NCBI GenBank assembly: GCA_900548735.1
Contig: URMC01000002.1
Span: forward strand, 1-51,416
Direction of reading: 5' to 3'
DNA: 51,416 nucleotides
From: an uncultured Eubacteriales bacterium
Lineage (GTDB): Bacteria; Bacillota; Clostridia; Oscillospirales; CAG-272
The translations under genes were made by a program, and so were the position numbers. Below the pieces are notes generated by a model. The model was not told the origin of the DNA and searched no databases. It saw only the letters and a list, made by a program, of their open reading frames with translations. Within the stretch, counting starts at the first letter, position 1; the number at the start of each line of letters is the position of its first letter. This document shows positions 1 to 51,416 of the stretch, piece after piece.

Positions 1-1
1 C

Positions 2-1681
2 AGCTACGGCAATTTCTCCGGCGCTCTCGGCGATTTTCTGCGCAGTCCCGTGTTTTTTCTGCTGATCTTTCTGTTCAGCTACAACATTCTGACAAGCCTT
101 GTCAACATACTCAAGAACGCGGTCAGCCGCATTTCGGGCGAACTGGTCGTGCGGACTGTCAAGCTGGAGATCATGAACAAGGCAAAGGAGCTGGATCTGC
201 AGTCCTTTGACCTCCCCGCTTTCTATGAAAAGCTGGAAAATGCCAACCGCGAAGCGGGAAACCGCCCCGTCCAGATCCTGTCCTCCACCTTCTCCGTGGT
301 CAGCGCGATTATTACGCTGATCTCCTACGTTATCATCCTCGCCTCGGTGCTCTGGTGGGCGGCACTGGTCATCGTTGCCGTGTCGATTCCCTCCGCAATC
401 ATCAATTTTTACTACCGGCACAAGAACTTTGAGTATATGCGCCGCCGCTCGCACGACCGTCGGCAGATGTCCTACTACTCCGACCTGCTGGTCAACAAGG
501 ACCTTGCCAAGGAGATCCGCATCTTCGACCTGTCGGATACCTTCATTGGCAGGTACCGCACCGTGTTCGACAAGTACTTTTCCGGAATCCGGACGCTGAT
601 CCTGCGGGAAAACATCTGGCACGTCATCATCATCGTGGTGTCCTCGGTGGTCAACTGCTGTTTCTATGCTTACTTTGCCTATCTCGTAATCAGCGGCAGG
701 CAGATGATCGGCGACTATACGCTCTACACCGGCGCGCTGACCTCCATCGCCTCGGGCGTGACCACACTGATCACCACTTCCGCCACGATTTACGAAGGCA
801 CGCTGTTTGTGGATAACCTGCTCTCCTTCCTGCACGAAAAGCCCACCGTGGTGCCGCGCCTTGCGGTGCCGGAGCAGCCGGTGCGCGGGGGCGCGCACAC
901 GATCGAACTGCGCGACGTCAGCTTCACCTACCCCGCCGCGACAAAGCCGGTGCTGGATCACATCAACCTCACGCTCCGCCCCGGGGAGACCGTGGCGCTG
1001 GTCGGCGTGAACGGCGCGGGCAAAACCACCCTGATCAAACTGCTGACAAGACTCTATGACCCTACGGAGGGCGAAATTCTGCTCGACGGCAAGGATCTGC
1101 GTGACTACGACGTGAAGGAACTGCGCCGCCTGTTCGGCGTGGTGTTTCAGGATTTCGGCAAATACGCCGCCACGGCGGAAGAAAACATCCGCTTCGGCAA
1201 TCTGAAAAGAGAAGCCGATCGGAGCGCCGTGGAGGAAGCGGCGCGGCACGCGGGCGCCGATACGTTTATCGGCAAACTGCAAAAGGGCTACGACACCCAG
1301 CTGATGCGCTTTTTCGACCGCGAGGGCGCGGAGCTTTCCGGCGGTCAGTGGCAAAAACTCTCCATCGCGCGGGCGTTTTACAGTGACGCGGACATTCTCA
1401 TTCTCGATGAGCCGACCGCTTCGCTTGACCCGCTGGCGGAGCAGGAGGTTTTTCGCCAGTTTGACGAGTTGCGGGAGGGCAAAACCACGGTCTTTGTCTC
1501 CCACCGGCTCTCCTCCGCCACACTTGCCAGCAAGATCGTGGTGCTGGAAAACGGCAGGGTCGCCGAGGAGGGTACGCACCGCGAACTGATGGAGAAAAAC
1601 GGCATTTATGCCCTTCTTTTCCGCACGCAGGCAGAAAGATATCTCGAAAATGCAGGAAACGGGCGGGAAGAAATGCAATAA
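2..1681 (+). CDS. ABC transporter, fused permease/ATP-binding subunit (type I exporter), 5' partial
   Basis: Frame is open to the window edge. Six-TM-like N-terminal half, Walker A GVNGAGKTT, signature LSGGQWQKLSIARAF, Walker B ILILDEPT, H-loop VSHRL. Confidence 0.9.
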   Translation, partial: SYGNFSGALGDFLRSPVFFLLIFLFSYNILTSLVNILKNAVSRISGELVVRTVKLEIMNKAKELDLQSFDLPAFYEKLENANREAGNRPVQILSSTFSVVSAIITLISYVIILASVLWWAALVIVAVSIPSAIINFYYRHKNFEYMRRRSHDRRQMSYYSDLLVNKDLAKEIRIFDLSDTFIGRYRTVFDKYFSGIRTLILRENIWHVIIIVVSSVVNCCFYAYFAYLVISGRQMIGDYTLYTGALTSIASGVTTLITTSATIYEGTLFVDNLLSFLHEKPTVVPRLAVPEQPVRGGAHTIELRDVSFTYPAATKPVLDHINLTLRPGETVALVGVNGAGKTTLIKLLTRLYDPTEGEILLDGKDLRDYDVKELRRLFGVVFQDFGKYAATAEENIRFGNLKREADRSAVEEAARHAGADTFIGKLQKGYDTQLMRFFDREGAELSGGQWQKLSIARAFYSDADILILDEPTASLDPLAEQEVFRQFDELREGKTTVFVSHRLSSATLASKIVVLENGRVAEEGTHRELMEKNGIYALLFRTQAERYLENAGNGREEMQ

Positions 1682-1705
1682 ATCCCGGAAACGACCTTTT
1701 TCCTC

Positions 1706-1735
1706 TTGACATTTCGTTGCTGTATACCTTATAAT
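1706..1735 (+). promoter_or_regulatory. sigma-A-like promoter upstream of aspartokinase
   Basis: TTGACA (1706-1711), 18-nt spacer, TATAAT (1730-1735). Confidence 0.5.
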
Positions 1736-1738
1736 ATA

Positions 1739-1767
1739 ACAAGCGGCGTTGCTGCCGCTTGTTTTTT
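1739..1767 (+). terminator. Intrinsic-terminator-like hairpin between promoter and aspartokinase RBS
   Basis: acaagcggc / gccgcttgt 9-bp stem, 6-nt loop, followed by T6. Could terminate the upstream ABC gene or act as a leader attenuator. Confidence 0.4.
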
Positions 1768-1790
1768 ACTTTGCAGAAAAGGAGGCAACT

Positions 1791-3107
1791 ATGCTGACAA
1801 AGGTTGTGAAATTCGGCGGGAGCTCCCTTGCCGACGCCGCGCACTTCCGCCGGGTGGCGGACATCATCCGCAGTGACCCTGCGCGCCGCTTTGTCGTCCC
1901 CTCCGCGCCCGGCAAACGCAGCAAGCACGATACCAAGGTGACCGATATGCTGTACCGTTGCTACGAAATGATCCGCAACCGGGAAAACATTGAGGAATAC
2001 TACAAAAAAATCACCCATCGCTACAACACCATCATTGAGGAACTGGGGCTGGATTTTGACATCTCCGGAGAACTGGAATACATCAAAAACGCGATGCTTC
2101 ACGCCTCCGGGCGGGATTTTGCCGCCTCCCGCGGGGAGTATCTGAACGGGCTGATTCTTGCCAAATACTTAGGGTTTGATTTTGTGGACGCGGAAACCGT
2201 GATTTTCTTCCGCGAGAACGGCAGTTTCGATGAAGAACGCACCAACGACGAGCTGGGCACCGAACTCAAAAAGCACAAAAATGCCGTTATCCCCGGCTTT
2301 TACGGCTGTATGCCCAACGGCACCGTAAAAACCTTTACCCGCGGCGGGTCGGATGTGACCGGCTCCATCGTGGCGCGGGCGGTCGGCGCCGATCTTTACG
2401 AAAACTGGACGGATGTTTCCGGCTTTCTGATGGCGGACCCCCGCGTGGTGGAAAACCCGCCCACAATCGAGACCATCACTTACCGGGAACTGCGGGAGCT
2501 TGCCTATATGGGGGCGACCGTTCTGCACGACGAGGCGATCTTCCCCGTGCGCTATACCGGCATCCCGATCAACATCCGCAACACCAACGCGCCGGATGAC
2601 CCCGGCACCATGATCGTGCGGGAGGCAGGGGGCGCTGACCCCCGGCATGTGATTACCGGAATCGCGGGCAAAAGAAACTTCTCGGTCATCGCCATCGAAA
2701 AAGATATGATGAACGCCGAAATCGGCTTCGGGCGCAAAGTGCTGGAGGTGCTGGAAAACTACGATATTTCGTTTGAACACCTGCCCTCCGGTATTGATAC
2801 AATGTGCGTGATCGTGCCGACTGAGGCGCTGGAGGGAAAGCGGGAGCAGTTGCTTCGCTCCATCCAGCGGCAGACCCATGCCGACCACATTGAAATTCAG
2901 GACGGGATGTGCCTGATTGCCGTGGTGGGGCGCGGCATGGTACGTGCCAAAGGGACCGCGGCGCGCGTTTGTGACGCGGTGTCGGGCGCCGGGGTCAACA
3001 TCCGGATGATCGACCAGGGGTCCAGCGAACTCAATATCATTCTCGGCGTGGATAACGGCGCGTATGAAACCGCGCTGTCCGCTATTTTCCGGGAATTTGT
3101 CAAATAA
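1791..3107 (+). CDS. Aspartate kinase
   Basis: MLTKVVKFGGSSLADA N-terminus typical of the amino-acid kinase fold; C-terminal ACT-like region; RBS aaaggagg 6 nt upstream of ATG 1791. Track ORF start 1749 rejected. Confidence 0.9.
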   Translation: MLTKVVKFGGSSLADAAHFRRVADIIRSDPARRFVVPSAPGKRSKHDTKVTDMLYRCYEMIRNRENIEEYYKKITHRYNTIIEELGLDFDISGELEYIKNAMLHASGRDFAASRGEYLNGLILAKYLGFDFVDAETVIFFRENGSFDEERTNDELGTELKKHKNAVIPGFYGCMPNGTVKTFTRGGSDVTGSIVARAVGADLYENWTDVSGFLMADPRVVENPPTIETITYRELRELAYMGATVLHDEAIFPVRYTGIPINIRNTNAPDDPGTMIVREAGGADPRHVITGIAGKRNFSVIAIEKDMMNAEIGFGRKVLEVLENYDISFEHLPSGIDTMCVIVPTEALEGKREQLLRSIQRQTHADHIEIQDGMCLIAVVGRGMVRAKGTAARVCDAVSGAGVNIRMIDQGSSELNIILGVDNGAYETALSAIFREFVK

Positions 3108-3119
3108 GAGGAGCAAAAA

Positions 3120-3461
3120 ATGGATTGTCTGTTCTGCAAAATCATAAAAGGGGAAATCCCCTCGACCAAAGTTTTTGAAAACGAGTGGGTATACGCGTTT
3201 CGTGACATCAACCCGCAGGCGCCCGTGCACGTGCTGGTCATCCCGAAAGAGCATATTCCGGGCGCCGACGGCATCACCGCCGCCAACAGCGCCGCGGTGG
3301 CGCACGTGTTTGAGGCAATCCCCGTGATTGCCGCAGGCGAGGGGCTGACGAACGGCTACCGCGTGATCACCAACTGCGGAGAAGACGGGTGCCAGAGCGT
3401 ACGCCACCTGCATTTCCACCTGCTCGGCGGCAAAAAACTGCCTGAAAATATGGGCGAATGA
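3120..3461 (+). CDS. HIT-family (histidine triad) nucleotide hydrolase
   Basis: 113 aa; histidine triad HLHFHLLGG near the C-terminus; RBS agaggag. Confidence 0.9.
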   Translation: MDCLFCKIIKGEIPSTKVFENEWVYAFRDINPQAPVHVLVIPKEHIPGADGITAANSAAVAHVFEAIPVIAAGEGLTNGYRVITNCGEDGCQSVRHLHFHLLGGKKLPENMGE

Positions 3462-4276
3462 CCGCATTTCCCGTTTTTGACGTGCACACGCACGTCTACC
3501 CGGACGAGCTGGCGCCGAAAGCCACCGCGGGGTTGCACCGCTTTTACGGCGACCTGGAAATTCACGGCAAGGGCACCTTTGCCGAACTTGCCGCCCACTC
3601 GGCGGCGTGCGGCGTGCGCGGATTTTTGCTGCTTGCCGTGGCGACCAATGCGCATCAGGTGCCGCACGTGAACGATTTTGCGGCAAAGACCGTTGCCGCC
3701 GCGCGGCGCGCGGGATTTCTTGCCGCGGGCTTTGCCGGGATGCACCAAGACTTCCCCGACCCTGCGGGAGAGCTGGAACGCGCGGTCTCGCTGGGATTAT
3801 CGGGCGTGAAGATTCATCCGGACATTCAGGGCGTAAATCTGGATGACCCGCGCTTTTTCCCGCTTTACGCGGCATTGGAGGAAAAGGGGTTGCCCGTGTG
3901 CTTTCATATGGGCGACAACCGGGCGGAATACGCGTTTTCCCGCACGGAGCGGCTGCTTGCGCTGACCGGGCGTTTCCCGCGCCTGCGCGTGATTGCCGCG
4001 CACCTCGGCGGCTACCGCGCGTGGGAGCATGTGCAGGCGCTTGCCGCGTGCCCGAACGTGTGGTTTGACGCTTCCAGCACCATGGATTTTCTCTCCCCGG
4101 AAGAAGAGGGGCGTCTCATCCGTGCCCTCGGCGTTTCCCGCGTGATGTTCGGCACCGATTACCCGGTGCGCAGTGTGCGGGAGGAGTTGCCGCGTTTCCT
4201 TGCCCTGCCGGGGTTGACTGACGAAGAAAAGAAAGCGATTTTATATGACAATGCCATCGGTTTTCTCGGGCTTTGA
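3458..4276 (+). CDS. Metal-dependent amidohydrolase-family (TIM barrel) protein
   Basis: N-terminal FDVHTHVYP metal-binding signature, later AAHLGG and GTDYP. ATGA overlap with the HIT gene. Confidence 0.75.
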   Translation: MTAFPVFDVHTHVYPDELAPKATAGLHRFYGDLEIHGKGTFAELAAHSAACGVRGFLLLAVATNAHQVPHVNDFAAKTVAAARRAGFLAAGFAGMHQDFPDPAGELERAVSLGLSGVKIHPDIQGVNLDDPRFFPLYAALEEKGLPVCFHMGDNRAEYAFSRTERLLALTGRFPRLRVIAAHLGGYRAWEHVQALAACPNVWFDASSTMDFLSPEEEGRLIRALGVSRVMFGTDYPVRSVREELPRFLALPGLTDEEKKAILYDNAIGFLGL

Positions 4277-5327
4277 CGCGCCCGATCTCTGGGAACGCTT
4301 GGAAAATGAGTCCCGCGACATCCTGCTGTACGGGATGGGCAACGGGGCGGACAAGATTCTTACCGTGCTGTCGCGGCGCGGCATTCCCGTGGCGGGGATT
4401 TTTGCCAGCGACGGATTTGTGCGCGGGCACTCGTTTCACGGGATGCCGGTGCGCTCCTTTTCCGAAATCGAGGCGACCTATCCGCCCGGCGGGTGTGTGA
4501 TTCTTCCGGCGTTCGGCTCCTCCCGTGCGGAGGTGCTGACCCTTTTTGACCGCGTGGCGGCGCGCTATGAGTTGCTGGTGCCGGATGTGCCGGTCTGCGG
4601 CGAAACCCTGTTTGACCGCGCCTTTTTCACGGCGCACACCGAAGACTTTCTCGCCGCGCGGGGGCTGTTTGCGGACGAGGAATCCCGCCGGATTTTCGAT
4701 TTGGTAATCCGCGCCAGGCTGACCGGAAGTTACGAAACGCTGATGGCGGCGGTCAGCCCCGCGGACACGGCGGAACTGCTCTCGCTCTCCACCGTGACCC
4801 GCGCCGGGGATTTCGGCGCTTACAACGGCGACACGGCAAGAGAACTGATCGGCGCGGCACCGGGGCTTTCCTACCTTCTTTGTGCGGAGCCCGACCCGCG
4901 CAGTTTCAAAAAACTCTCCGAATGGGCGGCAACGTGCGAACGCCCGCAGATCGACTGCCGCCGCGCGGCGGTGAGCGACCGGGCGGGGGCGTTGGCGTTT
5001 GACGCCTCGGGCAACCGCAACGCGGGCGCCGCCACCGGGCGCGCCACCGCCACGGTAAGCGCCGACACGGTGGACGCGCTGTTTGCCGGCGCGCCCGCGG
5101 ATTACCTAAAATTTGATGTGGAAGGCTCGGAAGCGGCGGCATTGCTCGGCTCCGCCGGGACGATTGCCCGCTTTGCCCCGCGCCTGAAAATCGCCTGCTA
5201 CCACCGGGCGGAAGATCTTTTTGCCCTGCCGCAACTTGCTCATCGGCTCTGCCCCTCTTACCGGCTGTATCTGCGCCGGGCAAGGAGCGTACCGGCATGG
5301 GATATTGACCTGCTTTGCCGGGTCTGA
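4245..5327 (+). CDS. FkbM-family methyltransferase with N-terminal Rossmann-like extension
   Basis: C-terminal YLKFDVEGSE matches the FkbM K-x-D-x-E-G-x-E motif. Start uncertain (32-nt overlap with the upstream gene). Confidence 0.7.
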   Translation: MTMPSVFSGFDAPDLWERLENESRDILLYGMGNGADKILTVLSRRGIPVAGIFASDGFVRGHSFHGMPVRSFSEIEATYPPGGCVILPAFGSSRAEVLTLFDRVAARYELLVPDVPVCGETLFDRAFFTAHTEDFLAARGLFADEESRRIFDLVIRARLTGSYETLMAAVSPADTAELLSLSTVTRAGDFGAYNGDTARELIGAAPGLSYLLCAEPDPRSFKKLSEWAATCERPQIDCRRAAVSDRAGALAFDASGNRNAGAATGRATATVSADTVDALFAGAPADYLKFDVEGSEAAALLGSAGTIARFAPRLKIACYHRAEDLFALPQLAHRLCPSYRLYLRRARSVPAWDIDLLCRV

Positions 5328-5339
5328 AAGGAGTTTGAA

Positions 5340-7232
5340 ATGGATATGACGTTAAAACCTCTTGCGCTTTTCCCTTTTACTTCGAAAGAAATCAAGCCCC
5401 GCGGCTGGATGCGTCGCCAACTGGAAATTCAGGCGGCGGGGCTGGCGGGAAATCTGGACAAAATCTGGCCCGACGTGGCGGACAGCAGCTGGATCGGCGG
5501 ATCTCATGACTCATGGGAGCGCGTGCCGTACTGGCTGGACGGGTTTATCCCGCTTGCCTATCTGCTGGACGACGAGGATCTCAAAGCCAGAGCCAAAAAA
5601 TACATTGACGCGATTCTCGCACGGCAGGAGCCGGACGGCTGGCTCTGCCCCTGCGAGCGCAAAGAGCGTTCACGCTATGACACCTGGGCGCTGGAACTGA
5701 TCTCCAAAGTGCTGGTGCTGTGGTACGACTGCTCCGGCGACGAGCGCGTCCCGAACGCGCTGTACCGCGCGATGAAGCAGTTTGACCGCCATACCGACCG
5801 GCATCTGGTGCTGGACTGGGGCTCTACGCGCTGGTTTGAGGTGTTGTTTGCCCTTTACCGCCTGTATGAATGGTACGGCGAAGAGTGGATTCTCTCGCTT
5901 GCCGACAAAATGGGGGCTATCGGAGTGGACTGGAAGCGGGTTTTCACCCGCTGGCAATACGAAAAGCCGCGCTACGGCGACCGCGCGACCTGGGGGCAGC
6001 TTCACCACGTGGTCAACAATGAGATGATGCTGAAATCCGCGGCGCTTTACAGCCGCGTGAGCGGGGAGGACCCCACCGCGTTTTTTGAAGAGGTCTGGGG
6101 CAAGCTGAGCGCCGCGCACGGTCAGCCTTACGGCGTTTTTTCGGGTGACGAGTGCCTTGCCGGCACCTCTCCGATCGCCGGGACCGAGCTTTGCTCGGTG
6201 GTGGAGGCAATGTTCTCCTTTGAAACGCTCCTGTCGGTCACGGGTGACCCCGCCTTTGCCGACAAAACCGAATTTGCGGGCTTCAATGCCCTGCCGGCGA
6301 CCCTGTCGCCCGATATGTGGACGCATCAGTATGTGCAGATGGCAAATCAGATTGCCTGCCGCGTCATCCCGAAGGAAGCCGTGCACTTCACCACCAACAC
6401 GGGCGAGGCGCACCTGTACGGGTTGGAGCCGCACTACGGCTGCTGCACCTCCAATATGGGTCAGGGTTTCCCCAAACTGTGCCTTTCCTCGTTCTTCCGG
6501 AAAGGCAACGGCATTGCCAGCGCCGTGCTGGTGCCTGCCGAACTGCACACGCAGATCGACAGCGCGGACGTATGCGTGACGCTGGACACCGACTACCCGT
6601 TCCGCGGGAGCCTGACCTATACGGTCAGCGTCAGCCATCCGGTTCGGTTTCCGTTTTTCATCCGCATCCCCGGTTTTGCCAAAAGCGCCACGGTGGACGG
6701 AAAGCCCGCTGCCCCCGGCGCGTTTTTCGAGATCGACCGGGAGTGGAGCGGCAGTACGACCGTGCAGGCGGAGCTTTCGTTTGACGCCGAACTGCGTGCC
6801 GGCTATGACGGGATGAAGAGCGTGGTGCGCGGGCCCCTGTTATTTGCACTGAATATTGACGCCGAGTGGCACCCGCTGGAATACGTGCGAGACGGCGTGG
6901 TGCGCAAATTTCCGTATTGCGACTATGAACTGCTGCCCGCCTCCGAGTGGCAGTATGCCCTTGCCGGAACGGACTTTACCCCGGTGGAACTGCCGCTTGA
7001 CGGTGCCTGCCGTTTCTCCCCGGAGAGTGCACCGCTTGCACTGGAAACGGATCTGGTGCGCATTGACTGGGGGGAGGCAAACGGCGTTGCCGCCGCCACC
7101 CCGCGCGACCGCACGCCGATCGGCGAAAAGGTCAGAGCGCGCCTGATTCCTTACGGTTGTACCAACCTGCGGCTCTCGGTGATGCCATTTGCCGGCATTG
7201 CGCCGATTTCAGAAGAACAGCAGGATCATTAA
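5340..7232 (+). CDS. GH127/DUF1680-like beta-L-arabinofuranosidase family protein
   Basis: 630 aa; E-x-C (GTELCSVVEAM) and C-C (HYGCCTSNMGQGFPK) motifs match the Zn/Cys active-site pattern known for GH127; RBS aaaggag. Confidence 0.7.
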   Translation: MDMTLKPLALFPFTSKEIKPRGWMRRQLEIQAAGLAGNLDKIWPDVADSSWIGGSHDSWERVPYWLDGFIPLAYLLDDEDLKARAKKYIDAILARQEPDGWLCPCERKERSRYDTWALELISKVLVLWYDCSGDERVPNALYRAMKQFDRHTDRHLVLDWGSTRWFEVLFALYRLYEWYGEEWILSLADKMGAIGVDWKRVFTRWQYEKPRYGDRATWGQLHHVVNNEMMLKSAALYSRVSGEDPTAFFEEVWGKLSAAHGQPYGVFSGDECLAGTSPIAGTELCSVVEAMFSFETLLSVTGDPAFADKTEFAGFNALPATLSPDMWTHQYVQMANQIACRVIPKEAVHFTTNTGEAHLYGLEPHYGCCTSNMGQGFPKLCLSSFFRKGNGIASAVLVPAELHTQIDSADVCVTLDTDYPFRGSLTYTVSVSHPVRFPFFIRIPGFAKSATVDGKPAAPGAFFEIDREWSGSTTVQAELSFDAELRAGYDGMKSVVRGPLLFALNIDAEWHPLEYVRDGVVRKFPYCDYELLPASEWQYALAGTDFTPVELPLDGACRFSPESAPLALETDLVRIDWGEANGVAAATPRDRTPIGEKVRARLIPYGCTNLRLSVMPFAGIAPISEEQQDH

Positions 7233-8273
7233 ATGAACAAAATCACACTTTTCCTGAAAGGCATTGTCATCGGCTTTGCCAGCCTTGCCGTGCCGGGTCT
7301 GAGCGCCAGCACCATCGCCATTGTCCTTTTCGTCTACTATGATATGATCTACGCGATCAGCCATATCCTGAAACAGCCGCGCAAGAGCATTTCATTTCTC
7401 GGCGTGCTGCTGGCAGGATACGGCGTGGGCGCGCTGTTCGGCGCGGTGATGGTCAACACGCTCTATATCCGCTTTACCGTGCCCGTGGTGGCTGCGGTGC
7501 TGGGGTTTCTCATCGGCAGTATCCCCCGCACGGCAGTGGACAACAAAGAGAACTTCAAACACGTGCCGGACATTCTGATTATGCTGGTTGTCGGCGCGGT
7601 GTTCATCGTTTACTCGCTGGTTATCACCAACGGGCAGGCAGTCTCTTTTGAGGTCATCCGTTTCCCCAAAGACTACATCATCATGTTCTGCGTGGGGTTG
7701 ATTACCTCCACCACACTGGTGGTACCGGGGGTAGACTTTGCCGTCACCCTGATGGCAATGGGCTATTATTACGCCTTTATCGGGCTGACCGGAAACCTTG
7801 TGGTGGGGCTGGTGCACCCGCCGTACAACGGCTATTACTTCCAACAGTTGTTTTTACTGCTGATCTACCTGATCGGCTACGGTGTGGGGTCGTTCCTGTT
7901 CTCCAAAGGGCTTCGTTACGTCATCAAGCGCTTCCCGCGGCAGTTGCAGAGCGTGAACGTGGCACTGATTTTTGTGGCGCCGGTGATCGTAATCGAAAAA
8001 TGCGTGCTCACCAACCCGCTGGTGAATCTGATGCACACTTCGTGGAAACAGTGGGTCTGGGCATTTATCACTTTTGCGGCGGGCTATTTTGCCTATACGT
8101 GGGTACCGATGCTCTGCCGCCACCTGCACCTGATTCCGCAGAACTCCGCGGAGATCATCGCCAAAGAGGCGGACGCGGCGCGGCATGACATCCCGGTAGA
8201 GCAGGTATTGGAGAAAGAAAAGAAAGAAGAACAGTCAGAGCAGCCGATCGACGACCCGTTTGATCAGAAATAA
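7233..8273 (+). CDS. DUF368-family polytopic membrane protein (putative undecaprenyl-phosphate translocase family) with acidic C-terminal tail
   Basis: N-terminal GFASLAVPGLSASTIAIVL resembles the DUF368 IPGVSGGT signature; multiple TM helices; starts immediately after the GH127 stop codon. Confidence 0.65.
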   Translation: MNKITLFLKGIVIGFASLAVPGLSASTIAIVLFVYYDMIYAISHILKQPRKSISFLGVLLAGYGVGALFGAVMVNTLYIRFTVPVVAAVLGFLIGSIPRTAVDNKENFKHVPDILIMLVVGAVFIVYSLVITNGQAVSFEVIRFPKDYIIMFCVGLITSTTLVVPGVDFAVTLMAMGYYYAFIGLTGNLVVGLVHPPYNGYYFQQLFLLLIYLIGYGVGSFLFSKGLRYVIKRFPRQLQSVNVALIFVAPVIVIEKCVLTNPLVNLMHTSWKQWVWAFITFAAGYFAYTWVPMLCRHLHLIPQNSAEIIAKEADAARHDIPVEQVLEKEKKEEQSEQPIDDPFDQK

Positions 8274-8274
8274 G

Positions 8275-8311
8275 AAAAAAGCACCCGGATTTTTCCGGGT
8301 GCTTCTTTTTA
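8275..8311. terminator. Bidirectional intrinsic terminator
   Basis: gcacccgga-tttt-tccgggtgc flanked by an A-run and a T-run, between convergent DUF368 and kdgK genes. Confidence 0.7.
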
Positions 8312-8341
8312 TTTATGTGCCGGAATCCCGGCGCGCGCCTG

Positions 8342-9361
8342 TTATCTTTGCACTCTCCCGCTGCCGTCACCGCCGGCAAGCTGCTCCACCTCGCTCACGC
8401 TGACTAAGTTGTAGTCGCCCTCGATGGTGTGCTTGAGGCACCCTGCCGCCACGGCAAATTCCAGCGCGTCCTGATCGTTTTTCCCGCTTTGCAGGGCGTA
8501 AATCAACCCGGCGCCAAAGCCGTCTCCCCCGCCCACACGGTCCACAATGTGCATCGCATATTTGCGGGAGAAAACCGAATCCTTGCCATTGTACATCATC
8601 GCCGCCCAGTTGTTGTCGGAAGCGGAAATGCTTTCCCGCAGGGTCATCGCCACCTTGGAAAAGCCATAGCGCCCGCAGAGTTCGCGGGCAATGCGGGTAT
8701 AGCCGGCGGGGGTCAGCACGCCGTCAAACAGTTCGTTTGCGGTCGGGGTAATGCCGAAAACGTCCTTTGCCTGCCCGTCATTGGTAATGCAGACGTCCAC
8801 AAAAGGCATCAGTTCACCGATGACCTTTGCCGCCTTTTCGCGCGACCACAGGTTTTGCCGGTAGTTGACATCGGCTGAGACCGTCAGCCCCATCCGTTTG
8901 GCGGTTTTTGCCGCCACCATTGTAATCGCCGCTACATTATCGCCAAGAGCCGGGGTAATGCCGGTAAAATGGAACCATCCGGCGCCCTCAAAAATTTTCT
9001 CCCAGTCAAAATCGGCGGGGTCTGCCAGCGCCATGGAGGAGCCGGCACGGTCATACACCACCTTGGAGGGGCGCTGCGACGCGCCTTTTTCCAGGTAGTA
9101 GAGCCCGAGGCGAGGTCCCCCCCGCACAATGCCGGAAACCCCTACCCCGAAGCGACGGAGCGAATTGATCGCCGCCCCCGCAATATCGTTTTGCGGCAGT
9201 TTGGTCACAAATTCCGCCTCGGTGCCGAAGTTGGCAAGCGACACGGCAACGTTTGCTTCCGCGCCCCCGAAGACCGCGCCGAAACGATCCGCCTGTGAAA
9301 AGCGGAGATAGCCCTCCGGCGCCAGACGTAACATCAATTCTCCAAAGCATATGGTTTTCAT
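8342..9361 (-). CDS. kdgK: 2-dehydro-3-deoxygluconokinase (PfkB family sugar kinase)
   Basis: MKTICFGELMLRLAP N-terminus, C-terminal DRVGGGDGFGAGLIY PfkB signature; RBS gggaggg; immediately downstream of eda. Confidence 0.85.
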   Translation of the reverse strand: MKTICFGELMLRLAPEGYLRFSQADRFGAVFGGAEANVAVSLANFGTEAEFVTKLPQNDIAGAAINSLRRFGVGVSGIVRGGPRLGLYYLEKGASQRPSKVVYDRAGSSMALADPADFDWEKIFEGAGWFHFTGITPALGDNVAAITMVAAKTAKRMGLTVSADVNYRQNLWSREKAAKVIGELMPFVDVCITNDGQAKDVFGITPTANELFDGVLTPAGYTRIARELCGRYGFSKVAMTLRESISASDNNWAAMMYNGKDSVFSRKYAMHIVDRVGGGDGFGAGLIYALQSGKNDQDALEFAVAAGCLKHTIEGDYNLVSVSEVEQLAGGDGSGRVQR

Positions 9362-9377
9362 CTGTTATCCCTCCCGG

Positions 9378-9986
9378 TCACGCATGGACCAGCGCCACGG
9401 CGCGGGCAGTTTTTTCCCGAATCTCGTCGGGCGTCCCCTTCACCATCCAACTGCCGCCGCAGGCGATGATTTTGGGGAACGCGAGATAATCTTTCACATT
9501 CTCCTCATTGACCCCGCCGGTCGGGAGAAAGCGCATCGCCGGGAACGCGGCGGAAAGCGCCTTGATGGTGCCAAGACCGCCGAAATCGGAGGCAGGGAAG
9601 AATTTCACGATCTCCAGCCCCGCGTCCATCGCGGCAATGATTTCGGTCGGGGTGACACAGCCGGGCAGATACAGCACGCCCTTTCTGCGGCAAACCTCTG
9701 CCACCGCAGGGGAAAAGCCGGGGCCTACAATAAATTTTGCCCCGCACGCAATCGCGTGCTCCGCCTGATCCGCGCGCACCACCGTGCCGGCGCCGATCAG
9801 CATTTCCGGGAATTTTTCGCACGCCAGGCGGATTGCCGCCGCCGCGCACTCGGTGCGGAAGGTGATCTCCGCTACGGGAAGCCCGCCGTCGCACAGTGCC
9901 TGCATGGTCGGCTCCGTATCCCCGATGTTTGCCAGCACCACAACCGGCACGATTTTCAGTTTCTGAATCTGTTCTGTCAGTTCCAT
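9378..9986 (-). CDS. eda: KDPG / 4-hydroxy-2-oxoglutarate aldolase
   Basis: KIVPVVVL...AEITFRT...GAGTV...FPA...GGV motifs of the Eda family. ATG 9986 with RBS aaagggga preferred over the TTG at 10007. Confidence 0.85.
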   Translation of the reverse strand: MELTEQIQKLKIVPVVVLANIGDTEPTMQALCDGGLPVAEITFRTECAAAAIRLACEKFPEMLIGAGTVVRADQAEHAIACGAKFIVGPGFSPAVAEVCRRKGVLYLPGCVTPTEIIAAMDAGLEIVKFFPASDFGGLGTIKALSAAFPAMRFLPTGGVNEENVKDYLAFPKIIACGGSWMVKGTPDEIREKTARAVALVHA

Positions 9987-10041
9987 CTGTTTTCCCCTTT
10001 GCTTCAAACTGCTTTTAGCATACCGCCGTCCGCCGCTTTTG

Positions 10042-11649
10042 TCAAGCCGCGTGGGGGTTCTTCTCTTTCTTTTTCTCTTTTATTGTGTGCCACAGCTGCC
10101 ACAATGGCAGTGCCGCCAGCGCCGCAATCAGCAGATACACGAAAAGATTGCCGATATAAGAGTAGAGCGTGCGCCCGGTATTCAGATACACGGTGCCCAC
10201 CGTCATCCCCTCGGTCATCGGTGCCAGCACCCCCTCGGTCTTGCCCTTGGGCGTAATGATGTCGGTAATGCCGGTGTCGGCGGCACGCACGAAATAACGG
10301 TTGCTCTCGATTGCACGATAGCGCGCCTGATTGTTGTGCATATACGCGGCGGCAGAGTCGGTAAACCAGGAGTCATTGGTGGGCAAAATTATCACGTTGG
10401 CACCGTCGCGCACGCTTTGCAATGTCAGCACCTCGTAAATGGAATCAAAGCAGATCAGCGTGCCGATCTTCCCCCACTTGGTGTCCACCAGCTCACTGCT
10501 CTGGCCGGGGGTCAGATCCTCGGTCAGCATGCCGATATCGGCAAACACCGGCACCACTACCTCCGCCACCCGGCGGAAGGGCACATACTCGCCAAAGGGC
10601 ACCAGCTTTCTTTTTTTGTAAACCGTATCGTCCACCCCGCCGTCCGGGTACACGGTAAACACGGCGTTGTACTCCTCGCCGTTTTCGCCTGCCGCAAACG
10701 CGCCGCAACGGATGGTTATCCCATAGGTCGTGGCAAGCCCGCAGATATACTCCCGCAACGGCGTGCCCTCATCCATATAAAAAGGCAGAAAGGTTTCGGG
10801 AAAGACCACCATGTCCGCCCCTGCATCTGCGGCTTTGGCGGTATAGCTTTCGTAAACCTCTTTGGTGCGCTGGGTATACTCGGCATTCCACTTTTCCGCG
10901 GAGCCGACATTGCCCTGCACCGCGGCAATCACCATGCTGTTGCCCTTGCCCACGTCCGCGGTGCAATAGCCGATTACCCCGCATACGGTGTGAAAAACAA
11001 CCACCCCTGCGGCAAGTATCGCCGCAGTGCGGCGCCCCGCCGGGTGCAGGAGCAGAAAAGCAATCAACCCGTTGAACAGACACAGGCAGAATGTGATGAA
11101 ATAGGTGCCGAACAGTGCCGCGCTGTTCGGGAGGAACGGCATTTCGATCTGCCCCAGCGCCAGCCGCGCCCACGGCACGCCCACAAAAGTGTGCGTGAGG
11201 CACCACTCCAACACCGCGTAAAGCCCGGAAAAGAGAAGCGGCATCATCAGCGGGAATTTCTTCACGGGGGCCGTGCGGCAAAGCGCCGCAAACAGCGGGA
11301 AAAGGCAGGCGCTGATCACCGCGTGCAGGAGCGACAACCCCACCCAGCAAAGCGCCACGGTCAGCGCCGCCTGCCCTTTGGTGATCCCGGCAAAGCTCAT
11401 TGGATAGAGTGCCAGAAACCAATAATAATTGACAAGGTAAAACGGGAAAAAGTAGAAAAAGCCGTAGCGGTAAAACCGCCGCACGCGGGTCTTCCCCTCC
11501 TCCGCGCGGCAAAACAGGAAAAGAAGCGCCGGAATCATGCTGACAAACCCAAGCACCCCCGCTTTCGGGAAAAGCAGCGGCAGTGCCGTCAGGGCGGCGT
11601 TGATCGGCAATATCCACGGATACGTGATGAGTTTTGCGGCATTTTTCAT
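10042..11649 (-). CDS. lnt: Apolipoprotein N-acyltransferase homolog
   Basis: N-terminal polytopic membrane domain plus CN-hydrolase domain with E-K-C triad contexts VVFPETF, KRKLVPFGEYVPF, LICFDSIY. ATG 11649 with RBS aaaggaga. Confidence 0.8.
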   Translation of the reverse strand: MKNAAKLITYPWILPINAALTALPLLFPKAGVLGFVSMIPALLFLFCRAEEGKTRVRRFYRYGFFYFFPFYLVNYYWFLALYPMSFAGITKGQAALTVALCWVGLSLLHAVISACLFPLFAALCRTAPVKKFPLMMPLLFSGLYAVLEWCLTHTFVGVPWARLALGQIEMPFLPNSAALFGTYFITFCLCLFNGLIAFLLLHPAGRRTAAILAAGVVVFHTVCGVIGYCTADVGKGNSMVIAAVQGNVGSAEKWNAEYTQRTKEVYESYTAKAADAGADMVVFPETFLPFYMDEGTPLREYICGLATTYGITIRCGAFAAGENGEEYNAVFTVYPDGGVDDTVYKKRKLVPFGEYVPFRRVAEVVVPVFADIGMLTEDLTPGQSSELVDTKWGKIGTLICFDSIYEVLTLQSVRDGANVIILPTNDSWFTDSAAAYMHNNQARYRAIESNRYFVRAADTGITDIITPKGKTEGVLAPMTEGMTVGTVYLNTGRTLYSYIGNLFVYLLIAALAALPLWQLWHTIKEKKKEKNPHAA

Positions 11650-11662
11650 CGCACTTCTCCTT

Positions 11663-12622
11663 TCATGCAAAATCTTTCAAAAACCAGACGTCCTCCCGCG
11701 GGATGGCAAATTCTCTCCCGCGCAGGTACCCCAGCACCCCGCTGTCATCGGCAAAATCAAACCGCAGTTTCCACGCGTAAAGCGCCTGATATTTATAGCC
11801 CCCCGCGCGGTCGTCACGGTTGTGACCGTACTTCCCGTCGCCCAACAACGGGTGCCCGATGAACGCGAGGTGTGCGCGGATCTGATGCGTGCGCCCGGTC
11901 ACCAATTCCACTTCCAATAAGCTCCGGTCGCCTTTCTCGGTAAGCACACGGTATTTGGTGATGATGTTTTTGACGCCCGGCAACGGCTTTTCTGATACCG
12001 TTACGGTATTTGTGGCGGCGTCCTTGCGCAAAAAGCCGGTCAGCGTTGCCGCTTTTTGCGGCATTTTGCCGTGCACGGCGCAAAGATAAAATTTGGAGGT
12101 CTCGTTTTGCTTGATTTTCTCATTCATCTCGCGCAGAGCCTCGGCGTTTTTCGCGGCAATCACGATGCCGCCCGTGTTGCGGTCAATCCGGTTGCAAAGC
12201 GCCGGCGCAAACGACTGCTCCCTCTCCGGGTCGTATTCCCCTTTTTGGTAGAGGTAGGCTTTCACGTGCAAAATCAGGGTGTTTTCCCCTCCGTCCGTGT
12301 CCTCGTGTACAAGAACCCCGGGGCGCTTGTTTAACAGGAGAATGTTTTCATCCTCGTAAATTACCGACAGTTTAGGGCGGATATTGGAAAGCGTTCCGGT
12401 GTCCCCGGTCGGCACGTCAAAAAACTCGTCTCGCAGGAAAAGCTGAATCGTATCCCCCGCCGCCAGCATCTGATTTTCCTTGGCGCGCGCACGGTTGACC
12501 TTGATTTTTTTGGTGCGGATGGCTTTGTACATCATGGAAAAAGGCAACCCGCGCACTGCTTTGGACAGGAATTTGTCCAAGCGTTGCCCCGCGTCGTTTT
12601 TCCCTACGGTCAGTTCTCTCAT
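11663..12622 (-). CDS. RluA-family 23S rRNA pseudouridine synthase (S4 domain + catalytic domain)
   Basis: S4-like N-terminus (QRLDKFLSK), catalytic-Asp motif LCNRIDRNTGGIVIAAKN, HQIRAHLA motif. ATG 12622 six nt after gggagg. Confidence 0.85.
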   Translation of the reverse strand: MRELTVGKNDAGQRLDKFLSKAVRGLPFSMMYKAIRTKKIKVNRARAKENQMLAAGDTIQLFLRDEFFDVPTGDTGTLSNIRPKLSVIYEDENILLLNKRPGVLVHEDTDGGENTLILHVKAYLYQKGEYDPEREQSFAPALCNRIDRNTGGIVIAAKNAEALREMNEKIKQNETSKFYLCAVHGKMPQKAATLTGFLRKDAATNTVTVSEKPLPGVKNIITKYRVLTEKGDRSLLEVELVTGRTHQIRAHLAFIGHPLLGDGKYGHNRDDRAGGYKYQALYAWKLRFDFADDSGVLGYLRGREFAIPREDVWFLKDFA

Positions 12623-12661
12623 CTCCATCCTCCCTTTTGCCGACAAAACAGGATATATAAG

Positions 12662-12689
12662 AAATTCGGCAGTATGTGCTGCCGAATTT
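12662..12689 (-). terminator. Hairpin downstream of upp
   Basis: aaattcggcag-tatgtg-ctgccgaattt; T-rich on the minus strand after the stem. Confidence 0.5.
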
Positions 12690-12704
12690 CAGAAAGTTTG
12701 CAAC

Positions 12705-14807
<2,103 letters not shown>

Positions 14808-14811
<4 letters not shown>

Positions 14812-16187
14812 ACGAAACACCATTTACCCCCGGTATCTGCCGGGAAAACCGCAATTTCCGCTTTCTTTCAGGGGAGGCGCTGACGGGGCTTGGCAAAGAA
14901 CTGGGGCTGTGCCTGCCGCAGGAACTGCTTGCCCGCTATCAGGAGGTTTGCCGCACGGTACTGTTGCGCGACCCCACCGAAACGGAACTGAAATTTCTTG
15001 ACCGCGTTTTTTGCCTGTTCCGGCAGATGCCGGAGGGAGTGCGGGTTGCCGCCGTTACGGGTGCGGATGACGAAACTGCGCGCGTATGGGGGGATATTTG
15101 CAGGAAGGGGCGGGAGATCGGTGCCAAGACGCCGCCCACCGAGACGGAGTTACTGGCGCTTTGCGGCAAGGCGCTTGCCCGCGCCGGGATTACCGCCGCC
15201 TCTCCCTTGCTGACCGTCGGCTCCGCCGCCGGAATTGCCGCCGCCTGCCGGGGGAAACAGCCGGAATTGTTGCTGAATGTCGGCAACTGTGCGGGCGCGC
15301 TGTTGCCCCCGCAGGGCAAAACAGCCCCCGGCGCCTGTATGCTGTATCTGATGACGGCGAGGGAGGAAACCGATTTTCCCTCGGAAATCGCGGCGTTTCT
15401 TGCCGCAAACACCGCGCTGAATCTTCAGCCTTTGGCGCTCACGGGCGGGGAGGGGATTTTGCCCCACCTTGCCACGGGTACGGGGCTGGACGTGGACTTT
15501 TCCCTGTTGCCGGGCTTTGACCCGGAGCACCCGGAGGAAGTGTTGTTCACCGTGGGCAGGCGGGCATTCCTCTTTTTTGCTCCGCAGAACGCCGTGCCGC
15601 TGTTGGCGGGGCGGGAAAATCTGTTGCTCTTCGGCTCCGCCAACCGTTCCGGGCGGCTGACCCTGCGGGCGGGAAATGTGCCCCTTTGCGTGCTTCCCTC
15701 CTCCTTTTTCCCGATGCTTGCCACCTGCGCGCCGATGGCATTGCCGGTAAAGCCGACCGAAAGCGCGGCGGGCGAGGTTGCCCTTGCGGAAAATGAGACT
15801 GCGCTGCTGGCAGGAGTGCAATGCGGCAACAATGTGCCTTATGCGATTGCACAGTGCCTTTCGATGCTTGCCGCGGGCGGCGCGGCGCTTTCCACCGTGC
15901 GGATGAGCGCGGTGCTGGAACAGCCCGCGGGGGACGCGTGTGCCACCGCCACGGCGGAGGCGCTGCCCCTGATTTTCGGCTATCACCGCGCGGCGGCGGA
16001 ACTGGTTCTGCCCACCGCCGGGCACGCCGCAATAGAGGACGAGCGGCTTCCCCACCCGCGCCTGACGGTTTTTCTGCTTGCCAACCGGAAAAGCGGCGGG
16101 GCGGCACCGTTGCCGGGAAGCGCGGCAGAGCGCGTGCGCAACGGCGATTTTGAGGAAATGAGACGGGCGCTTTTCGGAAAAATGTAA
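14808..16187 (+). CDS. Hypothetical Ala/Leu/Gly-rich protein, distantly PurL/AIR-synthase-like at the N-terminus
   Basis: ATGA overlap with mtaB; 459-aa ORF ending just before the rpmB promoter. N-terminal LGL..QELLARYQEV....RDPTETELKFLD resembles the FGAM-synthase linker, but no SEHCSYK-type motif. Confidence 0.55.
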
Positions 16188-16204
16188 AAAAATCAAAAAA
16201 ACAC

Positions 16205-16233
16205 TTGCAATTCTCAAAAAACTGTGTTATAAT
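16205..16233 (+). promoter_or_regulatory. sigma-A promoter for rpmB
   Basis: TTGCAA, 17 nt, TATAAT. Confidence 0.6.
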
Positions 16234-16301
16234 GAGCACCGTTGCAATCAAAACAGAAGATAAACGACAGGCACCTTAGGGTGCGACAGGAGGTGTCAGA
16301 A

Positions 16302-16487
16302 ATGGCAAAGTGCAGCATTTGCGGAAAAGGTGTGGTGTTCGGTCAGAACGTTTCGCACTCCAACCGTAAGACCAACCGTACCTGGAAGCCCAACATCCGC
16401 AAAGTAAGAGCGATTGTTGACGGCACACCCACGACGGTGGCTGTTTGTTCTCGTTGCCTGCGTTCCGGCAAAGTGAACCGCGCATAA
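16302..16487 (+). CDS. rpmB: 50S ribosomal protein L28
   Basis: MAKCSICGKGVVFGQNVSHSNRKTNRTWKPNIRKV is a canonical L28 sequence; RBS aggagg. Confidence 0.95.
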   Translation: MAKCSICGKGVVFGQNVSHSNRKTNRTWKPNIRKVRAIVDGTPTTVAVCSRCLRSGKVNRA

Positions 16488-16495
16488 GAGAATTG

Positions 16496-16526
16496 AAAAA
16501 ACCGGGCGTACCGCCCGGTTTTTTCT
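16496..16526 (+). terminator. rpmB intrinsic terminator
   Basis: ccgggcg-tac-cgcccgg followed by T6. Confidence 0.8.
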
Positions 16527-16550
16527 TTTGTAATAAATGAAACGCACCGA

Positions 16551-16696
16551 CATTCCGGCGGCACCGCCTTGCGGCGGGGCTAATAGGCAGACGCGTTACT
16601 TTGGGTGCGCACGCCCAACATTCCGGCGGCACCGCCTTGCGGCGGGGCTAATAGGCAGGCGCGTTACTTTGGGCGCGCACGCCCAACGTTCCGGCG
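16551..16696. repeat. 68-bp tandem repeat, 2 full copies plus a partial third
   Basis: Copies 16551-16618 and 16619-16686 differ at 2 of 68 positions. Each contains the ccgcc-ttgc-ggcgg and ttgggYgcgcacgcccaa hairpins. Confidence 0.9.
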
Positions 16697-16727
16697 TGAG
16701 CTGCTGAAAAGTTTTTGCGGGAGTTTA

Positions 16728-16758
16728 AGAGGGGGCTTTTTTCAAAAAGCCCCCTCTT
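16728..16758. terminator. Bidirectional palindromic terminator downstream of proC
   Basis: aagagggggcttttt-c-aaaaagccccctctt perfect palindrome. Confidence 0.6.
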
Positions 16759-16817
16759 GCGCGCCTGCGGCGGGCAATAGAAAGAATGAGTGCGCCGCCG
16801 GGAAGCCGGTGCGTATT

Positions 16818-17597
16818 TTATTTCATAATCTCCCGGATGGCGGAGATGCACGCGGCGCGGAAGCCCGCGTCTTCCAATGCCACGACCCCACGGATGGTGG
16901 AGCCGCCGGGAGAGCAGACCATGTCTTTCAGCACCCCCGGGTGTGTGCCGGTCTCTTTCTGCAATCTGGCGCTTCCCTCAATCGTTGCCGAAACCATAGC
17001 AAGCGCTTTGTCGCGCGGCAAGCCGTAATACACGCCCGCGTCGGCAAACGCCTCAATCATCAGATCCACAAACGCGGGTCCGCAACCCGTGATCGCACCG
17101 CCAACGCCCATTTGCGCCGACGGAAGCACAAACACCTTGCCCAGCGCCGCAAACAGCGCTTTCACCTCCGTCAGTTCCGTTGCCGTCAGTGAATTGGTCT
17201 CCTCAAACAGAAACACCCCGCTGCCGACCAGCGCCGGCGTGTTGGGCATGATAAATTGCACCCGCACGCCCTCCGGCAGAATTGCCGCGTACCGCGCGTG
17301 ATCCCAACCCAACGCAATCGAAAGCAGCATCTTGCCCGGCAAGAGGTCGCGGATCTCCCCGATCACGCCCTCCACCTTGTCGGGCTTGCAGGCAATCAGC
17401 AAAGCGTCGGCACTCTGCACCCCCGCCCGAAGCGTGGTGGCAGGCATAAAGCCCATTTCCGCCGCTTTTCTGTCCATTTTTTCCGTATCTTTATCATACG
17501 CCGTCAGCATTCCGGAGCTAAGCCCCCCGGACTTCAAAAAGCCCGAAAGCAACGCCCCGCCCATATTTCCAACGCCGATTACACACAGTTTTTTCAT
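16818..17597 (-). CDS. proC: Pyrroline-5-carboxylate reductase
   Basis: MKKLCVIGVGNMGGALLSG NADP-binding N-terminus; C-terminal VCSPGGSTIRGV motif; RBS ggagg. Confidence 0.9.
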   Translation of the reverse strand: MKKLCVIGVGNMGGALLSGFLKSGGLSSGMLTAYDKDTEKMDRKAAEMGFMPATTLRAGVQSADALLIACKPDKVEGVIGEIRDLLPGKMLLSIALGWDHARYAAILPEGVRVQFIMPNTPALVGSGVFLFEETNSLTATELTEVKALFAALGKVFVLPSAQMGVGGAITGCGPAFVDLMIEAFADAGVYYGLPRDKALAMVSATIEGSARLQKETGTHPGVLKDMVCSPGGSTIRGVVALEDAGFRAACISAIREIMK

Positions 17598-17626
17598 GCC
17601 GCGCCTCCGTTTTGTCCGTTTTGTAC

Positions 17627-17655
17627 ATTATAATCTTTTCTCGTGCCGCTGTCAA
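17627..17655 (-). promoter_or_regulatory. sigma-A promoter for proC
   Basis: Minus strand TTGACA (17655-17650), 17 nt, TATAAT (17632-17627). Confidence 0.5.
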
Positions 17656-17710
17656 GGGGCGGGGGTTTACAAAAAATTTACCCGCGCCGTTTCTTTTTTG
17701 CAAAATCCCC

Positions 17711-17739
17711 TTGCACTTTTGATATAGATATGATATAAT
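17711..17739 (+). promoter_or_regulatory. sigma-A promoter for ppdK
   Basis: TTGCAC, 17 nt, TATAAT. Confidence 0.6.
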
Positions 17740-17817
17740 GAATCGTTGCAAAACGGCGGATGCGTTTCGCATTTGTCTATCCCAAAAGGAAAAACAAAAA
17801 TTGGAGGTATATTCAAC

Positions 17818-20442
17818 ATGGCAAAGAAGTATTGCTATCTCTTTACCGAAGGCAATGCCAACATGCGTGAGTTGCTGGGCGGCAAGGGCGCAAACCTTGC
17901 GGAAATGACCAATATCGGTCTTCCCGTTCCCCAGGGCTTTACCATCAGCACCGAGGCTTGCACTCAGTACTATGAGGACGGCAGAAAGATCAACGATGAG
18001 ATCATGGCAGAGATCATGACCTACATCACCAAAATGGAAGAGATCACCGGCAAGAAGTTTGGCGACAAGAAAAACCCGCTGCTGGTTTCCGTCCGTTCCG
18101 GTGCACGCGCGTCGATGCCCGGCATGATGGACACCATCCTGAACCTCGGTCTGAACGAGGAAGTGGTCAACACCATCGCCGAGATGTCCGGCAACGCCCG
18201 TTGGGCATGGGACTGCTACCGCAGATTTATCCAGATGTACTCCGACGTGGTGATGGAAGTCGGCAAAAAGTACTTTGAGCAGCTCATCGACAAGATGAAG
18301 GAAGAAAAGGGCGTGAAGTTTGACGTGGATCTGACCGCGGAAGACCTCAAGACCCTTGCCAACCAGTTCAAGGCTGAATACAAAGAAAAGATCGGCGCGG
18401 ACTTCCCGTCCGACCCGAAAGAGCAGTTGCTGGGCGCCATCAAGGCTGTGTTCCGCTCCTGGGACAACCCGCGTGCCAACGTTTACCGCCGCGACAACGA
18501 TATTCCCTACTCCTGGGGCACCGCTGTCAACGTGCAGATGATGGCATTCGGTAACATGGGCGACGACTGCGGCACCGGCGTGGCATTCACCCGTGACCCC
18601 GCAACCGGCGAAAAGAAGCTGATGGGCGAGTTCCTCCCCAACGCACAGGGCGAGGACGTGGTGGCAGGCGTGCGCACGCCTCTGCCGATCGCCAAGATGG
18701 CTGAGCTGTTCCCCGAGGCATATGCGCAGTTCCGGAAGGTCTGCGAAATCCTTGAGAATCACTACCGCGATATGCAGGATATGGAGTTCACCGTCGAGCA
18801 CGGCAAGCTCTATATGCTTCAGACCCGTAACGGCAAGCGCACCGCGCAGGCAGCGCTCCAGATCGCATGCGACCTCGTGGACGAGGGCATGCGCACCGAT
18901 AAGGAAGCCGTTCTGATGATCGACCCCCGTAACCTCGATACGCTGCTGCACCCGCAGTTTGACGCAAAAGCACTGAAGGCTGCCAACCCTGTCGGTAAGG
19001 GTCTCGGCGCTTCCCCCGGTGCCGCTTGCGGTCAGATCGTGTTCTCCGCAGACGACGCAGAGGCATGGAAGAAAGCCGGCAAGAAAGTTGTGCTGGTGCG
19101 CCTGGAGACCTCTCCTGAGGACATCACCGGTATGAAAACCGCTCAGGGTATCCTGACCGTGCGCGGCGGTATGACCTCTCACGCAGCCGTTGTGGCGCGT
19201 GGCATGGGCACCTGCTGTGTTTCCGGTTGCGGCGACATCGTAATGGACGAGGAAAACAAGAAATTCACCCTGGCAGGCAAGACCTACCATGAGGGCGACT
19301 ATATCTCCATTGACGGCTCCACCGGTAACATCTATGACGGCATCATCCCGACGGTTGACGCACAGATCGGCGGCAACTTCGGCAGAATCATGGCTTGGGC
19401 CGATAAGTACCGCAAACTGCAGGTGCGCACCAATGCCGACACCCCGAAGGACGCCGCAAAAGCACGTGAGCTGGGCGCCCAGGGCATCGGTCTTTGCCGC
19501 ACCGAGCATATGTTCTTCGATCCGGAGAGAATTGCCGCATTCCGCGAGATGATCTGCTCCGACACCGTGGAGGAGCGCGAAGCCGCTCTTGCCAAGATTA
19601 TGCCCATGCAGCAGGCTGACTTTGAGGCTCTGTTTGAGTCCATGGAAGGCGACCCCGTTACCATCCGGTTCCTGGATCCCCCGCTCCACGAGTTCGTTCC
19701 CACCGAGGAAGCTGAGATCGCGGCTCTTGCCAAGGCTCAGGGCAAATCGGTTGAGGCCATCAAGGGCATCATCCAGGGTCTGCATGAAGCCAACCCGATG
19801 ATGGGTCACCGTGGCTGCCGTCTGTGCGTCACCTACCCCGAGATCGCCGTGATGCAGACCAAAGCTGTCATCCGTGCGGCTCTGAACGTGCAGAAGAAGC
19901 ACCCCGACTGGAAGATCGTTCCCGAGATCATGATCCCGCTTGCAGGCGATGTGAAAGAGCTTGCTTTCGTGAAGAAAGTGGTTGTAAAGACCGCTGACGA
20001 AGAGATCAAGAACGCTGGCGCAAATCTCCGCTACGAGGTGGGCACCATGATCGAGATCCCGCGTGCCGCTCTGACCGCAGACGAAATCGCCAAAGAGGCA
20101 GAGTTCTTCTGCTTCGGCACCAACGACCTGACGCAGATGACTTTCGGCTTCTCCCGTGATGACGCCGGCAAGTTCCTGCCCTCTTACTACGACAACAAGA
20201 TTTATGAGAACGATCCGTTTGCCAAACTCGACCAGGTCGGCGTTGGCAAGCTGATGGAAATGGCTGTGAAACTCGGCAAGTCCGTTCGCCCCGACCTGCA
20301 CTGCGGTATCTGCGGTGAGCACGGCGGCGACCCGACATCCGTGGAATTCTGCCACAAGATCGGTCTGACCTATGTTTCCTGCTCTCCGTTCCGTGTGCCG
20401 ATCGCACGCCTTGCGGCAGCTCAGGCAGCTTTGAAAGACTGA
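17818..20442 (+). CDS. ppdK: Pyruvate, phosphate dikinase
   Basis: MAKKYCYLFTEGN...LLGGKGANLAEM N-terminus, phosphohistidine loop GGMTSHAAVVARG, PEP-utilising C-terminal GICGE; RBS ggagg before ATG 17818. Confidence 0.97.
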   Translation: MAKKYCYLFTEGNANMRELLGGKGANLAEMTNIGLPVPQGFTISTEACTQYYEDGRKINDEIMAEIMTYITKMEEITGKKFGDKKNPLLVSVRSGARASMPGMMDTILNLGLNEEVVNTIAEMSGNARWAWDCYRRFIQMYSDVVMEVGKKYFEQLIDKMKEEKGVKFDVDLTAEDLKTLANQFKAEYKEKIGADFPSDPKEQLLGAIKAVFRSWDNPRANVYRRDNDIPYSWGTAVNVQMMAFGNMGDDCGTGVAFTRDPATGEKKLMGEFLPNAQGEDVVAGVRTPLPIAKMAELFPEAYAQFRKVCEILENHYRDMQDMEFTVEHGKLYMLQTRNGKRTAQAALQIACDLVDEGMRTDKEAVLMIDPRNLDTLLHPQFDAKALKAANPVGKGLGASPGAACGQIVFSADDAEAWKKAGKKVVLVRLETSPEDITGMKTAQGILTVRGGMTSHAAVVARGMGTCCVSGCGDIVMDEENKKFTLAGKTYHEGDYISIDGSTGNIYDGIIPTVDAQIGGNFGRIMAWADKYRKLQVRTNADTPKDAAKARELGAQGIGLCRTEHMFFDPERIAAFREMICSDTVEEREAALAKIMPMQQADFEALFESMEGDPVTIRFLDPPLHEFVPTEEAEIAALAKAQGKSVEAIKGIIQGLHEANPMMGHRGCRLCVTYPEIAVMQTKAVIRAALNVQKKHPDWKIVPEIMIPLAGDVKELAFVKKVVVKTADEEIKNAGANLRYEVGTMIEIPRAALTADEIAKEAEFFCFGTNDLTQMTFGFSRDDAGKFLPSYYDNKIYENDPFAKLDQVGVGKLMEMAVKLGKSVRPDLHCGICGEHGGDPTSVEFCHKIGLTYVSCSPFRVPIARLAAAQAALKD

Positions 20443-20458
20443 TATCCCATAAAAAGGG

Positions 20459-20500
20459 CGCGCCCCTGCGGTTGACGAACCGCAGGGGCGCTTTGTTTTG
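20459..20500 (+). terminator. ppdK intrinsic terminator
   Basis: gcgcccctgcggtt-gacg-aaccgcaggggcgc followed by tttgtttt. Confidence 0.8.
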
Positions 20501-20534
20501 TCACACCCGCCGCCGGCAGAACCCGGCGGTGTTT

Positions 20535-22016
20535 TTACTGTTTTTCCGGCGAAGTAAATTCGGGATAGCGCATCCCCAACAGGCACCGGAAAAACGGGGG
20601 AAGAATCACAAGCGACGCAAGAATCCACGCGCCGGGGTCGCCGAAGCAGACCGCCGCAAACGCAAGCGTGGAAGCCGTGGCGTCAATCGCGCCGCCGTTG
20701 ACCCACAAGGGCAAAAAGGTGCAGATCAGCACCCGCGCCACCAGTTCCGCCATGCCGGCGCCCAGCACAAACCCGGCTCTCCCGATCCCCTGTACGCCGG
20801 CGCGTACCACAATCAGAAATCCCAAAAACACATACAGGCAAATATCCACCTTGAGAAACGTGTTGCCAAACCGCACCGATTCGGGCGTGACTTTATCCGC
20901 GCTCATAAAGATATACTGATACGCCCCGTGAATCGACAGCAACAGCCCCGCGGCAAGGCAGACGGCGGAAATCCCCACCATCAGCAAAAGCGATTGCAAC
21001 GTGCCTTTGCGGATGCGGGCGAAATCCCCTTTTCCGTAATTCTGCGCGTTATAGCCCAGAATCGCCGTCCCCAGCCCGTTGAACCCTGCCATCAGGAAAT
21101 TGACCAGTTTGTTGGCAGCGCCGAAACCGTTTTGCGCCGGGGTGTTTGCCACCATCAATCCTCCCGCGGTCAGGTCAAACTTCACCACTGCCCCGTGCAT
21201 CACAATAATGCCGATGGCAAGAATCGAAAACTGCAACCCTTGCGGAATTCCCTGCTGCAGGTGCGCCCACATCGCGGCAAAGGGCACCCGCCAATCCGTT
21301 TTTTTCGGGCGCAACTCCGGATAGCGGGAAAAAGCGTAGGCAAAACATCCGACCATACTGAGCAGTTGGGCGACGACCGTGGCAATCGCCGCGCCGGCGG
21401 GACCCATGCGAAAGCCGAGCAGAAACAGCAAGTCCAGCCCCACGTTCAGCGCGGTGGAGACCACCAGAAACAGCAGCGGCGTGACCGAATCCCCAAGCGA
21501 CCGGAGAATCCCGCAGATGAAATTGTACCCCATCTGCGCCGCAATACCGAGAAAGATGACAAAGCAATAAATATACGCCGCACCGTAGACCTCTTTGTTG
21601 GTCGGGGTCACGTGAATAATCCCCAGCATCCGGGGCAGCAGGAGGAGCGAGAGCACCGTCAGCACGGCGGAAATGGCAACGGAAAGATAAATCTGCGTCA
21701 CAAGCGAGCGCCTGACCCCCGCCTTTTCCCCGCACCCGGCATAGCGAGCGGTCAGCACGCCGAAACCGCCGGTACAGCCGAAAGCAAACTGCAAAAAGAT
21801 GAAAGTCAGCGGGTAGGTGTCATTGACCCCGGCGACCTCCCCGACGCTGAGCACCTGCCCGCAGATAATCGCGTCGGTCAGCACATAAATCTGTTGCAGA
21901 AGATAAGAAAGCATAATCGGCGCGGCATACCGCAAAATCACTTTCCAGGGCGTGCCGGCGGTCAGTTCCACCGGGCGGGAAAGCCGCGAAAGAAGGCTGT
22001 TTTGATGTTTCTCCAT
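20535..22016 (-). CDS. MATE-family efflux transporter
   Basis: 493 aa, 12-TM-like. N-terminal PWKVILRYAAPIMLSYLLQQIYVLTDAIICGQ is typical of MATE; RBS aaggagg. Confidence 0.9.
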   Translation of the reverse strand: MEKHQNSLLSRLSRPVELTAGTPWKVILRYAAPIMLSYLLQQIYVLTDAIICGQVLSVGEVAGVNDTYPLTFIFLQFAFGCTGGFGVLTARYAGCGEKAGVRRSLVTQIYLSVAISAVLTVLSLLLLPRMLGIIHVTPTNKEVYGAAYIYCFVIFLGIAAQMGYNFICGILRSLGDSVTPLLFLVVSTALNVGLDLLFLLGFRMGPAGAAIATVVAQLLSMVGCFAYAFSRYPELRPKKTDWRVPFAAMWAHLQQGIPQGLQFSILAIGIIVMHGAVVKFDLTAGGLMVANTPAQNGFGAANKLVNFLMAGFNGLGTAILGYNAQNYGKGDFARIRKGTLQSLLLMVGISAVCLAAGLLLSIHGAYQYIFMSADKVTPESVRFGNTFLKVDICLYVFLGFLIVVRAGVQGIGRAGFVLGAGMAELVARVLICTFLPLWVNGGAIDATASTLAFAAVCFGDPGAWILASLVILPPFFRCLLGMRYPEFTSPEKQ

Positions 22017-22154
22017 TCTGCACCCCTCCTTTTAATCGAGGCTATTATATAATCCCATACCGCAAAAATCAACACCTTTTGCAAAAAAATAACGGTAAAT
22101 TTTCGGGGTCAGCTTCCGCCCGCCCGGCGCCCGCGGGCGCTGACAACATTCCCC

Positions 22155-22183
22155 TTGATTTTATCCCGGAAATATGTTACAAT
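22155..22183 (+). promoter_or_regulatory. Possible promoter for the acyltransferase gene
   Basis: TTGATT, 17 nt, TACAAT. Confidence 0.4.
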
Positions 22184-22224
22184 AAGAGTCCGTCCAACAA
22201 TACGAGCGTTTCGGGAGGAATCAT

Positions 22225-23358
22225 ATGCAGGAAAAACGGGCAGGCATCAGCGCCAATCTGTTGCGGGTATTCGCAACGCTTTTCGTCTTTTTATTACATG
22301 GCAGATGTTACCTGGCAGACCCGAAAAAACTGCCGCCGGTGTTGCAGTGGCTTACCTGTCTGCCGGCGTGGGCAGGCGTGTGGATTTTTCTGCTTTTATC
22401 CGGCTACGGGATCGGCTACGGGTTTTTCAGCGGCAGATATTCCTTGCGCGAGAACGGAAAACTCAGCGCCCGCAAATTCGGCGGTTTTTATCTTGCCCGC
22501 TTTCTCAAAGTGGCGCCGCTGTATTACCTCTACTGTGTCTTTTACGAAATCCTCTCCGGGACAGGATACTTTTGGCACAACCCGAAACAGCTGCTTCGTA
22601 TGCTGACCTTTACGTTCAACGGGAACGCCGCCGCGGGCGGGGTCGGGCATTTGTGGTATATTTCCATTGCCATGCAACTGTATCTGCTGATGCCCTTTCT
22701 CTATCTTGCCCTTGCCCCTCTGCAAAAGAAAAAGCGGGGGCTGTCCGGCACTCTTCTCGCCGTGCTGGCGCTGGGGTGCGCCGTCCGGTGCCTCATTGTG
22801 CGGCTGGGATTTGACTGGTACACCTATTCTTATACCAACTGTTTCGTCAATCTGGATCTGGTCGCCATCGGGATGCTGATTGCCGCGCTGAAACTCGGCT
22901 TTGACATCACGCCGGGGCACCCCGAAAGATGGAAAGCGCTGGCGGCAGTGCTCTTTGCGGGGCTGGTGCTTTACAACTGCTTTATTTACAACCGCGCAAC
23001 CACGCACGATACGTTTCTTTACCGGTGTATTCTGCCCTCGGCTTATGCGGCGATATGCGGGCTTTTGCTGCTGCTCTCCGGTTGCGGCGCCACCATTCGC
23101 CCCCGCCCGTTGGTCACGGCAATCAACCGGTTTGCAGGGTACTCTTACTCGTTTTATATCCTCCACGTTGCATCGTTTGACTACCTGAAACCCCTGCTTT
23201 TGCAGGCCTCCCCCGTGGCGGATCTTTCGCCCGCCCTGCAATATGCCATCTTTATTCCGGCGGCTTTCCTGCTGACTCTCCTGACGGCGGTGCCTTTCCA
23301 GTGGATCGGCAAAGAAATCCTTTCCCGGTATAAAAACAGGAAGAAAAAGGAGGCGTGA
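22225..23358 (+). CDS. Acyltransferase family 3 (membrane O-acyltransferase)
   Basis: Polytopic; N-terminal ANLLRVFATLFVFLLHG with conserved His typical of acyltransferase_3; RBS gggagg. Confidence 0.85.
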   Translation: MQEKRAGISANLLRVFATLFVFLLHGRCYLADPKKLPPVLQWLTCLPAWAGVWIFLLLSGYGIGYGFFSGRYSLRENGKLSARKFGGFYLARFLKVAPLYYLYCVFYEILSGTGYFWHNPKQLLRMLTFTFNGNAAAGGVGHLWYISIAMQLYLLMPFLYLALAPLQKKKRGLSGTLLAVLALGCAVRCLIVRLGFDWYTYSYTNCFVNLDLVAIGMLIAALKLGFDITPGHPERWKALAAVLFAGLVLYNCFIYNRATTHDTFLYRCILPSAYAAICGLLLLLSGCGATIRPRPLVTAINRFAGYSYSFYILHVASFDYLKPLLLQASPVADLSPALQYAIFIPAAFLLTLLTAVPFQWIGKEILSRYKNRKKKEA

Positions 23359-24335
23359 TGATGAAAAAAAGACTGATTTTGTTTTCTGCTTTCCTGTTGT
23401 TTTTCTGCCTTGCCCTCGGCACCGGGATTTTCGGTGCGTCGGCAAAAGAGAAAGAATTCGGCTCCAAAAATAACCCTTACCGGATTGAAACCAAAGAGGA
23501 TTTGCTGGCGTTTGCCCTCTCGGTCAACGAGGGGAGAAACTATGAGGGGGAATACCTCCTGCAAACCGCCGATATTGACCTTGCGGGCGTAGACTGGCCG
23601 ACCATCGGGCTTTTCGGCTCCGAATACGCGTTCCTCGGCACTTACAATGGCGGGGGGCACGTGATTCTCAATCTGACGGTCAACGTGGGCGGCAACAATG
23701 CGCTGTTCGGGCAGCTGGGCGGCACGGTGATGAATCTCGGGATTGAAAGCGGAACGATCACCGGCGCCTGTCTCGGAGGCATCACCAGCCATTCCAGCAG
23801 AGTCAGTGCGCAGATCATCAACTGCTATAACAAAGCCACCGTCAAAGGCGCGCGGGTGGGCGGCATTGCAGACAACTTCAACGGCACCATCTCCAACTGC
23901 TGGTCGGAATGTGAACTGCTGGCGGACTCCCCCGAAAATATCGGCGGGATTGTGTCTTTCGGAGCCTTTTCCCTGAACAACTGTATCAGTATCGAGCCGA
24001 AAAAGCGCGGCTCCGCCGTGTTGCAGGGCACCACCGTGGTTGACCGCGCGGACGCGGATCTGGAAGAAATCGTCAGGCAGCTGAATCAAAACCTGTACAG
24101 CACTGCCATTGCGGCGGAGATTGACTATCACGATCTCTGCACCTGGAAGGTCAGCGAGGACGGGCAAAGCATCGTCTTTTCCTCCGAAACTGCACGCTTT
24201 CAGGCAAAATACGCCGGGGCGTTCTTCAAAGTCTATCTCGTGGAAGCCCTGCCGTATCTGCTGTTACTGCTTGGCTGTGCCTGCGTGATTCTGGTCTGCC
24301 GGAAAGCAACCGCGAAAAAACAAATGGATACTTGA
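23355..24335 (+). CDS. Secreted GLUG-motif-like (beta-helix type) surface protein with C-terminal TM anchor
   Basis: Signal peptide MMKKRLILFSAFLLFFCLALG; repeated G-rich turns (IGLFGS..GTYNGGGHVILNL..LFGQLGG..GGITS..VGGIADN..IGGIVS); C-terminal ALPYLLLLLGCACVILVC helix. Overlaps the acyltransferase stop codon. Confidence 0.6.
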   Translation: MMMKKRLILFSAFLLFFCLALGTGIFGASAKEKEFGSKNNPYRIETKEDLLAFALSVNEGRNYEGEYLLQTADIDLAGVDWPTIGLFGSEYAFLGTYNGGGHVILNLTVNVGGNNALFGQLGGTVMNLGIESGTITGACLGGITSHSSRVSAQIINCYNKATVKGARVGGIADNFNGTISNCWSECELLADSPENIGGIVSFGAFSLNNCISIEPKKRGSAVLQGTTVVDRADADLEEIVRQLNQNLYSTAIAAEIDYHDLCTWKVSEDGQSIVFSSETARFQAKYAGAFFKVYLVEALPYLLLLLGCACVILVCRKATAKKQMDT

Positions 24336-24347
24336 CAGGAGGAAAAA

Positions 24348-25232
24348 ATGATGGAATATATTCTGGAAAACGAACAACTGAAAGTGACCGTTTCGGATGA
24401 AGGCGCGGAAATCCGCTCCATCGTCGGCAAAAAGACCGGAACCGAATATCTCTGGCAAGGTGACCCTACCTATTGGTCCGGGCGCGCACCGGTGCTTTTC
24501 CCCATTTGCGGGCGGCTGACCGAGGGCAAGTATACCTGGAAAGGGCAGACGTATGAAATGAATCTGCACGGGTTTGCCCGCCGCAGTGTATTCACCGCAG
24601 AAAAGGTCGGTGACCATACAGTTACCTTCCTGTTGACCGCAAACGAAGAAACCAAAAAAATGTATCCGTTTGATTTTGAGTTCCGGATGACGTATACCCT
24701 GACGGACAGCACCGTGGAATGTCGTTATGACGTGAAAAACGAGAAAGAAAGGGATCTGCCTTTTGCCGTGGGCGGGCATCCCGGCTTCAACGTACCGATG
24801 GAAGCAGGCAAAAATTTTGAAGACTACCGGCTGGAATTTGCCTGTGCCAAAGAGCCGCGCGAGTTGGTATTCTCCGACACCTGTTTTGACACCGGCAAGA
24901 CCCGTGCGTTCCCGCTGGAGGAAGGCAGAATTCTTCCGCTCCGTCACAGCCTTTTTGATATTGACGCAGTGTTTCTTACCGATATGTGCCACAAGGTCAC
25001 GCTGGGAACCCCCGGTGGCACCCGGTCGCTGACGCTCAGTTTCAAAGGCTTTCCTCACGTCGGGTTCTGGCACAAACCCCGCACCAAAGCCCCATGTGTC
25101 TGCATTGAGCCGTGGTGCAGCGTTCCTTCCCCGGACGGCGTAATCGACGACTTTGCAACCAAAAAAGAGTTGACGCACTTAAAAAAGGGCGAGAGCTACA
25201 CCAACGCGTTTGAAATCACGATCTGTGAATAA
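24348..25232 (+). CDS. Aldose 1-epimerase (galactose mutarotase-like) family protein
   Basis: EYLWQGDPTYWSGRAPVLFPICGRL and GGHPGFN, FWHKP, CIEPW motifs of the LacX/aldose-epimerase family. Confidence 0.85.
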   Translation: MMEYILENEQLKVTVSDEGAEIRSIVGKKTGTEYLWQGDPTYWSGRAPVLFPICGRLTEGKYTWKGQTYEMNLHGFARRSVFTAEKVGDHTVTFLLTANEETKKMYPFDFEFRMTYTLTDSTVECRYDVKNEKERDLPFAVGGHPGFNVPMEAGKNFEDYRLEFACAKEPRELVFSDTCFDTGKTRAFPLEEGRILPLRHSLFDIDAVFLTDMCHKVTLGTPGGTRSLTLSFKGFPHVGFWHKPRTKAPCVCIEPWCSVPSPDGVIDDFATKKELTHLKKGESYTNAFEITICE

Positions 25233-25239
25233 AGGTAAT

Positions 25240-25284
25240 GGGTGCCGGAAAACTCAACATGAGTTTTCCGGCACCCCATTTTTA
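25240..25284 (+). terminator. Intrinsic terminator
   Basis: gggtgccggaaaactc-aacat-gagttttccggcaccc followed by cattttt. Confidence 0.8.
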
Positions 25285-25286
25285 AC

Positions 25287-25321
25287 AGTGAAGAGTGAAA
25301 AGTGAAGAGTGAAAAAGTAAA
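25287..25321. repeat. Heptamer microsatellite (AGTGAAR)x4-5
   Basis: agtgaag agtgaaa agtgaag agtgaaa aagtaaa read directly. Confidence 0.6.
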
Positions 25322-25355
25322 AACCGGCAAGCATCTTTCGATGCTCGCCGGTTTT
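25322..25355 (-). terminator. Terminator of the tRNA-Thr/tRNA-Tyr unit
   Basis: ccggcaagcatc-tttc-gatgctcgccgg; T-run on the minus strand after the stem. Confidence 0.6.
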
Positions 25356-25440
25356 TGGTGGGAGCGGGTGGATTCGGACCACCGAAGGCAGTGCCAGCAG
25401 ATTTACAGTCTGTCCCCTTTGGCCACTCGGGAACGCTCCC
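25356..25440 (-). tRNA. tRNA-Tyr(GTA): tRNA-Tyr (anticodon GTA), long variable arm, CCA encoded
   Basis: Reverse complement GGGAGCG...ACAGACTGTAAATCTGC...GGTCCGAATCCACCCGCTCCCACCA folds as a class II cloverleaf. Confidence 0.95.
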
Positions 25441-25483
25441 ATATGTTTGAAATGTATTCGGCGGCTCTGCCGCCGAATATCAC

Positions 25484-25558
25484 TGGAGCTGGTGAACGGA
25501 GTCGAACCATCAACCTGCTGATTACAAATCAGCTGCTCTGCCATTGAGCCACACCAGC
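25484..25558 (-). tRNA. tRNA-Thr(TGT): tRNA-Thr (anticodon TGT), CCA encoded
   Basis: Reverse complement GCTGGTGTGGCTCAATGGCAGAGCAGCTGATTTGTAATCAGCAGGTTGATGGTTCGACTCCGTTCACCAGCTCCA. Confidence 0.95.
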
Positions 25559-25575
25559 GATTTCGGAACGTTGCA

Positions 25576-25604
25576 ATTATACCACAGTCCTTGCCGCTTG
25601 TCAA
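25576..25604 (-). promoter_or_regulatory. Consensus sigma-A promoter for the tRNA unit
   Basis: Minus strand TTGACA, 17 nt, TGnTATAAT. Confidence 0.65.
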
Positions 25605-25681
25605 GCCCTTTTTGCAAAAAATGTGGTTTTTTCAAAAAGTTCGGCGGTGCCCCGCCCCGGCGTACCGGGGCGGGGCGGTTT

Positions 25682-27181
25682 TTACGCCAGCGGAATTTCG
25701 ATTATCGCCACGCAGGCGGGCGGCAGAACAACTTTCTCCGGAGTAACCTCCGCGGCGAGCGCGGGAGTTACCTGATCCGGCGCCTCAAACGTGTTGACGG
25801 TGTCCGGGTTGTCACAGTGCAAAACGCGCACCGTTGCCGCCCCTTTTGTCGTTCCGCCGACAATGTGCAGGGCGATTTCCGCGCCGTTTTGCAAATCCGC
25901 ATTGGTCAGCGTAACGGTCACTTTTCCCTCCTTCACCGAGGCGGAGGCGGAAAAGCGCAGAATTTTTGTCTCCTGCCCGTCCTTGGGATTGATGTACGCA
26001 ATCTCGTCGTTGTCGATTGCGGTGCGCACGGCGGTGGCGTCCATATGCCCCTGATAGAGGTCAAAAACGTGATACGTGGGAGTGGTAATGCACCGATCCC
26101 CCGCCGCCAGCATCAGGCTTTGCAGATTGTTGACCACCTGCGCGATGTTCGCCATCCGGATTTTGTCGCAGTTGTTCTGAAAAATGTTCAGCGTGTTCCC
26201 CGCTACCAGTGCCTCGCGCATGGTGGATTGCTGTTCATACAGATTTGCCCCTTTGCTGGGGCCGCTGCCGGGCTTGTGCCAGGTGCCCCACTCGTCAAAC
26301 ACCAGTTTTGCCTCTTTTTCCATCCCGTAGCCCATGATAAAGCCCCAGGTGCGGTCGATCACCGTTTGCGTGCGTTGCACTTTGCGCATCGTGTCATACC
26401 AGCCGTCCGCATCAAATCCGCGGCACTCGCTGCCCCCGCAATAGTAGTGGAGCGTATAGCCGTTGAATTTGCTGTACCGCAGGTGCCGGAGCTCCCCCAG
26501 GCAGTCTCTTGCCCAATCCGCTTCCAGCCCATTGGTGCCGGAAACAAACAGTTCCCCGCCCATATATCGGGTCAGGTCGTAGAGCACCGCGGCGTATTTG
26601 CGGTACTCATGCGCGTAATTGACGGCGCTCATCTCGCCGCCACCGCCCCAGGTCTCGTTGCCCACGCCCCAGTATCGGACGCCAAACGGCTCCGGATCGC
26701 CGTTTTTCTCACGTTCCAGCGCCAGTGTGGTACTCCCGCGCGGAGAGTTGCAGTAATCCATCCAGTCCCGCGCGTCCATCGGAGTCATGGTGGTGATATT
26801 GACGGCAAAATACGGCTCTGCCCCTATCAGGCGGCAAAGGTGAACAAACTCATGCGTGCCCACGGCGTTGCTCTCGGTTCTCCCGTCCTCATACCCCCAC
26901 CAGGAAAGCCGTGTGGGGCGTTTTTCGCGGGGACCGATACCGTCCCTCCAATGGTAGGTCTCGGCAAAGCACCCGCCGGGCCACCGGAGCACCGGCACGT
27001 GAATGGCGCGCAGTTTTTCCACCGCTTCCGTTCTCCATCCGCCGATGTTGGGCACCGGAGAGTCCTCCCCCACCCACAGCCCGTCATACATCACGCCGCC
27101 GATGTGTTCGGCAAACTGACCGTAGATGTTTTTGTCGATCGTGCCGATTTTTTCGGGCAACATTATGTAAAGATTTTTCAT
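25682..27181 (-). CDS. GH51 alpha-L-arabinofuranosidase
   Basis: NIYGQFAEHIGGVMYDGLWVG...LRWPGGCFAETYHW...WGVGNETWG (acid/base Glu context) are typical of AbfA-type GH51; RBS aaggaga. Confidence 0.9.
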   Translation of the reverse strand: MKNLYIMLPEKIGTIDKNIYGQFAEHIGGVMYDGLWVGEDSPVPNIGGWRTEAVEKLRAIHVPVLRWPGGCFAETYHWRDGIGPREKRPTRLSWWGYEDGRTESNAVGTHEFVHLCRLIGAEPYFAVNITTMTPMDARDWMDYCNSPRGSTTLALEREKNGDPEPFGVRYWGVGNETWGGGGEMSAVNYAHEYRKYAAVLYDLTRYMGGELFVSGTNGLEADWARDCLGELRHLRYSKFNGYTLHYYCGGSECRGFDADGWYDTMRKVQRTQTVIDRTWGFIMGYGMEKEAKLVFDEWGTWHKPGSGPSKGANLYEQQSTMREALVAGNTLNIFQNNCDKIRMANIAQVVNNLQSLMLAAGDRCITTPTYHVFDLYQGHMDATAVRTAIDNDEIAYINPKDGQETKILRFSASASVKEGKVTVTLTNADLQNGAEIALHIVGGTTKGAATVRVLHCDNPDTVNTFEAPDQVTPALAAEVTPEKVVLPPACVAIIEIPLA

Positions 27182-27190
27182 TTTTTCTCC

Positions 27191-29230
27191 TTATTCTATG
27201 AGGTATCGGATTTCGGTCTCGTTTGGGGCAAGATTAAATGTCCAAATCACGCCCTTTTGCGTACCCTCGACCTCGGGGCGCAGGTTGGTAGCGATCCGAC
27301 TGACGCCGAAAAGCCCTAACTTACCGCCCTCGTAAAGGCGGATACCGGTTTGAGAGCGGCGCAGAATCGCCGCGGGAGACAGAAATTTATCCGTCCGCCC
27401 CAAGGGGGTCACCCGCCCGCTGAGCGGGAAGAAGAGATACAGCCGAAAGGCGTCATGATCCGGCAGGGTCAGGGTAAACCGCTCGCCCCGTTCCAGCACG
27501 AAATTCTCACCCGTCAACTGCTCGCATACCAGGTACCGCCCGGCGCGCATCCCCGCGTCGGCGGCGGAAATTTCCCCGGTTTGCGGTTTGTTTTCCTCAT
27601 GCAGGTTGAACGCGGCAAGCACGCCGCAACCGTTCACACGGTTGAAAATTTTAAACGGCGTATCGGCTGTCCGCGGGTCGGTGAGCAGGCAATCGTTGGT
27701 CGGGGTTGCCTGCCCGTCGGCGCGAAGCAACTTGCCGTCCGAAAAGCACAGCGGAGAGAGAATCTCCCCACGGGAGCGCCCCAGCTTGTCGCTGACGTAT
27801 ACGGGCCCGCCGGAGATGGCGCGGCAGACGCTGTTTTTGAGCGCCTGTGCGTCGTCCGTCCACCACATATCCCAATCGCTGAAATAAAACTGTCCCTGAA
27901 AAAGCGAATTGTAGGAGCATTGCAGAATATGTTTGGCAAACCACGCGCTGTTTTCGGGCATAAAATCGTCCGAGCAGCGGGAAACGGCGCTTTCCGCACG
28001 GTTCCACATACACTCGCTTGCCATGCCCATGCAGTTGATCAGCCCGTCGCCGAAATGCTCTTTTGTCACGGTTTCAATCGCACCCTGAATTGCCGCGGCA
28101 GCCTCGCCTACGGGCAATAAGTGCCGATACGTGTTGCGATAATGGCTTTGGTTATCCACTTTTACAAAATCGCCGCCGGCATTTTGAATCATCTCCTGCA
28201 TCGCGGTGTGAAACCGTTCTGCCGCCTCTCTCGTGGGTTTGACCACCAGTTTCCCCGCAGGGGTCATCACAAGGTCATCCGCCATGCGCGCGGCAAGCGG
28301 CCCGTTCGGATCCACGCCTTTCCAATATCCGGTGGTGGGATACCACACGCCGACTTTGAACCCCTTTCGGTGCAGTGTGTCAATCGCGCCCGACAGTCCG
28401 TTCGGAAAGCGTGTGGGGTCTGCCTCCATTTCATACAGCGCACTGCCGTGCATCACCTTCACCATTTCGGCAAACGGGAGGTCGGCGGGCACTTCGTTCA
28501 GCCCCTTGACGTGCCCCCACATATCATCGATGATGCACCAGCGCACCGGAATCTTTTTGGCAAGAAATTCGTCCGCCTTTTCGGCAAGCCCCGCTTCGCT
28601 CACACGGATCTGAAACGCATCCCACGAGCACCAGCCGAGATACTCAAAAATTTCGGGAAAGGGTTTTCGGTCAATGGTTTTCACCCTGCCGCAAAGTACG
28701 CGCTCCGCCGCCTCTGCCGCACCGCGAAGCAGCGCGTGCGGGTCTTTGCCCGCGGCAAGCAGGACGCATGCGGTCTCCGGAATTTCAGTCAGCCCCGGGG
28801 CAAAACTAAACAGCTGAATATCCAGTCCCTTTTCGCCGCCGGTCAGCACACAGTTGAACTTTTTGCCGCAAAGAGGCCACAAAAGCCGCCAGACTTTGCC
28901 CTCTTTCCAAAGCAGTGCCTGCGTGCGGGGGGGCACCTTGGCAAGCTCCTCCCCAAACTCCGGGCGGCACCAGAAATCCCCGTGCATTTTATCCGCCACA
29001 AACCGTACCTTCCGGTTGGGCAGGCGCACGGTCAGGGCGGCATCCTCCGAAAGGGTCTCACCCTGCGCCGTCAGCGCCGCCTTCACACGCAGTACCTGTG
29101 CGATCCCCACCCGCTCCGTGCGGATCTCGCATCTGCCCTCCGGCGCGTCGTATATCCCTTCTCTGTTGCGGGAAAGCGAAAACTCCCGCCCCGTGGCGGT
29201 TTGCAGAAAAACGGTAAAATTTTTGTTCAT
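27191..29230 (-). CDS. GH36-clan raffinose-synthase/Sip1-like alpha-galactosidase family protein
   Basis: GWCSWDAF, IIDDMWG, FVKVDNQ and RCSDDF motifs. ATG 29230 (RBS aaggaga) overlaps the HAD stop codon as ATGA. Confidence 0.8.
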   Translation of the reverse strand: MNKNFTVFLQTATGREFSLSRNREGIYDAPEGRCEIRTERVGIAQVLRVKAALTAQGETLSEDAALTVRLPNRKVRFVADKMHGDFWCRPEFGEELAKVPPRTQALLWKEGKVWRLLWPLCGKKFNCVLTGGEKGLDIQLFSFAPGLTEIPETACVLLAAGKDPHALLRGAAEAAERVLCGRVKTIDRKPFPEIFEYLGWCSWDAFQIRVSEAGLAEKADEFLAKKIPVRWCIIDDMWGHVKGLNEVPADLPFAEMVKVMHGSALYEMEADPTRFPNGLSGAIDTLHRKGFKVGVWYPTTGYWKGVDPNGPLAARMADDLVMTPAGKLVVKPTREAAERFHTAMQEMIQNAGGDFVKVDNQSHYRNTYRHLLPVGEAAAAIQGAIETVTKEHFGDGLINCMGMASECMWNRAESAVSRCSDDFMPENSAWFAKHILQCSYNSLFQGQFYFSDWDMWWTDDAQALKNSVCRAISGGPVYVSDKLGRSRGEILSPLCFSDGKLLRADGQATPTNDCLLTDPRTADTPFKIFNRVNGCGVLAAFNLHEENKPQTGEISAADAGMRAGRYLVCEQLTGENFVLERGERFTLTLPDHDAFRLYLFFPLSGRVTPLGRTDKFLSPAAILRRSQTGIRLYEGGKLGLFGVSRIATNLRPEVEGTQKGVIWTFNLAPNETEIRYLIE

Positions 29231-29904
29231 TCCGACAGCTTCTCCTTCCATATCCGAATCATTTCGGTAAAATCCTTTGTCACACTGAGCACGGGGACGC
29301 GGCTTTTCTCATCCCGTTCCGGGGCTTTTTCGCCGATGAGGGCGATCCCGGCGACCCCTGCCGCCCTTGCCGCCTGCACGCCGGAATAGGAATCCTCAAA
29401 TACAGTGCACTCCCCCGGCGCCGCACGCAGGCGCTTTGCCGCAAGTAAAAATCCGTCCGGCTCCGGCTTACCGGGAAAGGTGCCGTCGTCCAGCACGATC
29501 CTCTCCCGGTCAAACCAGCGGGAAAGCCCGAAAATGCGGAAGTAAAAATCCACGTTGCTGCACTCCGACCCGGTGGCAATGGTAAAATGCACGCCCGCGG
29601 CACGCAGATAATCCAAAAATTCCTCCGCCCCCGCCACCAGATGACAACTTGCGGGGTCGGCAACGCACAACTCCCGGTAAATTCCCTCTTTTTCCTGTGC
29701 CATACGCGCGATTTCCGCCTCACTCACGCCCTCTCCGAACATCCGCCGGAGGATAAACGCATTTGCCCTGCCGAGAAAAAATTTTTCCAGTTCTTCCCTC
29801 GTCACGCGCTTGCCGTAGCGGTCGGCAAACACGTGCCATGCCGCCATATGTTTTTCGGAATCTTGAAACAGCGTTCCGTTGAAATCAAATATAACAGAAT
29901 GCAT
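29227..29904 (-). CDS. HAD-superfamily hydrolase (beta-phosphoglucomutase-like subfamily IA) with D-x-N motif I
   Basis: Motif I IFDFNGTLF, motif II TGS, C-terminal FEDSYSGVQAARAAG; RBS aggagg. Confidence 0.85.
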   Translation of the reverse strand: MHSVIFDFNGTLFQDSEKHMAAWHVFADRYGKRVTREELEKFFLGRANAFILRRMFGEGVSEAEIARMAQEKEGIYRELCVADPASCHLVAGAEEFLDYLRAAGVHFTIATGSECSNVDFYFRIFGLSRWFDRERIVLDDGTFPGKPEPDGFLLAAKRLRAAPGECTVFEDSYSGVQAARAAGVAGIALIGEKAPERDEKSRVPVLSVTKDFTEMIRIWKEKLSE

Positions 29905-29912
29905 AAAGCCTC

Positions 29913-30740
29913 CTATTTCGCGGCACGTATGCGGGCGTTTCGGAAAACAGACAGGTCAGGCGGGGCGTTTTCCCGCCCCTTTATCTCCCCGGTAAACGTT
30001 TTGCCCACCCACGGGTATTTTGCGCCCGCCATTTTGTTGTAGGGCAACAGTTCCACCGGTGACTCCCCGGCAAGTGCCGCAATGCCTTTCAGATTTTCCG
30101 GCGTGTCCGTGATTCCCGGAATCAGGGGCACGCGCAACAGATACGGCACGCCGCAGGATTGCAAATAACGGAGATTTTTGAGAATCGGCGCGTTATCCGC
30201 CCCGGTATAGTGCCGGTGCGCCGCGGGGTCTGCCAATTTTACGTCCATCATCACAAAATCGCAAAGCCGGACGATATTCCGAAAGACCTCCGGTGCGGCA
30301 AAACCGCTGGTCTCGATGGCTTTGTGTACTTCCAGCGCCTGCAAAAGTTCCCCGGTAAAATCGGGCTGAAAAAGCGGTTCCCCGCCCGAGAGCGTCACGC
30401 CGCCGCCGGAAGTGCGGAAAAAGTCTTTATCCCGTGAGAGCTTTGCGGCAAGCGCCGCCGCCTCCCACTCTTTGCCGATCTCCTCCACCAGCCCCTTGGG
30501 ACAGGCGTGCAGACACCTGGAAAGCCCGCGGCACTCCGGATGATCGCAGGGGATTTTGCACCGCCCGCAATGCAGGCACCCTTTTTCCCGCACCAGCACC
30601 CCGCGCCCAGCATCCAGCCCCTCCGGGTTATGGCACCACACGCACCGCAACGGGCATCCGCGCAAAAATACCGTAGTGCGCACACCGGGTCCATCGTTGA
30701 CCGAGAACTCTTTGATGTCAAAAATATATCCTTTTGCCAT
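29913..30740 (-). CDS. Glycyl-radical enzyme activating protein (radical SAM, with ferredoxin-like Cys-rich insert)
   Basis: MAKGYIFDIKEFSVNDGPGVRTTVFLRGCPLRCVWCHNPE (CX3CX2C) plus CLHCGRCKIPCDHPEC...CLHACP. The ATG overlaps the GRE TAA stop by 1 nt. The long N-terminal extension in the track is rejected. Confidence 0.9.
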   Translation of the reverse strand: MAKGYIFDIKEFSVNDGPGVRTTVFLRGCPLRCVWCHNPEGLDAGRGVLVREKGCLHCGRCKIPCDHPECRGLSRCLHACPKGLVEEIGKEWEAAALAAKLSRDKDFFRTSGGGVTLSGGEPLFQPDFTGELLQALEVHKAIETSGFAAPEVFRNIVRLCDFVMMDVKLADPAAHRHYTGADNAPILKNLRYLQSCGVPYLLRVPLIPGITDTPENLKGIAALAGESPVELLPYNKMAGAKYPWVGKTFTGEIKGRENAPPDLSVFRNARIRAAK

Positions 30741-32710
30741 TATACCATATATTCCTGCCGCGCGATCACGTGATCCTGATACTCCCGATCCAGCTCTACG
30801 AAATAAGCGCTCCAGCCCCAGATGCGCACCACCAGCTGACCGTAATTCTCCGGATGTTTCTGCGCGTCTTTCAGTTTCTCGGCATTGACGGCATTCAGTT
30901 GGAGCTGATGCCCGCCCCGCAGGATGAAAAACCGTACCAATTCCGCCAGTTTGGCGGTGCTTTCGGGGTCGGCAAACATCGAGGAGGCAAATTCCAGCGT
31001 GAGGGGCCCGCCGTTGCAGACCCGCCCCAGATGCTGCTTGGTAAAGGAACGGATTACCGAAACGGGACCCGGCGTTTTCGTGAACAGGTTGGGCGAAAAA
31101 TTCGTGCCGAACGGCTCGCCTTTGCGGCGCCCGTCCGCCGTGGCACCGATCTTGTTTGCGTGCCAAAGGTAATACATCGCGGTGCCGGTGCCCGCGCGAT
31201 AGCACCCGCCGTAGTCGTTCCGCTTGCCCTCCAGCCCGTCCGCAAAGTCGTCTAAGAGTCTGGTGGCAAGACTGTCCACCGCGTCGTCATCACATCCCAT
31301 TTTCGGGGATTCATAGCGCAAAAGCCGCAACAGTTGAGGGTCTTTTTCAAAATCCGTCTCCAACCCCGACAAAAGGCGCGGCACGTCCACATCCTTTTTT
31401 TTAAACACGTGACAGCGGATAGCGGCAAGCGCGTCCGCGGCGCCGGCAATACCGGTGACATGAAATCCGAAATTACGATAACGGCGCTCCGGGATCAGCA
31501 GATCATAGAGCGGAGAAGGAAGAAACGCCGCCGCGCGTTTCTTCGCGGTCTTTTCCACCGCACCGACGCGCACCGTGCTGTCCACCCCGGCAAGAAACGT
31601 TTCAAAATCTGGGGCGCCCGGCAGATACGAAAAGGTTGCCTCCCGCACCGCCTGCGGCAGATTATAGGCGCCGATGTTGACGATTTCATATCCCACACCG
31701 GGGATGATAAACTCCCAGCACGCCGCCACCACGTAATTGCATGCGTCCTCGTGCCGGTAGCCGTACGCTTCCAGTGCGGGGATGATTACGTCATCGTTGT
31801 TGTATTGCGGAACGCCCAGCCCCGCCGCCGTCAGTTCACTGCCGAGGCGGTAGACCTCAATCGGCGTTTTGGAACAAACGCGCAGATTGATTTTCGGATC
31901 AATCATCAAAAGGCGTTTGCTGACCCGCAGGCACATCTCGGAAAGGGCGTTGAAACAGTCGTTCCCCTCGGCGTCACAGCCGCCAAGCACCATGCTCTGC
32001 CCGTTGTCGCCCTGCTGTTGCCCGGGGTACAGGTCGCTGTCCTTGTTGAAAGAGAGAAAGAAATCGGCAAGCAGTTCCTCCGCGCTCTCCGGTGTTTCCA
32101 CCCCCGCCGCCAGGTCGTGCGCGAAATACGGGTACATATACTGGTCAAACCGCCCCACGGTATTGTGGTAACAGCCCTCCAACCACAGCGAAAAGTGCAG
32201 GATCCGGAAAAACTGCAACGCCTCGCGGAAGGTGGTGGCGGGCTTTCGCGGCACCACGGAAAGCACCGCCGCCACGTCGTTTCTCCCCATGCGCTGTGCC
32301 TCTGCCCGATACCGGTCGGTAAGAGAAAGAATAGCGGCGATCTCGCGCCGGGCATATTCGTCCGCGCGCTCCCGCACGGCATCCAGCCCTTCGCGGATGA
32401 GCGCCGCATAGTTCCCGCACAGATTGGAGGTGTACCCCAGTTCGTGAATCTCACCGTTGTTTGCGCGGTACTCCTCCCACTCCTCTTCGGTCATCACGTC
32501 GCCCGCCTTGCCCGTGGTGCGCAGAAACACGATCTGCTCCCCCGGCAGAATGTGCGGCTCCTCGGCGGCGGCAAGCCACTCGAATCTTCTCACAATGCGC
32601 TCGGCAAGCGGCAATTTCCCCGCCGAGAACTCCGCGGCAAAATCTTCCGTGACCTCTTTGCGGAAGGCGCGGTGTTTTTTCTGCAAGACATATTCGTAAG
32701 TTTCGGTCAT
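30740..32710 (-). CDS. Glycyl-radical enzyme, PFL2-like but compact (656 aa)
   Basis: C-terminal glycyl loop VVRIWGWSAYFVEL (Gly codon 30815-30817), Cys-loop AACWEF (Cys codon 31718-31720), GRFDQYMYPYF and ATADGRRKGEP motifs. ATG 32710 with RBS aaagagg. Confidence 0.85.
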   Translation of the reverse strand: MTETYEYVLQKKHRAFRKEVTEDFAAEFSAGKLPLAERIVRRFEWLAAAEEPHILPGEQIVFLRTTGKAGDVMTEEEWEEYRANNGEIHELGYTSNLCGNYAALIREGLDAVRERADEYARREIAAILSLTDRYRAEAQRMGRNDVAAVLSVVPRKPATTFREALQFFRILHFSLWLEGCYHNTVGRFDQYMYPYFAHDLAAGVETPESAEELLADFFLSFNKDSDLYPGQQQGDNGQSMVLGGCDAEGNDCFNALSEMCLRVSKRLLMIDPKINLRVCSKTPIEVYRLGSELTAAGLGVPQYNNDDVIIPALEAYGYRHEDACNYVVAACWEFIIPGVGYEIVNIGAYNLPQAVREATFSYLPGAPDFETFLAGVDSTVRVGAVEKTAKKRAAAFLPSPLYDLLIPERRYRNFGFHVTGIAGAADALAAIRCHVFKKKDVDVPRLLSGLETDFEKDPQLLRLLRYESPKMGCDDDAVDSLATRLLDDFADGLEGKRNDYGGCYRAGTGTAMYYLWHANKIGATADGRRKGEPFGTNFSPNLFTKTPGPVSVIRSFTKQHLGRVCNGGPLTLEFASSMFADPESTAKLAELVRFFILRGGHQLQLNAVNAEKLKDAQKHPENYGQLVVRIWGWSAYFVELDREYQDHVIARQEYMV

Positions 32711-32742
32711 AGAAGCCTCTTTCCGCACGGAACGTGCTGAAT

Positions 32743-32754
32743 ATTAACGTTAAT
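32743..32754. promoter_or_regulatory. Perfect 12-bp palindrome ATTAACGTTAAT (candidate operator)
   Basis: Lies 3 nt downstream of the -10 box of the GRE operon promoter, overlapping the expected transcription start. Confidence 0.45.
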
Positions 32755-32757
32755 GTT

Positions 32758-32786
32758 ATTATAGCACGCCCCACCTGCGCTGTCAA
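32758..32786 (-). promoter_or_regulatory. Consensus sigma-A promoter of the GRE operon
   Basis: Minus strand TTGACA (32786-32781), 17 nt, TGcTATAAT (32763-32758). Confidence 0.65.
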
Positions 32787-32872
32787 TTCCTTCCCGCAAA
32801 AAAGCGGTCGTTTTTAGGAAAATATACTATAAATTATCTGTAGAAAAAATCAAAAATTGTCGGCTTACCCCC

Positions 32873-32901
32873 TTGGCAGAGTGGTTTTTTTGTGCTATAA
32901 T
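32873..32901 (+). promoter_or_regulatory. sigma-A promoter for typA
   Basis: TTGGCA, 17 nt, TGcTATAAT. Confidence 0.6.
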
Positions 32902-32940
32902 GTTTTTTTGTGATATTTCTGTATTTCTGAGAGGTAATTT

Positions 32941-34779
32941 ATGATTCGTAATGACCTTCGCAATGTCGCCATTATCGCCCACGTTGACCACGGCAAAACC
33001 ACCCTGGTCGACCAGATGTTAAAGCAAGGCGGCATTTACCGTGAAAACCAGGAAACCGTGACCTGCGTGATGGACTCCGGCGCGATCGAGCGCGAGCGTG
33101 GCATCACCATTCTGGCAAAGAACACTGCCGTACACTACAAAGACGTCAAGATCAACATTGTGGATACCCCCGGTCACGCGGATTTCGGCGGCGAGGTGGA
33201 GCGTATCCTCAAGATGGTAAACGGCGTTATCCTGCTGGTGGACGCGGCGGAGGGACCCATGCCGCAGACCCGCTTTGTGCTGCAGCGCGCGCTGGAGCTG
33301 AACCACCGCGTGATTGTGGTCATCAATAAGATCGACAAGCCCGACGCACGCCTGGGCGAAGTAGAGGACGAGATACTGGAGTTGCTGATGGATCTCAACG
33401 CCAGCGACGAGCAACTGGACAGCCCGATGCTCTACTGCTCCGGCAGAGCCGGCACCTGCAGTCGCTCCGCGGACGAGCCGGGCACCGACCTCACGCCCCT
33501 TTTTGACACGATTCTCGACTATATCCCCGCCCCGGAAGGTGACGAAAACGGCGAGCTGCAGTTGCTGGTCTCCTCCATCGACTACAACGACTATGTGGGC
33601 CGTATCGGCATCGGGCGCATTGAGCGCGGCGTGCTGAAGCAGAATCAGGAAGCGCTGATCTGCAACTACCACTCCACCGAGGCACCCAAGCGCACCAAGA
33701 TCGTGTCGATCTATCAGATTGACGGGCTGACGCGCGTGCCGGTGGAAAGCGCCAGAATGGGTGACATTGTCTGCTTCTCAGGCGCAGGCTCCATCACCAT
33801 CGGCGATACCATCACCAGCGTCAACGCGCCGGAGCCGCTGGAATTTGTCAAGGTCAGCGAGCCGACGATGGAAATGACCTTCTCGGTCAACTCCAGCCCA
33901 TTGGCGGGCAAAGAGGGCAAATTTGTGACCTCCCGCCAGCTTCGTGAACGGCTGTACCGTGAGACGATGCGTGACGTATCGCTCCGCGTTTCGGACGGCG
34001 ACACCACGGACGAGTTCAAGGTGGCGGGCAGAGGCGAAATGCACCTCTCTATCCTCATTGAAAACATGCGCCGCGAGGGGTACGAGCTCTGTTGCTCCAA
34101 CCCCCGGGTACTGTTCCGCACGATTGACGGCGTGAAGTGCGAGCCGATGGAACGCGTCACGCTGGATGTGCCGCAGGAATTTGTGGGCACGGTGGTGGAA
34201 AAACTGGGTCAGCGCAAGGGGGATCTGTTGGAAATGGTGCCGATCGGCAACCGCACGCGGGTGGAATACCTCATTCCGGCACGGTGCCTGATCGGGTATC
34301 GCTCCGAATTTCTGACCGCCACGCACGGCGAGGGCGTAATCAACTCGATTTTTGACAGTTATCAGCCCTACCGCGGGGAAATCCCGATGCGCTTTACCGG
34401 CGCGCTGGTCGCCTCCAAGGCGGGCATTACCACCCGCTACGGGCTCTTCCACACCCAGGAGCGCGGCGACCTGTTTGTAGGGCCGCAGACCGAGGTTTAC
34501 GAGGGGATGATCGTGGGGCGCAACCCGAAAAACGACGATATTGCCGTCAACCCTTGCCAGGAAAAGCAGCTGACCGCCATCCGCTCCAAGGGTGCGGACG
34601 AAAAGCTGTTGCTGACCCCGCCGATCATCTTCTCGCTGGAGGAAGCCATTGAGTTTATCGTGGACGACGAGCTGATTGAGGTCACGCCCAAGTCCATCCG
34701 CCTGCGCAAGAAGATTCTCAATACCGAACTGCGGATGAAAGAAATGATGCGCGTCCGCCGCGCAATGCAGAACCAGTAA
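32941..34779 (+). CDS. typA: Translational GTPase TypA/BipA
   Basis: IRNVAIIAHVDHGKTTLVD, DTPGHADFGGEVER, NKIDK G-motifs and a full-length EF-G-like architecture. Confidence 0.97.
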   Translation: MIRNDLRNVAIIAHVDHGKTTLVDQMLKQGGIYRENQETVTCVMDSGAIERERGITILAKNTAVHYKDVKINIVDTPGHADFGGEVERILKMVNGVILLVDAAEGPMPQTRFVLQRALELNHRVIVVINKIDKPDARLGEVEDEILELLMDLNASDEQLDSPMLYCSGRAGTCSRSADEPGTDLTPLFDTILDYIPAPEGDENGELQLLVSSIDYNDYVGRIGIGRIERGVLKQNQEALICNYHSTEAPKRTKIVSIYQIDGLTRVPVESARMGDIVCFSGAGSITIGDTITSVNAPEPLEFVKVSEPTMEMTFSVNSSPLAGKEGKFVTSRQLRERLYRETMRDVSLRVSDGDTTDEFKVAGRGEMHLSILIENMRREGYELCCSNPRVLFRTIDGVKCEPMERVTLDVPQEFVGTVVEKLGQRKGDLLEMVPIGNRTRVEYLIPARCLIGYRSEFLTATHGEGVINSIFDSYQPYRGEIPMRFTGALVASKAGITTRYGLFHTQERGDLFVGPQTEVYEGMIVGRNPKNDDIAVNPCQEKQLTAIRSKGADEKLLLTPPIIFSLEEAIEFIVDDELIEVTPKSIRLRKKILNTELRMKEMMRVRRAMQNQ

Positions 34780-34808
34780 CCTGACAGGAAAGCCAAAGGA
34801 GATCGGCG

Positions 34809-35642
34809 ATGAACGAGTTTTGGGAAGCGGCAAAAAAGAAGATCCTTACCGCGGCACACCGCGGCGTTTCGGGCGGGAATATCCCCTGCAACACCGTGAC
34901 CGCCTATGAAATCGCGCTCCGCCAGGGCGCGGATATGATCGAGATTGACGTGGAGATGAGCGCGGACGGCAAGCTGTTCATCTTTCACCCGGGCATGGAG
35001 CCGGCGCACCTGTGGTGCGCGGAAAAGCTCTCCAACCTGACGGCGGAAGAAATTTCTCACCTGCGGTATGTCAACTATGACCGCGTTCCCACGCAGTTCG
35101 GCGTCAACACGCTGGATGAGGTATTGGAGCGCTTCGGAGGCCGTTGCTTTATCAATGTGGACAAGTTCTGGGGGCACCCGAAAGAGATTTACGCAGCGAT
35201 CTGCCGCCACAACTTAAAGGATCGGGTGCTGGTGAAATCCAACCCGACCGAAAAAGTGCTTTCGGTGCTGGAAGAGGTGGCACCGGACCTGCCCTTTATG
35301 CCGATCGTGAAGGACACGCACCCGCTCCATGGGGATCTGATGCGCCGCAACATCCGTTATGTCGGCGCGGAGGTGCTGTTTACCGAGGAAAGCGCGGAGG
35401 TTGCCAGCCCGGAGTTTATCGAAATGATGCACCGGGACGGAAAGTTGGTTTGGGTAAATGCCATTATCTACAACTACCGCCGCCAGCTCAGTGCCGGGCA
35501 CTCGGACGACCGGTCGCTTTGCGGCGACCCTGCCGACGGCTGGGGATGGCTGGCGCGCCGGGGGTTTGACTTTATTCAGACCGACTGGATGCAGATGATG
35601 ACCGAATACCTGAAAAAAGAAAATCTGCTGTATCGCAAATAA
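34809..35642 (+). CDS. Glycerophosphodiester phosphodiesterase family protein
   Basis: AAHRGVSGGNIPCNTVTAYEIALRQGADMIEIDV matches the GDPD HR(G)...E.D motif; RBS aaaggaga. Confidence 0.85.
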   Translation: MNEFWEAAKKKILTAAHRGVSGGNIPCNTVTAYEIALRQGADMIEIDVEMSADGKLFIFHPGMEPAHLWCAEKLSNLTAEEISHLRYVNYDRVPTQFGVNTLDEVLERFGGRCFINVDKFWGHPKEIYAAICRHNLKDRVLVKSNPTEKVLSVLEEVAPDLPFMPIVKDTHPLHGDLMRRNIRYVGAEVLFTEESAEVASPEFIEMMHRDGKLVWVNAIIYNYRRQLSAGHSDDRSLCGDPADGWGWLARRGFDFIQTDWMQMMTEYLKKENLLYRK

Positions 35643-35645
35643 TGC

Positions 35646-35674
35646 AAAAAAGGCGCCGTTCCGGCGCCTTTTTG
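35646..35674 (+). terminator. Intrinsic terminator
   Basis: aggcgccg-ttc-cggcgcct followed by T5. Confidence 0.75.
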
Positions 35675-35719
35675 CACACTGCCCCTCCTCTTTCATACAA
35701 TGGAAAAGGAGGTGAAACC

Positions 35720-36226
35720 ATGACACAGAAACATCATACCGACACGGCGGGGGCAACCGGCATGGCGGCGGCAACCGGCAGCCCGGCGTTCATCCGGCAG
35801 ATCTGCCGCGCCGTGCAGGGGGAACTTGCCGCTGTCGTGGGGTACACGTCAAACAGCGTGTTTCTTTCCCCCAATCTGCCCGCGGTGGCGGGGCTATACC
35901 GGGAAACTGCCATAACCGAAATGAAACACTATCGGCAGTTATCCGACCTGTTGCGCAATCTCGGCGCCTCGCCGTACCTGAAAATGCAGGTGCGCCCTAC
36001 CCCATACGTACTGAATGAAGATGCGGACTCCCACGCGATCGTGGTGGCGCGGCGGATGCTGCAGGAAAGCATCAACGGCGAAAAAGAGACGTCAACGGAG
36101 TACCGCCGGATCTCCGAGCAGTGCGGGGACGAAAAATTGCGGCAGTTTTTTGCCGGACTCTCGGCGGAAGAAGCCGGGCACGCCAAAGCCTTTGCCGCCG
36201 CGCTTTGCCGGTTGGATCGATCGTGA
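35720..36226 (+). CDS. Ferritin-like (rubrerythrin/CotJC-like) four-helix-bundle protein
   Basis: QGELAAVVGY and TEMKHYRQLSDLL, EKETSTEY, EEAGHAKAF resemble paired E...E-x-x-H di-metal motifs; RBS aaaggagg before ATG 35720. Confidence 0.6.
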   Translation: MTQKHHTDTAGATGMAAATGSPAFIRQICRAVQGELAAVVGYTSNSVFLSPNLPAVAGLYRETAITEMKHYRQLSDLLRNLGASPYLKMQVRPTPYVLNEDADSHAIVVARRMLQESINGEKETSTEYRRISEQCGDEKLRQFFAGLSAEEAGHAKAFAAALCRLDRS

Positions 36227-36344
36227 TGGGGCGATCCATGTGCGGGCGGCGTATGGATTGAGCGGAGTGCCGCAGAAGCGGGGCTTTTGCTCCTCCCGCG
36301 CCGCAATATTCCCTATGTTAAACTCTGTCGTTAAACGCTTTCAG

Positions 36345-36376
36345 AAAAGGCGGCACGCTGTGCGTGCCGCCTTTTC
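36345..36376. terminator. Bidirectional terminator between convergent genes
   Basis: ggcggcacg-ctgtg-cgtgccgcc flanked by A- and T-runs. Confidence 0.7.
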
Positions 36377-36378
36377 TC

Positions 36379-37278
36379 TTACTTGTTTTCCGCCATTTCT
36401 TTGCGATAGAAATCATATCTGCCGATGAGATAGCGACCCATCTCCACCATAAACTTCACGGCGTTGGGCTTGAAATCCCGCGGGAAGTGATGGAGGAACG
36501 CGTCTGCCTCAAAGGTCAGCTCACCGTCGTAATCAACCTCGGCAAGCGCCTTCATAATCTCCTCAAAGTTCATTTCGCTCATCCCCGGCAGGGTGTGCAT
36601 ATCGGCACGATAGTTGTTATCGTGCACGTGCAGGGCGTGCAGGCGGTCATGCCCCAACGTGCGGATGGCGTCCTGCGCCTCCTCGCCGACAATGCCACAG
36701 TGCCCAAGATCCAGGCATGCCACAAAATGCTCATCGTTCAGCGTATCGATATAGCGGCAGAACTCGGCGGCTCTGGAGCAGACGTCATGCCCGATGCATT
36801 TGCGCTTCGGCTCGTTCTGCCACATATTCTCCAATGCAACCTTCACGTTGTACTCTTTGGCGTAAGGAAGCAGGGATTTGTAGAACTCCATATTCTTTTC
36901 AAAAAGTTCCTCCTCGTGCCCGAGGTACTGCGTGTGATGAATCGGGTGCACGATAGCAATCTTGCCGCCAAGCAAAGCCGTGATTTCCAACGCCCGCACC
37001 TGACGGGGGAAGAAACGCTCCTCATACTCGTTCGGGTTTTTCCAGTTGAACACAAACGGCACGTGCGACTGATTAAAAGGAATCCCCAGCCGGTCGGCAT
37101 AGGCGCGCACTTCCAGGGCGCGGGTTTTGTATGCGTCCGTGTTGAAAATATCATCGTCCTTGGACATACAGAACAGCGACATATCGATTGCGTCATAGCC
37201 TGCATTTTTCAGAATATCAATCGATCCCTCAATGCCGAAGGTGCTCATCAAATGGCTGTTTTGCGTAGAAAGAATCAT
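36379..37278 (-). CDS. Sugar phosphate isomerase/epimerase (xylose-isomerase-like TIM barrel)
   Basis: 299 aa; AP-endonuclease-2/TIM-barrel pattern (ALENMW, HVHDN, LTFE). ATG 37278 with RBS aaggaga. Confidence 0.8.
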   Translation of the reverse strand: MILSTQNSHLMSTFGIEGSIDILKNAGYDAIDMSLFCMSKDDDIFNTDAYKTRALEVRAYADRLGIPFNQSHVPFVFNWKNPNEYEERFFPRQVRALEITALLGGKIAIVHPIHHTQYLGHEEELFEKNMEFYKSLLPYAKEYNVKVALENMWQNEPKRKCIGHDVCSRAAEFCRYIDTLNDEHFVACLDLGHCGIVGEEAQDAIRTLGHDRLHALHVHDNNYRADMHTLPGMSEMNFEEIMKALAEVDYDGELTFEADAFLHHFPRDFKPNAVKFMVEMGRYLIGRYDFYRKEMAENK

Positions 37279-37294
37279 TGTTTGTCTCCTTTTC

Positions 37295-38185
37295 TCAACA
37301 GTTTTCCAGTTTGGTAAACAGGTCTGCATACAGCGGGTCACGGCGGATGCGGCGCACGTAAATATAGTGGTCGCGCGCCATATCAAACGCGTAATTGGCG
37401 TTATCCGTGATAATCGGGCGGGGGATTTCCACCATCTCCAACGTGTCGGGGCGAACGATTGCCGCCATCGCCGTCACGTCCCAGATGATTTTGGACCACG
37501 CCTTGATGCCCTTGGCGTTATACGCGCGGGTCAGCTCCACCAAGTAATTGCAGAGCGGATTTTTGTCTTTCAGGTAATATTCCACCTCCGGGATCGTGGT
37601 CACAAACTCGGTGCACACGCCGTTGCAGGGGATCTGCACCAGCGGAATTCTGGAGTCAAAGACCACCTGCGCACCCGGCACGTCCTGATACAGGTTGAAC
37701 TCTCTGTTGTGGGGGAAGTGGAGCGCGTGGCCGCCCAGCCACACCAGTACGGCTTTTTCGGCAATGTCCGGCGCCATCAGAAGCGCGGAAGCCACATTGG
37801 TAATGGCGCCGATCGCTACGATGTAAACGGTTTCGTTACTCTCGCGCACCAGTCTGACAATGGCGCGCGCCGCGTCGGATTCCACCGGCTCTTTGGCATT
37901 GGGCAGATATTTTTCCGACCCGCGGTAGATCGGAATATCGGCGGCGGGGTTTACCAGCCCCACGATGTGTTTGATTTCCTCATAGCTTTTCTCCATCCCG
38001 TCCGCAGGGGAGACCGATCTGGAATTGAAGAAAGGCGCGGCGGTGATTGCCAGCAGTCTGACCCGGTCGGGCGAGAGCATGGCATAGGCAATGGTGTACT
38101 GATCATCGATCTCGTTATACGCATCGGTGTCCAGAATCACCGCTTTCGGGGTGTTTTTTTTCAATTCCTCCGGAATGTTCAGCAT
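37295..38185 (-). CDS. Nucleoside hydrolase (IUNH family)
   Basis: N-terminal AVILDTDAYNEIDDQYTIAYA matches the DxDxxxDD Ca-binding fingerprint. ATG 38185 with RBS aaggagg. Confidence 0.85.
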   Translation of the reverse strand: MLNIPEELKKNTPKAVILDTDAYNEIDDQYTIAYAMLSPDRVRLLAITAAPFFNSRSVSPADGMEKSYEEIKHIVGLVNPAADIPIYRGSEKYLPNAKEPVESDAARAIVRLVRESNETVYIVAIGAITNVASALLMAPDIAEKAVLVWLGGHALHFPHNREFNLYQDVPGAQVVFDSRIPLVQIPCNGVCTEFVTTIPEVEYYLKDKNPLCNYLVELTRAYNAKGIKAWSKIIWDVTAMAAIVRPDTLEMVEIPRPIITDNANYAFDMARDHYIYVRRIRRDPLYADLFTKLENC

Positions 38186-38266
38186 GATGTTCCTCCTTTG
38201 AAACAAGGTTGCAGGGCTTGACCCGGCTGCTTGAATTGTATCATACTTTTTCTGCAAATACAAGTA

Positions 38267-38290
38267 TTTTTGCGGGATTTCCCGCAAAAA
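38267..38290. promoter_or_regulatory. 24-bp perfect palindrome in the ldh / nucleoside-hydrolase divergent region
   Basis: tttttgcggga-tt-tcccgcaaaaa read directly. Confidence 0.35.
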
Positions 38291-38335
38291 CTAAGTAAAA
38301 AAGCGGTGGAATTTGCCACCGCAGGAGGAGTTTTT

Positions 38336-39289
38336 ATGGATTTGCGGAAATGTGCGGTCATCGGTTGCGGAAACGTGGGGGCGACCACGGCGTTCTCCCT
38401 GATGAAAAGCGGGCTTTTTTCGGAGATTGTGCTGATTGACATCAATCGTGAGCGGGCGCTGGGGGAGGCGGCGGATTTGAATCACGCAATGCCTTTTCTC
38501 TCCCCCGCGCGAATTTTTGCCGGAGACTACCGTGATCTCTCGGATGCGGGGTTAATCATTCTTGCCGCGGGCGCGGCGCAAAAGCCAGGGGAAACCCGCA
38601 TTGATCTGGTGCGCAAAAACACCTCAATCTTTGCACTGATCTTAGAGGAGGTCTGCCGCTACAACAGCGAGGCAATCCTGCTGGTAGTCACCAACCCGGT
38701 GGATATTCTCACCGAGGTCACGCGGCGGCTTTCCGCCTTCCCCGCGGAGCGCGTGATCGGCTCCGGCACCGTGCTGGACACGGCGCGCTTAAAATACAAC
38801 CTCGGCGCGAGGTTAGGGGTGGACTACCGACAGGTGCACGCGTTCATCATCGGCGAGCACGGGGACACGGAGTTGCCCGTATACAGCAGCGCCAACATTT
38901 CGGGCATTGATCTGGCGCATTTTTGCGGCAGAGGATGTGAGGAGTGCGGCGAGGTGGAATTGCAGGACATTTTTACCGAGGTGCGGGACGCCGCCTATCG
39001 GATCATTGCCGCCAAAGGGGCGACCTACTACGCCGTTGCGGAGGCAGTTTTACGCATTGTGACGGCGATTGTGCGGGATGAATCCGCCATTCTGCCGGTG
39101 TCGGTAGCGCTGAACGGAGAGTATGGGCAAAGCGGGCTTTGCCTCTCCGTACCCGCCGTCATCGGGCGCGGGGGCGTGAAAAAGGTATTGGAAATCCCCC
39201 TGTCGGAGGAGGAACGCACCCGCCTTGGCGACTCCGCCGCCAAAATGCGCGAGGTACTGGACACCCTGCCCCTACCGGTGCGGGTATAA
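38336..39289 (+). CDS. ldh: L-lactate dehydrogenase
   Basis: KCAVIGCGNVGATTAFSL NAD-binding, VTNPVDIL, IGEHGDTELPV (catalytic His) motifs; RBS aggagg. Confidence 0.95.
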   Translation: MDLRKCAVIGCGNVGATTAFSLMKSGLFSEIVLIDINRERALGEAADLNHAMPFLSPARIFAGDYRDLSDAGLIILAAGAAQKPGETRIDLVRKNTSIFALILEEVCRYNSEAILLVVTNPVDILTEVTRRLSAFPAERVIGSGTVLDTARLKYNLGARLGVDYRQVHAFIIGEHGDTELPVYSSANISGIDLAHFCGRGCEECGEVELQDIFTEVRDAAYRIIAAKGATYYAVAEAVLRIVTAIVRDESAILPVSVALNGEYGQSGLCLSVPAVIGRGGVKKVLEIPLSEEERTRLGDSAAKMREVLDTLPLPVRV

Positions 39290-39295
39290 GCACCA

Positions 39296-39720
39296 GGGGA
39301 AACTTTTTGCCGGGGGGGGCGGTTTTTTAAAAAGTGAGCCCCCGCGCCCCCCCAAAACATTTGGGCGGGGGGGGGGGGGTGCGGGTGAACCCGATTCCTC
39401 CGTGGGTGACGGCGCCACGCCGCCCCGGTTTGGCGAAAATCTAACACCGTAGGGGGGCATTCCATATGCCCCCGCTGTAAGGGATTTTATCACAACAAAT
39501 GGCGGCGGGAGCAATCTCCGCCCTACGGGTAGCAAAGTGGAAACTCCGAGCAACGGGAGGGGAGACCCCTCCCCTACGGAAACAGTGCATACACACCGTA
39601 GGGGCGACCATTGGTCGGCACCTGCGGTGCGGCTGACAGGCTGACACCTTACTTTGGGTACACACGCCCAAAGTAGCGCGTCGGCTGCGTCCCCCCTCGC
39701 GCCCCACCCAAACCAGGGCG
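39296..39720. repeat. Cluster of GC-rich hairpin (REP/MITE-like) modules with G8, C7 and G13 homopolymers
   Basis: Four CCGTAGGGG-plus-hairpin modules in alternating orientation (39448, 39529, 39579, 39597), hairpin tactttggg-N8-cccaaagta at 39650-39675, G13 at 39367-39379. Confidence 0.7.
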
Positions 39721-39753
39721 CCGCAGAATTCGTGCAGACCGAAAACGGAAAAT

Positions 39754-39782
39754 GAAACCCGGGCACGTTGTGCCCGGGTTTC
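39754..39782. terminator. Hairpin terminator downstream of the DAK2 gene
   Basis: gaaacccgggca-cgttg-tgcccgggtttc; T-rich flank on the minus strand. Confidence 0.6.
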
Positions 39783-39901
39783 TTCCTTAGATTCCGTCAA
39801 GAAAGCAGTATCTATGAAGTTTTTACAAACTCCCCTGTAACCCGCTCCCTAAAAACACCTATATTTCCGTTTTCGCTCTGCACGAATCATGCAAGCCCCA
39901 A

Positions 39902-41596
39902 TCACCCGCAGACTTCGGATGTCATGATGTAGGGGTAGACCTCCTGCCCGCCGTTGATGAAGTAAATTTCCATATCCGGGTACTTCTCGCGGCAGTATGC
40001 TTCCAGCGCGCCCGCCGCCTCGTCGGTCACGTCCTTGCCGTAGAATACCGTCAGCAGAAACGCATCCGGCGTGGTGAGGATATGATCCACCAGTTTGCGC
40101 GCCACGTCGTCCCGATCTTCGGAAAGCTCCAGCACTTCTTTACCCACAAAGCCCATATAATCGCCGTTGTGGATGTGCTTGCCGCCGATGTCGGCATCCC
40201 GTACTGCCAGCGACACGCTGGCGGTAATCACGGTCTGCATGGCGGTCTCAATGCACGAAAGAATCTCCTCCGGCGTTTCGGCGCAGTCGTCAATCGCGGC
40301 AATGCCCACGTATCCGGCACCCAGCGTTTTGGTCTCGATCACGAAAACCTTGGCGCGCTGATATTCCTCCGCCGCCTGCTTTGCCGCCATGATAATGTTG
40401 CCGTTGTTCGGGAACACGAAAATGTTTTCGGCGTTGATCTTGCGGAACGCATCCAAAAAGTCCTGCGTGGAAGGGTTGTTGGTCTGCCCGCCGGAAATGA
40501 CCTGATCCACGCCCAGCTCACGGAACGTGTTCATCAGCCCTTCCCCACTGCAAACCGCCACGGTGGCATACTTTTTGGCAGGCTCCTTGGATTTTTCCTC
40601 CTCCGGGATGGTTTCACTGTGCTGTACCGACATATTCTCGATCTTCACGGTGAGAAATTCCCCGAACTGACGGCAGAAACCGAGCGCTTTTTCCGGGGTC
40701 ATAGTGTGCACGTGCACTTTGACGATGCTCCCGTCTTTGAACGCCACAATGGAGTTGCCGATGGTGGAGAGATAGTCGGTCACGGTGCTGACGTCAAAAG
40801 CGGCAATGTCCGTTTTTTTGGTCTGCAACTGCAACAAGAATTCGGTGCAGTAGCCAAACTCCATCTCGCTGTTTTCGTTAAAACCGGAGGCGGCAACGGC
40901 GGCAGGCGCCGCGGCACTCTCGCCTACGGTGAGCGAAATGGCGGGCATCTCCTCCCCGCTGAGCACTTTGTTGAAACCGTTGATGATATACATCAGCCCC
41001 GCGCCGCCGCTATCCACCACTTTCGCCTCCTTGAGGGCGGCAAGCAGTTCCGGCGTGCGTTGCAGAGAATCCGACATTTCTTTGGCAAGGTCGGCAAACA
41101 GGCTGTTGACCGTGCTGTCGGGCGTGAGGCGCGAAACCGCGTATTCCACCGACTCCCGCGCAACGGTCAGAATCGTCCCCTCCGTGGGGGTCAGCACTGA
41201 GTCATAGGCTTTCTTTACGCCCAGTTCCAGTGCGTGCGCAATCGTTGCCGCGTCCGCCTTTTCGCAATGCTCAAAGCCCTTTGCCATCCCGCTGAAGAAC
41301 TGGGAAAGAATCACGCCGGAGTTGCCGCGCGCGCCCAGCAACATCCCGCGGGAAAGCGTGGACATTACGGTTTCCAGGTCGTTGGTTTTGATCTTGCTCA
41401 GCGCGGCGACGCCGTTTTCGATTGTCATGCGCATATTGTCGCCTGTGTCGCCGTCCGGCACCGGGAAAACGTTCAGGTTATTGACGGTATCCGCATTGGC
41501 GCGCAGTTCCGCCGCGCCTCCGGTCGCCATTTTGGCAAGCAGTGCCCCGTCAAGAACGGCGCTTTCTTCCACGGTTTCTTTTTTCTTTTCGTCCAT
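39902..41596 (-). CDS. DAK2-domain fusion protein (YloV family)
   Basis: N-terminal DhaL-like domain (VPDGDTGDNM, GARGNSGVILSQ) plus C-terminal DegV-like/YloV domain. ATG 41596 with RBS aaggag. Confidence 0.9.
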   Translation of the reverse strand: MDEKKKETVEESAVLDGALLAKMATGGAAELRANADTVNNLNVFPVPDGDTGDNMRMTIENGVAALSKIKTNDLETVMSTLSRGMLLGARGNSGVILSQFFSGMAKGFEHCEKADAATIAHALELGVKKAYDSVLTPTEGTILTVARESVEYAVSRLTPDSTVNSLFADLAKEMSDSLQRTPELLAALKEAKVVDSGGAGLMYIINGFNKVLSGEEMPAISLTVGESAAAPAAVAASGFNENSEMEFGYCTEFLLQLQTKKTDIAAFDVSTVTDYLSTIGNSIVAFKDGSIVKVHVHTMTPEKALGFCRQFGEFLTVKIENMSVQHSETIPEEEKSKEPAKKYATVAVCSGEGLMNTFRELGVDQVISGGQTNNPSTQDFLDAFRKINAENIFVFPNNGNIIMAAKQAAEEYQRAKVFVIETKTLGAGYVGIAAIDDCAETPEEILSCIETAMQTVITASVSLAVRDADIGGKHIHNGDYMGFVGKEVLELSEDRDDVARKLVDHILTTPDAFLLTVFYGKDVTDEAAGALEAYCREKYPDMEIYFINGGQEVYPYIMTSEVCG

Positions 41597-41621
41597 AGGA
41601 GTGCTCCTTTTTGGTTTTGTT

Positions 41622-42488
41622 TCAGCGTTCTTTGCCGACAAAGAAGATGGCAAGGGTGCCGGGGCCGGAATGAGAACCGACCACCGTACCGGTGTAAACT
41701 ACCAGGTCAATGCCCCGCCCGTATTTTTCCTGTAAGAATTTCTCCAGCGCGTCCACATCCGTCTGGCAGTCACCGTTGCAGACAAAGATCGTGCCGCCCG
41801 CCGCATCGTATGCCAGCTCCCCGACCTTTTCGGCAAGGGTGCGGATAGCGGTTTTTCTGCCGTGCACCTTGCTCACGTTGATCAGGTGCCCCTCGTTATC
41901 CACGTGCATCACGGGCTTGATCCCCAGCGCGTTGCCGAAAAACGCCGCCGCGCCGCTGATGCGCCCGCCGCGTTTGAGGTACACCAGGTCATCCACCGTA
42001 AACCAATGGCAGATATGCAGTTTAATCTGCTCGGCATATGCCGCCGCCTCGGTAATGGTGGCACCCTCCTCTTTCTTTTTGGCAACCAGATAAACCAGCA
42101 ACCCGAAGCCGGCGGAGGCGGCAAGCGTATCCACCGCGATGAAATTGCCCTCCGGATATTTTTCTTTCACCTGTGCCAGCGCCAGGCGCCCGGAGTTGTA
42201 GGTGGTGCTAAGACCGGAGGAGAAGCCGAGATACAGGATGTCGTTCCCCTTAGCCGCTTCCTCCTCAAATGCCGCCGCAAAGGTGGCAACGTTTACCGCC
42301 GCGGTTTTGGAAACCGCGCCGCCGCGCATCTTATCATAAAACTCGTGAAAAGGGAGAACTCCATCCTGATATTGCGTATCGGAGCCGACAAAGTTCAGCG
42401 TCAGGCAACAGCGCTTCACGCCCCACTCATTCAGTTTTTCCACCGGGATGTCGCAGGCGGAATCGGTAAAAATCACGTAATCGTTCAT
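41622..42488 (-). CDS. DegV-family fatty-acid-binding protein
   Basis: MNDYVIFTDSACDIP N-terminus, SSGLSTTY motif, 288 aa. Confidence 0.9.
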   Translation of the reverse strand: MNDYVIFTDSACDIPVEKLNEWGVKRCCLTLNFVGSDTQYQDGVLPFHEFYDKMRGGAVSKTAAVNVATFAAAFEEEAAKGNDILYLGFSSGLSTTYNSGRLALAQVKEKYPEGNFIAVDTLAASAGFGLLVYLVAKKKEEGATITEAAAYAEQIKLHICHWFTVDDLVYLKRGGRISGAAAFFGNALGIKPVMHVDNEGHLINVSKVHGRKTAIRTLAEKVGELAYDAAGGTIFVCNGDCQTDVDALEKFLQEKYGRGIDLVVYTGTVVGSHSGPGTLAIFFVGKER

Positions 42489-42523
42489 AATGCTTTATGC
42501 TCTCCTTTTATTTTTCATGTCGG

Positions 42524-42553
42524 TAGCCCGACAGGAATTCTCCTGTCAGGCTA
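42524..42553. repeat. TAGCCYGACAGG inverted-repeat element, copy A
   Basis: tagcccgacagg-aattct-cctgtcaggcta. The minus-strand TAG of the element is the marR stop codon. Confidence 0.8.
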
Positions 42554-43006
42554 TAGTTTCTTTTGCGCCGCGATTCTGCCAAGGTTATCGGCAATGCGGT
42601 CAAGCGACTCGTAAAAGCCCGAAAGCTCCGCTTCATCCAGCCCTTTCCCGGTTGCCTCCTGCACGCGCATGCCGATGCGGTAGATCTCGTTTGCGGCGGC
42701 TCTCCCCTTCTCGGTCAGCAGAATCCGCGCGTTGTAATGCGCGCCGGAATCCGCCGGGGCAAAATACACCATGTTCTCCCGGCTCAGCTTCTGAATCTCA
42801 CGGGAGACCAGCGACCGGTTGATGCCGTTTTTCTTGGCAATCTCACTGGCGGAAAGCCCCTCCGGATGATCCACCAGCGAATAAATCCAGAAAAGGTGCA
42901 CCCCTTTGACACCCAGCCGGACGGCTGCATCGGCTTCCAGCGCTTTGATACATTTATAAATAAAACTGATTTTATAATTGAAAAGACTGAATCTTTCCGA
43001 TCTCAT
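42551..43006 (-). CDS. MarR-family transcriptional regulator
   Basis: 151 aa; winged-helix core SASEIAKKNGINRSLVSREIQKLSRENMV; RBS aaaggag. Confidence 0.85.
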   Translation of the reverse strand: MRSERFSLFNYKISFIYKCIKALEADAAVRLGVKGVHLFWIYSLVDHPEGLSASEIAKKNGINRSLVSREIQKLSRENMVYFAPADSGAHYNARILLTEKGRAAANEIYRIGMRVQEATGKGLDEAELSGFYESLDRIADNLGRIAAQKKL

Positions 43007-43044
43007 CGGTGCTCCTTTCCTGATGTTTACTTGTCAACATATGG

Positions 43045-43073
43045 ATTATAGCACAGTTTTCCCCGCTTGTCAA
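43045..43073 (-). promoter_or_regulatory. Consensus sigma-A promoter for marR
   Basis: Minus strand TTGACA, 17 nt, TGcTATAAT. GTTGACAAG is repeated 36 bp downstream (43030-43038). Confidence 0.65.
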
Positions 43074-43122
43074 CCTTTTTTTCAAAAGCGCGCGGAAAAC
43101 AGCTCGTCAGATTTCGCGCTCT

Positions 43123-43164
43123 GCAAAAACAGCCCGCGCCGCTTTTGCGGCGCGGGCTGTTTTC
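43123..43164. terminator. Strong bidirectional terminator
   Basis: aaaacagcccgcgccgc-tttt-gcggcgcgggctgtttt. Confidence 0.75.
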
Positions 43165-43168
43165 AGGC

Positions 43169-43227
43169 TAGTCTGACAGGAAATATCCGAACCCGGTTCT
43201 CGCGGGCGGATACCTCCTGTCAGGCTA
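43169..43227. repeat. TAGYCTGACAGG element, copy B (long composite hairpin)
   Basis: tagtctgacagg (43169-43180) and cctgtcaggcta (43216-43227) flank nested tatccg/cggata and cccg/cggg pairs. The element supplies the TGA stop codon of the anti-sigma-like gene. Confidence 0.8.
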
Positions 43228-44572
43228 CCCATGGGGTATTGTGCTTTTCCTGTTGCTTTTCAAAATACTCCACATACCCGCTGATCTCAATCGCGGGAAC
43301 GTAGGTTTTGGCATATGTGGTATTGCCGTTTTCCGCAGGACCGATCTTCTTGTAAAACACGTAAAACGGCATTCCGACGGTGGACCGGTACTCTTTCCGA
43401 TCGGTCTGAAATACGTATTCCAGCCCCACAAAATCATAATTGTCAAAGCTGACCGGGCGTTGCTCTCTCATGCAGATCGGGCAGGAATGCCCGCCGAACA
43501 CATAGCCGCGAAGAAGCAGTGCTTCCGCTTCTTTGACGGAAATCCGGCGCACGCTGTCGGTGCGCAGGCATTCCTTCTCCGGTGCAGAGCGGTTTTCTTT
43601 ATACATGACCGATACGTTGGTCAGCACGGAATCACTGATTTTATCCCCGGGGGAGTGCCGGATATTCTGGAACGAAAGACCGATAAAATCCGAAACCGGG
43701 CGGGAAGAAACGGCATTCAGCGCGTGGGCGCTTTCCTCGTAAAAATATACCGTGATCCACTCCGCGCCGTATTTGCTGACCCCACCGTAGGATCTGCTGA
43801 TTTTTGCATCGGGGAAAGAAACACCGAATGTGCGATCAAGGATTTCCCGGACCCCTGCAAGCGAGGACAGAATTTCCGCGTCCGTCAGGCGCTGATCAAT
43901 CTGCACCGTGGTGCCGTCCAGAACCAGCAATTCCCCTTGCGATGCGCGCCAGCGGTCAAAGGAAACATATTGGGCATCCCCGCGCTGTGAAAGATCAATC
44001 AGATAATCGCGGTCTCTGGTGATCAGCTCAAAGCCCTTTCCGCTCAGCATATTCTCCACGATTTCATACTCCGGGACCTCAATCCCCAGCGTCGCCGCAA
44101 TGCCCGGCAGCAACCGTGCCGCAAACGCCTCAAAGCCCTCCCGGTCGTTCTCGCCCAGGTCCTGATAACAATAAATGCCCAGCTCCTCCGCTTCCGGCAC
44201 GGGGAAAAAGCCCAGCCGCCCCTCCGGCGCGTAAACCTTTTCGTAGCTGGTAGTTGAAGATCTCGTCACCGGAAACACCGCTGCCACCTGTTCTGCGGAA
44301 TAGTGCGCATTTCCCCACACCGGCAGCTCCGGCAACGGGGTCTCCGTCTGCCCCGGTACCGTTACGTCGGAGGGCTGCCCCCCACGGCGACTGAGAACCG
44401 GCACCAGCACCACCCCGATCAGCACGCAAAAGCACGCCGCAAGGGCACCCAAACGAATGAAAAGCGTTCTTTTTTGGCGGCGTTTGCCTGCCTTTTCGCT
44501 GTTCTGAACATATTCCTCCACCAAATCGGAGTCAATGTCATTCAGCCCGCGGTTCCATTCTTCCTTTTTCAT
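43220..44572 (-). CDS. Putative anti-sigma factor: short cytoplasmic N-terminus, one TM helix, ~385-aa extracytoplasmic domain of unknown fold
   Basis: ATGA overlap with the sigma gene; N-terminal LNDIDSDLVEEYV, basic stretch KRRQKR, then TM LFIRLGALAACFCVLIGVVLVPVL. Confidence 0.6.
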   Translation of the reverse strand: MKKEEWNRGLNDIDSDLVEEYVQNSEKAGKRRQKRTLFIRLGALAACFCVLIGVVLVPVLSRRGGQPSDVTVPGQTETPLPELPVWGNAHYSAEQVAAVFPVTRSSTTSYEKVYAPEGRLGFFPVPEAEELGIYCYQDLGENDREGFEAFAARLLPGIAATLGIEVPEYEIVENMLSGKGFELITRDRDYLIDLSQRGDAQYVSFDRWRASQGELLVLDGTTVQIDQRLTDAEILSSLAGVREILDRTFGVSFPDAKISRSYGGVSKYGAEWITVYFYEESAHALNAVSSRPVSDFIGLSFQNIRHSPGDKISDSVLTNVSVMYKENRSAPEKECLRTDSVRRISVKEAEALLLRGYVFGGHSCPICMREQRPVSFDNYDFVGLEYVFQTDRKEYRSTVGMPFYVFYKKIGPAENGNTTYAKTYVPAIEISGYVEYFEKQQEKHNTPWVA

Positions 44573-45168
44573 ATCGCGTAACCCTCCTTTTCCAATTTTT
44601 CCTTTAACCCGGCACGAATACGTGCAAGGGTTTTGTTGACGGTGGAACGGCTGAGAAAAAGCTCGCCCGCGATCCGATCCACCGTATTGACCGCATAATA
44701 ACGGCTCATAAAAATGTACCGATCCCTCTCCGGCAGGGCACGCAGATATTCGCTGACAAGGACCCCGAAATGATGCGCGTCAAACTCGTTGCCCAGCGGC
44801 TGATTCTCGGTGAGAATATCCTCCACCTCTGCCAGCGCCACCGTCATTTCGGAAGGTACATTGCCCTTTTTCTCCATGCTGTGATACCGGTTGACCGCGG
44901 TGCGGCGCATAATCGTGGTCAGAAACGCGCGCAGGCAGTCCGGTCTTGCCTGCGGCATCGCGTTCCACGCCCCGAGATAGGTGTCATTGAGGCATTCCTC
45001 ACAATCCAGCGTGTCATGCACAATGTGATATGCCACGGTCAGAAGGTAATTTTTATATTTGAGTTCGGTCAGGCGGATCGCGTTTTCATCCCGTTGCCAG
45101 TAAAGATCCACGATCCCGGCGTCGTCCGGCATTTGTCCGCTGTCATTGTGCTTCAAGGTTTCCATCAT
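44569..45168 (-). CDS. Sigma-70 family (ECF-like) RNA polymerase sigma factor
   Basis: Region 2-like DTLDCEECLNDTYLGAWN and region 4 HTH VDRIAGELFLSRSTVNKTLARIR; RBS gaggggag. Confidence 0.85.
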   Translation of the reverse strand: MMETLKHNDSGQMPDDAGIVDLYWQRDENAIRLTELKYKNYLLTVAYHIVHDTLDCEECLNDTYLGAWNAMPQARPDCLRAFLTTIMRRTAVNRYHSMEKKGNVPSEMTVALAEVEDILTENQPLGNEFDAHHFGVLVSEYLRALPERDRYIFMSRYYAVNTVDRIAGELFLSRSTVNKTLARIRAGLKEKLEKEGYAI

Positions 45169-45233
45169 TTGTCTCCCCTCGCATTAAGTGCCTTCCTTAT
45201 CAACAGTCAGGAAAAAAAGGAAAAGTGTGTAAT

Positions 45234-45267
45234 GCATAGCCTGTCAGGTTAGCCCGACAGGCTATGC
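45234..45267. repeat. TAGCCTGTCAGG element, copy C
   Basis: gcatagcctgtc-aggttagccc-gacaggctatgc, perfect 12-bp arms, between the LRR lipoprotein gene and the sigma gene. Confidence 0.8.
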
Positions 45268-45370
45268 ACAGTATACCATATCCCGGAGGAAAAATCAATT
45301 CCGCGGCGCCAAAAAAGGGCGGCTTATGCCGCCCTTTCGGGGGTGCCGGAAGCGATGGCTTCCGGTTTTG

Positions 45371-47788
45371 TTATGCGTTTGGTTTTTCCCACATTTTCGG
45401 GGTAACGGTATACCGGTTTTCATACCATTTCGCGCCGTCCTCGTGATACCAATATTCAAGATTGGAGTTACCGCCGCCCTCGGCATAAGGGTCGGTCGGG
45501 CTGTAGAACACAATATTCCAGTCTTTAATCTGTGCCTCAGTGAAGCCATCAACGATTTGTTCGTCAAATTTCCCGTAACCGTAGTACACCTTTTGGGGGG
45601 CGTTTTCATTTGTCATAAGCGCGTCCATAAATCTGGCACTGACAGAACCGCTGACAACCCATTCCTTGTGTGTTGAGTGATTGATAACATTGAAAGTGTC
45701 GTTAGTGCTCGAAAACGCGCGATGATCGACAAAGCGGACATTTTCACCGATGATGATTTCTTCCAGATTTGTACATCCCTCAAACATACTCGCGGGGATG
45801 TTTACCACGCCGTTGCCTATTGTCACTTTTTTCAGTTTTTCGCACCCCGCAAACACATGACCGCTATTGCTGTAATAGCTAAAAGCCCTATCAGAATAAT
45901 TATCAGTCTCGGTTAACCAATATTCGCCGATTTCCTTCACTGAATCGGGAATCACAATTTCTTCGATGCCGGTACGCCAAAACGCGCCCGACATAATATT
46001 TTGAACCGTGTCACCGATGGTGACTTTTTTGAGATTGCTGCATCTTGCAAATGTAAATTGCGGAATCACCGTGATGTTATCGATCGTAACCTCGCTGATA
46101 CCCTTACACAGTTCGAAAAGTCCCCCACCGACACCGTCTCCGAGTGTGGTACCGTCTTTTTCCCAATTCGCATCGCCTGCGGCAGCGCGAAGAATGCCTC
46201 CACCGTTAATATGAAGCTTGAATGTCTTGCCGTCATAGCTGTCATCATAACGGTCCACCCAACCGGGTAAATCGTAATATTCTGCCAGAGTGGTAACATA
46301 TCCGTGTTCGTCTGCAGCCCTTCTTGTGCTATAATTCACATAAAGCAAAGGCATTGTAAGGTCTTCAAGGCCTGCACAGTTTGAAAATGCTTTGTGACCG
46401 ATTGAGGTAACCTCAGGGGTGAGCACGATTTCCGCAACGTTTTTCAGATTTGCAAAGGCATAATTGCCGACCATACCGCCGGTCACGGTCAGTTTTTTCA
46501 GGCTCGTCGGGATGGCACCCGCTGCCTCGGCGTTGTTCGCATAGCCGAACAGATAGCCGACATTCGTATAGTTGCTTGTTGTGTAATCAGAGCCAAGGTA
46601 GGGCATGGTCAGCTCGGTGAGCCAGTGGCAGTCTTTCAGCGCGCCCTCTTTGATGTGGTTGAACAGGGGCGAAATCTTGACCTTGGTCACGGTGCTGTCC
46701 GGCACGCCCGTGAGCATACAGAATTTCTGACCGTTCGGGAGACTGTATTCATCGTCCACGACGTAGAGCAGGTTTTCAAAGTCAGGTTTCAGCGTCCAGT
46801 CGGCATACAGGGTGATGTTTTCTGCCATGCCGGCGGCAAGGCCGTCCTCGCCGACCAGTTCCCCATAGGGGCCGTTCAGGCGCCAGCCGTTGAACGTGTA
46901 ATCATATTTTTCCAGCGAGCGGGGGGTGATGGCATCCATCACGGTAAAGGTGTCATCGTTATCGTTGAAAACGCCCATCGTGTTTTTGTAGGTAATGGAA
47001 TACGAGTTCAGGCTCCACACGGCGTGCACCGTGACGTCCCGCGCGGTTGCGGTGTCGATCTCGGTGATTTCGTTCCACTCCTCATCGCACCAGTAAAGGA
47101 ACGTATACCCTCTCTTTGCCGGGGCGAGGAGTTTCACCTTGCCGGAAGCCAACTCGAAACTGGCGGGGTTGGGGCTGGGCGCATCCTCCAGACCCTCATA
47201 GGTCATATTGATGCGGTTTTCCAGCAGGTAGGTCGCCAGTTTGTCGGTTTTATAGTTGAAATAAAGCTGAGAGCTGGCACCGTAGTGCAACATATCGCGG
47301 ATGGTGGCGATAAGATTGGGGTCGGTTGTGCCCGCAACGCCCTCTACCAGCCCCAGCTTGCGCTCGGCATAGGTGCAGACGCTGTACTCGGTCATCTCCC
47401 CGTAAGTGGTGGCGCCTCTGTATTTGACATAGGGCTGAGAATACACCTTGTCGGTCATTTCTTTCGCGCCAAGGTCGGTGTATTTGAGCACGTAACAGTC
47501 CGTGCCGCCAACGGTCTCGGTTTTGAAGGCTTTCAGGTCGGCAACCGCGGTTTTCGGTGTGCGCTCCTCGGTTCCCTCCCGCCAGATCAACACCCCGACG
47601 TCCGAAAGGGCGGGCGTGCCCGCGCCCTCCACTTTTACGGCGTACTCAATATACACCTGATTGCCGAAAACCAGGTTATAGGCGTACAGTTCCGCCGTTG
47701 CCGCGGTTTTCGCACAGCCGGAAACCAGGGTCAGCACCGAAAGCGCCAGCAGAACCGCAAGACCAAACAGAATCAGTTTCTTTTTCAT
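45371..47788 (-). CDS. Surface lipoprotein with Listeria/Bacteroides-type repeats and BspA-type leucine-rich repeats
   Basis: Lipobox MKKKLILFGLAVLLALSVLTLVSGC; YTFLYWCDEEWNEI and YDYTFNGWRL repeat signatures; LRR_5-like AFSNCAGLEDLTMP, FARCSNLKKVTIGDTV, FEGCTNLEEIIIGENV; RBS gggggagg. Confidence 0.8.
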   Translation of the reverse strand: MKKKLILFGLAVLLALSVLTLVSGCAKTAATAELYAYNLVFGNQVYIEYAVKVEGAGTPALSDVGVLIWREGTEERTPKTAVADLKAFKTETVGGTDCYVLKYTDLGAKEMTDKVYSQPYVKYRGATTYGEMTEYSVCTYAERKLGLVEGVAGTTDPNLIATIRDMLHYGASSQLYFNYKTDKLATYLLENRINMTYEGLEDAPSPNPASFELASGKVKLLAPAKRGYTFLYWCDEEWNEITEIDTATARDVTVHAVWSLNSYSITYKNTMGVFNDNDDTFTVMDAITPRSLEKYDYTFNGWRLNGPYGELVGEDGLAAGMAENITLYADWTLKPDFENLLYVVDDEYSLPNGQKFCMLTGVPDSTVTKVKISPLFNHIKEGALKDCHWLTELTMPYLGSDYTTSNYTNVGYLFGYANNAEAAGAIPTSLKKLTVTGGMVGNYAFANLKNVAEIVLTPEVTSIGHKAFSNCAGLEDLTMPLLYVNYSTRRAADEHGYVTTLAEYYDLPGWVDRYDDSYDGKTFKLHINGGGILRAAAGDANWEKDGTTLGDGVGGGLFELCKGISEVTIDNITVIPQFTFARCSNLKKVTIGDTVQNIMSGAFWRTGIEEIVIPDSVKEIGEYWLTETDNYSDRAFSYYSNSGHVFAGCEKLKKVTIGNGVVNIPASMFEGCTNLEEIIIGENVRFVDHRAFSSTNDTFNVINHSTHKEWVVSGSVSARFMDALMTNENAPQKVYYGYGKFDEQIVDGFTEAQIKDWNIVFYSPTDPYAEGGGNSNLEYWYHEDGAKWYENRYTVTPKMWEKPNA

Positions 47789-47816
47789 GATGCTTCGTTT
47801 CCTCCCCCTTTGATTA

Positions 47817-47927
47817 TCAGCCGTGGATATCCCACTCACCCTTATTGCCGGATCTTGAGAGGATGTCCGTGGCGGACAGATAAATAATGTGGATTTCGGG
47901 TGCCGTGTAGCATTGTTTTTCTTTCAT
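47817..47927 (-). CDS. Candidate 36-aa small protein upstream of the LRR lipoprotein gene
   Basis: MKEKQCYTAPEIHIIYLSATDILSRSGNKGEWDIHG. RBS aaaggggga 3 nt before the ATG, 28 nt upstream of the lipoprotein start, downstream of a good promoter. Not in the track (under 60 aa). Confidence 0.35.
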   Translation of the reverse strand: MKEKQCYTAPEIHIIYLSATDILSRSGNKGEWDIHG

Positions 47928-47986
47928 ATGTCCCCCTTTCGCGCATAGATTAAATGCCTTTTAATAACCGATCGTTCATTTATTAC

Positions 47987-48015
47987 AGTATAGCACACCG
48001 CAAAGAAAAAGGCAA
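47987..48015 (-). promoter_or_regulatory. sigma-A promoter for small ORF + LRR lipoprotein
   Basis: Minus strand TTGCCT, 17 nt, TGcTATACT. Confidence 0.55.
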
Positions 48016-48071
48016 CCGGAAAATGAAATTCTTCTCAAAATTCACAAATCGGAGAAAGTTTTTCTAAAACA

Positions 48072-48172
48072 AAAAGGCGGCAACTGCCGCCCGCCCCTCG
48101 CCTTTGTTTCGCCGGGTTTTCGCCTGTGGCGAAAATTCACGCGCCCTGCGCCTTGCAAGCGAGCTTGCCAGG
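48072..48172. repeat. Left copy of the ~100-bp repeat shared with 49349-49456
   Basis: aaaaggcggcaactgccgcccgcccctcgcctttgtttcgccgg..ttttcgcctgNggcgaaaattcacgcgccctgcgccttgcaagcgagcttgc is nearly identical at both loci. Confidence 0.85.
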
Positions 48173-48318
48173 TCAATTCAGATGCCGCGCGATGGCACAC
48201 TTCTCCCTTGGTGAAGCAGGGGATTGCAAGTGACCGCGATCTTCCGAACAATGTTTGTAAACGTGCTTATGTATATTACGTTCGAATCCAAGTTTCTTAG
48301 CGTTCATCCTTCCTTTCC

Positions 48319-48358
48319 ATAAAAATAAGCCAAACGCTCGGCTGAGGAGCGTTTGGCT
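48319..48358 (-). terminator. Terminator of the orphan lipoprotein gene
   Basis: agccaaacgctc-ggctgag-gagcgtttggct 12-bp stem; minus strand continues tatttttat. Confidence 0.7.
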
Positions 48359-48467
48359 ATGTAGGTTATTCAGTCAGGCAAACTGGAATTTATTTAACCA
48401 GGACAATAACATAGTATTTTATATAATTGATGTTATATTTCAATATACTCTTCCGTTTTGATAAACG

Positions 48468-49031
48468 TTAATGATTTCGGATGACCGATTCACTCTTTAT
48501 TTCAAAAGCGATTTTGCCGTCCGATATTTTATATTCCACCACATATTGATACCCCACAATGGGATTCTCCATTGCATGATCGGTTTTATCAAATAAGCAC
48601 AGACTCAAGCCAAATTCTCCGTCTGTTTTATCGAAAAAACTGTTTTCAAAATGCAAAGTGGCTTCTTTTTTATAATTATAGTTACCGTCCGAAACGGTAC
48701 AAGAATAATCGTCTTTATCAAGACCTTCAATGCTTTGTAAAATCGACGGAGCTTTGCCACTATTGTCGGATGCTAAAAAAACCGCTTTATAATTTTCAAG
48801 GTTTGTAGAGTTTATTCCATAACGAACAGTAATGGAAACGGTATCAAGCGAGAACAATGAATTGAGGTTTGAAACCGAAAAAGAACAAATTCTTTTCTCT
48901 TCGGGCGGATTGGGCTGCGGTTTATCTTCTGTTTTTTTATTACAACCAACAAAAAGCAAAGACGTAAATATCAATATAAATAATAAGGCAAGCGAAACTA
49001 CATTTTTTCTCTTTAACGAATGGATTTTCAT
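48468..49031 (-). CDS. Orphan AT-rich lipoprotein (187 aa)
   Basis: Lipobox LALLFILIFTSLLFVGC; RBS aggagg; own promoter and terminator. Composition 22/60 G+C in 48481-48540 versus 39/60 in 15001-15060. Confidence 0.7.
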   Translation of the reverse strand: MKIHSLKRKNVVSLALLFILIFTSLLFVGCNKKTEDKPQPNPPEEKRICSFSVSNLNSLFSLDTVSITVRYGINSTNLENYKAVFLASDNSGKAPSILQSIEGLDKDDYSCTVSDGNYNYKKEATLHFENSFFDKTDGEFGLSLCLFDKTDHAMENPIVGYQYVVEYKISDGKIAFEIKSESVIRNH

Positions 49032-49160
49032 TTTGGACCTCCTAATAAGTTTATATCCTTTCTTTCCGCAAAAATAAGCCAAACGCTCGGCTGAGTATCT
49101 GTCACTACATGATATGCAAACACCTCCGAACCTCCATAAATCCCGATTTATCGATATTTT

Positions 49161-49189
49161 ATTATACCATCAATCTTCCCGATTTTCAA
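49161..49189 (-). promoter_or_regulatory. Promoter of the orphan lipoprotein gene
   Basis: Minus strand TTGAAA, 17 nt, TGgTATAAT. Confidence 0.55.
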
Positions 49190-49230
49190 TCTCAATCGCG
49201 CAATCAACTTGGAAAGGAACGACCGCCTGG

Positions 49231-49555
49231 TTTTCGCCTGCGGCGAAAATTCACGCGCCCTGCGCCTTGCAAGCGAGCTTGCAGAGCTTCGGGCGGTGAA
49301 ACCGAACCGACGCATTGCGAAGCAATGCCCGGAAGAATTTATGCCATTCCAGCCAAAAAGAGGCGGCAACTGCCGCCCGCCCCTCGCCTTTGTTTCGCCG
49401 GATTTTCGCCTGCGGCGAAAATTCACGCGCCCTGCGCCTTGCAAGCGAGCTTGCAGATCTTCGGGCGGTGAAACCGAACCGACGCATTGCAAAGCAATGC
49501 CCGGAAGAATTTATGCCATCCCAGCCAAAAAGAGGCGGCAACTGCCGCCTCTTTT
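49231..49555. repeat. 172-bp tandem repeat (about 1.9 units) abutting tRNA-Gln
   Basis: Unit 1 starts at 49231 and unit 2 at 49403, with 3 mismatches over ~148 aligned nt. Each unit contains hairpins ttttcgcc-tgc-ggcgaaaa, tgcaagc-ga-gcttgca, gcattgc-RAA-gcaatgc. Confidence 0.85.
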
Positions 49556-49630
49556 TGGCTGGGATGGCCGGATTCGAACCGACGAATACCAGAGTCAAAG
49601 TCTGGTGCCTTACCGCTTGGCGACATCCCA
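49556..49630 (-). tRNA. tRNA-Gln(TTG): tRNA-Gln (anticodon TTG), CCA encoded
   Basis: Reverse complement TGGGATGTCGCCAAGCGGTAAGGCACCAGACTTTGACTCTGGTATTCGTCGGTTCGAATCCGGCCATCCCAGCCA. Confidence 0.95.
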
Positions 49631-49712
49631 ATATGAATACCGATATATTATAGCACAAGCGGCGGCGCGCTGTCAAGAGCGCGGGGGAAAAATTTCCGCA
49701 TGAGCGGCGGTG

Positions 49713-49763
49713 CAAAAATGCCCGTTGCCCCGGCGAAGCCCGCCGGGGCAACGGGCATTTTTT
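49713..49763. terminator. Strong bidirectional terminator after spoVAC
   Basis: atgcccgttgccccggcg-aagcc-cgccggggcaacgggcat, 18-bp stem with A5/T7 flanks, 5 nt from the spoVAC stop codon. Confidence 0.8.
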
Positions 49764-49767
49764 TCAC

Positions 49768-50220
49768 TCAGTGCACAAACAATGTGCAGATCCAATAGAT
49801 GAGCCCGTAAAGGGCACCTACGGCGGTGCCGTAAAGTAATACGGGGCCCGCCACCGTAAAGATTTTCGCCCCGACGCCCAGCACAAACCCCTCGGATTTG
49901 CTGTCGATTGCGGGGGATGCCACCGCGTTGGCAAAGCCTGTGATCGGCACCAGCGTGCCGCCGCCCGCAAACTTGGCAATCTTGTCAAACACGCCGATGG
50001 CGGTCAGCACCACTGCCACAAATACCAAAATCACCGAGGTCAGCGTGCCGGCGTCATCCGTATCCATTTTGCACGCCATAGTCCAGATCAGATTCAGCCC
50101 CTGTGCCACAAGGCAGATGCCGCCGCCCACCAAAAACGCGTGCAGGCAGTTCTTCAGCACCGGGGAGCGGGGCGCGCGCGCCTCTACGTACCGCGCGTAG
50201 GTTTTTTTATCCATATTCAT
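49768..50220 (-). CDS. spoVAC: Stage V sporulation protein AC
   Basis: LKNCLHAFLVGGGICLVAQ, VPITGFANAVASPAIDSKSEGFVLGVGAKIF closely follow the SpoVAC pattern. ATG 50220 with RBS ggagg. Confidence 0.9.
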   Translation of the reverse strand: MNMDKKTYARYVEARAPRSPVLKNCLHAFLVGGGICLVAQGLNLIWTMACKMDTDDAGTLTSVILVFVAVVLTAIGVFDKIAKFAGGGTLVPITGFANAVASPAIDSKSEGFVLGVGAKIFTVAGPVLLYGTAVGALYGLIYWICTLFVH

Positions 50221-50259
50221 CACAATTCCTCCGTTTTTCCTGTTTTCGGCAAAAAGGAC

Positions 50260-50288
50260 TTTACATTTTTGCCGAAACACGCTATACT
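50260..50288 (+). promoter_or_regulatory. Possible promoter for 50337 ORF
   Basis: TTTACA, 17 nt, TATACT. The -35 box is embedded in the inverted repeat ttcggcaaaaa/tttttgccgaa. Confidence 0.4.
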
Positions 50289-50336
50289 GTATATCGATGA
50301 GGAGAGCAACTTCGCCTCCCCGGAAAGGAGAACCTT

Positions 50337-50675
50337 ATGTCTGAGTTCAACCGGTTTTGCAGTGCCGCCAAGCGCACTGCGGGAAAAATCACCACCAAAG
50401 CGGGCGAGCTTGCCGACCTTGCCGCACTGAAACTGAAAATCAAGGGTCTGCAGCTTCGCATTGACGAGCAATACGAAAAGCTGGGAGAGCTGGTCTACCG
50501 GGATCTGCACACTGAGGATGACCTGGAAGCCGAAAAGCTTGCGGTCATTGCCGCAATCGACGGGCTGTTTGACCAGCTGAGCGAGCTGGAGGGGCGTTGC
50601 TCCGCCGAAACGCCTGCCGCGGAAACCGCCGGAGCGCCGGAGGCAACTGCCACTGAAGAAGCACCCTTGGAATAA
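50337..50675 (+). CDS. Hypothetical coiled-coil protein with acidic Ala/Glu/Thr-rich tail
   Basis: 112 aa; RBS aaaggaga; heptad-like LKLKIKGLQLRIDEQYEKLGELVY; terminator follows. Confidence 0.6.
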   Translation: MSEFNRFCSAAKRTAGKITTKAGELADLAALKLKIKGLQLRIDEQYEKLGELVYRDLHTEDDLEAEKLAVIAAIDGLFDQLSELEGRCSAETPAAETAGAPEATATEEAPLE

Positions 50676-50691
50676 CGCCGCGCACTCCCCT

Positions 50692-50717
50692 GCCCCCGCC
50701 TTGCGCGGGGGCTTTTT
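50692..50717 (+). terminator. Intrinsic terminator
   Basis: gcccccgc-cttgc-gcgggggc followed by T5. Confidence 0.7.
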
Positions 50718-50750
50718 CATACCGTCAGGGGGGTAAATGTCAAAATTTGC

Positions 50751-51020
50751 TTAAACCGAGACCTTGGAGGCAAACTTTGTTTTGGTTTGCTGAATCTTGT
50801 TCTCCGGTGCCTTGGTCACGGGGTACCAGCCGCGGCTGTTCATCTCTTCAAAGATGTGCTGCTGAATGTTATGCGTGTCGTTCAGAAGCCCGGTGAGACA
50901 CTGAATCATCTCCGGCGTGGCGCACTCCAGAAGAAAAATGTTATACATATTGGCAAGGTGCTTTTCGCCCATCAACAGCTCTGTGATTGCCGTTTTATTG
51001 CAAAACTCCGCGTTTTCCAT
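50751..51020 (-). CDS. CotF-like spore coat protein
   Basis: 89 aa; ITELLMGEKHLANMYNIFLLECATPE...LNDTHNIQQHIFEEMNSRGWY matches the Coat F domain pattern. Confidence 0.8.
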   Translation of the reverse strand: MENAEFCNKTAITELLMGEKHLANMYNIFLLECATPEMIQCLTGLLNDTHNIQQHIFEEMNSRGWYPVTKAPENKIQQTKTKFASKVSV

Positions 51021-51032
51021 CCCGTCTCCTCC

Positions 51033-51218
51033 TTATTTCACGTTGGCATACAGCTGGTCAAGGTGCTGTTTGTGCCGTTTTTCCATCTGCTGAAAGCAGT
51101 CCTTCAACTGTGCGTCATCCGTCATTTGTGCGCAATATGCGTACTTATCGGCAAAAACGCTTTCCGCCTCCATGAGATCCCCCAGTGCCGTGAGTTCCTT
51201 TTCTGTAATCTGTGCCAT
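51033..51218 (-). CDS. Small helical protein paired with the CotF-like gene
   Basis: 61 aa MAQITEKELTALGDLMEAESV...; RBS aaggagg; 12 nt upstream of the CotF-like gene. Confidence 0.6.
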   Translation of the reverse strand: MAQITEKELTALGDLMEAESVFADKYAYCAQMTDDAQLKDCFQQMEKRHKQHLDQLYANVK

Positions 51219-51275
51219 TTTTATTCCTCCTTTTTCTGCACTGCTCCTATTTTTGCCGCCGGTTGAAAATTTATA

Positions 51276-51306
51276 CAAAAAAAGCCCGCGTTTGCGGGCT
51301 TTTTTT
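51276..51306. terminator. Bidirectional terminator
   Basis: A7-agcccgc-gttt-gcgggct-T7. Confidence 0.75.
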
Positions 51307-51416
51307 AATAGCGATACGTATCGCCGTCTATTAACTGATTAATGTAAAACTCCTCGGTGGGGGAAAAGGGTTGATTGGTATACACTGAATTGGGAGCATC
51401 TTTCCGATGGACCCCC
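51305..51416 (-). CDS. 3' end of an unidentified CDS running off the window
   Basis: Minus-strand frame open from the window edge to TAA at 51307-51305 (...FYINQLIDGDTYRY*), immediately followed by the terminator. Confidence 0.35.
   Translation of the reverse strand, partial: GVHRKDAPNSVYTNQPFSPTEEFYINQLIDGDTYRY

Follow-up and report, generated by a model that had tools for sequence, protein, structure and literature searches.

Gene content and boundaries of the locus

The window analysed here is a stretch of 51,416 nt from contig URMC01000002.1 (assembly GCA_900548735.1) of an uncultured Eubacteriales bacterium (CAG-272, Oscillospirales, Clostridia). It contains five close-packed genes, all on the minus strand, bracketed by one consensus promoter and a GC hairpin. 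From 5' to 3' on that strand, they encode a compact glycyl radical enzyme (GRE) of 656 aa (30740-32710; PF02901, E 1.5e-71; PF01228, E 1e-16), a radical-SAM GRE activase of 275 aa (29913-30740; TIGR02494, 255.4 bits against a cut-off of 174), a HAD-IA protein of 225 aa with Pfam and NCBIfam matches of the beta-phosphoglucomutase/YqaB-like kind (29227-29904), a 679 aa GH36 protein of the raffinose-synthase/alkaline-alpha-galactosidase type (27191-29230; Raffinose_syn PF05691, E 1.2e-54), and a 499 aa GH51 alpha-L-arabinofuranosidase (25682-27181; Alpha-L-AF_C; E 1.6e-109 to GH51 structure 2vrk). The original prediction had proposed these five ORFs at these positions, and the domain identities that it gave them were upheld by profile and structure matches.

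The junctions, too, read as had been described. The GRE and activase genes overlap by 1 nt (TAATG), the activase and HAD genes are separated by an 8-nt gap with an AGGAGG ribosome-binding site overlying the stop codon, the HAD and GH36-like genes overlap at ATGA, and a 9-nt gap (GGAGAAAAA) lies between the GH36-like and GH51 genes. Such tight packing is evidently not due to chance, because gene order and spacing are the same in five orthologous loci (L001-L004 and L081), where GRE identity is 73-93% and HAD identity is as low as 52%; the stop/start codon overlaps are kept down to that 52%. More than 10 public metagenome contigs with independent gene calls give the same five products, with lengths of 656/275/225/679/499 aa. 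Judging by spacing only, the five genes would form one co-transcribed unit.

The single upstream promoter had been predicted correctly, and is of the sigma-70 type (32758-32786, minus strand), with TTGACA, a 17-nt spacer carrying a TG extension, and TATAAT, i.e., a 12/12 consensus match. This architecture is kept upstream of the GRE gene in the same five loci. Directly after the -10 box is a putative LacI-family-type operator, the 18-bp palindrome AACATTAACGTTAATATT (32740-32757), whose core is a perfect 12-bp palindrome (32743-32754). The operator position is kept in the five orthologous loci, while the rest of their intergenic DNA has diverged. At the other end, the claimed hairpin is present 3' of the GH51 stop codon (25648-25677), with a 13-pair stem in which 12 pairs are G-C and a folding energy of -36.3 kcal/mol (z = -2.9), but the U-run begins about 11 nt past the stem, and the hairpin is therefore not a textbook intrinsic terminator. 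It probably marks the end of the transcription unit. Beyond the hairpin, genes for tRNA-Thr and tRNA-Tyr have a 12/12 promoter of their own (25604-25576).

The GH36 protein matches Arabidopsis RS6 (7exf) at E 1e-45, and its motifs KVD357, SDD and DWDMW line up in that match; the GH51 protein has the motifs GNE176 and DE297W. No signal peptide is visible in either sequence, and both are predicted to be cytoplasmic exo-glycosidases. The HAD protein reaches no equivalog cut-off, and its motif I is atypical (D7-F-N9-G-T), with Asn at the acid/base position; this DFNGT is invariant in 6 orthologues and is also found in the uncharacterised structure 6w04. The activase has the CX3CX2C motif (C29, C33 and C36), and its ferredoxin-like insert is shortened and contains 7 Cys.

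Catalytic motifs and placement of the GRE

The GRE combines a PFL-like and a Gly_radical domain. Its Cys loop reads A-A-C331-W-E333, thus keeping the Cys-X-Glu motif by which GRE eliminases and isomerases are recognised, and its glycyl loop reads R629-I-W-G632-W. C331, W332, E333 and G632 are invariant among 77 homologues, and the catalytic apparatus is, as judged from the sequence, intact. An AF2 model of the GRE (pTM 0.82; the glycyl domain is poorly modelled, with pLDDT under 50 at residues 510-557 and 623-656) yields Foldseek TM scores of 0.77-0.79 to GRE eliminases.

In line with the original prediction that this GRE lies outside known systems, it scores far under the cut-off of all NCBIfam equivalogs, including those for HypD (236 bits against 1100), PflD-type enzymes (212 against 1109), CutC (180 against 1050) and the sulfonate enzymes. 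For the PFL2/glycerol-dehydratase subfamily model TIGR01774, the score is 279 bits against a cut-off of 678, and identity to known GRE structures is only 18-23%. These comparisons support a position outside every characterised clade. It had also been claimed that no characterised GRE is organised with hydrolases of this kind, and a June 2026 review of the GRE superfamily indeed lists none organised with glycosidases. The list of known GREs behind that claim was incomplete, however, as the sugar-phosphate-acting YbiW and PflD were missing from it.

The best sequence and profile match of the GRE is the glycerol dehydratase 1r8w (E 9e-61 and 4e-89, respectively), a point in favour of a diverged dehydratase for glycerol or short 1,2-diols. 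Such an enzyme could use the aglycone of glycosyl-glycerols, e.g., alpha-galactosylglycerol from plant galactolipids or teichoic acids, or it could be an NADH sink in sugar fermentation, in which DHAP would be converted to glycerol-3-phosphate, then by the HAD protein to glycerol, and then to 3-hydroxypropanal. Several neighbours would suit this reading: a GDPD gene in the window (34809-35642); the locus L082 (GRE 69% identical), with DeoR, a GlpA-like dehydrogenase trio, GH36, GRE, activase and PfkB and a GDPD gene alongside; an Fe-ADH upstream of the GRE in L070; the GDSL acylhydrolases that often adjoin the GRE; and FucI and GH78-like neighbours, which could supply 1,2-propanediol. However, all pocket residues common to glycerol and propanediol dehydratases are replaced, invariantly (H164 by N96, S282 by N183, D447 by N345, and Y640 by G509, the pairing of H164 with N96 in domain 1 being of low confidence), and the GRE falls under the subfamily cut-off. 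In addition, 1,3-propanediol dehydrogenase, aldehyde dehydrogenase and microcompartment genes are not consistently alongside, and the LacI (RbsR-like) and AraC regulators found near this GRE are of types whose ligands are usually sugars, not small diols. We consider a diol dehydratase possible but unlikely.

The original prediction had suggested instead that the operon degrades hydroxyproline-rich glycoproteins, with the GRE as a hydroxyproline-type eliminase. The GH51 and alpha-galactosidase-type enzymes could trim Hyp-arabinosides and Ser-alpha-Gal, and GH127 beta-L-arabinofuranosidase genes do occur within GRE units elsewhere (L020). A hydroxyproline-type eliminase is nevertheless weakly refuted already by the HypD models, both for the GRE and for the activase (218 against a cut-off of 425), and no peptidase or proline-pathway gene is present within the five-gene unit. 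The proC (16818-17597) and GH127-like (5340-7232, a weak match) genes that had been put forward as support lie 13-25 kb off, surrounded by housekeeping genes and unconnected to the operon, and the transporter at the related locus L167 is of the monosaccharide type. This substrate is thus extremely unlikely. The GH127 genes of L020 are a faint echo of the idea, although they would yield L-arabinose rather than hydroxyproline.

Neighbourhoods and regulation across the family

The compact GRE family is widespread, with species-representative genomes, mainly of gut and rumen Clostridia, contributing at least 585 loci, and it has no described function. Carriers include Ructibacterium gallinarum DSM 107454 and Bacterium 1xD8-48. 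As a conserved system, the five-gene layout holds in the window's own clade only (GRE identity at least 73%); elsewhere, just the GRE-activase pair is constant. In 72 of the 80 related loci, the gene directly 3' of the GRE encodes an activase homologue. Comparison across loci nevertheless bears out the association with GH36-type and GH51 glycosidases. GH36-type genes of two subfamilies (Raffinose_syn and Melibiase) are present in 23 of 79 loci, on almost every branch of the GRE tree, and about one locus in four, again across the tree, has such a gene directly beside the pair. Of the 28 GH36-type genes, 20 are no more than three genes away from the GRE, with 5 immediately upstream and 8 immediately after the activase. 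GH51 is found 3' of the pair in three separate lineages, and GH127, GH2, Cof-type HAD and carbohydrate esterase genes also occur inside GRE units. HAD genes of differing subfamilies adjoin the pair in the window clade, L056 and L084. The neighbours are otherwise heterogeneous and include GH20, GH28, GH31, UxuA, ribokinase or PfkB and FGGY kinases (in several loci), recurrent Gfo/Idh/MocA and xylose-isomerase-like TIM-barrel genes, and IolB/aldolase/kinase or glycerol-3-phosphate dehydrogenase modules. Many loci consist of a regulator and GRE-activase, with nothing more.

The operator seen in the window belongs to a family with the consensus AACATTAWCGWTAATGTT; in 19 of the 80 genome loci such an operator precedes the compact GRE by 13-59 nt, often next to a LacI gene. 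For every LacI protein adjoining it, the best match is the RbsR model; the other common regulator neighbour is of the AraC type with an arabinose-type ligand domain. In the metagenome contig L167, the operator has an RbsB-like CUT2 ABC transporter of the monosaccharide type on one side and GRE-activase-LacI on the other, and in L020 operators stand ahead of both SBP-permease-permease-GH127-LacI and GRE-activase. A repressor would bind at the predicted operator, and these arrangements support control of the five-gene unit by a sugar-type LacI operator.

The pair's adjacency to glycosidases could also be opportunistic, with GRE-activase as a mobile two-gene module functionally unrelated to them. 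The constancy of the pair alone, its highly diverse contexts, and its position in some loci beside NrdD/NrdG or housekeeping genes all fit such a module. We regard this as very unlikely, since two GH36 subfamilies adjoin the pair across the tree, a common operator covers transporter/glycosidase genes and the GRE alike, and the codon overlaps of the window operon persist despite HAD divergence.

A different possibility is raised by L086 and L051, where the GRE is the last gene of an operon that also encodes a PfkB kinase, a class II ketose-bisphosphate aldolase and an IolB equivalog (245 bits, cut-off 205). Members of the raffinose-synthase/alkaline alpha-galactosidase family use galactinol, and the GH36 partner might free a cyclitol (myo-inositol, D-chiro-inositol or pinitol) from galactinol or galactosyl-cyclitols for the GRE to act on; the recurrent Gfo/Idh/MocA and TIM-barrel genes would fit as well. 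The IolB module, however, is confined to 2 of 86 loci, the GH51, GH127 and GH2 partners are ill-fitting, and no IolD-type ring-opening enzyme was seen at the GRE loci, making a cyclitol substrate highly improbable.

A proposed sugar-acting GRE and its relation to known systems

The reading we favour, with a probability of about 0.55, is that the GRE is induced by sugar and, as an eliminase or isomerase of the Cys-X-Glu type, acts on a neutral molecule resembling a sugar, with L-arabinose and D-galactose as possible candidates. The gene content, catalytic motifs, exclusion from known clades, recurrent glycosidase neighbourhood and conserved operator are established; the reaction type and substrate we infer. 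One sugar-inducible transcription unit, with a LacI-family operator over its transcription start, would encode the cytoplasmic GH36 and GH51, the atypical HAD, and an orphan compact GRE with its own activase. The activase would set a radical on G632, which would move to C331, and the resulting thiyl radical would take H from a carbinol carbon of the substrate as the hydroxyl proton goes to E333. The ketyl radical would then eject the adjacent C-O substituent, by 1,2-elimination or ring C-O cleavage, and the H would be given back to yield a deoxy-carbonyl product, for which no consistent downstream enzyme was seen in the GRE neighbourhoods. The substrate would most likely be monosaccharide-like and freed intracellularly by GH36/GH51, with L-arabinose or D-galactose-configured sugars as the leading guess. 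The operon of this gut Clostridia bacterium, in which plant-sugar glycosidases are combined with an unusually short, oxygen-sensitive radical enzyme, thus suggests a so-far-undescribed anaerobic step in plant-sugar breakdown.

Counting against the favoured reading are the heterogeneity of the neighbours and the recurrence of HAD phosphatase-type genes near the GRE, the latter of which could point to a phosphorylated substrate. The GRE might then resemble YbiW and PflD, with a sugar or anhydro-alditol in phosphorylated form as its substrate, while the HAD handles the phosphate ester. In 'anhydroglycolysis', the GRE isomerases YbiW and PflD convert 1,5-anhydroglucitol-6-P and 1,5-anhydromannitol-6-P to 1-deoxyfructose-6-P; they are the only characterised sugar-acting GREs, and the Glu of their Cys-X-Glu bonds the C2 hydroxyl. 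As both act on sugar phosphates, radical chemistry on a sugar has precedent. Our GRE shares the Cys-X-Glu, its segment after the Cys loop (E-x-x-I-P-G-x-x-Y) is nearer PflD than glycerol dehydratase, and PflD (8yjo) ranks second by Foldseek. The HAD genes of different subfamilies and the kinases near the pair would also be consistent with phosphorylated substrates, and E. coli ybiW adjoins the HAD phosphatase gene ybiV, in parallel to GRE-activase-HAD here. In contrast, identity to YbiW/PflD is 20-22%, the PflD-type score is far under its cut-off, the pocket residues D445 and Tyr of PflD are replaced by N345 and G509, and the HAD carries Asn at its acid/base position. No PTS or fructose-6-phosphate-aldolase neighbour was found in 86 loci, the partners being glycoside hydrolases. 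We therefore think a YbiW/PflD-like isomerase quite unlikely.

The proposed neutral-sugar enzyme can be set beside other known systems. The B12-independent glycerol dehydratase DhaB1/DhaB2 of Clostridium butyricum (1r8w) and the GRE 1,2-propanediol dehydratase (5i2g), the best sequence, profile and fold matches of the GRE, share its barrel fold, Cys-X-Glu and C-terminal glycyl loop, and have an adjoining radical-SAM activase that carries an auxiliary cluster domain. The GRE differs from them in being about 130 residues shorter (about 98 of them N-terminal) and 22-23% identical, in missing the TIGR01774 cut-off, in its N, N, N, G pocket, in having Trp as the X of Cys-X-Glu, and in a glycyl loop that reads RIWGW, not RVAGY; its unit lacks 1,3-propanediol dehydrogenase and microcompartment genes and lies among glycosidases with a LacI or AraC regulator. 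HypD (trans-4-hydroxy-L-proline dehydratase) is likewise a C-O eliminase with Cys-X-Glu and is common in gut Clostridia, but is 19% identical, and the unit described here is without P5C reductase. The hypBA-type beta-L-arabino-oligosaccharide cluster of Bifidobacterium longum contains LacI, an ABC importer and GH127 and is not known to include a GRE. The L020 arrangement (operator-SBP-permease-permease-GH127-LacI) resembles it in pointing to arabino-oligosaccharide import followed by cytoplasmic hydrolysis, whereas the GRE regulon includes a GRE and its activase as well.

Layout and content of the operon

The glycyl radical enzyme (GRE) gene is the first of five minus-strand ORFs, all of which are present where the original prediction had placed them: the GRE (30740-32710, 656 aa), its activase (29913-30740, 275 aa), a HAD-family protein (29227-29904, 225 aa), a GH36-like protein (27191-29230, 679 aa) and a GH51 protein (25682-27181, 499 aa). 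The junctions also read as described there, with a TAATG overlap, an 8-nt gap containing AGGAGG, an ATGA overlap and a 9-nt gap containing GGAG. Genes predicted independently on many public contigs from gut metagenomes give these five products as well. Upstream of the GRE lies a minus-strand promoter (32786-32758) that matches 12/12 consensus positions and has a TG extension, while 3' of the last gene there is a hairpin (25648-25677) of 13 pairs, 12 of them G-C, with a folding energy of -36.3 kcal/mol (z = -2.9) and a U-run displaced by about 11 nt. Just 3' of the hairpin, a separate promoter (25604-25576, 12/12 consensus) serves two tRNA genes. The operon is thus bounded on both sides. No riboswitch was detected in the operon by Rfam scan, the two tRNAs being the sole matches.

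The tRNA genes, tRNA-Thr(TGT) and tRNA-Tyr(GTA), occupy 25356-25604, directly beyond the hairpin and under their own perfect promoter. Farther out, the operon is flanked by an aldose 1-epimerase gene (24348-25232, plus strand) and a GDPD+DUF4996 glycerophosphodiesterase gene (34809-35642, plus strand), an arrangement that is syntenic in two related loci (L211 and L212); the GRE unit of a further related locus, L082, is likewise adjoined by a GDPD gene. Dozens of independent gut metagenome assemblies (including L207-L210) yielded contigs of 7.4-7.7 kb that hold exactly the five-gene operon and end inside typA and at tRNA genes. These ends are probably assembly breaks at conserved flanks; alternatively, the operon could be a strain-variable insert. 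Elsewhere in the window, local GC falls to 0.46 between 48000 and 50000, where an ORF (48468-49031) has a GC3 of 0.33 compared with about 0.7 in other parts, and this region may be foreign DNA.

The GH36-like protein matches PF05691 (E = 1.2e-54) and groups with raffinose synthases and alkaline alpha-galactosidases. When aligned to Arabidopsis RS6 (7exf, E = 1e-45), its KVD357 and SDDF420 fall on the KVD and SDDF of that protein, and the retained K-x-D nucleophile and S-D-D acid/base motifs place it in GH36 at the family level. The GH51 protein aligns over its full length with the Thermobacillus structure 2vrk (E = 1.6e-109) and has the GNE (E176) and DEW (E297) motifs of that family, which we take to carry the acid/base and nucleophile Glu, respectively. 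No signal peptide is visible in the sequence of either protein, so both should act on imported oligosaccharides.

The activase passes the GRE-activase subfamily model TIGR02494 (255.4 bits against a cut-off of 174.35) and carries a CX3CX2C motif and a shortened ferredoxin-like insert. It is likewise compact, since the insert consists of CX2CX2CX3C plus only CX5CX3C (seven Cys), and its second auxiliary cluster may be incomplete. The HAD protein is of the beta-phosphoglucomutase/YqaB type and scored below the cut-off of all equivalog models. In HAD phosphatases and beta-phosphoglucomutases, motif I is DxDx(T/V), with the Asp at +2 serving as general acid/base. Motifs II-IV are present here, and motif I instead reads D7-F-N9-G-T (residues 7-11) in 6/6 orthologues; DFNGT is also found in the nearest solved relative, 6w04, which is itself uncharacterised. 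The replacement of Asp by Asn points to an activity that is non-canonical or to a phospho-enzyme with a long lifetime.

The compact glycyl radical enzyme and its family

The GRE contains a PFL-like barrel domain (PF02901, E = 1.5e-71) and a C-terminal glycyl radical domain (PF01228, E = 9.8e-17). Its R629-I-W-G632-W stretch aligns with RVAGY of the B12-independent glycerol dehydratase (GD), and G632 is invariant in 77 homologues. Similarly, C331 aligns with the catalytic C433 of GD and is invariant; it lies on a Cys loop that reads A-A-C331-W-E333, in which the Cys-X-Glu motif (C331-W332-E333) never varies. A Cys-X-Glu motif on the Cys loop defines the GRE 1,2-eliminase/isomerase class (PMC13450708). 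An AF2 model built with 12 sequences (pLDDT 76, pTM 0.82, glycyl domain poorly modelled) retrieved propanediol dehydratase (PD), PflD, CutC and GD about equally in Foldseek (TM 0.77-0.79), which confirms the GRE fold and does not rank the characterised classes, all being 18-23% identical.

The GRE falls outside the functionally characterised clades, with every curated NCBIfam model far below its cut-off. The GRE reached 278.6 bits for the PFL2/glycerol dehydratase subfamily TIGR01774 (cut-off 678.2), 179.5 for CutC (1050), 203 for HpfG (1000), 198 for HpsG (1000) and 162 for indoleacetate decarboxylase (1100). On sequence grounds, the compact GRE can be placed in the GRE superfamily and, from its motif, in the eliminase/isomerase class; it belongs to no characterised family. 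The original prediction had linked the operon to hydroxyproline-rich plant glycoproteins through a Hyp-type eliminase. That idea is not supported, given the model scores (235.8 bits against 1100 for the HypD equivalog NF043068, and 218 against 425 for the activase with the HypD activase model NF043069) together with the absence of any linkage to the operon. Nor does the GH127-like gene at 5340-7232, which had been cited in its favour, lend support: the GH127 catalytic domain is weakly matched (E = 7.8e-13), and nothing indicates that the gene is linked to the operon, which is 18 kb away. This gene adjoins an FkbM-type methyltransferase gene.

Compared with GD of C. butyricum, the window GRE is about 130 residues shorter; of the missing residues, about 98 fall ahead of GD residue 213 and about 32 within the barrel. 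In a profile alignment, C433, E435 and H281 of GD are kept as C331, E333 and H182. In contrast, the substrate-binding and acid residues of GD and PD (H164, S282, D447 and Y640) are not kept and correspond to N96, N183, N345 and G509, replacements that are conserved across the compact family; the H164/N96 pairing falls in a low-scoring segment and is tentative, while the remaining pairings are in blocks that align well. In place of the Y339-bearing loop of GD, the compact family has an invariant loop, G-D-N-G-Q (234-238), and PflD differs in having Asp and Tyr at the positions of N345 and G509. The pocket has changed; it is polar and probably larger. This bears on the possibility that the substrate is glycerol or a short diol, for which one could cite GD as the best match of the GRE and the context of L082 (69% GRE identity), in which a GH36(Melibiase)-GRE-activase-ribokinase unit is preceded by DeoR and a GlpA-like dehydrogenase trio. 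A changed, polar and probably larger pocket nevertheless argues against glycerol or propanediol being bound as in GD or PD.

We searched a one-genome-per-species collection with two family-specific peptides, AACWEFI[IV] and VRIWGWSA, which matched at least 599 stretches, and at least 585 relatives were confirmed. The carriers are nearly all Clostridia MAGs from gut, caecum and rumen (Oscillospiraceae, Acutalibacteraceae and related groups), with two cultured carriers, Ructibacterium gallinarum DSM 107454 (loci L059 and L070) and Bacterium 1xD8-48 (locus L020). Database names for these proteins are only "pyruvate formate-lyase" or "formate C-acetyltransferase". Conservation across 77 full-length members (54-100% identity) reaches 97% or more at 183 positions, and these include C331, W332, E333, G632 and the residues aligned with the GD pocket. 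Because the catalytic and pocket-aligned residues belong to this conserved set, the family looks isofunctional whatever its gene neighbours. Representatives at 50% identity gave no firm family size, since short GREs (640-720 aa) form a continuum down to about 30% identity that lacks a sharp boundary.

GRE paralogues stand in tandem in some loci. In L059 (17-14741), three GRE genes and two activase genes lie within 12 kb; an SMP-30/gluconolactonase-like gene is directly upstream of a 668-aa GRE, and a compact GRE-activase-GH36 unit comes next. In L078 (6503-14818), a 766-aa GRE with its own activase sits directly ahead of the compact GRE.

Gene neighbourhoods and a LacI-type operator

The original prediction had treated the five genes as one functional unit joining radical chemistry to glycosidases and had proposed to look for their conservation in other genomes. 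The GRE-activase pair is conserved: the activase directly follows the GRE in 72/80 loci, and five of the eight exceptions stop at a contig edge. The full five-gene order is found only in the window's own clade, i.e., in L001-L004 (73-93% GRE identity), L081 (80%) and near-identical metagenome contigs, and at 65% GRE identity or below the neighbourhood varies. The five-gene layout is therefore lineage-specific. The original interpretation is partly supported, in that the link between GRE and glycosidases is real, and a common operator strengthens it.

GH36-type genes occur in 23/79 loci, on nearly all branches of the GRE tree, and represent two subfamilies (Raffinose_syn in 19 loci, Melibiase in 9). 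Of the 28 GH36-type genes, 20 are no farther than three genes from the GRE (five immediately upstream, eight right after the activase and seven one gene beyond), and such genes make up 5.1% of near genes as opposed to 1.7% of far genes (Fisher p = 0.006). GH51 genes, present in six loci, follow the GRE-activase pair in three separate lineages. Since two unrelated GH36 subfamilies have been recruited beside the GRE, the tie is to an activity and not to common descent of one gene block. Other recurrent neighbours are AraC-type regulators with an AraC ligand domain (about 20 loci, mostly divergent), LacI regulators (12 loci), Gfo/Idh/MocA oxidoreductases (7 loci), DUF4867 proteins (5-6 loci), esterases (GDSL, SASA and BD-FAE), FGGY kinases, GH127, GH2 and Cof-type HAD proteins. 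The neighbours are heterogeneous, including also GH20, GH28, GH31, GH78-like, FucI, UxuA and NrdD, and no downstream enzyme is constant across the GRE loci; for this reason, chance adjacency of the GRE and the glycosidases has to be kept among the alternatives, along with the three other substrate classes discussed here.

The recurrence of HAD and kinase genes would also suit a phosphorylated sugar as the substrate, as for the isomerases YbiW and PflD. The window GRE, at 211.9 bits against 1109 for the PflD-type model NF007437, does not join YbiW and PflD, and neither a PTS nor a transaldolase-type aldolase was found in 86 loci. A cyclitol released from galactinol-type galactosides would in turn suit the IolB, aldolase and kinase genes of L086 and L051.

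These two loci (L086 172-11786 and L051 214-13629) share a ten-gene operon with the GRE-activase pair at its end. It encodes a GlcD-like FAD oxidase, an FeS protein, a class II ketose-bisphosphate aldolase, a PfkB kinase, an IolB equivalog, a DUF4867 protein, an XylB-like kinase and an EtfB-EtfA fusion, and within the L051 operon there is also a mutarotase-like (aldose 1-epimerase-like) gene, recognised from its N-terminal sequence alone. DUF4867 genes in L049 (11984-12631), L069, L080, L031, L051 and L086 lie between or beside GRE and activase, or next to an FGGY kinase gene in the same operon. DUF4867 is the SftX/SqvB cupin family, the function of which is not yet known (PMC11968277). A sulfoquinovose-type reading was put aside, as we saw no genes for a sulfoquinovosidase, for sulfite handling or for sulfonate export, and scores with the models of sulfonate GREs fell far short of cut-off.

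Directly 3' of the -10 box of the window promoter, at 32757-32740, we found an 18-bp palindrome (AACATTAACGTTAATATT) with a perfectly palindromic 12-bp core. Its central CG and its half-sites are typical of LacI-family operators, making it a candidate operator (sequence form AACATTAACGATAATGTT). In L001-L004 and L081 it is kept in place (consensus AACATTAWCGWTAATGTT) while the surrounding intergenic DNA has diverged. Beyond these orthologous loci, 19/80 genome loci have the candidate operator at a distance of 13-59 nt ahead of the compact GRE gene, and many of them have an adjoining LacI gene. Loci with the site include L020, L060, L066, L070, L075, L078 and the metagenome contig L167; all four of the adjoining LacI proteins tested have RbsR as their best model (190-214 bits, cut-off 382). 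In the cultured strain Bacterium 1xD8-48 (L020), one operator precedes an SBP-permease-permease-GH127-LacI series and a second precedes GRE-activase. In L167, a metagenome locus with a 51% identical GRE, the order is SBP-permease-permease-ATPase, operator, GRE-activase-LacI, with a transporter of the CUT2 type, a monosaccharide ABC system whose binding protein is nearest to ribose-binding proteins. Judging from the genes in L020 and L167, a single type of regulator links the GRE with sugar import or with intracellular glycosidases, which points to a sugar-like effector and substrate. The operator would then define a regulon that, in other genomes, brings the GRE together with transporters and glycosidases, with repressor binding that we infer. 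Within the window, the promoter site and one site with a single mismatch (48461) were the only copies, a number that does not exceed chance (at least two matches in 24/100 shuffles), and a metagenome scan for the operator gave 120 loci, almost all on unrelated environmental contigs, of which only L167 was informative, so that no regulon was revealed by it. The operator at the GRE promoter was absent from the original prediction, and the regulation described here is new in this analysis.

Candidate substrates and relation to known systems

We consider a sugar-like substrate of a Cys-X-Glu eliminase or isomerase slightly favoured, with a probability of roughly 0.55. The C331 thiyl radical would abstract a hydrogen from the substrate, a step supported by the class-defining Cys-X-Glu machinery; a hydroxyl of the substrate would next lose its proton to E333, and cleavage of the adjacent C-O bond would follow, on the pattern of known eliminases and isomerases. 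GH51 enzymes are alpha-L-arabinofuranosidases, GH127 enzymes are beta-L-arabinofuranosidases, and GH36 enzymes are alpha-galactosidases or, in some cases, beta-L-arabinopyranosidases. Several of the recurrent partners (GH36, GH51, GH127 and GH2) accordingly have L-arabinose and D-galactose as common products, two sugars with the same C1-C4 configuration. The aldose 1-epimerase gene beside the window operon, the mutarotase-like gene of L051 (identified on an N-terminal basis) and the pentose/hexose-type transporter of L167 all fit a free monosaccharide. From these common products, the epimerase genes and the transporter type, we rank a neutral Ara/Gal-type monosaccharide or its glycoside first within the sugar-like reading, as a tentative choice at well under even odds. 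Bolder, and in our estimation less likely than not, is the proposal that the compact GRE family is the first radical enzyme with a common, unphosphorylated plant monosaccharide or a glycoside of it as its direct substrate, e.g., an L-arabinose- or D-galactose-configured one freed in the cytoplasm by GH51, GH127 or GH36, and that it opens a new O2-sensitive sugar-catabolic route, which hundreds of Clostridia species of gut and rumen would share and a dedicated RbsR-like repressor with its conserved operator would control.

The chemically hardest steps of anaerobic metabolism in the gut fall to GREs, among them the formation of TMA from choline, the dehydration of hydroxyproline and the cleavage of sulfonates and of anhydro-sugars, and to our knowledge every newly assigned GRE clade has revealed a new nutrient route. 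The compact clade is large (at least 585 loci), and its members are some 130 residues shorter and have a different pocket. Its repeated placement in glycosidase operons with sugar-type regulators suggests that radical chemistry takes part when Clostridia of gut and rumen break down plant glycans. The conserved operator and regulator offer a route to the inducer, and the two cultured carriers and the candidate substrates make the question directly testable.

A June 2026 review of the superfamily distinguishes six C-O eliminases, CutC, three C-S lyases and three isomerases (HplG, YbiW and PflD), as well as decarboxylases, X-succinate synthases, formate lyases and aminoacyl radical enzymes, and stresses that whole clades are still unassigned (PMC13450708). 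A GRE acting on a sugar would not be categorically new, since YbiW and PflD already do so. Our full-text searches, which covered recent bioRxiv preprints too, gave no description of the compact clade. Among the reviewed classes there is no compact one, nor one that shares its gene organisation with glycosidases.

Follow-up and report, generated by a model that had tools for sequence, protein, structure and literature searches.

The window, by which we mean the whole stretch of 51,416 nucleotides analysed here, carries a five-gene operon whose first gene encodes a compact glycyl radical enzyme (GRE). The GRE is followed in order by its activating enzyme, a HAD phosphatase, a GH36 enzyme, and a GH51 enzyme, with gaps of at most 10 nt (Table 1). 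The ATG of the activase overlaps the stop codon of the GRE gene (TAATG), and the two genes are translationally coupled. The activase scores 255 bits against TIGR02494, above the cut-off of 174, and counts as the dedicated activating enzyme of the GRE. The GH36 gene has an alternative start that overlaps the HAD stop and would give 679 residues; the nearest structure to its product is Arabidopsis 7exf, and the catalytic Asp motifs KVD and SDDF are both kept. Judged by its sequence, a hairpin followed by a T-rich tract probably marks where the operon stops. Among the five operon genes there is no kinase, transporter, or aldolase that would reveal a pathway around the GRE.

Table 1. Positions of the operon genes, regulatory signals, and GRE sites in the window
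Feature	Position	Strand	Basis or remark
Promoter-like site (TTGACA, 17 nt, TG-TATAAT)	32758..32786	(-)	12/12 matches; ~48 nt upstream of the GRE ATG
Compact GRE (P0001), 656 aa plus stop	30740..32710	(-)	Pfam and model
Asn96 codon of the GRE	32423..32425	(-)	aligns with YbiW His165
Cys loop AACWEF, aa 329-334	31709..31726	(-)	motif search, alignment
Gly loop RIWGWSAYF, aa 629-637	30800..30826	(-)	motif search, alignment, model
GRE activating enzyme, 275 aa	29913..30740	(-)	radical SAM CX3CX2C plus 7-Cys insert
HAD-IA hydrolase, beta-phosphoglucomutase/sugar-phosphatase-like, 225 aa	29227..29904	(-)	profile matches; starts 8 nt after the activase stop
GH36, raffinose-synthase/alkaline alpha-galactosidase type, cytoplasmic, 686 aa	27191..29251	(-)	Raffinose_syn 186 bits
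GH51 alpha-L-arabinofuranosidase, 499 aa, last operon gene	25682..27181	(-)	no signal peptide visible
GC-rich hairpin, then T-rich tract	25648..25677	(-)	just past the GH51 stop

Reading frame and signature motifs of the GRE

The GRE matches the Pfam profiles PFL-like (242 bits) and Gly_radical (62 bits). On its sequence it is an intact yet unusually small protein, presumably an oxygen-sensitive radical enzyme. The earlier note had described a 656-residue frame opening at an ATG with a ribosome-binding site; the coordinates are right, and AAGAGG stands 6-7 nt upstream of that ATG at 32710. Its further claim, that GTG 32728 is the sole longer start, also holds: this codon would give 662 residues, and a search for an upstream start yielding a canonical length found that none exists. 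The open frame totals 667 codons and extends just 11 codons above the ATG, so that a GRE of canonical length is impossible and a longer reading frame is ruled out. The starts of homologues tell the same position, as all 17 of the 17 aligned fall no more than one residue from the GRE ATG. The landmarks listed in the note are in place, with FREALQ at residue 161, GRFDQYMYPYF at residue 186, and ATADGRRKGEP at residue 523.

Two short loops distinguish this protein. On the Gly loop, Trp631 and Trp633 stand on either side of Gly632 (codon 30815-30817), the predicted radical site. On the Cys loop, Cys331 (codon 31718-31720), the predicted bearer of the thiyl radical, is followed by Trp332 and by Glu333, the predicted base. 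The published C-terminal fingerprint of GREs is RVxG[FWY]x6-8[FL]x4Qx2[IV]x2R (PMC13450708); the GRE reads R629-I-W-G632-W-SAYFVE-L-DREY-Q-DH-V-IA-R, and differs from the fingerprint only at position 2, where Ile replaces Val. The motif variants had been reported correctly, except that the Trp after Gly does not count as one, since RVxG[FWY] allows Trp there (PMC13450708). What is unusual is the Trp preceding Gly, a position held by A, S, T, or G in 38 of 42 canonical representatives, and the Trp between Cys and Glu, where the same 42 have Val in 22 cases and Trp in 5.

Conservation, family assignment, and genomic context

Both motifs recur far beyond the window. Among homologues of 655-659 aa, down to 60% identity, AACWEF and VVRIWGWSAYFVELD are invariant. 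We collected 84 GRE-cluster ORFs from 80 genome loci, two metagenome loci, and the window; RIWGWSAYF is present in 76 of them and AACWEF in 75. At least 595 species genomes carry both motifs of the short GRE. The short length and the two motifs are thus conserved and not accidental. In the tree, the enzymes with Trp-Gly-Trp (W-G-W) are monophyletic with a support of 100 and a long stem, span 641-709 aa, and are nested among PFL2-type GREs.

No existing family accommodates the protein. In an NCBIfam search every match to the GRE lay far under its curated cut-off, and assignment to a curated NCBIfam family was ruled out for that reason: TIGR01774 (the PFL2/glycerol dehydratase subfamily) gives 279 bits against a cut-off of 678, and NF007437 (the YbiW/PflD equivalog) gives 212 bits against 1109. 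Pyruvate formate-lyase (formate C-acetyltransferase) was likewise rejected, with 77 bits against 994 for TIGR01255 and a single Cys in A-A-C-W-E; two adjacent cysteines on the Cys loop are the hallmark of that enzyme. One public source labels the homologue P0119 "pyruvate formate-lyase." A description of the W-G-W clade was not found in the literature searched on GREs, YbiW/PflD, glycoside hydrolases, and the motif strings. The proposal of a distinct subfamily is borne out by the single clade, with its support of 100, and by scores far below every curated NCBIfam cut-off. The note had added that the idea would fail if the motif set were common in a characterised family: the set is indeed common, and no characterised family with such a set was found in NCBIfam or the literature. 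The W-G-W GREs are a large, widespread, and apparently unstudied clade.

The surroundings of the gene point towards sugars, with exceptions. The activase lies directly downstream of the GRE in 69 of 81 loci. Of 41 related genomes, 8 have the GRE, and precisely these 8 have GH36, with both genes on one contig in 7 of them. GH36 lies at most 8 kb from the GRE in 24 of 80 loci, which are spread over the entire GRE tree. The cultured carrier Ructibacterium gallinarum DSM 107454 has two W-G-W copies, of which one adjoins GH36. GH51, GH127, GH2, carbohydrate esterases, AKR, SDR, AraC, and LacI also recur as neighbours. Counting against a sugar link, about two thirds of the loci have no GH36 within 8 kb, and some GREs sit in housekeeping surroundings such as metG-tatD and nrdD. 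A Pfam tally of 109 same-strand neighbours gives a mixed context in which, besides GH36 and esterases, no partner dominates. Among 26 genomes of the genus, the window's own being 78% complete, a galactokinase scores above cut-off in 1 and a weaker GHMP-kinase match occurs in all 26; AraA is present in 3 of these 26, counted with the same 78% complete genome, and bears no relation to GRE presence.

Predicted fold and active site

The AlphaFold model of the GRE, built on a 68-sequence alignment, reaches a pLDDT of 92.5 and a pTM of 0.93; it replaces an earlier model from 17 sequences, which had a pLDDT of 77.6 and a disordered Gly loop. Foldseek aligns it at TM 0.86-0.88 with the solved GREs glycerol dehydratase (GD), CutC, PflD, and PD, and the whole 10-stranded GRE barrel is retained in the model. 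In this model Gly632 caps a beta-hairpin formed by strands 627-630 and 633-636, and the secondary-structure string of the model places both Cys331 and Gly632 at hairpin tips, as the two finger loops.

The earlier note had located the missing residues mostly at the N-terminus. This is true relative to GD, where 99 of 131 precede residue 114, and only partly true relative to E. coli YbiW, where 69 of 154 precede residue 96 and the other 85 fall within residues 96-655; part of these 85 lie in the helical segment right after the N-terminal region (residues 122-146). In other GREs the N-terminal helical region is a conserved dimer interface, and the loss of about 100 residues there may alter the oligomeric state. 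Could the protein simply be what is left of a normal-length GRE after truncation, decay, or mis-assembly, devoid of function? It is 131-154 residues shorter than GD (787 aa) and YbiW (810 aa), as such a remnant would be. The conservation data already refute the idea, however: hundreds of genomes encode proteins of this length, no catalytic residue varies among aligned homologues, the predicted fold is confident and complete, a cognate activase is coupled to the gene, and the frame cannot be extended. We regard decay as having a negligible probability.

In the alignment, Cys331 falls on Cys433 of GD and Glu333 on its Glu435, so the GRE has the Cys-x-Glu pair of the dehydratases. It lacks another of their residues: Asn345 aligns with GD Asp447, which lies after the Cys loop and which we take to be a dehydratase active-site feature, and Asn stands there in 24 of 26 W-G-W representatives. 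Every GRE 1,2-eliminase has the Cys-x-Glu motif (CXE), as do the GRE isomerases of sugars and hydroxyproline (2026 review, PMC13450708), and the eliminase-type chemistry that the earlier note read from it agrees with this occurrence. In GD, His164 is the general acid that protonates the leaving hydroxyl (PMC13450708), and YbiW His165 is probably its equivalent. The GRE has Asn96 in place of this general-acid His of diol and glycerol dehydratases; 25 of 26 W-G-W representatives have Asn there, against His in 40 of the 42 canonical PFL2-type enzymes. As the general-acid His is lost, the chemistry may differ from that of known dehydratases. Comparison of W-G-W with canonical representatives also reveals a clade-specific polar set in place of the canonical residues: His182, Asp224, Asp226, Tyr228, Gln232, Asp235, Asn236, Asp271, Lys273, Asn275, Gln302, Tyr303, His417, Arg505, Tyr514, Thr571, Glu573, and His601. 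The changes to Asn96 and Asn345 and the coupling to GH36 were absent from the earlier note.

These residues bear on a rival reading, in which the protein is a small dehydratase for glycerol or 1,2-diols that GH36 frees from substrates of the galactosyl-glycerol type. GD (1r8w) is its best match in both sequence and fold, and CXE is kept. Against this stand the two Asn replacements, a residue at the GD Ser282 position that differs in the W-G-W clade, the low TIGR01774 score, and the lack of 1,3-propanediol dehydrogenase, aldehyde dehydrogenase, or microcompartment genes in the examined loci; we consider such a dehydratase improbable.

Proposed function and closest known systems

The GRE is most likely a radical eliminase/isomerase of the Cys-x-Glu type that takes its sugar substrate from the glycosidases of its operon. 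Of the sugars it might use, a neutral one set free in the cytoplasm by these glycosidases is the most likely, namely D-galactose, L-arabinose, or a close derivative. Taken jointly, a functional compact W-G-W GRE with CXE-type radical chemistry on a glycosidase-freed neutral sugar is the reading we favour on balance, with moderate confidence. Because the GRE travels with enzymes that release plant sugars, it probably performs a radical step in anaerobic sugar breakdown by gut bacteria.

In the proposed scheme, the activase would place a radical on Gly632, from where it would move to Cys331. The Cys331 thiyl radical would take a hydrogen from a hydroxyl-bearing carbon of a sugar or sugar-derived polyol, and Glu333 would deprotonate the hydroxyl on that carbon. 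The resulting ketyl radical would eject the adjacent oxygen substituent (hydroxyl, ring oxygen, or aglycone), and the alpha-keto radical would regain a hydrogen from Cys331 to give a deoxy-keto product. The scheme would follow the logic of GRE 1,2-eliminases and the YbiW/PflD sugar isomerases, and would depart from it in having Asn96 for the general-acid His and a pocket rebuilt with clade-specific polar residues.

The HAD enzyme of the operon hints at a phosphorylated intermediate, which counts against a neutral sugar; it lies beside the GRE in only 3 loci, those of the closest relatives. The GRE could then be a sugar-phosphate C-O lyase resembling YbiW and PflD, opening the ring of a phosphorylated anhydro- or deoxy-sugar while the HAD enzyme handles the phosphate ester. 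YbiW and PflD are the sole characterised sugar-acting GREs ("GRE isomerases") and use CXE (PMC13450708); according to that review's account of Ma et al. 2024 JACS, they are C-O lyases of 1,5-anhydroglucitol-6-P and 1,5-anhydromannitol-6-P. PflD is also among the best structural matches, and a HAD sugar phosphatase adjoins the GRE in E. coli ybiY-ybiW-ybiV, as here. Yet the NF007437 score is far too low, the tree places YbiW and PflD apart from the compact clades, YbiW His165 is Asn in the GRE, and neither the window nor most loci have PTS, kinase, or fsa-type aldolase genes close to the GRE, whereas pflD and ybiW do have such neighbours. With HAD so rare among the loci, we find this lyase unlikely.

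A further alternative has the GRE working beside GH36 and not after it, by radical cleavage of an intact glycoside: abstraction of hydrogen at C2, then loss of the aglycone. The tight GH36 coupling and the many conserved Trp, Tyr, Asp, and Asn residues, typical of sugar binding, are in keeping with it, and by chemical analogy a YbiW-type mechanism on a glycoside would eject the anomeric substituent. The reading is pure inference, though; GRE active sites are buried and small, this compact GRE has less structure around its barrel, and many loci are without any glycosidase, all of which makes it very unlikely.

Returning to the neutral sugar, a bolder and more tentative version holds that the W-G-W GREs could be the first GREs to act on unphosphorylated plant sugars or glycosides from GH36, GH51, and GH127, a radical entry to catabolism in gut and rumen Clostridia. 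If true, D-galactose and L-arabinose would enter hexose and pentose catabolism by a radical route free of oxygen, and the Trp-Gly-Trp site together with the shortened N-terminal dimerisation region would define a new structural way to store and gate the glycyl radical. Through GREs, gut microbes perform highly consequential anaerobic reactions, such as forming trimethylamine, p-cresol, skatole, and H2S and using hydroxyproline. Whole GRE clades remain without assigned function, as the 2026 review stresses (PMC13450708). The W-G-W clade, found in at least 595 species genomes, is structurally distinct: its enzymes are 100-150 residues smaller, carry Trp to either side of the radical Gly, and have lost the general-acid His. 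Their genes repeatedly accompany those of glycosidases that free galactose and arabinose from plant glycans of the diet. Once the substrate is identified, anaerobic carbohydrate metabolism would probably gain a new reaction class, and a widespread "pyruvate formate-lyase" misannotation would be put right. The compact scaffold may reveal what a GRE can do without, and what role the Gly-loop sequence has in activase specificity and radical stability.

Among known systems, GD of Clostridium butyricum (1r8w) and 1,2-propanediol dehydratase of Roseburia inulinivorans (5i2g) are the best matches to the GRE in sequence and fold. The match reaches 307 bits with the family profile, and identity is only 22-24%. 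They have in common with it the 10-stranded barrel, the Cys-x-Glu loop, GRFDQYMYPY, DGR, and a PFL2-type activase. In contrast to GD, the GRE is 131 residues shorter and has Trp631 before Gly and Trp332 between Cys and Glu; unlike at both dehydratases, no diol-pathway or microcompartment genes lie nearby in the examined loci. YbiW and PflD differ in their length of 765-810 aa, in keeping His165, in an Ala-Gly-Tyr Gly loop, and in their neighbours, since the PTS components and fructose-6-phosphate aldolase found there are both absent around the window's GRE. Closer in form is a compact clade with W-G-F (RVWGFSAYF, ~664-771 aa), also uncharacterised, which shares the Trp before Gly and the reduced length, often has Trp in C-W-E, and shows a partial His-to-Asn change. 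It differs from W-G-W in having Phe or Tyr after Gly and a Cys loop of [AG]CWE[P/I/L], and it is without most of the W-G-W-specific polar residues (Glu573, for example, is Lys). In the tree, W-G-F forms a separate, well-supported clade.

Reading frame and operon

The glycyl radical enzyme (GRE) gene of the window is intact, encodes a Cys-x-Glu loop, and is accompanied by a dedicated activase gene; a dead gene is excluded. The earlier note had placed its start at an RBS-supported ATG giving 656 residues; an AAGAGG Shine-Dalgarno stands 6-7 nt upstream of it, and the starts of 17/17 aligned homologues fall within one residue. The note had also seen no upstream start giving a canonical length, and rightly: the frame spans just 667 open codons, so a canonical-length N-terminus cannot hide upstream. 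A motif search of the protein bore out the claimed motif positions. Pfam matches are to PFL-like (242 bits) and Gly_radical (62 bits), the latter the only Gly_radical match in the genome, a 1.72-Mb MAG that is 78% complete.

A promoter and a hairpin set the limits of a five-gene operon. The activase ATG overlaps the GRE stop (TAATG), and its product passes the TIGR02494 cut-off with a score of 255 bits; a HAD-IA hydrolase (beta-phosphoglucomutase / sugar-phosphatase type) starts 8 nt past the activase. The fourth gene encodes a GH36 of 686 aa, of the raffinose-synthase / alkaline alpha-galactosidase type, whose nearest structure is Arabidopsis 7exf and which retains the catalytic motifs KVD and SDDF; the last encodes a GH51 alpha-L-arabinofuranosidase. 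No signal peptide was seen in GH36 or GH51.

The activase is compact too, at 275 aa against ~300 for PFL2-type activases, and its ferredoxin-like insert holds just seven Cys (CX2CX2CX3C, then C-x5-C-x3-C-P), leaving the second auxiliary cluster motif incomplete. Directly past the terminal hairpin, a second promoter precedes two tRNA genes, and an aldose 1-epimerase (mutarotase) that fits the galactose/arabinose theme converges on the operon end. Three genes lie beyond the divergent typA/bipA; no link between them and the GRE operon was found.

Coordinates of features in the window and in fetched genome loci
Feature	Position	Strand	Basis or remark
GRE ORF, longest form	30740-32728	-	662 aa from GTG; 656 aa from ATG 32710
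Gly loop RIWGWSAYF	aa 629-637; Gly632 codon 30815-30817	-	motif search
Cys loop AACWEF	aa 329-334; Cys331 codon 31718-31720	-	motif search
FREALQ (GRE)	aa 161		motif search
GRFDQYMYPYF (GRE)	aa 186		motif search
ATADGRRKGEP (GRE)	aa 523		motif search
Activase	29913-30740	-	
Sigma-70 consensus promoter, 12/12 match	32786-32758	-	sequence
GC-rich hairpin just past GH51 stop	25677-25648	-	sequence
Second perfect sigma-70 consensus promoter	25604-25576	-	
Promoter, tRNA-Thr(TGT), tRNA-Tyr(GTA), long terminator hairpin	25356-25604	-	
Aldose 1-epimerase	24348-25229	+	
GDPD-DUF4996 phosphodiesterase, rubrerythrin/ferritin-like, xylose-isomerase-like TIM-barrel protein	34809-37386		
GH36 partner, one related genome	G009:C61:52630-54642		one in-frame TGA
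Second GRE, locus L062	5005-7008		
Second GRE, locus L082	5477-7774		
Second GRE, locus L024	2016-4211	-	

A compact family and its fold

Judged from the sequences, compactness and motifs are a family trait, not a truncation. Proteins of 655-659 aa, with identity down to 60%, are numerous in a large protein collection, and an alignment of 17 such compact homologues shows no variation in AACWEF or VVRIWGWSAYFVELD. We scanned a genome set in which each prokaryotic species is represented once for AACWEFI[IV] or WGWSAYFV and confirmed at least 595 relatives, mainly in MAGs of Clostridia from the guts of humans, ruminants, and birds, and also in cultured Ructibacterium gallinarum. Among 84 GRE-cluster ORFs (fetched loci and window), 76 carry RIWGWSAYF and 75 carry AACWEF. 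An exhaustive HMMER search over 1.84 billion cluster representatives returned a top tier of 640-709 aa with R[IV]WGWS[AG]YF plus AACWE and a second tier of 664-771 aa with RVWGFSAYF; canonical RVAGYSA/GCVE enzymes of ~790 aa scored only below ~255 bits. We built a tree of 94 full-length representatives with E. coli PflB as the root; the 26 W-G-W proteins (Trp on both sides of the radical Gly) form a single clade in it (support 100, stem 0.6), upholding the proposal of a distinct subfamily. Near this clade lies another, also well supported and made up mostly of W-G-F proteins, which are neighbouring compact GREs; both are nested in the PFL2-type radiation, with E. coli YbiW and PflD outside.

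The suggestion that the missing residues are mostly N-terminal holds in comparison with B12-independent glycerol dehydratase (GD; 1r8w) and only in part in comparison with YbiW. In a family profile, residues 114-654 align with GD residues 213-785, which puts 99 of the 131 missing residues before residue 114; the other 32 are internal, chiefly in the stretch that joins the Cys loop to the second half-barrel. Compared with YbiW (810 aa), 69 residues are absent before Asn96 and a further 85 inside the aligned region 96-655, part of them in the helical segment after Asn96 (residues 122-146) and most others after the Cys loop. Since N-terminal helices form the conserved GRE dimer interface (PMC13450708), the oligomeric state of the compact GRE may differ from that of other GREs. 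AlphaFold gave a mediocre model from 17 sequences (pLDDT 77.6) and a confident one from 68 (pLDDT 92.5, pTM 0.93). All barrel strands are predicted in the latter, with Cys331 and Gly632 at hairpin tips, and the model superposes on GD, CutC, PflD, PD, and YbiW with query-normalised TM of 0.86-0.88.

Neighbourhoods across genomes

Across 80 genome loci and the window, the activase lies directly downstream of the GRE in 69/81, and in 24/80 a GH36 (Raffinose_syn or Melibiase type) is found no more than 8 kb away. Loci with this linkage are dispersed through every major branch of the GRE tree, and a minimum of 8-13 gains or losses is required to account for them; the association is therefore recurrent and does not descend from a single arrangement. 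The GRE occurs in 8 of 41 genomes from the window's genus and order, and precisely those 8 have the window's GH36, on the same contig in 7; these co-occurrences are not independent because the genes travel as a cassette, which is clearly acquired and lost as one piece. Further neighbours that recur are AraC and LacI regulators; the glycosidases GH51, GH127, GH2, and a GH94-like enzyme; BD-FAE and GDSL esterases; and an SDR, aldo-keto reductases, DUF4867, L-fucose isomerase, and aldose 1-epimerase. A minority of loci have housekeeping surroundings (metG-tatD, nrdD). The shared theme is plant-glycan side-chain sugars, chiefly D-galactose and L-arabinose; across the 80 loci and the window, no one pathway is visible.

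In the related genome whose GH36 partner carries a TGA, the GRE is intact. The second GREs of three loci (668-766 aa) are unrelated to the compact one, with 25-29% identity to the window GRE, Cys loops GGCDE[EQ], and, in at least one, a RIGGFSVQF Gly loop; in L062 and L082 they adjoin the compact GRE with their own activase beside. They may be another uncharacterised GRE type. Two glycyl radical systems also cluster in L026, L037, L041, L076, and L077, where nrdD and another activase stand next to the compact GRE and its own activase. Among 26 genomes (25 of the genus and the window's own, 78% complete), galactokinase passes the TIGR00131 cut-off in 1, a GHMP kinase (~430 aa, ~95-140 bits) occurs in all, and L-arabinose isomerase occurs in 3, the window's own having none despite its cytoplasmic GH51. 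Hexoses and pentoses may enter metabolism by uncommon routes in this genus, or its MAGs may be incomplete.

Active site, chemistry, and relation to known GREs

We surveyed alignment columns over 26 W-G-W, 26 W-G-F, and 42 canonical representatives. Trp631, before the Gly, is Trp in 26/26 of both compact groups and Ala/Ser/Thr/Gly in 38/42 canonical enzymes. Trp633, after the Gly, is found in 26/26 W-G-W and just 6/42 canonical; Trp332, between Cys and Glu, in 25/26 W-G-W, the canonical residue being Val in 22/42 and Trp in 5/42. Asn345 (24/26 W-G-W; canonical varied) aligns with GD Asp447, presumably catalytic. Asn96 (25/26 W-G-W; His in 40/42 canonical) aligns with YbiW His165, through which we infer that it occupies the position of GD His164, the protonator of the leaving hydroxyl (PMC13450708). 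The published fingerprint RVxG[FWY] permits Trp after the radical Gly (PMC13450708).

Polar residues specific to W-G-W enzymes are His182, Asp224, Asp226, Tyr228, Gln232, Asp235, Asn236, Asp271, Lys273, Asn275, Gln302, Tyr303, His417, Arg505, Tyr514, Thr571, Glu573 (Lys in canonical enzymes), and His601. Many fall on predicted barrel strands, the seat of GRE active-site residues, and the makeup of the set resembles that of a pocket for a polyol or sugar. That the enzyme is a small dehydratase acting on glycerol or a diol, for which glycerol dehydratase as best match would speak, is very improbable: the catalytic His and Asp appear lost, and diol-pathway genes are absent from the loci.

All known GRE 1,2-eliminases and the isomerases HplG, YbiW, and PflD use Cys-x-Glu (PMC13450708), in agreement with the earlier reading of this loop as a sign of an eliminase-type mechanism. 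The thiyl radical takes a hydrogen beside a hydroxyl that Glu binds or deprotonates, and the adjacent C-O, C-N, or C-S bond breaks (PMC13450708). The compact GRE would apply this chemistry to a sugar, or a polyol derived from one, that the linked glycosidases supply, and would yield a deoxy-keto compound. With the acid His replaced by Asn, leaving-group departure must be helped otherwise, possibly by a W-G-W-specific Asp, His, or Tyr; alternatively, the ring oxygen or aglycone could leave, as in YbiW. A reaction of the YbiW kind, with a sugar phosphate as substrate, has in its favour the neighbouring HAD gene and the parallel with ybiV in E. coli. It is unlikely, although less so than the dehydratase, as kinase, PTS, and aldolase are missing and HAD is rare. 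Direct radical cleavage of a glycoside is speculative.

No NCBIfam model claims the window GRE (best TIGR01774, 279 bits against a cut-off of 678). One public source labels a homologue 'pyruvate formate-lyase', an identity we reject because there is a single Cys and the PFL model gives 77 bits. The June 2026 superfamily review does not mention the compact Trp-flanked clade, and the motif strings had no match in the literature searched. That review recognises formate lyases, decarboxylases, X-succinate synthases, eliminases, isomerases, and aminoacyl radical enzymes, typically of 80-100 kDa (PMC13450708). The W-G-W enzymes are a real, conserved, uncharacterised sub-family of this known enzyme kind, distinct in architecture and active site, and their tie to plant-sugar utilisation is well supported.
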